IMG/VR virus record: IMGVR_UViG_3300032328_001501
Coordinates: 1 to 25,990 of that record
DNA from: a virus
Lineage: Duplodnaviria; Caudoviricetes
DNA length: 25,990 bases
Reading direction: 5' to 3' (one strand)
The notes beneath the pieces were generated by a model. The model worked only from the letters and a program-made list of their open reading frames with translations, made no database searches and was not told the DNA's origin. Made by a program: the position numbers and the translations under genes. Positions 1-25,990 of this stretch are shown piece by piece (position 1 is the stretch's first letter; each line of letters begins with the position of its first letter).

Positions 1-775
1 AAATAAACTTGGTGTTGCGTCGGTACTCGTCCCAACCCAGGTCGCGCATGACCTGAGCGGGATCGCAGCGGAAATTGAAATCATCGAATGGATTTGTGCT
101 GTAGTAGCCGTTATCGGCGGCTGGCGGTGCGGGTGGCTTTTCCTCTTTGATTACCAGGTTAAACGAGCGCATGAGCGCCAGCAAGGACTCCAGCTGTTGC
201 GCACTGATATTGGGGATTGTGTTATCGAAATTGGGGTGCACTTTGTAGCCAATGCATGGCGGCAGCAGGAAATAGCCGCCTTCGCCCCTTGTTTCCAAAA
301 AGCATTTGGTTTTCTGCTTTGGGTTTTCCAACAACTCTTCTTCTGTGGCGTAGCGTGATGCCAGCTTAAGATTGCCGGGGATCACCATTTCTGTGCAGCG
401 GAACAGCAGGTGTAGGCCTCCTGATGGCGTAATGTGCACGCGCATAATGGCTACCAGATCGGGGTAGAACAATGCGATGGCGTTCATTATCTCAACCTCT
501 GCGCCCGGCTTGTACTTGCAGTCGACATCGAATATGATCATGTTGCCGCTGACCTGGCCACACACACCAGCAACGGCCGATGTGTTGTACCGAATGTCCA
601 TCAGTTCGAACAGCTCGCTCTCCTTGATGATGCTTTTTTGGTATTTTTTCCATGGGCCGCATGGGGTTTTGGCCAGTCCTTCTTCTGTGTCTCGGTCGCG
701 GACTGGAATGATGCTCATGCCCCATTCCAAATACTTTTTTATTTCGACCCAAACCGGGCTTAACTCATTGAGCAT
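1..775 (-). CDS. Bifunctional DNA primase/polymerase (Prim-Pol) domain protein, 3' end runs off the window
   Basis: Not in the ORF track. Manual translation from ATG 775: MLNELSPVWVEIKKYLEWGMSIIPV...GVCGQVSGNMIIFDVD...HITPSGGLHLLF...LETRGEGGYFLLPP, with the DxD, TPSGGxH and D/ExRGxGGY motifs of Prim-Pol. It overlaps the helicase stop by 11 nt. Confidence 0.88.
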   Translation of the reverse strand, partial: MLNELSPVWVEIKKYLEWGMSIIPVRDRDTEEGLAKTPCGPWKKYQKSIIKESELFELMDIRYNTSAVAGVCGQVSGNMIIFDVDCKYKPGAEVEIMNAIALFYPDLVAIMRVHITPSGGLHLLFRCTEMVIPGNLKLASRYATEEELLENPKQKTKCFLETRGEGGYFLLPPCIGYKVHPNFDNTIPNISAQQLESLLALMRSFNLVIKEEKPPAPPAADNGYYSTNPFDDFNFRCDPAQVMRDLGWDEYRRNTKFI

Positions 776-2366
776 GTGTGGAAAGATTTTTCAGTTGAGT
801 TAATGAAGTTAAGCGGTCAAACGGTTTGACATTGTATGTATTGGGAACAATATTTTGGATGGGGTTGGTCCACCCCTTGAAAGCCTCTGCCAAATGCTGG
901 TACAGCGTTTCTTTTGCGCGGTCTTTATGCCACTGGTTGTACTTCTTGCCCACTGCCTGGCACCACTGTTTTGCTAGCACGTCGTATTTTTCGAGAATGA
1001 AAACGGCGTTATCATCCGTCATTTTGGGGACCGTGTTTTTGGCCTGCTCAGCCAGCATCCTGCCGATTTCGAAAAACGGGTAATACTCCTTTTTCATTTT
1101 ATGCTGCTCAATAAGCGCAACGGCGTCGATGTCTTTTGTAACCACGACGAATGCCCCCATTACTTCTTCCATTTCCTGCTCCTTCTTTGGGTACTCGTAG
1201 CCACACTGGGGGCATGCCCGGCAGTTATTGGAAATGATGCTATCGCACTGAGGACAGATCTTGATAGGCGCCACACCGTTGCCTTTGCTGGCCTTGGGTG
1301 GGTTGTGAAACATTTCTTCCCAGTTGCGGGGTTGGTTCCAATCGCCATGGGTGATGGCGTTGCCGCCCATGTCGATGATGCGGAACATGGCTTTGGCGTC
1401 GTGGGGCCGGGAGCCACGACCACACATTTGCAGCCAAAGCGGCATGCTCATGGTGGCTTTGTTGACGATAACGGTTTCTATGCTGGGTTCGTCGAAGCCG
1501 GTGGTGGCGATACCGACATTGCACAATACCGCTCCGCTTGTTTCGGCGTACCATTTCAGCACGCCTTGGCGCTCGGCGCTCTCGGTGTCTCCGTCGAAGT
1601 GGCGGCAGGGGATGCCGGCTTCGGAAAAAGCCTGGGCCACCAGCTGGCTATGCTCGACCGTTACATTGAACACAATGGCCTTGGTGCTGGCCGCGTATTT
1701 TTGGTAGGCTTCTACGGTATTGTTAATATGCCGTTTTTGGCTAAACGTCATTGCCATTAAGCCATCGTCAAAATCGCCCCTTTTGACGGTAAGGCTGGCT
1801 CTGTCAACGGTGTCCTTTGGTGCAATGGTTAGGTTTTGGCAAAGGTTGCCCATGCGGATGAGCTCGTGTATTTGAGGCCCGCACACAATATCCTGGTAGT
1901 ACATTTTGAGCGGCCTGGCTTTGTTGGCGCTGAGTGGGGTGGCGGTAACTCCTATGATAAGGGTGTTTGGAAACGCTTCGTGAATTTTACTGAAGTTGGC
2001 TATGTGAGCTTCGTCGATAATGATTAGGCCGACATTCTGCAACTGATCGATGCGCCGGTATGCGCTTTCGACCATGCCTACATAAACCTTGGCATCTGGT
2101 ATGTACCTCATGCCGGCAACGATGGGCTGGGCCACTACGCCAAAGGCTTTGTAGAGGGTGCGCCTGGTTTGCTGCAGCAGTTCTTTGCGGTGTACTAGGA
2201 TCAGGACGGATTTATTGGTGCGACTGCTGTAACGGTGGCTGATGGCGGAGAAAATGACGGTTTTGCCCGCACCGGTGGCCTGCTGTCCAAGCACCGTGCG
2301 AATGCCGTCGGCAATTTTCTGCGCTATACCGGCAACAAATGTTTCTTGATAGGGGCGGAGGGTCAT
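765..2366 (-). CDS. SF2 DEAH-box helicase with C-terminal Zn finger (RadD/phage replicative type)
   Basis: LRPYQ, ATGAGKT, IIIDEAH, TATP, TTGFD, QMCGRGSR motifs; CPQC...CPQC. Confidence 0.93.
   Translation of the reverse strand: MTLRPYQETFVAGIAQKIADGIRTVLGQQATGAGKTVIFSAISHRYSSRTNKSVLILVHRKELLQQTRRTLYKAFGVVAQPIVAGMRYIPDAKVYVGMVESAYRRIDQLQNVGLIIIDEAHIANFSKIHEAFPNTLIIGVTATPLSANKARPLKMYYQDIVCGPQIHELIRMGNLCQNLTIAPKDTVDRASLTVKRGDFDDGLMAMTFSQKRHINNTVEAYQKYAASTKAIVFNVTVEHSQLVAQAFSEAGIPCRHFDGDTESAERQGVLKWYAETSGAVLCNVGIATTGFDEPSIETVIVNKATMSMPLWLQMCGRGSRPHDAKAMFRIIDMGGNAITHGDWNQPRNWEEMFHNPPKASKGNGVAPIKICPQCDSIISNNCRACPQCGYEYPKKEQEMEEVMGAFVVVTKDIDAVALIEQHKMKKEYYPFFEIGRMLAEQAKNTVPKMTDDNAVFILEKYDVLAKQWCQAVGKKYNQWHKDRAKETLYQHLAEAFKGWTNPIQNIVPNTYNVKPFDRLTSLTQLKNLSTHAQ
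816..830. promoter_or_regulatory. Palindrome GTCAAAC-N-GTTTGAC, copy 1
   Basis: GTCAAACGGTTTGAC inside the helicase 3' end, about 40 nt upstream of the Prim-Pol start. Confidence 0.6.
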
Positions 2367-2569
2367 TTATTTGCGGTTACTTGTTTTTTTAACTGATTGT
2401 ACGATACGAATTTGCGATTGATGTACCAGCCTAGTGTGCTGCCCTTAACGACGGGACGCAGTGGGGAAAATTGCCAAGGCACAAACAGGCAGGTGGGTGG
2501 CATCCATGTACAAGCAACACCTTGTATGGTGATGTGGAATGTAAGTAGTTGTTTTTTAGTGGTTTGCAT
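2363..2569 (-). CDS. Small hypothetical protein
   Basis: 68 aa ORF; its stop overlaps the helicase start (ATGA). Confidence 0.65.
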   Translation of the reverse strand: MQTTKKQLLTFHITIQGVACTWMPPTCLFVPWQFSPLRPVVKGSTLGWYINRKFVSYNQLKKQVTANK

Positions 2570-2575
2570 TTTGGA

Positions 2576-2599
2576 GTTGCGTCAATACAATAGTTATGC
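2576..2599 (+). mobile_element. attI-like or half-attC recombination site at the left end of the cassette array
   Basis: GTTGCGTCAATACAATA-GTTATGC. It has an R-type GTT box at 2593 but no partner inverted arm upstream. Confidence 0.5.
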
Positions 2600-3607
2600 C
2601 CCATGCCAGTGAAGCTCTCCGATTGAACGGAAAATCTCATAAGCAACTTGTGGCACTATGGCGTTTCCTAATCCTTTAAGTCTGTCCACCCGACCGGATA
2701 GCCCATCAGCCACTCTACCCACTGCGGGTTCAGTTTCCCACCAGCTACTGCATTTAGGGGCAAAGAGTTCCGTTCCATCTGTGATTGGCTGCCGTTGTTC
2801 TTTGCATCCTGTGTCGTTGGAGTTGGTAGCATCCTGTAACCGTTCTCCATCGCTACATAATCGTTCAGGTTCCTGCTCCGCTTTTCCGGTGTCTGCCATC
2901 TGTGTCCTTCCCCTGTTCTGAAATCCCTGTTCTGTGGTGTCGGAAAGAATATCACTTGGTTTGCCAGTCCTGCGTTGCTGCTCCCCCCTGCTTTGTTCCT
3001 CAGTCGAACCGTTCCCGTTTCTGTTATGTAAAGTTTGTCCGTTTTCTTTTTGCTCATCTTGCCATCTGATGCTGTTGGAGTAAGCCACAATCCATACTCT
3101 ATCTCTGCGATGCCAAGCGTTTTTACTGCAAGCTGGAATAATATACGTTTCTGTGGTGTAGTTCTGTGCTTCCAAGTCAGATAGCACCGTGTCGAGTGCC
3201 ATTCCGATGATGCCAGTAACATTTTCCCCAACAACAAACTTTGGTTGCACCTCTCCGATAACTCTAAGCATTTCAGCCCAGAGGTAACGGTCATCTTCTT
3301 TGCCTTTTCGCTGCCCGGCAACGCTAAATGGTTGGCAGGGAAATCCTCCTGAAATAACATCAATTGTTCCATTGTATTCTTTTGCGTTAAATTCTTTAAT
3401 GTCTTCAAATCGTTTTGTATTCGGGAAATTCTTTGCTAATACTTTTCTACACCATTCGTCTTTTTCGCATTGAAAAATATTATTCCATCCCATCCATTGT
3501 GCAGCCAAATCAAAACCACCAATGCCCGAAAAAAGTGAGCCGTGTGAAAGGCACGAGGACATAACATCTGCTTTGTGCAAGTGGGGGTTCAGTGGTGTAT
3601 TGAGCAT
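2594..3607 (-). CDS. DNA (cytosine-5) methyltransferase, alpha-like chain (motifs I-VIII and X)
   Basis: SLFSGIGG (I), GGFPCQPFS (IV), ENV (VI), RDRVWIV (VIII), RLKGLGNAIVP (X); no motif IX in this frame. Start uncertain: TTG 3622, ATG 3607 or ATG 3562. Confidence 0.92.
   Translation of the reverse strand: MLNTPLNPHLHKADVMSSCLSHGSLFSGIGGFDLAAQWMGWNNIFQCEKDEWCRKVLAKNFPNTKRFEDIKEFNAKEYNGTIDVISGGFPCQPFSVAGQRKGKEDDRYLWAEMLRVIGEVQPKFVVGENVTGIIGMALDTVLSDLEAQNYTTETYIIPACSKNAWHRRDRVWIVAYSNSIRWQDEQKENGQTLHNRNGNGSTEEQSRGEQQRRTGKPSDILSDTTEQGFQNRGRTQMADTGKAEQEPERLCSDGERLQDATNSNDTGCKEQRQPITDGTELFAPKCSSWWETEPAVGRVADGLSGRVDRLKGLGNAIVPQVAYEIFRSIGELHWHGA
2668..3408 (-). CDS. Overlapping alternative-frame beta-like chain of the C5 methyltransferase (motif IX)
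   Basis: 246-codon ORF nested in the MTase gene on the same strand. It ends KLNPQWVEWLMGYPVGWTD (motif IX-like) and has three repeated [WFL]xPTPxxxD segments. Start may be ATG 3372. Confidence 0.75.
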   Translation of the reverse strand: MKTLKNLTQKNTMEQLMLFQEDFPANHLALPGSEKAKKMTVTSGLKCLELSERCNQSLLLGKMLLASSEWHSTRCYLTWKHRTTPQKRILFQLAVKTLGIAEIEYGLWLTPTASDGKMSKKKTDKLYITETGTVRLRNKAGGSSNAGLANQVIFFPTPQNRDFRTGEGHRWQTPEKRSRNLNDYVAMENGYRMLPTPTTQDAKNNGSQSQMERNSLPLNAVAGGKLNPQWVEWLMGYPVGWTDLKD

Positions 3608-3691
3608 TTGTATTTCTATCAATCATTTGTACTTAATTTAAAGTTTAGTGCTTCTAATCCCTTGCCTTCGCAAAGCCGTTGAACGTTAGCT
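3559..3691 (+). mobile_element. attC-like site 1 (133 bp)
   Basis: ACATAAC ... GTTAGCT end boxes; imperfect inverted arms GCTTTGTGCAAGTGGGG (3570-3586) and CCCTTGCCTTCGCAAAGC (3659-3676); internal similarity to site 2. Confidence 0.78.
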
Positions 3692-4027
3692 GCCATTTGC
3701 AGACGACAATACATATCTCGGCATTAGTTCCCCTTGATGCTTTTCAATACCCTTAAACACAAGTTTTTTATTTTCAATTAGCGGACATATTATTTCGTGC
3801 CTAACAAGGCAATCAGCATACATAAACATTCCACATTCAGGTAAAAACCAAACGCTATTAAACATTCCTTGTGGTTTGTAAAATTCATCTTCTAAAGACA
3901 ATTCGTGTTCTATTGCCTCAATAAGTTTTCGTTGGCTTAAATCTATTGAATACTTAAAAGTTTTACCACCAACACCAGATGACCTGTGTAAGCCATCGTT
4001 AAATCCGTTTAATAAATTGTTTTCCAT
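3686..4027 (-). CDS. Hypothetical protein, cassette 2 cargo
   Basis: 113 aa AT-rich ORF; the stop TAA is the complement of the TTA in the GTTAGCT box. Confidence 0.75.
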   Translation of the reverse strand: MENNLLNGFNDGLHRSSGVGGKTFKYSIDLSQRKLIEAIEHELSLEDEFYKPQGMFNSVWFLPECGMFMYADCLVRHEIICPLIENKKLVFKGIEKHQGELMPRYVLSSANGS

Positions 4028-4091
4028 TTTGTCAGTTTATAAGTTTACTTTTTTAATTAATTTGTCAGGTTATGGGCTGACGAAAAACGGC

Positions 4092-4219
4092 AGCTAACAA
4101 TATATTGGCAAAAGGCGGTCAGACGTGATACTATCAACATCAGTGGCTCATCCATCATTTGTGCTACTATCAACAGTAGTGCTACAAATCCCGCCCTTCG
4201 CCAATACAAAAAGTTATAA
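4092..4219 (+). mobile_element. attC-like site 2 (128 bp)
   Basis: AGCTAAC ... GTTATAA end boxes; arms TATTGGCAAAAGGCGG (4103-4118) and CCGCCCTTCGCCAATA (4191-4206) are complementary at 14 of 16 positions. Confidence 0.82.
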
Positions 4220-4225
4220 GCCATT

Positions 4226-4510
4226 TTAGAACAACGACCCGTTATCAAAAATCACAGGCAGACGATACCCTTCAAATCTAAAATCAAGTGAAACAAACTT
4301 TGGACTTTTACAACCAAACCATTTCCACCACAATTTTTTATACCAAGCACTTTTTGATAACAAACTTTTATACGTTTGTTCTAAATGTTTTGCCTGTTGC
4401 ATATTTCTTGAAACGATTATGCAATTAGGTCTTTTGATAGCCGACTGTAAAATCCAAGTTGTGTTTCCAGTTGCTCTTGTTGTTCTGATGATTTCTTCTA
4501 ATCTTGTCAT
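4226..4510 (-). CDS. Hypothetical protein, cassette 3 cargo (weak P-loop-like N-terminus RATGNTT)
   Basis: 94 aa AT-rich ORF between attC-like sites 2 and 3. Confidence 0.7.
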   Translation of the reverse strand: MTRLEEIIRTTRATGNTTWILQSAIKRPNCIIVSRNMQQAKHLEQTYKSLLSKSAWYKKLWWKWFGCKSPKFVSLDFRFEGYRLPVIFDNGSLF

Positions 4511-4554
4511 TGCTTTTAAATTAAATTGTTAAGCCAAACACGAATAAAAACGGC

Positions 4555-4582
4555 TTATAACAGTGGTTTGGCAAAAAGCCCC
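4555..4582 (+). mobile_element. Truncated attC-like site 3 (left half only)
   Basis: TTATAAC-AGTG-GTTTGGCAAAAAGCC resembles the left arm of site 2; no right arm found downstream. Confidence 0.65.
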
Positions 4583-4710
4583 ATCAGGGCAATGGCAGCG
4601 TGGTTTATTCTAATGACCCCTGAAGCACCAAAAGAAATTTTCGGTAATTTTTTGGACGTGTTGCCGCTTTGCTTTGGCAAGGTGGCGTTGTCGAAGATGT
4701 GGAGGTTCAT
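4555..4710 (-). pseudogene. Probable truncated phage gene (MNLHIFD...ALMGL) running into attC-like site 3
   Basis: The last residues (FAKPLL*) are encoded by the attC arm and the stop lies in the TTATAAC box. The ORF can be extended upstream to ATG 4836. Confidence 0.45.
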
Positions 4711-4864
4711 AGTGGTGTTTATTTGAGGTGAAAAAATGCTGCCAACTTTTGGCGCTTCAGACAGCCATCGTAGATAACGTTGGTGTTCGTTTTCTACGGA
4801 TGGTTTTTTCTGAGCGAGATCAAGTAGGGTTAACATGGGCTGGCTGGTGTTTTTATTTTGAGAA

Positions 4865-5038
4865 TTACTTCCCCTTAAACCGCTTCGCCTTAACCCATTT
4901 CTGCCGGCCTGTTTGTTGAAGCCATTGGCCGTAATCTTTTGGCTTTAAGCAGGTGTCAGTTCGCACAAATTTTGCATCGGCGGTGCTTTGAGCGCCCATC
5001 ATAGACGCAATTGCTGCTAATTCTCCTATGTTTTTCAT
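4865..5038 (-). CDS. Small hypothetical protein (57 aa)
   Basis: Manual translation MKNIGELAAIASMMG...KRFKGK*; fits the operon gap. Confidence 0.6.
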   Translation of the reverse strand: MKNIGELAAIASMMGAQSTADAKFVRTDTCLKPKDYGQWLQQTGRQKWVKAKRFKGK

Positions 5039-5058
5039 TTTGCTATTTTAAAACTGTT

Positions 5059-5424
5059 TTAAAAAGGTATATCACCGCCACTGGTCGGTGCCGGCTGCAT
5101 GCCTGCGCTCGGTGGGAATTGCGGCGCCTGCTGCTGATCATTGAAAACAAACTCTTTGGCGCCACCGCAGTACTCCTTCGGCTGCCCCTTTTGGTCCTTG
5201 CCCTGCGCCAGAGAAATGGTGTGGGTTTCACCGATTGGGCTGACGGCCCTGCGCTGGGCAATGGCTACCTTCAGCTCCGTGGTATTCTTTGTCGGGTGCT
5301 GGTAAATGTGTGGCCCCTGTAGTGCGCTGAGGTTTACCCAGCGTTGGCCAGTTTTCTGATTTACGATGATGTGGCCCTTAAAGGCTTCATCGAGAATGAT
5401 GTTTGCGTTTAGAATGCTTGACAT
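5059..5424 (-). CDS. Putative single-stranded DNA-binding protein
   Basis: 121 aa with a Q/P-rich flexible tail ending DIPF; located next to the exonuclease and annealase genes. Confidence 0.65.
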   Translation of the reverse strand: MSSILNANIILDEAFKGHIIVNQKTGQRWVNLSALQGPHIYQHPTKNTTELKVAIAQRRAVSPIGETHTISLAQGKDQKGQPKEYCGGAKEFVFNDQQQAPQFPPSAGMQPAPTSGGDIPF

Positions 5425-5501
5425 GGTTTTTAGCCGGTCGGATTGGGCCGGGACTTTTTGTTTTGATTCTTAATAAATAATACTGAAGTGCATGCTTGTA
5501 A

Positions 5502-6056
5502 CTAACTTTTTGAAAACCCATACTGCAAAATCTTTTTGTGCCAATAATCTTCGTTAAACGTTATGGCTGCCACATCAGGCTTTTCGGTTTTGGTGTTAAC
5601 CGATGCGATAAACGCTCGCGGCGCTCCAATTGCTTTGGCATAGCCAGTGAGCTGCAACGGGTAGCCAAAATGGTCCATAACTTTTTTCAGGTCCTCGCCG
5701 GTAACTTTTAAGTCCACCACCAGCTTTCCGGGTAGGGCTAAGTCGATGCGGCCCTTGTAGGGCATTACGAAACCTTCGTGCTCAAACTCAGCGGTCACTG
5801 TTAGTTCGGGCTTCATAAACGGCAGCAGCGGCCCGACCATTTCCTTTAGCTTTAAAGCCAGCTTTTTTGCATTGGGGTTGGTGTGTGGGAATTTGTGCGG
5901 CTCCAACAGATAGTTGTGAACCTCGGTACCCAACGACATCTTTGCCGTTGCCGTGAAGGGGCCGCCACCTTTTAAGCCGCTGTAGCTGTACTGCGGCAAA
6001 GCCAGGTATTGGTCAAATGGCAGCCCCTCGTAATATCTGACATTGCTGACCGTCAC
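5502..6056 (-). CDS. PD-(D/E)XK exonuclease, RecE/ExoVIII-like
   Basis: SYSGLK, LGTEVH, E...KGRID...VVDLK, Y..QL..Y motifs. Confidence 0.82.
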   Translation of the reverse strand: MTVSNVRYYEGLPFDQYLALPQYSYSGLKGGGPFTATAKMSLGTEVHNYLLEPHKFPHTNPNAKKLALKLKEMVGPLLPFMKPELTVTAEFEHEGFVMPYKGRIDLALPGKLVVDLKVTGEDLKKVMDHFGYPLQLTGYAKAIGAPRAFIASVNTKTEKPDVAAITFNEDYWHKKILQYGFSKS

Positions 6057-7108
6057 TTCTCTACCTCCTCATATTCAAGGCCAGTGACACGCTCTCCGGT
6101 GGCTGAGGCGTGCTGCCCCAAAGCTGCCGCCATTTGCCCCAGGCTTAGCTTATCCCAGGTTTTTACCCGAATGAAGGATGCGCAGTCCGCCCAGTTTCTT
6201 AGGAACCCGGTGATGACATTCTTGGCCCACTGCTGGTCGGCGGCCCCTACTACTACCTGCAGCTTCTTGCGGACTACCGGCCCCTGCACCAATGCGCTGA
6301 CCTCGGCCGTGGCCACCAGTGTGTTGGTAGCGGTTTCAATGGCTACGTCTTGCTGTACCGCCTGCTGGCGTACTGCTGATGCGGCCCCTTCTGCCGCCAG
6401 TGCTGCTTCTGCGTTGGCAAGGTCAAACTCGAAGTGGCTCCATTTGTCCATGGCTTCGGCAATGGCCTTGGCTTGGTCTTCGGCAATGGTGTACTGCGGC
6501 ACATCAGAAAAGATTGCTGTGGCTTCTTCCGGCGTTAAATACACCAGGTTGAATTTGTTGAACGGCCCCCGCGGTTCGGCTAACAATATTTTGTGCAGAT
6601 CTTCAAACGGAACAAGCGACCGCTGCTGCAACGACATACGGTAGGCCCCGGCGGTGAGGTTGTGCATGCGCAGCCGATACTCAGCGGCAAGGCGATAGTT
6701 TTCGCTGCTGATGAATGCCCGAAGGTTGGCCTTCTCCGCTTCTTTGGCATTGGCTTTTGCCACCTTTTCCGCTTCTTTCTTACGAACAGCCAGTTCGTGG
6801 GCTGCCGCCAGACTGATCAGGCTGTCATTGCGCTTTTCAAACTCCATGGCTGGCTTGATCAGTTTGGCCTCAATCATGGTCGTGAACGTCAAACGGTTTG
6901 ACTTATCACTTGCGGCCTGGGCTTTCGCCTCTTTGATCTTGGATTGCACCGACGTTAGGTTTTCGTCTGCCTCAATCTTGGCCAAGATACCTTGCACTGC
7001 CAGCTCGCCCTTGGCCAGAGCATCGAACAATTGCGCCTTGGTGTTGGCGACTTGTAGCCATCCCTGCTGCTGTGCCGGCGTGGCTACTACTGCTACTTCT
7101 GTTGTCAT
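6053..7108 (-). CDS. Alanine-rich coiled-coil hypothetical protein of the recombination module
   Basis: 351 aa ORF with 4-nt overlaps to both neighbours. Confidence 0.8.
   Translation of the reverse strand: MTTEVAVVATPAQQQGWLQVANTKAQLFDALAKGELAVQGILAKIEADENLTSVQSKIKEAKAQAASDKSNRLTFTTMIEAKLIKPAMEFEKRNDSLISLAAAHELAVRKKEAEKVAKANAKEAEKANLRAFISSENYRLAAEYRLRMHNLTAGAYRMSLQQRSLVPFEDLHKILLAEPRGPFNKFNLVYLTPEEATAIFSDVPQYTIAEDQAKAIAEAMDKWSHFEFDLANAEAALAAEGAASAVRQQAVQQDVAIETATNTLVATAEVSALVQGPVVRKKLQVVVGAADQQWAKNVITGFLRNWADCASFIRVKTWDKLSLGQMAAALGQHASATGERVTGLEYEEVEK
6888..6902. promoter_or_regulatory. Palindrome GTCAAAC-N-GTTTGAC, copy 2 (intragenic)
   Basis: Exact GTCAAACGGTTTGAC. Confidence 0.55.
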
Positions 7109-8079
7109 AATTCGACATCATTTAGTGGTGAAAAAATGTTTGCTTGTATTGCGGGTGTGGGTGTGCGCTCAATGCGTCCGACCGATTGTTGCTGCAATAA
7201 GGTGGTTGCCGGTGCCGTTCCCCATGGGATTTCGTCGTCGCCTTGCTGCATCTGCATGTTTCCAGGGTAATTTAAGGCTGATGCTACTGCTGCATTTGCA
7301 GGGGCTTGGTTGATTTGCTGTATCTGCGTTGGGGTTCCCGCTGCTACCAGCTTGCCCGTTTGCAGAAATGCGGCAACTACTTCCTGCGTGTTCATCTGAG
7401 GCAGCGCCGATACATCGGTTATTGGCGGTTGCTCCAGCTGTACGCTCCCCAGTGCTGCCTTAAGGCGCTCTTGCTCAAGTAGCTGCTCAATGTCGCTTTG
7501 GAGTACCTGCTTTGGGGGTTCCGACGGACCTTGCGCCGTTGCCAGCTCTCTGTACCTGCTGCCAACAAACTCTTGAATGTCGGACTTGTTTAGGCCGCCA
7601 CCAAACAGCGTGCCTAGCTTTTCAGCGGCATTACTGAGGGCATAGCTGGCTGCCGATGGAAACGCCATCATGACTGCCGCTGCTTTGATTTCAGAAAGGT
7701 TGCCACCCTGCGCACCTGAGTTCAGCTGCACATTGACGGCTCCGGCTCCGTCTTTATGAAGCCAGGTGTTGGTACCTGGTATGCAGTAGTGTAACCGCAC
7801 CTGCACGGCTATGCTGTTAAAAACGTCTTTGTAGGAAACGATTTCGTCCCACCAATACAGCCCGAAGATGCGGGTTAGCAGGAACCTGACTTTGTCGATG
7901 GGCAGGTACTTTAATGGTACGGTTTGATTTCCGCTTTTGACCGTCACGGTGTTGTGGGTTTTCACCCAACTTTGATGCACTGGCTTGTTTAAAAGCTCCA
8001 GCAGGGCATCGTGCTTGAAAAGGTCTTCCTGATGCAGCTCCGCAAGCGTCGGCAGCTGATGGGTTGATGCAACTTGCAT
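7105..8079 (-). CDS. Rad52/Sak-like single-strand annealing protein
   Basis: KYLPIDKVRFLLTRIFG...W, DGAGA, A.SYALSNAAEKLG pattern; long disordered C-terminus. Confidence 0.72.
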   Translation of the reverse strand: MQVASTHQLPTLAELHQEDLFKHDALLELLNKPVHQSWVKTHNTVTVKSGNQTVPLKYLPIDKVRFLLTRIFGLYWWDEIVSYKDVFNSIAVQVRLHYCIPGTNTWLHKDGAGAVNVQLNSGAQGGNLSEIKAAAVMMAFPSAASYALSNAAEKLGTLFGGGLNKSDIQEFVGSRYRELATAQGPSEPPKQVLQSDIEQLLEQERLKAALGSVQLEQPPITDVSALPQMNTQEVVAAFLQTGKLVAAGTPTQIQQINQAPANAAVASALNYPGNMQMQQGDDEIPWGTAPATTLLQQQSVGRIERTPTPAIQANIFSPLNDVEL

Positions 8080-8102
8080 ATATCTACTTTGTGTTTGGTT
8101 AC

Positions 8103-8162
8103 AAAAAAAACCGGTCCCAACTATCTAACAATTCCTCCCCTAAAAAACAACTGTGGGACCGG
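8103..8162 (-). terminator. Putative intrinsic terminator with a long loop
   Basis: CCGGTCCCA...TGGGACCGG 9-bp stem followed by T8 on the minus strand. Confidence 0.5.
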
Positions 8163-8341
8163 GTGCACCGGCATATTTATATCCTTCGGTGCGCACGGAT
8201 GCGCTTAACGGCTGATGTTACGAAACCAGTCGTCTAGTTTTTTTTGCCTGAATATGGCCAGCATTAGCGTGGCAGGGAAAAAGACAATGGCTGTTATTAT
8301 GGCTTTTATTATCATATGTGAATGGTGGCGCAAGGCCTTTG

Positions 8342-8413
8342 CATGCAAGGGCGGATTCGAACCGCCACCTTTTGACTGATGTCAAATGCTCTCCCGTGTT
8401 AAGCTACTTACAA
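8342..8413 (-). tRNA. tRNA-like element or pseudo-tRNA, no assignable anticodon
   Basis: Acceptor TTGTAAG/CTTGCAT, TA, D arm GCTT..GAGC, stem TTTGA/TCAAA with a 6-nt loop CATCAG, T arm GGCGG-TTCGAAT-CCGCC; no CCA. Confidence 0.65.
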
Positions 8414-8602
8414 TACGATGCTTCTGCTGGCAGCAGATTACTTCGTTTCGTCCTCGTCCTCGTCGGGGCAAAAGCCTCTTGGATTTTACTCATGGTTTTG
8501 AGTTTTATGGAGTGAAAAAAAGAAATGACCAGGTTGTAAAGGGCAATCAAGCCGATGATGATTAGCATATAAAAATGGTTAATGGTTACTACAATGGGGG
8601 GA

Positions 8603-9061
8603 TTATACGTTAAGTACGATTTCGTGGATGGTGGCGCTTTTGTACTCAGCCTTGGCGCGGCAATCTTCTAATGCTGTTTGTGCCGCCTCGATTGTAACAT
8701 AAGGGCCAAACACCCAGGACTTTCCGCTTATGTTTTCCATCCTTATAACCCACTCGGTAACGGGGGCCATAAATAGGTCCAGGCTGTCATTCTTGCCGTA
8801 GCGCTTAATGGCTCCTGCTACCTGGCCCACTTTGACGATACCAGCGATATGCATCAGCAACATGAAATTGGTTAGCCCCATCGGCCTGCACGTGGCTTTT
8901 AGGTTGGTCTTGTACCGCCCCGCCTTAGCATTGTACCGCATGCACTGCACGGTACTGCCTTCAACGATTACTATCGGGGCCAACATTTCGGACTTAGAAA
9001 AATGACCTCCGCGGTCTTGAAAGCCAAAGGCCTCCATAAATTCAATGATTTCAGTTTGCAT
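8603..9061 (-). CDS. Hypothetical protein
   Basis: 152 aa ORF overlapping the upstream gene in the operon. Confidence 0.75.
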   Translation of the reverse strand: MQTEIIEFMEAFGFQDRGGHFSKSEMLAPIVIVEGSTVQCMRYNAKAGRYKTNLKATCRPMGLTNFMLLMHIAGIVKVGQVAGAIKRYGKNDSLDLFMAPVTEWVIRMENISGKSWVFGPYVTIEAAQTALEDCRAKAEYKSATIHEIVLNV

Positions 9062-9263
9062 GCAATTGTTGTTTTAGGGTTTTAGTAGAATTTTTTTCCA
9101 GTACTTTTTCAATGTCTTCGACATCGTACATCACCACGCGGTTGCCCGTTAGGTAGCTGTAGTTGATGCCCAGTTTATCGCGGTGGTGGATAAGCGCCTG
9201 CCGGGTGATGCCCAGCCACTGCAATGCATCGGCCTCACTGATCCACTTGCTTTGATGCTTCAT
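9051..9263 (-). CDS. Excisionase-like (MerR/HTH_17) DNA-binding protein
   Basis: WISEADALQWLGITRQAL...VMYDVEDIEKVLE pattern, 70 aa. Confidence 0.75.
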   Translation of the reverse strand: MKHQSKWISEADALQWLGITRQALIHHRDKLGINYSYLTGNRVVMYDVEDIEKVLEKNSTKTLKQQLHAN

Positions 9264-9414
9264 TTATCTCGCGTTTTAAGTCCTCGAATAGCTGCCGGCC
9301 GATGGTTAAGGCAATCTGCCTTCCTTTTTCGTACTCGGTTTTGCCCGGTGTGCAGCGGTCGATACACCTGGTCAAAAAGTCAATTTTGTCGGTTATGGCT
9401 GTTTCAATGTTCAT
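9235..9414 (-). CDS. Small hypothetical protein (59 aa)
   Basis: Manual translation MNIETAITDKIDFLTRC...KQVDQ*; start overlaps the upstream stop. Confidence 0.6.
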   Translation of the reverse strand: MNIETAITDKIDFLTRCIDRCTPGKTEYEKGRQIALTIGRQLFEDLKREINEASKQVDQ

Positions 9415-9620
9415 AGCCTGCTTTGCGCCTCCTTGATGCGGTGCTTTCGTGCGATGTAAAAATTGTTGATGGCGTGAAACACATTCTCGCTCATTTTGCC
9501 ATTTTTTATGGCCAGCTTGACCGTTTCGGCATGGATGCCGTTTCCCTCGGCTATTTTTTTAAAATCGCCATGCTCGCGGTAACTGTTCCACTCTTTTATT
9601 GTTTCTGCTGAAACTGTCAT
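9411..9620 (-). CDS. Small Cro-like/HTH hypothetical protein
   Basis: MTVSAETIKEW...GDFKKIAEGNGIHAETVKLAIKNG; ATG coupled to the antirepressor stop (TAATG). Confidence 0.65.
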   Translation of the reverse strand: MTVSAETIKEWNSYREHGDFKKIAEGNGIHAETVKLAIKNGKMSENVFHAINNFYIARKHRIKEAQSRL

Positions 9621-10573
9621 TATACTATTGGTTTTATTTGATATACTCGTTTTACTTTGTCGCCCAACCTTACACATTTTGATTTGCCAAAAAATTCGCC
9701 CAGAGCTACGGTAATATGGTAGCGACTGAGGCCGTCTCCGCAATACCTTATGGCATCGGTACTGGTCATGTAGTGGGTTTCGCTTTTTTCGAAAAGCTGC
9801 AATACTGTTTGCCGGGCTGGTAGCAGCAGGGGGTTGTTGCCCATTAAAGCAAGCCGTGCTGCTATGCGGTTTTGCCTTGCTCCTATAATGTAACTGCGAA
9901 GGGTGCGACCTACTTCGCTGCGCTGGAACATGCATATCTCTTTAGCCATGTCAAGTGTGAGGTAGTAATCGGCAAGTGGAAGCCTGTCGCTGCCAGCCCT
10001 GCACACCTCCATGTAATCAACATCATTTATATATCCGATAGAAAAAACGCTTTTGAGCCAGTCTTTGATTTCGCGCTGAATGCCAAGGGCGGTGTGCAGC
10101 GCCCGTGCGCTTATAACCTGCATTGATTTGTAATCGATGATCTCAATGGTTGGTGTAGGCTTTTCTACTTCTTTAACCACTGGCCTGCTTTCTACTTCTG
10201 AAAAATACCTCCTGATGGTTTCCCCGGCTTCGGTGCGAGCCATCATGGCCAGGCGTTTTGCAAAGGAGAGGGAGAGGAGGTAGTCGGTGGTGGGTCGGCC
10301 ACCTTTCGAAGCGGGGAGGGGGTTTTCGTCATGTTGACGAGAACCTGTTTGGGGGTTTTCGCCCTTAGGGTGAGAACCTGTTTGGGGCTTTTCACCCTTA
10401 GTGCGAACTTCTACCCAGTCCTCATTTTCGAAAGCCCATTTGGCGTTTACAATATTTACCCTTGCCCATTTCGCATAGTGGGCCTTATTATACCCCAAGC
10501 CTTTATGCAGCGCAATAGCGCTTACCGCCCTTTGTCCGTTGTCTTTTTTTACTATTTGTGGTAACATGGTCAT
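9620..10573 (-). CDS. Phage antirepressor with two tandem AntA/AntB-like domains
   Basis: VSAIALHKGLG...DYLLSLSFAKRLAM...GETIRRYF and ISARALHTALG...DYYLTLDMAKEICM...GRTLRSYI. Confidence 0.88.
   Translation of the reverse strand: MTMLPQIVKKDNGQRAVSAIALHKGLGYNKAHYAKWARVNIVNAKWAFENEDWVEVRTKGEKPQTGSHPKGENPQTGSRQHDENPLPASKGGRPTTDYLLSLSFAKRLAMMARTEAGETIRRYFSEVESRPVVKEVEKPTPTIEIIDYKSMQVISARALHTALGIQREIKDWLKSVFSIGYINDVDYMEVCRAGSDRLPLADYYLTLDMAKEICMFQRSEVGRTLRSYIIGARQNRIAARLALMGNNPLLLPARQTVLQLFEKSETHYMTSTDAIRYCGDGLSRYHITVALGEFFGKSKCVRLGDKVKRVYQIKPIV
10339..10404. repeat. In-frame 33-bp tandem duplication in the antirepressor
   Basis: GAGAACCTGTTTGGGGGTTTTCGCCCTTAGGGT / GAGAACCTGTTTGGGGCTTTTCACCCTTAGTGC, encoding KGE[KN]PQTGS twice. 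Confidence 0.85.
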
Positions 10574-10700
10574 TAATTTTTTCCAACCGCTTGCATTTTG
10601 CTTTTCGGCGTATTATATTTATCCGTGCTTTGACAAAGATGGGAAAACAATTTCCCTAAAAGCACAAATTTTTTTGTGCAAAGAAAAAAAATATAAAATT

Positions 10701-11300
10701 TTGAAAACAAAGGCTGAAATAATAGAGAATATCAAAAGCAGTGGCATGCCACTTTTGAAAATTTCTAAAGAAAATGGGGTGCCAAACAGTACATTAGATA
10801 AATGGGTGAGGGGTGTCTCTAAACCAGACTTAGAAGTTTTGCTCAAAATAGACGAATTTTTGTCTAATAAGGAAAACAGTAAATCGTTAAAATTTGCTGG
10901 TTCTACGCTAAATGCCAATGCAATACCAGTATTTTCGGAGATAAATCCGGCTTCCACAAACGATAGCGGAAGTAAAAACAAGGTCCCGATGGCTTTTCTA
11001 CCAAATAGTATGTTTCCCAATTGCGACCATGCGCAGAGAGTATCTGGCAACAGCATGTACCCTCGGATTATCAACCAAGGGTATGTCATAGGCAAAGTGC
11101 TTGATAAAACTAAATCAATTGCGTCTGGCGAAATCTATGGTATCCACTTTAACTCCCAATCGCTCATTAGATATCTTCACGACTGCACAGACACCGAGTT
11201 TATGCTGCGTGGCGAAAGCCAATCGGCGCCGGAATTTAAAATCAGCAGGGCTGATGTGGATATGATTTTCCGCGTTTTATTCATACTTAACCCAGCATAA
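10701..11300 (+). CDS. CI-like repressor (XRE HTH plus S24-like C-terminal domain)
   Basis: ISKENGVPNSTLDKWVRGVSKPD HTH; RVSGNSMYP; divergent from the antirepressor operon. Start inferred at TTG 10701. Confidence 0.85.
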   Translation: MKTKAEIIENIKSSGMPLLKISKENGVPNSTLDKWVRGVSKPDLEVLLKIDEFLSNKENSKSLKFAGSTLNANAIPVFSEINPASTNDSGSKNKVPMAFLPNSMFPNCDHAQRVSGNSMYPRIINQGYVIGKVLDKTKSIASGEIYGIHFNSQSLIRYLHDCTDTEFMLRGESQSAPEFKISRADVDMIFRVLFILNPA

Positions 11301-11301
11301 C

Positions 11302-11652
11302 ATGAAAACACTCGTATTGATTGCAGCGTTAGCGCTGACTGGCTGCGCTTCGCAGCAGAAGGTGGCAGAAAGCCTGAAAGGCACAGACATTGCCGAGATT
11401 GTGCGCCAGTACGGCCCGCCCACCAGCAAAACAGACGACGCCAACGGGGGCGAGATATACACCTATGCTTCTCAGGGCAGCAACCCTTTTACGGGGCAGG
11501 CCATGATGGTGTACGAGCACATTTATGTTGGCCCCGACCGCAAGGTTTACCACTACATGAAAAACAGTGAAAACGTGGCACCTACCCAGGTGCAACAAGT
11601 AAAGCCATACAAAGCTCCGCCAGTTAGTACCGCCACTGGATACGGCAACTAG
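11302..11652 (+). CDS. Lipoprotein co-transcribed with the repressor
   Basis: Signal peptide MKTLVLIAALALTG-C with lipobox; YGPP motif. Confidence 0.8.
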   Translation: MKTLVLIAALALTGCASQQKVAESLKGTDIAEIVRQYGPPTSKTDDANGGEIYTYASQGSNPFTGQAMMVYEHIYVGPDRKVYHYMKNSENVAPTQVQQVKPYKAPPVSTATGYGN

Positions 11653-12698
11653 CCCCACTTCTCCATTTCTTTGTCCACCCTTTGGTTTATGATTTTGTAG
11701 TAAATCATGGTGGTGCGCAGGTCGCTATGCCCCAGCAACTTGCTTGCCACTTCTGCACTGATGCCAAAATTGGCGCACTGCACCGCAAACGTATGCCGCC
11801 CGGTATGAAAGGTTAGCGGTTTATCAATGCCGCACACATGGGCAATAGCCTTTAGGTATTGGTTGCATTTTTGGTTACTGAATACCGGCACCGCTGGCCA
11901 CGTGTTGATCAGGTTTTGAATGCGCTCGTTCACTTTGATGCTTACCACTTCGCCCGTCTTGGTGGTGTAGAGTATCAATCGGCCTTCTTGTATTTGCTTG
12001 CCAAAGTCTAATGCCGCCACGTCGCTGTACCTCAGCCCGGTGTAGCAGCTGAACAAAAACCACTTGGCCACGTGCATCAGGGTGGGCGCATTTTCCATGG
12101 CCGCAACGGCCGCTATTTCATCCATCGTAAGCCAGGTGCGCTGCGGGTTGAGCTTGGCCGGTTTGGTGTAGATATCGAAAGGGTTGGTGCTGATCTGCTG
12201 GTGCTTGACTGCATCGTGCATTACTGCACTCACAAACGACACGCGTTTTAAAACGCCTGGTCCATTGCAGCCATCCTGCCTGCACCAGTCTTCGTAATTT
12301 AGCAACCATGCCGGGGTTAGCTTATCCAGCGTTACCAGCTCGTCAAACCGAAGTACTTGCCGCAGCATGGATTGATAAGCCCGCATGGTGTTGCGGCTCT
12401 TGGTGCGCTCCCATCTGCCCATGCACTCAATTGCATACCGCTTGAACGTTATGGCGCTGCTGAGTGCCTCGGGTGCCGCTGTTGCCGCTTGCACCAACTT
12501 CAGCGCCAGCATCTTGTTTATCTGTGCCGCCTGTGGATGGCTGGGTTTTACTTTCTGCTTATCCCGGTCCCACTGTTCAGGTTTTAGCTTGATGCCCAAC
12601 GCCTCAAAGCGCCGGGTGGATTTGTCGCGGTAAACGATGCGCAAAAGGCATAGGCCGCTTTTGTCGGGCCGGTTCCGCAGCTCGTAGCTTATTGTCAT
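11649..12698 (-). CDS. int: Tyrosine integrase (Bacteroidota type with N-terminal arm-binding domain)
   Basis: TGLRYSD, KT, FHTGRHTF, LLGHSDLRTTMIY catalytic motifs. Confidence 0.96.
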   Translation of the reverse strand: MTISYELRNRPDKSGLCLLRIVYRDKSTRRFEALGIKLKPEQWDRDKQKVKPSHPQAAQINKMLALKLVQAATAAPEALSSAITFKRYAIECMGRWERTKSRNTMRAYQSMLRQVLRFDELVTLDKLTPAWLLNYEDWCRQDGCNGPGVLKRVSFVSAVMHDAVKHQQISTNPFDIYTKPAKLNPQRTWLTMDEIAAVAAMENAPTLMHVAKWFLFSCYTGLRYSDVAALDFGKQIQEGRLILYTTKTGEVVSIKVNERIQNLINTWPAVPVFSNQKCNQYLKAIAHVCGIDKPLTFHTGRHTFAVQCANFGISAEVASKLLGHSDLRTTMIYYKIINQRVDKEMEKWG

Positions 12699-12702
12699 AC
12701 AG

Positions 12703-12777
12703 TTGGGTGCTATTGGGTGCTAAATTGGGTGCTAAAGTAGCAAATAACTATTGACAAGTATTGACAACTATTTACAA
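12703..12777. repeat. attP arm-type and accessory repeats
   Basis: TTGGGTGCTA at 12703, 12713 and 12725; (C/G)TATT(G/T)ACAA three times with 10-bp period at 12748-12777; related TGGGTG sites at 12864-12881 across the core. Confidence 0.75.
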
Positions 12778-12817
12778 AAAAGCCTGAATACCAGTGTTTT
12801 ACGTTGATATTCAGGCT
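12776..12817 (-). terminator. Intrinsic terminator downstream of the att core
   Basis: AGCCTGAATA...TATTCAGGCT 10-bp stem followed by a T run on the minus strand. Confidence 0.7.
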
Positions 12818-12822
12818 GTGGG

Positions 12823-12840
12823 GTGGAGCTGCAGGGAGTC
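12823..12840 (-). mobile_element. attP core resembling the 3' end of tmRNA (ssrA)
   Basis: Minus strand GACTCCCTGCAGCTCCAC: half T-loop, T-stem and Ala-type acceptor strand. Confidence 0.75.
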
Positions 12841-12841
12841 T

Positions 12842-13069
12842 CTACGTCTTGATGGGCGTGTATTTGGGTGGCATGGGTGCAATCTTAACCTCGCAGTTCA
12901 GCGCCTCGGCTACCGATACCAATTTTGCCAGCTGGGTGCCTTTCCCTTGCTCCAGCTCACTCAATGTGGGCCTGCTGATGCCGGCAATGAGACATAGTTG
13001 CTCGTGCGTTAGCTGCTGCGCCTTGCGCCGTTTAGCGATTTGTAGGCCTATTTTTTTGAGTGGTTCCAT
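12842..13069 (-). CDS. XRE-family HTH protein
   Basis: IAKRRKAQQLTHEQLCLIAGISRPTLSELEQGK. Confidence 0.9.
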   Translation of the reverse strand: MEPLKKIGLQIAKRRKAQQLTHEQLCLIAGISRPTLSELEQGKGTQLAKLVSVAEALNCEVKIAPMPPKYTPIKT

Positions 13070-13248
13070 TAACCCAGGATTTTAAAGTTATCGCCTTTCC
13101 GCTCGCCCTTGGCGATAAGCCAAAAGCAAATGATTAGGCAGAAAAATACAGTGCTGACGATTTTTGTTTGTAACACTGTGTTTGTTGACCATACGGCCGC
13201 GGCTGCCAAGATACTGGCGCTGATGTTGAAAACCTTGATACGTTTCAT
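13069..13248 (-). CDS. Small membrane protein (59 aa)
   Basis: Manual translation MKRIKVFNISASILAAAAVW...VFFCLIICFWLIAK...ILG*; TAATG coupling to the next gene. Confidence 0.65.
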   Translation of the reverse strand: MKRIKVFNISASILAAAAVWSTNTVLQTKIVSTVFFCLIICFWLIAKGERKGDNFKILG

Positions 13249-13250
13249 GT

Positions 13251-13520
13251 TTAGTGGGGGTTTTTGGTTACTGTGATGGTAATTTTTAATTCAGAACCGG
13301 GTGGCGGGTCACTTTCCTTTTCAACCCTAGTGGTGTACTTGCGCTGGCGGTAGTTGTATGACTTGTAGACGTGCTTGCCGCAGACCTTATCAATGGCCGC
13401 TTCATACGTCTTCCTGAGCTGTGCCAGTGCCTTCAACGCCTTGCCCTCAGTGGTTGTAAACTCCGCTGAGTAGATTGAAGACGTGGCGACGATGGTAACC
13501 TGGTGTTCATTCTTTTTCAT
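13251..13520 (-). CDS. Hypothetical early protein
   Basis: 89 aa ORF, tightly packed in the operon. Confidence 0.7.
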   Translation of the reverse strand: MKKNEHQVTIVATSSIYSAEFTTTEGKALKALAQLRKTYEAAIDKVCGKHVYKSYNYRQRKYTTRVEKESDPPPGSELKITITVTKNPH

Positions 13521-13523
13521 GGC

Positions 13524-13754
13524 TTATGGATTAATGGTGAATAATGCGGTGATTTTTTGGCTCCCAGTAGTGGGCGCTGTGTCCATGGCGTCTACCCTAA
13601 AGCCGTGGGCGTACATCGCGGCCTCAATGGCTGCGTCTGTCCTCTCTGATGCCCTCGCGGCCTTCATGGCGGCTAAGTAGTTCATCTGGGCTGCCACACA
13701 TAACGCGGTCACTAGCGTTAGCAGGGTTACGACTGTGATTTTGATTGCTTTCAT
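13524..13754 (-). CDS. Hypothetical protein with N-terminal hydrophobic segment
   Basis: 76 aa ORF. Confidence 0.7.
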   Translation of the reverse strand: MKAIKITVVTLLTLVTALCVAAQMNYLAAMKAARASERTDAAIEAAMYAHGFRVDAMDTAPTTGSQKITALFTINP

Positions 13755-13800
13755 GTTGGTTGATTTGTGCAGCCTTACGGGGCTGCGTTTTGGTTGATTG

Positions 13801-14310
13801 TTATTTAGCCAAAAGCTCCTGACACCTCTTTTTTAAAATTGGATACATGCTTCGCGGCGCACCCATATTCACGCACTTGTTGCCAAGATACGTTCTGAAC
13901 TGATGGCTGTTCTTTTCGGCTTTCTTTGCCAAATATTTAGCCGCTTTATCAACGTCGCAGAACGCTGCAATAGTTTCCAATCCAGCTGCGTCAATCGCCG
14001 CGTTAAACGCCAGCTCTTGGTCAACCAGTTCAGTAAGTTTTGTTGATATTGGAATCTTCTTCCACTCTAGCTCTTCAGCTATGCTTTTGTAAGAAGCAAC
14101 CCAAACCCTTATTCTTGTTTTAGCAGTTGCGCCAGTGGTGCCTTTTTTGCGTAGCCAAAGGTCTTTTGGGTTGCCGTTGAATCCACCAAAGTTAACCCAC
14201 ACCTTACCGGTTTCGGTTTCTTTAACCTCAAGACCTTGCGTGTTGCTCACCTCTTTTAGCGCAAGAAGACCTTCCTCAGACCATACTTTAGATACTGTAA
14301 TTGTTGTCAT
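13801..14310 (-). CDS. Hypothetical early protein
   Basis: 169 aa ORF with an A-rich leader. Confidence 0.8.
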   Translation of the reverse strand: MTTITVSKVWSEEGLLALKEVSNTQGLEVKETETGKVWVNFGGFNGNPKDLWLRKKGTTGATAKTRIRVWVASYKSIAEELEWKKIPISTKLTELVDQELAFNAAIDAAGLETIAAFCDVDKAAKYLAKKAEKNSHQFRTYLGNKCVNMGAPRSMYPILKKRCQELLAK

Positions 14311-14398
14311 GTTTTTTTGTTTTTAACCAGCGACCTGCTGGCACCGCCAAACCCCGCGCCGGGGGAGGCTGCGGGGTGGTGTGTGGGTGTGGGCTTGC

Positions 14399-14848
14399 CT
14401 ACAACTTGCCTTCATCAGCAAAGCTGTAATAACCGTCCTCGGGCGTGATGATGACGTGATCAAGTATTTTAATGTCCATAATCAATCCGGCTTGCTTAAC
14501 CTTCTCCGTCAGCCTAATATCCTCATCACTGGGCCGCAGGTTACCGCTGGGATGGTTGTGGCATAGCACCATGCCCGTGGCAAGGCATTCGAGCGCCTTA
14601 TGGAATATCAACCGCACATCTACTACGGTGCCGGTTATGCCGCCTTGACTGGCTTTGTACCAACCAATGGTGTTATTGGCCCTATTGAGGAATACGACCA
14701 TGAAAGACTCGTACACCTCAACACCTTCCCATATCCGGTGGAAAAAGTCATTGATGTCCTTGGACGACCGCACATGGATTTTGTTGATGGTAGCTTTCTT
14801 CATTTCTACTTTCAGCTCGGGGCAGGGGGATTTGAATTGCTTTGTCAT
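14399..14848 (-). CDS. RadC-like JAB/MPN domain protein
   Basis: E..., HNHPSG...S..D, LDHVII motifs. Confidence 0.93.
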   Translation of the reverse strand: MTKQFKSPCPELKVEMKKATINKIHVRSSKDINDFFHRIWEGVEVYESFMVVFLNRANNTIGWYKASQGGITGTVVDVRLIFHKALECLATGMVLCHNHPSGNLRPSDEDIRLTEKVKQAGLIMDIKILDHVIITPEDGYYSFADEGKL

Positions 14849-14870
14849 TGTGGTTGTTTTAGGGGGTTGA

Positions 14871-15086
14871 TTACTTGGTTTGTGTTAAGCCTTGGCCGTA
14901 CTGAAATGTGAACCTGGCTGTCTCGCTGCCGCCTTGGCTCACCGTAGCCCAAAGGGTTTCGGTGGTTGGCCTGTGCTCGTAGGCCTTGGCTAGCTTGAAT
15001 TCAATGTAGTCCGGCGCTACATTGAGGGTCGTGGCAACGCTATCAAATTGGTAGCTGCCTTCGTAGAAATTGACTGTGGTTTGCAT
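14871..15086 (-). CDS. Hypothetical early protein
   Basis: 71 aa ORF. Confidence 0.65.
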   Translation of the reverse strand: MQTTVNFYEGSYQFDSVATTLNVAPDYIEFKLAKAYEHRPTTETLWATVSQGGSETARFTFQYGQGLTQTK

Positions 15087-15094
15087 GGTGGAGA

Positions 15095-15109
15095 GTTAAA
15101 CGGTTTGAC
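15095..15109. promoter_or_regulatory. Palindrome copy 3 (1 mismatch)
   Basis: GTTAAACGGTTTGAC in a 24-nt intergenic gap. Confidence 0.6.
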
Positions 15110-15110
15110 T

Positions 15111-15326
15111 TTATAGCTGATTAAAAAGGATTGCAAGATTGTCTTGGCTCATTCCGCTGTCCCAATTACTTGTTGCGGCTTTCAACATCGCAACGCGTTC
15201 GGCTTTCGGCATGGCTTTGAATTGTGCCTTAGCCTGGCTGATTTGGCCGTTTGTAAAACTCTCGGCAACCATTTCAAAATACTGCAGGTCCGATTGCAGG
15301 CTGTAGATCTTTAGTAACTTTTTCAT
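15111..15326 (-). CDS. Hypothetical early protein, first gene of the leftward operon
   Basis: 71 aa ORF with GGAGG upstream. Confidence 0.75.
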   Translation of the reverse strand: MKKLLKIYSLQSDLQYFEMVAESFTNGQISQAKAQFKAMPKAERVAMLKAATSNWDSGMSQDNLAILFNQL

Positions 15327-15351
15327 AAATGTTCCTCCGTTTTTGTTGATA

Positions 15352-15382
15352 CAAAGCTACAGCTCCAGACCATGTAAACAAA
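15352..15382 (-). promoter_or_regulatory. Bacteroidota sigma70-type promoter
   Basis: TTTG (15382-15379), N19, TAGCTTTG (15359-15352), matching the -33/-7 consensus. Confidence 0.75.
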
Positions 15383-15495
15383 CATTTACATAAGATTTCG
15401 TAAACATTCAATGAAATGGCAAAAAGGTTAGATGGTATCTAACAAATAACTGGTTTTGTTAGATGAAACCATTGTGTTACAAAGTGTACATAGTT

Positions 15496-15797
15496 GTTAC
15501 ATGGTTGTTACATACTTTTTTTGGCTGTAACCCTTGCAAATGCTCAATTGTTACAACTGTTACAGACTTTTAGCCCCTATAATCACATAGAGGATAAAAA
15601 TTATATATTTTCATTTTCAAAAATTATTGAGGTATAATACCTTGCATTACATAGTACTATAAGTCGTTTTCTTTTCAAAATGAAAACATATTATATTTTC
15701 CATACAAGCTTTAAAAGGGGAAAAAAGTCTGTAACATTGTAACAATTGAGCATTTGCAAGGGTTACAGCGTTTTGAAGTCTGTAACAACCATGTAAC
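15496..15797. repeat. Long inverted repeat with TGTAAC iterons around an AT-rich core; candidate replication origin
   Basis: Arms 15496-15571 and 15723-15797; perfect 33-bp core 15524-15556 / 15737-15769; inner IR 15608-15622 / 15672-15686. Confidence 0.8.
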
Positions 15798-15920
15798 GTT
15801 AGGAAAAAGTATGTAACATGCCTATTGCATCTAAAAAAACCACTGTTTCTTTGAATAATATCTAATCAATAATGCGCCTGGCTGAATAATCTCTAAATCG
15901 GACCGCTCAAACCCTTATAA

Positions 15921-16463
15921 ATGCTACATTCATACATGACAATGGCCGCAGCAGCTAAACGGTTCGGGCTGGATATCAAACAATACCAACTACTGGATGC
16001 CCTGCGCAACAGCTTCAACACCATCCGCCTGATCTCAAGCCTTTATGACCTGCTCGGCCTGCATCCAATGAACCTCAGCCGGCTTAAAACAATGCTCGCT
16101 GCCGCGAAACAAAAAAACCTGATCACAGCCTCAGCAGTGCCGCGTAAGGCGTGGAATGGTAGCCAACCAATCATTTACTCACTTACGCCCATGGGGCATG
16201 CCATGGCTGCCGCCATTGATGCGTATGGTGAGACGCTGCGGAGCCAGCAGCCGGACGTCCTAGAGACGGGCCCGTCCTATCAAAAACATTTGGATGTTAC
16301 ATCCCGCAATCGGTTGAAGGTGAATGCCGCAGGAGGTGGCCGCAAACTGTCCAAACGCGACCGTGAGCTGCTCGCCCAGCTGGCTGCCGAAGGAGCCAAG
16401 CCGGTTCCCAAAAAGCGGACCGCAAAGCCATCGCAGCCCATTGCATGGCAACCTGGTGTTTAG
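15921..16463 (+). CDS. Winged-HTH (MarR-like) protein with a basic disordered tail
   Basis: GLDIKQYQLLDAL...KNLI...YSLTPMG pattern. Confidence 0.65.
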   Translation: MLHSYMTMAAAAKRFGLDIKQYQLLDALRNSFNTIRLISSLYDLLGLHPMNLSRLKTMLAAAKQKNLITASAVPRKAWNGSQPIIYSLTPMGHAMAAAIDAYGETLRSQQPDVLETGPSYQKHLDVTSRNRLKVNAAGGGRKLSKRDRELLAQLAAEGAKPVPKKRTAKPSQPIAWQPGV

Positions 16464-16490
16464 TCCTAAAATGTGCGGTTTTCGGTTCCT

Positions 16491-16518
16491 ACTTAACATA
16501 ATAGAAGTTATGGGAGAA
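16491..16518 (-). other. dif-like XerC/XerD recombination site
   Basis: TTCTCCCATAA-CTTCTA-TTATGTTAAGT in 11-6-11 layout; the XerD arm matches E. coli TTATGTTAAAT at 10 of 11 positions. Confidence 0.78.
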
Positions 16519-16815
16519 AACTTTTTTTTGTAACTGGCTGTAATTCAGCGAATTACACATGGCAATTTTGCGCAGATATACAGTTTCTAATGCCAGAACG
16601 GTTTTGTTAGATTTCATCTAATCGGAAGCGCAGTTTTTGAAACCGTTTCGCTGCGCATTTTGTTTTGGTTTTGCCCAATTTGCCTTTTGCTTTGGAGCGC
16701 AAACGAGAGTGTATGTGGTCGCAGTAGGTATGCAGAAACGGATGCCACCCATGTACCGGTTTGCGTTCCCCAACGGCCGATGCCACCCCCCGAAAAAGGT
16801 AATAACCCCCAAAGT

Positions 16816-17166
16816 TTAACGAATTGTCCCTGTAGTGATGGCGTGTATCAGTGCTTTAAACTGTTCAATCGATCTGACGGTGTAAGTGGTTACGCCTTGG
16901 TTTTTGAATGCCTGGTGCACTCTGACTTGTTCTGGATCGAGAGTACCGGTTAAGGTTTTAAATTCCATAGGGTATGGTCTGTTGTCGAAAAGCAGTATCA
17001 TATCTGGTATGCCGGGTACGAGTCCTGATGCTTGTAGTTGTTTTGCCTCTATTTTGGAGCGTTTGCCACCATTAGGAACGTGGAAGAAGCAACGGCGAAG
17101 GGTTGGGTAGTTATCCCAAAGCCACTGAAAGCATTCGGCTTGAATTTTTATTTCGGCTGCGTTCAT
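16816..17166 (-). CDS. VRR-NUC domain nuclease
   Basis: E..IQ, FHVPNGG.R, G.PD, EFK, Q motifs. Confidence 0.92.
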   Translation of the reverse strand: MNAAEIKIQAECFQWLWDNYPTLRRCFFHVPNGGKRSKIEAKQLQASGLVPGIPDMILLFDNRPYPMEFKTLTGTLDPEQVRVHQAFKNQGVTTYTVRSIEQFKALIHAITTGTIR

Positions 17167-17180
17167 GAAATAAAACTATC

Positions 17181-17195
17181 GTCAAACAGCTTGAC
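17181..17195. promoter_or_regulatory. Palindrome copy 4 (variant) in the divergent promoter region
   Basis: GTCAAACAGCTTGAC followed by a -7-like TATATTCG. Confidence 0.55.
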
Positions 17196-17226
17196 TATTT
17201 ATATTCGCAGTACAAACGCATAACAA

Positions 17227-17472
17227 ATGGAAAGTAGAAGGCTACAATCGAGCATGCCAATGGCGCATTTGGATATCTGCGACCGGTTTAGGGAGGTGCG
17301 TTTGATGCGGATGGAGACGCAGTTGGAGTTTGCGAAAGTGGTGGGGTTGACGTTGAGTTACGTTAAGATGGTAGAGGGCAGGCGGTTTACGCCGAACATT
17401 TACGCGATAAAGCAGGTGCATGTTGTTTGTGGGGTAAGTTATGACTGGTTGCTGGATGGGGTAGGGCCATAA
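17227..17472 (+). CDS. XRE/Cro-C1 HTH regulator
   Basis: RFREVR...TQLEFAKVVGLTLSYVKMVEGRR.P...GVSYDWLLDG. Confidence 0.88.
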   Translation: MESRRLQSSMPMAHLDICDRFREVRLMRMETQLEFAKVVGLTLSYVKMVEGRRFTPNIYAIKQVHVVCGVSYDWLLDGVGP

Positions 17473-17489
17473 TTTTTTTTGTTTGTGTG

Positions 17490-17513
17490 GTCAAACGGTT
17501 TGACTTAAATTTG
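17490..17513 (+). promoter_or_regulatory. Palindrome copy 5 abutting a -7 promoter element upstream of the virion operon
   Basis: GTCAAACGGTTTGAC (17490-17504) then TAAATTTG (17506-17513), with TTTG upstream. Confidence 0.65.
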
Positions 17514-17518
17514 TGGCT

Positions 17519-18097
17519 ATGTTGGTACGCATAGAATCGAAGTTTCAGGACAAGATTGTGTTTAAGAGCGGCGTGGAGCTGTACCAAGACACGTGGATGG
17601 AGCACAGGGAGAAGGTGACGCTGAGTGGTGAGGTAGTGCATTTGGCACCGAGTGATGGAAGGGTGGTGAAGAAGGGCGACAAGGTTTACTTCCGGTATGA
17701 TGTGGTGGGTGACAGTTCGATAATTGAGGGCCATATCCGGTACCACAACTTGATACCGTTTGATGGCGAAGATTTATGGCATGTTAGTCTGGCGCAGCTG
17801 TTTGCCAAGGAAGTGGATGGTGAGATTGAGAGTATTGGTGATGTGGTGATTGGCGTGCAAGACATCAAGCAGGACACCTGGGAGAGTAGCATTTTGGTAA
17901 AGACGCAGCTGGATGATAAAATTGACCGTAACCGAATGACGGTGAAGTACAATGGCGGCGGATTTAAGAAGGGCGACAGGTTGTATGTGAATGGCCCCAC
18001 GGTGGGGAAATACAATTTCAGTGGAATTTTTGGTGATGATTTGGCAGTGGTATCAAAACACAACATCATAGGCTATGACGATACAAAAATCGCATGA
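17519..18097 (+). CDS. GroES-like protein with two GroES-like halves
   Basis: KSGVEL...SGEVVH...VKKGDKVYF and a second FKKGDRLYV; ATG 17519 preferred. Confidence 0.65.
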   Translation: MLVRIESKFQDKIVFKSGVELYQDTWMEHREKVTLSGEVVHLAPSDGRVVKKGDKVYFRYDVVGDSSIIEGHIRYHNLIPFDGEDLWHVSLAQLFAKEVDGEIESIGDVVIGVQDIKQDTWESSILVKTQLDDKIDRNRMTVKYNGGGFKKGDRLYVNGPTVGKYNFSGIFGDDLAVVSKHNIIGYDDTKIA

Positions 18098-18737
18098 GTG
18101 GCTGGACATAATGCTTGATAAGGCGCAGAGTGGCTTTATTGCTCCCGAGGAAAAGGACGATGCGCTACATCGGGCCAGTTTGTCGGTGTTTGCCAGTTAC
18201 TTGACGCAGTATGTTGAGACAGGCCGGGTGCATGTAGCGTTAAACCCGTTTCGTGAGATTTACGAATTTACGGCGGCGAACATGGCTGGCGGTGGGTATT
18301 TGGCATTGCCGTCGGATTTTGAGCACCCAACGGGTTTGATGTTGGGAAGTGGGCAGGGCGTTCGTATCATTAGACCTGACGAGCTGCCTTTTTCGTTGAA
18401 GAGCGTGGTTAGGCCAGTGACGTCGACAACGCCGGTGGCGGTGTTTACATCTAAAGATGTGGCAACGATTACATCTAAAAGCAAGTTGCGGTTTTACCCC
18501 AAGGTGAATACCTATGTTGGGGAGTTGTATTATTTGAAGACGCCACCAACGCCAGTGCACAATTACACCATGAATGGCAGGCGGGTAGTTTACAATCCAT
18601 CTGGCAGTGTTGATTTGCCATGGAGCGATACCACGGTAAATGCTGTTTTGATGAAGTCGCTTGAATTTTTGGGTATAAGTCTTAATGACCAACAGCTGGC
18701 GCAGTACGCTGGCCAAAAAACCATTGGCACCGCATGA
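18075..18737 (+). CDS. Tail tubular/ring (head-tail adaptor) protein
   Basis: 220 aa; LDK.QSG...PEEKD N-terminus and YLK.P..P motif recall crAss-like ring proteins; gene context supports this. Confidence 0.6.
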   Translation: MTIQKSHEWLDIMLDKAQSGFIAPEEKDDALHRASLSVFASYLTQYVETGRVHVALNPFREIYEFTAANMAGGGYLALPSDFEHPTGLMLGSGQGVRIIRPDELPFSLKSVVRPVTSTTPVAVFTSKDVATITSKSKLRFYPKVNTYVGELYYLKTPPTPVHNYTMNGRRVVYNPSGSVDLPWSDTTVNAVLMKSLEFLGISLNDQQLAQYAGQKTIGTA

Positions 18738-19813
18738 GTAAGCTTCCCAAAATAGCGCAAGAAGTAAAAGATGCCGCTGAAAGGGGTGTGCCTATTGAAA
18801 AAATTTCGAAAGCGTTTGGCTATAAGCCAGAAGTGATAGAAGCGATTTTATCGTTTGGGGAAGAAGTGGATGGCGGTAAAGCGGTGGATGATGTTTTGAA
18901 AAGCCGGAACGACAAAGTTTTGGATAAGCTTTTCGGCAGCGGCAAGGCGGCGCCGGCTCCAGTGGTAAATGATGCCGCTGCAATTGGGCAGATTATTGCT
19001 GAGTACAACGAAACCGACCCCACTCGAAAGTTTGGTGAGCGTGTAGAAGCCGTGACCAGGGAAATGGCTGCCAAGGGCGAGAAATACGCCATGAGTGCAA
19101 ATGTGCCAGAGAACATGAAAAACCTAACCTGCATTGGTGGGGTATGCTTAGCGCACCAGCGGGCCGGCAACAAGTTTGCAGGCATGAAAGGCGTGACGGT
19201 GAAAAATAAAAACTATGAAAAAGAAGGGCTTCCCGAAACGATAGAGTATAATCCATCGTTTTGGGACAATGCCGACAAGCTTGGTTACAATGTGTTCGAG
19301 TTGGACGATTTGAGCAAGGTGCAAAAAGGCGATATCATCGGTAAATACGGCAAAGCCTACGATGGATCTGAGCGGATGATGCACAGCAACATTGTTTTAG
19401 AAGATGGCGGCGGCAAAGGGCCGACCGATATAAACCAGGGCCGCGATATGATGGCCTACGACAGCTACCAAGCCACCAACAACGATTTGCCGATTGGAAA
19501 ATACGCTTATCGCGGTGGCGAAAAAAATGGAAAGCCGGTGACGTTTAAGGTGGCAAGGATAAAAGCTGAGCGGGCGGCTGAGATTGAAGGCGAAGACGCG
19601 GCTAAAAACTGGAAACGCACCAAAGATTGGTATATGCAACTGGCGGCGCCGATTTTGAAGCAGGCCCCTGATTTGTACGAACCGTTGATGAAGTATGGTG
19701 CAGCGGTAAAAGCCGGCAATGGCCAGGAAGCAGCAGCGTTTAAGCAGAAAATAGCGGTAAGGCTACGCGATAACCCACAACTTTTAATCCAATTATTCCC
19801 CAATGGCAACTAA
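18734..19813 (+). CDS. Hypothetical protein with a possible NlpC/P60- or CHAP-like hydrolase domain
   Basis: Ordered motifs TCIGGV ... QKGDII ... MHSNIV. Confidence 0.5.
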   Translation: MSKLPKIAQEVKDAAERGVPIEKISKAFGYKPEVIEAILSFGEEVDGGKAVDDVLKSRNDKVLDKLFGSGKAAPAPVVNDAAAIGQIIAEYNETDPTRKFGERVEAVTREMAAKGEKYAMSANVPENMKNLTCIGGVCLAHQRAGNKFAGMKGVTVKNKNYEKEGLPETIEYNPSFWDNADKLGYNVFELDDLSKVQKGDIIGKYGKAYDGSERMMHSNIVLEDGGGKGPTDINQGRDMMAYDSYQATNNDLPIGKYAYRGGEKNGKPVTFKVARIKAERAAEIEGEDAAKNWKRTKDWYMQLAAPILKQAPDLYEPLMKYGAAVKAGNGQEAAAFKQKIAVRLRDNPQLLIQLFPNGN

Positions 19814-20432
19814 AAATAGCTTAGCTGAACAAGTGTTGTTGATGCTGACCGATGGCAGGCCTGACCAGGTGACTGGGTACGACATCAGGGACATCATGCT
19901 TGCCGTGGTGCAAGCAATAAGCGAGATAACAAAAGCTCAGTATTACTCCGGCACGTTACCCAGTGGCGAAACCATACCGAATGGCACGATGATGGCTACT
20001 TATGAAGCGGTGGCCACCGAGACGTGGAAAGGCAGGAGCCGGGCGACGCTTCCGGCGCTGCCCATAAACCTACCAAGAGGCATGGGTGTTTTTGAGATTG
20101 CCAACAACACCGATCCCTTCATTGTTTACATACCGGCCATGCCTGGGCAGATGGCAATGCTGGCTGGCAGCAACATGGTGGGGGCGTTATCGAACCTGGT
20201 GGTGTATGAACAACGCGGCATGTACATTGAATTTAACGGCACGGTAGCTACCGGCAGCATATTGATGCGGCTACTGGTAACCGATGTCAATACTTTGTCT
20301 GACAATGCGCCACTGCCGATACCGACGGACTATGAAAGTCTGGTGGTGGATATGGTTTACAAAAGGATGGGTGGCCGCTTGCCCACAAATAAAGACTCCG
20401 ATTTGGTCACCAATAACATAGCGCAAAAATGA
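19803..20432 (+). CDS. Tail ring protein (second paralogue)
   Basis: 209 aa; helical N-terminus, beta-rich middle, PIP..Y...VV C-terminal helix; gene context. Confidence 0.5.
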   Translation: MATKNSLAEQVLLMLTDGRPDQVTGYDIRDIMLAVVQAISEITKAQYYSGTLPSGETIPNGTMMATYEAVATETWKGRSRATLPALPINLPRGMGVFEIANNTDPFIVYIPAMPGQMAMLAGSNMVGALSNLVVYEQRGMYIEFNGTVATGSILMRLLVTDVNTLSDNAPLPIPTDYESLVVDMVYKRMGGRLPTNKDSDLVTNNIAQK

Positions 20433-21856
20433 TTTACGTCCCACTAGACACGATTGTAAAAAGCGTATTGCTGCGGCGTGGTTACCCCATGCATTGGTAT
20501 CTCCAGTTTTTGAAGTATGCCTGCGATATCGTAAGAGAATTGAGCATCCGGACCATCAAGAAAATTGACTCCGACGTTTTTACCGTGGGTGCTGATGCCA
20601 CCATAACGGTACCTGCCAATTACGTGGCGTTGGTGCGCATAGGCGAACAGCGTGGCCAGTACATCAAACCGCTGGTGCTGGGGAAAGGAACGTTTATGCG
20701 GCCTGCATCGTCGTACAATACGCCCGAGACAAAAGCTTTGGCGTTATTGGAAGTGGTAAGCAACGCCGGGTACATTGCGACGATCAATGTAGCCGACCCT
20801 GTTTTGGGTACCACCATTAGCCTGGGCACATTGACTGCATCAGGCAATAACACCAACGCGACCACGATTTGCGACGCTTTGTTTGCAGCGCTTACAGCCA
20901 ATACCTACGGTTACGTTATTGCTCGGGTAAACAACACCGTGCAGATACAGCCTCCGGTTGGGTATGGAGCGCAGATAAATGGCGGCGGCAGGCTTAGTAT
21001 CACCAATCAAACAATACCAGGTGTAGATGCTCGGGTGACGCTCAATATTTCGGGGATATCGTATGTGCTGGGCCGCGAGCTGTCTTTTTTTGCAGCGGCA
21101 GTTTCTACTACCATTGGCACGTACACTATGCAGAGCGGCGATAATGTGCCCAGTGTGCTGACGGGTAGAATAGTTGCGGCATTGGCAGCAAATGGCACTG
21201 GTTATGTGGTAACCCAAGAGCCTGGCGACACATCAAGCCTGCGGTGTGTGGCACCAGCAGGCACCGGTGCAAGGGATAACGGCTTTGGTTTTTTTGTAAC
21301 CTGGGCAGGCGGTTCGACATCCTCAAATTTTGCCAGTGGCGTAAATGGCATAGCCAGTCCGTTTGGAATCAACATCGCGCAGTTTGCCGGTGGCGTAACA
21401 GCCATCACAAAGATTAGTGACGATTTTTCCGACGAGGGAGACGGCTGGATCCCAATTTCCGGCTGGCTGACCAACGATTTTGGGGAGCTTACGGGCGGAC
21501 TGTTTGGTTTCGGTGCAGGGGTGGAAACAGACACTTTTGAAGAGTTTGCCGAACTGGGGAAAATACGGTTTCACAGCTCGATGATAGGCAGCAAAGTGGT
21601 AATGGACTATTTATCAGACCCGAACGGCGCCACCAACACGACGCGGGTAAGCCCGCTGGCTCAGGCCTGCGTGGAGCAATACGTGATTTGGCAGATGAAA
21701 GAGCACTCCAGGGTTTACCCGAAGGGCGAAGCCAAGGACGAAGAGCGCATGTACTGGAATGAGGAACGCCATTTGAGGGCACGGATGCAGCCATTGTCTG
21801 AAGACGATATTTTACGGATATCGAGAAGGAATTACAGAAGGTCAAATAAAAGCTAG
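20429..21856 (+). CDS. Tail ring protein with a large inserted beta-rich region
   Basis: YV.LD.IV N-terminus, P.NYV..VRIG and V..DYLSD...EQYV.W C-terminus flank a roughly 230 aa G/T/A-rich insert. Confidence 0.55.
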   Translation: MIYVPLDTIVKSVLLRRGYPMHWYLQFLKYACDIVRELSIRTIKKIDSDVFTVGADATITVPANYVALVRIGEQRGQYIKPLVLGKGTFMRPASSYNTPETKALALLEVVSNAGYIATINVADPVLGTTISLGTLTASGNNTNATTICDALFAALTANTYGYVIARVNNTVQIQPPVGYGAQINGGGRLSITNQTIPGVDARVTLNISGISYVLGRELSFFAAAVSTTIGTYTMQSGDNVPSVLTGRIVAALAANGTGYVVTQEPGDTSSLRCVAPAGTGARDNGFGFFVTWAGGSTSSNFASGVNGIASPFGINIAQFAGGVTAITKISDDFSDEGDGWIPISGWLTNDFGELTGGLFGFGAGVETDTFEEFAELGKIRFHSSMIGSKVVMDYLSDPNGATNTTRVSPLAQACVEQYVIWQMKEHSRVYPKGEAKDEERMYWNEERHLRARMQPLSEDDILRISRRNYRRSNKS

Positions 21857-21858
21857 AC

Positions 21859-24800
21859 ATGATACAACCGGTACAGCAAACATTTGAGGGATTGTTGAAC
21901 AGTGATGATTCGCCCGAGTACATTGCTGCGAACCAGTATGTGAATGCCTTAAACTTTCGGTTTGGCAAAAGCCGCGCCGGGAAGTTTAACCGGTTTGAGC
22001 TGATAGAAAGCAACAGGGAAGTGGTAAATGTCGATTTGTTTGCCGGCACAAACAAACTTGTGGGGAAGCTTGAAGACTCCGCGAAAGACAGGATTGTATA
22101 CCTGGTGTGGAATAGCGCGGGCCACTCTGGCATTTGGGTGGTTGATGCCAGCGAAACCATCTACTTGGCGATAGAAGACGCCGATACTGAAGTAGGGCTT
22201 GGGTTTACAAAGGACAATTACATACACAGCGTGGCCTTAGTAGGCGATTTGCTGTATTGGGTGAATGGTGGTGAGCCATCGCGGTTAAACCTTGAAGCAG
22301 CGCTGAAAGCCAGCAACGCGGGATATTCAACGACGGTTACTGCTTACACGTTCCCAATAAAGGAGACTACCTACAGGTTGATACGCAAACCGCCTATAAA
22401 CATTCCCATTGCGGTAAAAGTGATTGATGCCACGATAAACGTAAACCAAACTAAGGACACCGGGTTTAAGTTTTGCTGGCGGTACAACTACAGGGATGGA
22501 GAAACCAGTACGTTATCGGCGTTGAGCCGATACACGCCACCCAATACTCCGGCCGAAACCACGGCTGGCTACAATGCCATAGACGTAACGTTGCCAACCG
22601 CTGAGATCATAGAGCAAGACGTGATGATAGTTGAGCTGGTGGCGGTGTACCCCATAGATCAAACCTACTTTGTAATAAAGGCCTGGGACAGACAAAACAC
22701 AGCTGACGCCACAGCCATCACCAACCACAATGCCGGCACTGCGTTAACGTTCCGTTTCAGCAATAATACTGTTGGTTACGCACTAGACAACGCTACCAAG
22801 GTAAAGCCATTTGACAGCGTGCCACACGAAGCCTGGGCCATGACCATTGCCAAAAACAGGTTGATATTGGGTAGGACCAAGTTGGGGCGTAACACACCAA
22901 AAACAAGCTCACTGGCATTTACAGTGCAAAGTGCTTCGAGCCTAACCAACCCCATTGGCGAATGGGTGAAAATAGACTCTACTTATTACCAAACATTTCC
23001 AAGTTTAATTTCAGGCTTGTCGTCAAATTTCTATTGTTTTCATTTGCGGCAAACCTACGGCAGCTATGAAGAAGGGTATTACTACACGCCGGCCGAAACC
23101 AGTAATTCTACGGGCCCAGCATCCGTTGACCTTACGACTTGGGTGTTTATGACTGAAAAGCTGGCCACGTTTATAAACCCGATATGCGTGCCCCAGGTTA
23201 TTTGGGCTTATCGGGTGTTGGTTTTCCCCTACAATGCGGCGACATCATCGGTAACGTTGATAAACGCGAGTGTGCCTGCGACAAACATTACCATAACGGC
23301 CGGTGGATCTACGGCAAGCATATTGAAAAGCGATGCCGGTTATGTAGGTGGAGTGGTGTTTTACGACAAATGGATGCGGCAGTGTGAAGTGGTTGACGAT
23401 GGTGGCGCCAAGGCCACCACGCCGGCGCGGCTGTATGCCGACGCAGGCAGCTACAACTACGGGCTGGCATGGGCATTGAGCAATGCAGCCGCGACAACAG
23501 AAATACCCACATGGGCCAGCTATTACGCCATTGTGTGCAGCAAGTGCTTGCGCACAAACTTCTTTTTGCAATCGAGGGCCAGTCACATTATCTATGCCAC
23601 ACTAAACAGCGCAACGGATGAGTATGATGTAATTACAGCAGGAAACAACGTTTATGCCCGAACCAATGCAGGTATTGCGGTAAAAGCTGATTTGCTTATT
23701 GGTTACGGCCTTGGCTACAGTTTTAATGAAGGCGATATATTGACGATTTTTATTTCGACAAGCCGCTATCAGGTGCCTGTTAAAGCCGTTCAGGGTGATT
23801 GGGTAATTGGCGAACTGGTTGATGTAGGCAATACCACGAGCCTAGCCGCTCTCTTCGAAATTTTTAGCCCGGCAATAAATAGCAGTGATCGATTTTATTA
23901 CGAGGTTTCGGATTTGCTGCCTATACAACTGCCAGGCACAGCCAGCAGAACGTACTCCACCCTGAGCGGCACCATCCCCGGCGACGTGTTTTTGATAACC
24001 CGGAACGACGGTACCAATAATTACTTTGTGGAAGCCATGAGCCCCAACGACAAGGTGTGGAAGGTATGGACAACGAACCACGGCAGGCCCCAGGTGCGCG
24101 GCGGCATAGGCGAAGTTTACAGCCCAACAGGCATGAGTCACAGTAATGTGTACATACCCGGTACCAGAACCAATGGGTTATCGAGTTTTGATGCATTGGA
24201 CTTTACACTTTTGCCGCTGGAAATGACCAGTCTTCAGTATTTGCAATTGACGACCAAGGTGCAGCAGGAAGGCTCGGTGCTTTTGGCCATTGGGGAAGAC
24301 GATACCGCCAGTATTTATTTGGGTGAATCGCAGGTGTTTGATGCATCAGGGAACAGCTTTTTGGCCACCAGTGACCGTTTTATTGGCCAGATAAACCCGC
24401 TGAGGGGCGGCTACGGCACCCGGCACCCCGAGAGTGTAGCAATGCTTGACGGTGTTGTGTTGTGGTTGAACGTGGTGCAAGGCAAGGTGGTACAATACAG
24501 CAATGCGGGCCTGGAGCCGGTAAGTCGGTTTAAAATGGAGCAGTTTTGGGCGTTGTGGTGTACGGAATATTTGAGCAAACCCGCTGCCTGGTGGACCGAT
24601 ACCGACCAACGGAACCTAATCATTGGCGGCATCGATGTTTTCCACAGAGAATACCTGGTAGCGTTGCCTCAGATACTAGAAACCTTTAGGGATGAGAACA
24701 ACGGATGGGATATTTACAGCGGGCAAGCGGCTACAGCGGTGTACAAAGTGGGAGAAAATCGCTGGCAAGGCTTGTATGGGTATTTAGCCGAAGGCTTTTG

Positions 24801-25272
24801 CATCAATAGAAATGTTTTGCACACATTTAGTGATGGCAAAGTGTATGTGCATGATGTTGAAAGCAGTGCGTTGATGTTTTATGGCCAACAGCAGGATGCG
24901 GTGGTAGTAATAAGCGTGAGCGGTCCCCAGTTTTTGCTTACCAAAGCGTATAAAAACATCAGCATAGCCGCCAGCGAAGGCCCCGACTATGTAAAAGCAA
25001 GGACGACGCTGCCTTACGATCAAGAAACCCAGCTGGATGGCGCCGACTTCGACGCAACAGAAGGCAAATACTACAGCCCATGGATGCGCAACCTTAATAC
25101 ACCTGGTATGGAGCCTGCTGTAGCCATTGTGCGCGGTGAAGTGATGCGCGGACAAACCATACTTGTTCAAATAACTTATGAAGGCAAGAATAACAGTGCA
25201 TATAGAAGTAAACGTATATTTGTAAATGCTGTAAATTTGGGAATTGTTTTAAGTAAGGGGCATACTTTTTAA
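21859..25272 (+). CDS. Tail stabilisation/muzzle protein (P22 gp10-like, crAss-like)
   Basis: 1137 aa beta-rich; GLLNSD...YVNALN.R, NRLILG, GVVFYDK, YG..HPES, EGKYY motifs; follows the ring genes. Confidence 0.7.
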   Translation: MIQPVQQTFEGLLNSDDSPEYIAANQYVNALNFRFGKSRAGKFNRFELIESNREVVNVDLFAGTNKLVGKLEDSAKDRIVYLVWNSAGHSGIWVVDASETIYLAIEDADTEVGLGFTKDNYIHSVALVGDLLYWVNGGEPSRLNLEAALKASNAGYSTTVTAYTFPIKETTYRLIRKPPINIPIAVKVIDATINVNQTKDTGFKFCWRYNYRDGETSTLSALSRYTPPNTPAETTAGYNAIDVTLPTAEIIEQDVMIVELVAVYPIDQTYFVIKAWDRQNTADATAITNHNAGTALTFRFSNNTVGYALDNATKVKPFDSVPHEAWAMTIAKNRLILGRTKLGRNTPKTSSLAFTVQSASSLTNPIGEWVKIDSTYYQTFPSLISGLSSNFYCFHLRQTYGSYEEGYYYTPAETSNSTGPASVDLTTWVFMTEKLATFINPICVPQVIWAYRVLVFPYNAATSSVTLINASVPATNITITAGGSTASILKSDAGYVGGVVFYDKWMRQCEVVDDGGAKATTPARLYADAGSYNYGLAWALSNAAATTEIPTWASYYAIVCSKCLRTNFFLQSRASHIIYATLNSATDEYDVITAGNNVYARTNAGIAVKADLLIGYGLGYSFNEGDILTIFISTSRYQVPVKAVQGDWVIGELVDVGNTTSLAALFEIFSPAINSSDRFYYEVSDLLPIQLPGTASRTYSTLSGTIPGDVFLITRNDGTNNYFVEAMSPNDKVWKVWTTNHGRPQVRGGIGEVYSPTGMSHSNVYIPGTRTNGLSSFDALDFTLLPLEMTSLQYLQLTTKVQQEGSVLLAIGEDDTASIYLGESQVFDASGNSFLATSDRFIGQINPLRGGYGTRHPESVAMLDGVVLWLNVVQGKVVQYSNAGLEPVSRFKMEQFWALWCTEYLSKPAAWWTDTDQRNLIIGGIDVFHREYLVALPQILETFRDENNGWDIYSGQAATAVYKVGENRWQGLYGYLAEGFCINRNVLHTFSDGKVYVHDVESSALMFYGQQQDAVVVISVSGPQFLLTKAYKNISIAASEGPDYVKARTTLPYDQETQLDGADFDATEGKYYSPWMRNLNTPGMEPAVAIVRGEVMRGQTILVQITYEGKNNSAYRSKRIFVNAVNLGIVLSKGHTF

Positions 25273-25278
25273 TAAATT

Positions 25279-25293
25279 GTCAAACCGTTTGAC
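25279..25293. promoter_or_regulatory. Palindrome copy 6
   Basis: GTCAAACCGTTTGAC in the gap before the cargo gene. Confidence 0.65.
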
Positions 25294-25308
25294 TAAAACC
25301 GATGTGAT

Positions 25309-25872
25309 ATGATATTTGGCACCATACAACGACTTGCACTGGCAGGCAAGCAAAAGAAGCTGGCCAATAAAATCAATCCCGTAGATGTAACCTACGAAGC
25401 CAGCCCCTACGCCAAGGAAATGTTGGCTGGCAGGCGGCAGCGGATGAACAGCCGGATGGCCGGCGCTGATGCCGCTGGCCGCAGCTTGCAGCAAAACAAA
25501 GCCAATGTAGTAGGTACTGCCACCCGTAATGCCACCAGTGGAGCGCAGATGCTTTCGGTGGCCGCAGCAGCCCAGGGCCAAGCCGACAGCGGCGCAGCTC
25601 GCCTGCAGCAGATGGAAAACAGCAACGACCAGGCCAATGCCAATGCGCTTGACCGTGCTTTGGGTACCAATATTGCCGAAGGCGACAAGGTGTTTAATGA
25701 CAAAATGCGCAAGTTTATGCAGGAGCGCCGGGCGAAGGACGCACTGATGCAAAGCAGCATGCAAAACAAAGCCGCGGCATGGGATGGATTGGACAATGGG
25801 ATAGCCAGTATTGCGGGAGCGGCTTTTGGCGGCCCATTGGGTAAAAAGGTTGCTGACAAAATTATTAAATAG
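25309..25872 (+). CDS. Putative internal virion (ejection/cargo) protein
   Basis: Ala/Gln-rich helical protein with a Gly/Ala hydrophobic C-terminal segment, directly after the muzzle gene. Confidence 0.6.
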   Translation: MIFGTIQRLALAGKQKKLANKINPVDVTYEASPYAKEMLAGRRQRMNSRMAGADAAGRSLQQNKANVVGTATRNATSGAQMLSVAAAAQGQADSGAARLQQMENSNDQANANALDRALGTNIAEGDKVFNDKMRKFMQERRAKDALMQSSMQNKAAAWDGLDNGIASIAGAAFGGPLGKKVADKIIK

Positions 25873-25880
25873 AAAAACTG

Positions 25881-25990
25881 ATGCCTTACGGAAACGGACA
25901 GGAGTATGCGGTAGTGTTGCCTCGCAGTAGTGCGGGGCAGTTGTTTGCGCAGACATATTTGAATGCGCAGCGCAACGCACAGCGCGTGGC
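25881..25990 (+). CDS. 5' part of the next virion gene (partial)
   Basis: ATG 25881, open to the window end: MPYGNGQEYAVVLPRSSAGQLFAQ... Confidence 0.6.
   Translation, partial: MPYGNGQEYAVVLPRSSAGQLFAQTYLNAQRNAQRV

Follow-up and report, generated by a model that had tools for sequence, protein, structure and literature searches.

Clusters of attC sites with methylase cassettes are already published for phages. According to the available part of Qi et al. 2023 (PMC9892861), 17 CALINs were found in 10,705 phages and were treated as captured parts of bacterial integrons; the CALIN of the Polaribacter phage P12002L carries methylase cassettes. Five of the six phage sites assayed were recombined with IntI1, whereas P12002L_attC1 was not.

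The window, i.e., the whole stretch of DNA analysed (25,990 nucleotides), is an entire 26-kb viral contig, approximately 48% complete, with genes for a helicase, a C5 methylase, an antirepressor, an arm-binding integrase and RadC, together with virion genes. The site family, together with a homologue in the Flavobacterium phage fF4, points to a probable host among the Bacteroidota. The array in it is real: it consists of a docking-site-like head, three cassettes, two sites of 128-133 bp and a truncated third site. It is best explained as a recombinase-less three-cassette array of a widespread integron-like family of the Bacteroidota, which would be loaded in trans by a compact Xer-type recombinase lacking the I2 insertion (probability about 0.7). 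The features are as follows.

2573-2599, plus strand: attI-like head with the crossover G|TT at 2593/2594 (head-motif matrices; near-identical head in L014).
2594-3685, plus strand: cassette 1, the methylase gene and site A, by the top-strand definition (left boundary common to L343, L345, L346 and L347).
2594-3562, minus strand: C5 cytosine DNA methyltransferase of 322 aa (Pfam PF00145, E 1.5e-44; PHROG 363).
3559-3691, plus strand: site A, an attC-like chimera of 133 bp that folds weakly (fold z; family HMM 88.8 bits, a score to which site A itself contributes as a member of the seed alignment).
3686-4213, plus strand: cassette 2, a 113-aa gene (3686-4027, minus strand) and site B (homology boundaries in relatives).
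4092-4219, plus strand: site B, attC-like, 128 bp, whose minus strand folds best (predicted folding).
4214-4582, plus strand: cassette 3, a 94-aa gene (4226-4510, minus strand) and the truncated site (recurrence in L004 and L005).
4555-4582, plus strand: truncated distal site, an R box and about 21 bases of the left arm (agrees with the L005 site for about 21 bases and then diverges).

The original prediction described three AT-rich units separated by palindromic sites, and all of its boxes were found at the predicted positions: GTTATGC at 2593-2599, ACATAAC at 3559-3565, GTTAGCT at 3685-3691, AGCTAAC at 4092-4098, GTTATAA at 4213-4219 and TTATAAC at 4555-4561, with the two full sites measuring 133 and 128 bp. 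Sites A and B are co-oriented and have boxes of the RYYYAAC...GTTRRRY type, in which TAAC and GTTA are conserved and RYYY and RRRY only loosely so. The AT-richness applies to units 2 and 3 (GC content of 36% and 34%), but not to unit 1 (45%, versus 49% in the rest). Site B folds well, whereas site A folds no better than shuffled sequences and the third site is truncated. The two ends of each unit had also been described as complementary to each other. This is the case for units 2 (13/16) and 3 (14/16, ungapped) but only weakly so for unit 1, where 9/16 positions pair without gaps and 5/11 beyond GTT, with 6/7 in the R box. Beyond GTT, the own-end match is 10/11 for unit 2 and for unit 3, against 4-7/11 in cross pairs. 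Only 11 of the 11,478 GTT/AAC pairs lying 200-1500 bp apart in the window reach at least 9/11: units 2 and 3, seven pairs within one unrelated inverted repeat at the 15.5-kb position, and two others.

The predicted cassettes, 2594-3685, 3686-4213 and 4214 to about 4582, were borne out, because their plus-strand G|TT bounds recur in other phages. Given the 6/7 match in the R box of unit 1 and the truncation of the third site, cassette 2 alone still seems fit for excision. Two features had escaped the original prediction: the left end is a docking-site-like head, and the genes are reversed with respect to integron cassettes. All three cassette genes are on the bottom (minus) strand, co-directional with the phage operon.

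The heads of the family are conserved and AT-rich, have the consensus TATATATAATAG|TTA, and lie at a median of 51 bases from the start codon of the recombinase. Two matrices were built, one from 51 recombinase-adjacent heads and one from 122 array heads, with the window site in neither. The G|TT at 2593 scored 10.4 and 13.5 bits, respectively, and ranked first among the 461 GTT[AG] positions of the window under both. The head at 2593 is thus attI-like, as far as its position and motif indicate.

Several other features of the window should be mentioned. A 15-bp near-palindrome, GTCAAACGGTTTGAC or a one-base variant of it, occurs in five copies (816, 6888, 15095, 17490 and 25279) and is likely to be an operator or promoter element. 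An inverted repeat of 61 bp with 89% complementarity (15496-15556 and 15737-15797) lies in an AT-rich gap between divergent genes. A tandem pair of 33-bp copies, each with an internal hairpin, is located at 10318-10383. The only Rfam match in the window was tRNA-like; a tRNA-like gene with an unreadable anticodon loop is on the minus strand at 8341-8413. Promoter and terminator matches in the window were at chance level (8 versus 4.8 +/- 2.2, and 3 versus 2.7). The search for metagenome homologues of the ORF at 5059-5424 returned nothing.

In cassette 1, the ATG of the methylase gene is inside the right R box, and the left box supplies the TAA of its stop codon. Four of the 23 methylase relatives (L343, L345, L346 and L347) are cassettes that share the left boundary, each beside a different neighbour; in L347 the cassette lies directly behind a head similar to that of the window. 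Around the distant relatives among these 23, no cassette boxes were seen, which suggests that the cassette was derived from a phage gene. The folding of site A gave z values of +1.4/+1.6 in the linear form and -1.0 in the circular form. In 5 of 8 runs, homologues of the methylase continue into a different site body from 3566-3568 onward, and bases 3600-3678 match a site with a different left arm, with 1-2 differences, in 6 of 8 runs. By these comparisons, site A is a chimera.

In cassette 2, homology begins at 3684 in three of six relatives (L006, L008 and L010) and extends through site B to 4206 in three of six (L006, L009 and L010); in the remaining ones it ends at 3579-3705 on the left and at 4054-4224 on the right. 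Neither Pfam nor PHROG-type searches gave a function or a name for the 113-aa protein. The predicted minus-strand fold of site B has a z value of -5.45. Folding of the circularised junctions had been proposed as a check. For site B the circularised form is better than the linear one (-33.7 versus -26.0 kcal/mol; top strand, -25.8 kcal/mol), whereas for site A it is no better than shuffles. No real match of site B was found in cultured phages. The seven bases before the G|TT of site B (4206-4213) are entirely unlike those of the near-identical L006, L009 and L180 and resemble the head of the window. In the family, the spacer before the 3' G|TT is conserved at 74%, against 92% for the opposite spacer and 93-94% for the arms (303 non-independent pairs of related sites). 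A comparison over 95 heads (p 0.29) led to rejection of the idea that an array's head is the template for the spacer of its sites.

In cassette 3, identity with L004 and L005 is 96.7% over 4215-4576, with different DNA on both sides. The encoded protein belongs to a phage protein family that has no Pfam name, and no function was found for it; the setting of its homologue in the Flavobacterium phage fF4 is not cassette-like. The last codons of the upstream phage ORF 4555-4836 also lie in the truncated distal site, and there is no fold beyond the truncation. Two homologue searches with this ORF returned only the ORF itself, the relatives of which are, we presume, longer than it is; a contig of 44.6 kb carries this ORF as well.

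The original prediction that the phage lineage acquired or shuffled the units is supported: all three recur in other phages with new neighbours and the same G|TT start. In 12 pairs of shared cassettes, the upstream flanks were at background level in all 12, and the arm of the 3' site was kept in eight. This means that the right-hand site travels with its gene, as had been proposed. The related phages vary at G|TT at the unit boundaries, but some changes, such as those in site A, are elsewhere. The chimeric site A and the site bodies swapped in 4 of the 12 shared cassettes indicate that other recombination acts too. Eight runs, all of contigs, which cannot show absence, contained no circle joint or excised form. 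An integron-like system of Bacteroidota phages probably mobilised the three units of the window.

Alternatively, illegitimate or homologous recombination might have brought in the head and the three cassettes together from another phage, as a single block that is now inert. Such an import is tentatively suggested by the distal site, which breaks off after some 21 bases and is joined to a phage ORF, by the chimeric nature of site A, and by two helicase relatives (54-55% identity), neither of which has such sites within 6 kb; the search for a close relative with an empty head was negative. Among phage arrays, however, heads with this motif generally stand without an enzyme: 48 of 51 have none within 1.5 kb and three have one. 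The methylase cassette behind a similar head in L347 also speaks against it. We regard the block import as possible, at somewhat less than even odds, and it is compatible with the best explanation for the family.

Sites of this kind are common. The site pattern occurred in 129 stretches from 6 of 64 parts of GTDB, from which approximately 1,300 are estimated, and in 122 viral stretches from 29 of 64 parts, from which approximately 270 are estimated. The Bacteroidota are named in 73 of the 78 loci among those listed for GTDB. The expectation that the sites would occur in Bacteroidota arrays beside an integron-like integrase holds for the arrays and for an adjoining tyrosine recombinase, but this enzyme is not IntI. 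The family HMM gave 522 refined sites (90 of 612 matches could not be refined and were left out), and mixed orientation was found in none of the 102 multi-site loci.

The signature of excision is seen throughout the family: over 66 host and 123 phage units, the own ends of a unit match at 6.7-6.8/10 positions, whereas the linear site reaches 3.9-4.0/10. For 116 of the 123 phage units, and for 51 of the 66 from hosts, folding is predicted to be better on the bottom strand than on the top strand. The pairing of the ends extends over approximately 14 bases, with a G-T pair of the bottom strand at position 8 in 364 of 391 phage units and 85 of 93 host units, all of which were chosen for an end match of 8/10 and not for the wobble. 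In the minimum-energy folds, a one-sided bulge of 3-4 bases is beside the crossover in 341 of 482 sites.

The host and phage units differ in the strand of their genes. Of 123 phage units, 120 carry their longest ORF on the bottom strand, whereas 59 of 66 host units carry it on the top strand; the corresponding figures in a second set of units are 379 of 391 and 78 of 94. The search window for bottom-strand ORFs included the site, a small bias that cannot explain this contrast. Two exceptions in orientation were observed: L042, a genome locus with bottom-strand genes, is possibly a prophage, and L150, a viral locus with a top-strand gene, is possibly a host piece. The cargo differs as well. DNA methylases account for 21 of the 100 proteins scanned from phage cassettes (of 366 ORFs, 148 were drawn at random and the first 100 of these were used; the locus of one of the 21 was fetched by the methylase itself) and for none of 82 host proteins (82 of 89 ORFs, the seven bottom-strand ORFs of L042 being left out). 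The host proteins include ParE, GmrSD, ThsA, DarT and AIPR. At 85% identity, no cassette was common to the 391 viral and 94 host units, a small sample. One phage cassette has a match to Tad8, a Thoeris inhibitor (L345, 2114-2350), and another encodes a Mom-family protein (L275, 5189-5920).

A motif scan of 262 loci revealed ten tyrosine recombinases near the sites. Eight of them were tested; their scores on TIGR02249 were 124-207 bits, split in two pieces, at a cut-off of 265, and the best model was NF040815. The gap between the two catalytic motifs is 53-59 residues, compared with 100 in IntI1, which means that the I2 insertion, as described in the available part of PMC4792948, is absent. The original prediction had called for an IntI-like enzyme; the enzyme linked to the sites lacks the IntI insertion and scores below the integron-integrase cut-off, and many phages encode this compact recombinase themselves. 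The same prediction held that the only recombinase in the window is an arm-binding integrase, and no other was found in the window. This integrase (11649-12698) was rejected as the enzyme of the array, with 43.6 bits on TIGR02249 and a long outgroup branch.

For an independent test, 80 viral loci were fetched by the recombinase alone, and the enzyme was located in 75 of them and not in five. Sites were upstream of the recombinase in all 50 loci having at least 1.5 kb upstream, two of which (L263 and L332) are the contigs that seeded the query. By orientation and side, 282 sites fell into one class and 14, 14 and 8 into the other three, with a false-positive rate of the site detector of approximately 11%. 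In these loci, 112 of 114 clean units are reversed. The locus L335 has seven oppositely oriented sites besides the six usual ones upstream of the recombinase, possibly two arrays. In a tree of 48 proteins, the phage enzymes form a group with one host subgroup (support 96/90), apart from IntI1 and the host Xer-like proteins; the root of this tree is unsure and the phage set was picked by similarity. In the cultured Polaribacter phage Freya (L368; Freya_10, 3790-4962), the recombinase is accompanied by a head and a cassette with a gene starting inside the site. A Chryseobacterium plasmid carries a host form of the enzyme with six detected sites downstream. The link between the site family and the compact recombinase is tight.

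These results bear on a rival reading, in which the array is an ordinary CALIN with canonical attC sites served in trans by a host IntI. The G|TT crossover, the R boxes, the bottom-strand bias and the own-end complementarity are all traits of integrons, the NCBI label of the enzyme family is 'site-specific tyrosine recombinase/integron integrase', and IntI1 did act on most of the phage sites assayed. Nevertheless, none of the ten recombinases in the 262 loci is of IntI length, a one-sided bulge is present in most of the predicted folds, the Bacteroidetes are nearly without complete integrons according to the available part of PMC9024848, and the one site that failed with IntI1, P12002L_attC1, is the assayed site resembling the family of the window (PMC9892861, available part). 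An IntI-served CALIN is therefore improbable. It is about equally improbable that the sites exploit the host XerC/D, as CTX-phi does, with the neighbouring recombinase as an accessory. Most arrays are without an adjacent enzyme, and Xer enzymes lacking I2 can use a folded strand, as stated in the accessible text of PMC4792948; however, all 50 loci with enough upstream sequence have a dedicated enzyme at the head of the array, and in the tree this enzyme is on a branch separate from the host XerC/D-like sequences. That the repeats are expression signals or small dispersed repeats, shuffled by homologous recombination or slippage with no dedicated recombinase, seems very unlikely: site bodies and the 7-base spacer do get exchanged, and the start of 164 of 380 phage cassette ORFs may lie within the site, but homologous exchange would neither maintain complementary variable ends in each unit nor set the boundaries at G|TT, and this reading would not put a recombinase at a fixed distance from the head.

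The preferred explanation is trans-loading by the compact recombinase, and the following mechanism might be proposed. A cassette would be excised as a circle, and the minus (bottom) strand of the circle would fold into a hairpin, whose outer stem of 14 bp would include one G-T pair and which would have a bulge of 3-4 bases on one side. At G|TT, the compact recombinase would link this hairpin either to the double-stranded head or to a different site; replication would then resolve the junction, in the manner of integrons and CTX-phi. As the cassette genes are on the bottom strand, each would be read by the phage's own early/replication operon, which seems to run across the array toward the head; with such read-through, an integron promoter would be unnecessary. 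The methylase would likely shield the phage DNA from host restriction. The enzyme might be supplied in trans from the host chromosome, from a co-infecting phage or from the unsequenced half of the window phage.

In a broader sense, we lean slightly toward the view that Bacteroidota phages run their own integron-like platform, with a recombinase lacking I2, folded cassette strands and a phage-only, reversed pool, derived from phage genes and rich in methylases for counter-defence, beside a separate host pool of defence genes at the same sites, and with enzyme-less arrays loaded in trans. The array in the window is a small, partly decayed, enzyme-less instance of an integron-like system. Such a system would provide a mechanism for phage genome mosaicism, the site-specific shuffling of one-gene cassettes, and would extend the range of integron-like systems to a phylum in which hardly any complete integrons are detected by IntegronFinder (PMC9024848, available part). 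The sites are common to host and phage but, in this sample, the genes are not: defence-type genes on one side and methylases, Mom and Tad8 on the other. An I2-less enzyme acting on hairpins would test the claim, made in the accessible text of PMC4792948, that the reaction needs I2. The compact enzyme might even represent the step before I2 that the evolution of integrons requires, which we consider unlikely. The cultured phages Freya and P12002L make the system testable now.

P12002L (L262) has sites of the window's kind and genes on the bottom strand. Its published 'divergent' attC2 resembles a reversed array's head, and its attC1 resembles a true site of the family (L262, approximately 29180-30070). 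No paper on the compact enzyme or on the reversed phage cassette pool was found in a search that lay outside most subscription journals.

In comparison with known systems, the array shares with integrons the G|TT crossover, the R boxes, the folded bottom strand (predicted), the own-end complementarity, the polar arrays and a tyrosine recombinase beside the docking site. It differs from them in that the enzyme is without I2, the phage genes are on the bottom strand and their expression would come from the phage operon; furthermore, the outer stem is 14 bp long with a conserved G-T pair, and a one-sided bulge is next to the crossover. The system would work like an integron, yet departs from it in two defining points, IntI and the gene strand. 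With the phage CALINs it has in common integrase-less clusters of attC-like sites in phages and DNA methylase cargo, whereas the compact enzyme, the head and the reversed pool are absent from the description in the available part of that paper (PMC9892861). As in the integration of CTX-phi via XerC/D, a folded single strand and a tyrosine recombinase lacking I2 are involved, but there one phage genome enters dif with host enzymes (PMC4792948, available part), and here many one-gene cassettes are handled by a dedicated enzyme. Finally, in attG sites and SALINs, as the accessible portion of the preprint describes them (bioRxiv 10.1101/2022.09.11.507474), cassettes are likewise at double-stranded GTT-type sites away from the integrase gene; in contrast, the heads described here share a conserved motif and gather arrays, and their enzyme is not IntI.

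Follow-up and report, generated by a model that had tools for sequence, protein, structure and literature searches.

Inverted gene cassettes in an integron-like array of a temperate phage

Introduction

How gene cassettes arise is an open question. The closest described systems are the integrons, for which the accessible parts of the work on IntI1 and VchIntIA (PMC5027507, PMC4792948, PMC5371416) describe AAC/GTT end boxes, inverted arms, complementary cassette ends, a better-folding, G:T-rich strand on which the longer spacer comes first (compare the aadA7 bottom strand), a half-site, located at one end, whose spacer measures 5 nt, and a recombinase with an N-terminal PF13495 domain. All of these are shared by the site family described here. 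According to the accessible part of PMC5027507, the bottom strands of classical attC sites are marked by an excess of G:T pairs and by a lower folding energy, and cassette orientation is considered to be fixed by the choice of strand. The IntI insertion reads extrahelical bases of the site (PMC4792948, accessible part).

Phage arrays of a comparable kind have been described as CALINs, integrase-less clusters of attC sites with DNA methyltransferases (Qi et al. 2023, PMC9892861, accessible part). The present array, with two full sites and no recombinase in a partial contig, is at most a candidate CALIN, its sites being atypical. One of the published sites, P12002L_attC1, displays the anatomy of the present family, with a predicted bottom strand that is the long-spacer-first strand. 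Among full sites of this family it alone has a published test, given in the accessible part of that paper, and IntI1 failed to recombine it; on our reading, IntI1 was the wrong enzyme for this site. The same part of PMC9892861 contains no report of gene inversion, of a cognate Bacteroidota recombinase or of reused shells. Very few integrons are found in Bacteroidetes with current detection tools (PMC9024848, accessible part), and the accessible parts of PMC8618304 and PMC5371416 contain nothing bearing on inversion. In a literature survey largely confined to papers free of subscription, no Bacteroidota site family with this recombinase, no inverted phage cassettes as a class and no reused shells were found described.

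The array reported here works like an integron cassette array, yet three defining features are absent. Unlike in integrons, the phage genes lie on the bottom strand with the site core 5' of the gene, the spacer asymmetry amounts to 2-4 nt and attC2 is devoid of an extrahelical base. The recombinase of the family lacks about 35 residues of the IntI insertion and falls under the TIGR02249 cut-off, and in hosts its gene is co-directional with the cassettes instead of divergent. Because the IntI insertion, the extrahelical base and the usual gene strand are all missing, the array is regarded as a variant and not as a member of the integrons.

Methods

The window, i.e. the whole stretch of DNA analysed, is an entire virus record of 25,990 bases; the contig it represents is partial. 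A public contig covers positions 2300-4940 with two differences and may be the window's own source. Sites were found with a custom hairpin detector, which at its loosest setting yields 1.3 false sites per shuffled 26 kb and mis-pairs attC1; the counts given below were obtained at stricter settings (score of at least 12, asymmetry of at least 2), at which degenerate sites are missed. The strand on which the longer spacer comes first is designated B and corresponds to the minus strand of the window; the other strand, T, corresponds to plus.

Site collection was performed with strand-specific patterns that do not touch the genes. The host set comprises 123 genome loci of an estimated 1,300 or so, from 6 of 64 parts scanned, with full flanks for 80 of them. 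The viral set comprises 163 loci (last scan: at least 125 of ~760). Genes were called by ORF length, without a gene finder. Neighbouring sites more than 3,000 or less than 150 nt apart were left out of the orientation counts, as were five pairs of opposite polarity (4 phage, 1 host). The recombining strand was assessed by three tests that make no use of spacer length, namely the wobble skew, the linkage of the core to the 5' end of the gene and the position of the attI-like half-site.

Results and Discussion

The array and its setting

The window encodes a prophage-type integrase, an antirepressor, a helicase and virion genes; it is a temperate phage, with the array inside its replication operon, a leftward operon in which the array sits between an SSB-like region and the helicase. 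The site family and the relatives of the methylase point to a Bacteroidota host. An Rfam scan of positions 1-8000 at E 1 gave no match, a generic repeat search of the window returned one relevant family only, and blastn of the array against cultured phages produced short methylase matches only. Promoter and terminator scans remained at chance level with a sigma-70 model that is unsuited to Bacteroidota.

Three cassettes are delimited by GTTA boxes at 2593, 3685 and 4213 and by TAAC boxes at 3562, 4095 and 4558. The coordinates of the initial annotation, checked on the sequence, were all correct. The features are the following.

2577..2602, plus: site A, a terminal attI-like half-site with an L-like box, a 5-nt spacer and G/TTA at 2593
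2594..3607, minus: cassette 1, main chain of a C5-cytosine DNA methyltransferase (PF00145, E 2e-44; TIGR00675, above cut-off)
2668..3408, minus: second ORF nested in the methyltransferase gene in another frame (first ATG at 3372; phrog_1008, E 3e-36)
3556..3694, plus: attC1 (TAAC 3562, GTTA 3685, spacers of 4 and 8 nt)
3686..4027, minus: cassette 2 gene, 113 aa, no family, with the TAA of the attC1 box as stop
4089..4222, plus: attC2 (TAAC 4095, GTTA 4213, spacers of 4 and 6 nt)
4226..4510, minus: cassette 3 gene, 94 aa, no family, sitting in a reused shell
4552..4576, plus: site D, a truncated attC3 reduced to its box, its spacer and some 16 nt of arm and joined to the upstream phage ORF
4555..4836, minus: upstream phage ORF, 93 aa, which reads through the arm stub and stops at the TAA inside the site D box

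The spacer after TAAC had been described as 4 nt long in all three sites. This is the case for attC1 and attC2, and extends to the third site by analogy only, its partner arm being missing. The spacer before GTT measures 8 nt in attC1 and 6 nt in attC2, in agreement with the 6-8 nt announced for the complete sites; relatives of attC2 have 7 nt. The end boxes of the successive cassettes are complementary at 8/10, 10/10 and 10/10 positions, and among 2,671 background GTT/AAC pairs of the window 2.6% reach 8/10 and 0.15% reach 10/10.

The two full sites differ in quality. The attC2 site forms a good hairpin that folds better on the minus strand (-23.3 vs -16.6 kcal/mol), and its core is 91-92% identical in three other loci (L027, L033 and L034), accompanying the 5' end of the cassette 2 gene. 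Extrahelical bases were sought in attC2 alone and none was found, the stem being unbroken beside the spacer. The arms of attC1 pair poorly, at about -8 to -9 kcal/mol on both strands with plus slightly lower, and display a wobble skew opposite to that of the family (1:3). One arm, near 3685, matches L026/L206 at 0.95, no collected site matches the other at more than 0.75, and attC1 is apparently a chimera of two family cores. As for site D, the same cassette 3 gene (97% aa identity) is accompanied in L329/L330 by a full core of about 85 nt, and identity to the window ends at 4576. The cores of the window sites score 0.84-0.92 against phage copies vs 0.67-0.70 against host copies.

The attI-like half-site at 2577-2602 had been overlooked in the initial annotation. 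It has no partner arm and matches the base profile drawn from terminal half-sites, 34 in phages and 15 in hosts. Site A is likely the insertion point of the array.

Cassette genes, starts and stops

The three cassette ORFs are on the minus strand, in the direction of the flanking phage genes, as first reported. Also verified were the methyltransferase stop (2594-2596, the TAA of the site A box) and the cassette 2 stop (3686-3688) as complements of the box TTA, and the presence of ATG 3607 and ATG 3562 in the methyltransferase frame. The wider proposal that starts and stops are taken from the boxes stands for two of the three stops and does not extend to the starts of cassettes 2 and 3, which use their own ATG, 71 and 51 nt past the box, respectively. 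The cassette 3 gene stops 13 nt short of the next box end.

In all seven methylase cassette copies the frame stays open for at least 19 codons into the site, and an ATG (5 copies) or TTG (2 copies) is found 45-57 nt upstream in several core types; the box ATG is absent from the L004 methylase. The open frame and the missing box ATG favour ATG 3607 over ATG 3562, and the methylase likely starts inside attC1, as judged from this comparison of copies. Orphan methylases of phages have an established role in protecting phage DNA from host restriction, and by analogy the present enzyme is likely to shield the phage DNA in this way. The nested ORF, found in 8 of the 11 sequences examined, is predicted to encode a second methyltransferase chain as in M.EcoHK31I, where the second chain lies wholly inside the main gene in another frame (PMC2836561, accessible part). 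Unlike in M.EcoHK31I, this chain is predicted from the nested ORF only and the cassette carries no restriction partner.

Homologues of the cassette 2 gene occur in five further cassettes that share its leader, and the cassette 3 gene has 35 homologous proteins, all named hypothetical at most. The upstream phage ORF gave no Pfam or PHROG match, and when its last 51 aa were used to look for longer forms, the ORF itself was the only match.

Across the family, the TAA of the box serves as stop in 13/49 phage and 3/41 host cassettes, and a further 13 phage stops are all placed exactly 13 nt ahead of the box end. In-frame ATGs inside the upstream site are not enriched (14/49 vs 31/98 in the other frames). 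In 7/49 phage cassettes there is no ATG within 90 nt other than the in-site one, and in 10 of the 25 phage cassettes of ambiguous strand the ATG frame exceeds the length of the cassette, so that the start lies in the site. The use of box codons is a minority feature.

Orientation of the genes in host and phage arrays

The polarity of host arrays had been set beforehand as the test of the inversion claimed for the phage cassettes. After dereplication at 80% identity, the genes of host cassettes are on T, the plus-equivalent strand, in 49 of 49 strand-called cases (B 0, ambiguous 8), and phage cassettes are distributed as B 72, T 4 and ambiguous 25 (Fisher p 2e-30). When calls are forced on the longest ATG frame, 94/101 phage cassettes are on B and 52/57 host cassettes on T. 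Counted by locus, 37/46 phage arrays have a B majority and 2 a T majority; the host arrays have a T majority in 23/24 cases and a B majority in none. Further host DNA added 11 cassettes on T and 4 ambiguous ones. The inversion of the phage cassette class relative to the host direction, found in 72 of 76 strand-called cassettes, is well supported. A single pair of homologous cassette proteins (33% identity) was found between hosts and phages, which suggests that the two gene pools are largely separate.

The folding strand

The comparison of gene orientations relies on a common polarity of the sites, originally deduced from their spacers and now upheld by the wobble skew, the core linkage and the position of the attI-like half-site. 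The G:T pairs in the arms number 315 on B vs 20 on T in 181 phage sites and 253 vs 26 in 144 host sites; in the paired cassette ends the B:T ratios are 54:4 (phage) and 41:4 (host). The lower folding energy is that of B in 82% of the phage sites and in 72% of the host sites. In hosts the skew is found on the antisense strand, which makes it a signal at the DNA level.

Among 24 phage pairs sharing the 5' flank of the gene in differing contexts, 12 have cores at least 0.8 identical, to be compared with 0/4 among phage pairs that have the 3' flank in common and with 0.1% among random pairs. The other 12 pairs, with cores below 0.8 identity, count against a strict linkage, and the methylase cassette of L001/L325 is about 94% identical over the aligned parts with different cores on both sides. 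These differing cores, on shared flanks and on a near-identical cassette, indicate that some exchange of cores takes place as well. On their B-3' side the arrays terminate in a half-site that forms no hairpin. The three tests agree that the minus strand of the window folds and likely recombines.

A recombinase related to IntI

Host arrays and some phage arrays adjoin a gene for an IntI-related tyrosine recombinase. Half-sites of the site A type come after this gene (PF13495+PF00589), which ends just upstream of them on T, in 4/15 host cases and in L386; the remaining 11/15 host half-sites have no recombinase within the available flanking DNA. Related genes (28-40% identity) are located on B downstream of the phage arrays of L170, L024/L177, L006 and L209, and in L383 a recombinase-related gene is found 57 nt past the half-site. 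The phage layout consists of cassettes, half-site and recombinase on one strand. The enzyme is present in 4/5 array-bearing host genomes and in 3/5 array-bearing virus records searched, three of which had been chosen for having one; the other two, one of them 97% complete, have none. Two copies in the host genome G002 have no detected sites within 19 kb downstream.

The family enzyme scores 149-187 bits against TIGR02249, below the cut-off of 265, and aligns with VchIntIA in two blocks separated by about 35 skipped residues that correspond to the region of the IntI insertion. It is not a classical IntI, and its position suggests that it acts on these sites. By tblastn, the partial 26-kb contig contains no recombinase of this family, so the window array lost, or never had, its enzyme. 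The integrase of the window (11649-12698) was considered as the family enzyme and rejected as an Arm-binding prophage type; the top tyrosine-recombinase matches in five host genomes were likewise rejected, being XerD-like with no sites nearby.

Reused cassette shells

The first 23 nt of cassette 3, used as query, matched 19 viral and 51 metagenome loci. The resulting shell 3 set consists of 46 distinct complete cassettes, the window included; 14 of 72 matches lack a partner box, mostly at contig ends. The ATG is located 50-53 nt past the box in 46/46 cassettes, the stop 13 nt before the box end in 36/46, and the last 15 nt are common to 40/46. The encoded proteins nevertheless belong to 22 families with no BLASTP link between them at 1e-3, and the junctions are fixed within a few bases across these unrelated families. 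Upstream, the same core is present in 36 cassettes, a stub of 10-16 nt in 5 (including the window) and a different core in 2, 3 being too short; the downstream neighbours differ in 45/46. The shell of cassette 2 contains two families in 8 cassettes, and replaced interiors are also visible in public contigs. A search for an ordinary, site-free copy of the cassette 3 gene found none, the 2 loci retrieved both having the gene in the shell.

Trailer, core and leader form one piece in a circular cassette, which makes a new cassette possible by joining an ORF to both ends of that piece.

Cultured phages

The detector finds six sites in P12002L, vs two in the accessible part of PMC9892861. Of its inter-site stretches three are B and one is ambiguous, and the annotated methylases are on B; P12002L_attC2, as presented in that part, resembles a terminal half-site taken in the reverse direction. 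For the annotated genes gp133-gp135 of PH101, sense coincides with the strand cloned as bottom, which IntI1 recombined better than the top (PMC9892861, accessible part); in this phage two copies of one site with its leader precede unrelated genes. TJE1, included in the same paper, has the canonical orientation. With PH101 inverted and TJE1 canonical, the inversion extends to one cultured phage with classical attC sites and strand data, and not to all phages.

Proposed mechanism and alternatives

We consider it probable that the locus is a Bacteroidota integron-like array whose genes lie on the best-folding strand, and that an IntI-related tyrosine recombinase, provided in trans, cuts and inserts its cassettes on that strand. 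The proposed mechanism can be summarized as follows. The minus strand would be the 'bottom' strand, in which TAAC is cleaved just before its C, and the cassette would be ordered as site core, leader, gene and TAA, which places the core 5' and not 3' of the gene. New cassettes would join at the attI-like site A, the promoter-distal end. Core and leader, being upstream of the gene, can supply a translation start, as is likely for the methyltransferase, and the box or the trailer may provide the stop. The leftward operon of the phage would transcribe all the genes; placed in a host array, the same genes would lie antisense and so stay silent. We infer silence from the host promoter and expression from the phage operon. 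Movement as units is visible in the same cassettes lying beside other neighbours in other arrays, and neighbours are exchanged at the AAC box on the 3' side of the gene. The missing extrahelical base of attC2, together with a recombinase devoid of the IntI insertion, leaves strand choice unexplained and counts against this explanation, as do the recombinase missing from the contig and from 2/5 virus records, the opposite skew of attC1, the incomplete core linkage, the inactivity of IntI1 on P12002L_attC1, the canonical TJE1 and the 11/15 host half-sites without a nearby recombinase.

The sites could instead be joints for homologous recombination and mRNA structures carrying translation starts, among which phage recombinases would shuffle modules with no site-specific enzyme involved. 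Such an origin would account for a window without cognate recombinase, for the two cores of the chimeric attC1, for a well-folding strand that in phages is the mRNA strand and for the 10/25 ambiguous phage cassettes that start in the site. It is nonetheless unlikely, as new neighbours are joined on at the AAC box, with only a few bases in common, as the wobble skew of hosts is on the antisense strand, beyond the reach of RNA folding, and as arrays are flanked by a tyrosine recombinase and a half-site. Another possibility is that both strands recombine at similar rates, the box-to-box unit being mobile, the cores freely exchanged and the phage orientation resulting from selection for expression among ordinary cassettes inserted in reverse. 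A recombinase without the IntI insertion, the different cores of near-identical methylase cassettes and the other core seen in 2/46 shell 3 cassettes are in its favour. An ordinary cassette that is flipped would however flip its own site along with the gene, and the phage genes are inverted relative to their sites; neighbouring sites have a common polarity, the exceptions being 4 phage pairs and 1 host pair, the core linkage is one-sided, and the single homologous pair of host and phage proteins indicates largely separate pools. We regard such free exchange as quite improbable.

A degraded fragment of a host array, acquired in a single chance event and with no phage-specific design, would fit the damage to attC1 and site D and the missing recombinase. 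We give this hardly any credence, for the cores are nearer to phage than to host copies, each cassette or shell recurs in unrelated phage contigs beside other neighbours, and the phage orientation is seen in 0/49 host cassettes.

Significance

One site family appears common both in Bacteroidota genomes (~1,300 stretches, as estimated with one pattern) and in phages (~760), in opposite orientations. If the integron-like mechanism holds, phages would trade methylases and small accessory genes in a modular fashion that is missed by standard annotation. A broader reading, which we put forward tentatively and which may well prove wrong, is that Bacteroidota phages have their own integron-like system, with an IntI relative devoid of the insertion and back-to-front cassettes, in which unrelated ORFs, from start to stop, are dropped into a reusable shell (core, leader with start, trailer with stop) and become new cassettes. 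If this were true, the inversion would leave the cassettes of each pool, phage or host, silent in the other although one enzyme serves both, and the shell would show cassette genesis at an intermediate stage. The reused shell offers a concrete handle on how cassettes are made.

Recombinases associated with the arrays

Phage-encoded recombinases of about 270-300 aa are located downstream of the arrays, on the same strand as the cassette genes, in the following loci.

Short phage recombinases (gene strand, array upstream)
L383, 1498-2301
L024, 1634-2422
L209, 1042-1827
L006, 5340-5981

The L383 recombinase is devoid of the N-terminal extension displayed by the host enzymes. In host genome G002, a 316-aa recombinase is present in five identical copies, and three sites of locus L114 (at 2025, 5841 and 10467) share an identical 80-nt flank; together, these possibly reflect an insertion element targeting the sites of the family.

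Classical-type attC sites (the bottom strand that was tested carries the annotated genes)
L396 (cultured phage PH101), 4229-5875
L394, 2400-4420

Here, a single site is repeated together with its leader ahead of unrelated genes.

Additional features of the window

2668-3408, out-of-frame ORF within the methyltransferase gene
15524-15770, perfect 33-bp inverted repeat flanking about 170 AT-rich bases
21859-25272, virion protein of 1,137 aa

The nested ORF is kept in 8 of the 11 sequences examined and is predicted, by analogy with M.EcoHK31I, which likewise has a second chain, to encode a second methyltransferase chain. The inverted repeat, accompanied by many GTTACA/TGTAAC hexamers, occupies the gap separating the divergent operons and is possibly an origin, an operator or an invertible switch. 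The virion protein weakly matches the crAss muzzle C-terminal domain (PF25729, E 1e-4, below cut-off); this match occurs in an integrase-carrying phage.

Cassette junctions and exchange

Two junctions of the window are positioned at the inner (L) arm rather than at the AAC box.

4207-4212, attC2 spacer, similar to that of a terminal half-site
4562-4576, truncated site D, whose arm ends after 16 nt

The arm is likewise cut at 10-15 nt in four other loci with the reused shell of cassette 3. A cassette 3 copy in L329 and L330 (around 1365 and 1795), with AGC replacing AAC at both ends, is possibly immobilised. A few host-oriented cassettes occur in viral contigs (L029/L032, L164, L200), which may mean that cassettes pass from one pool to the other, host and phage, or that these contigs are non-viral. 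The L-arm junctions may result from L-box or microhomology joining upon the first entry of a cassette into a phage.
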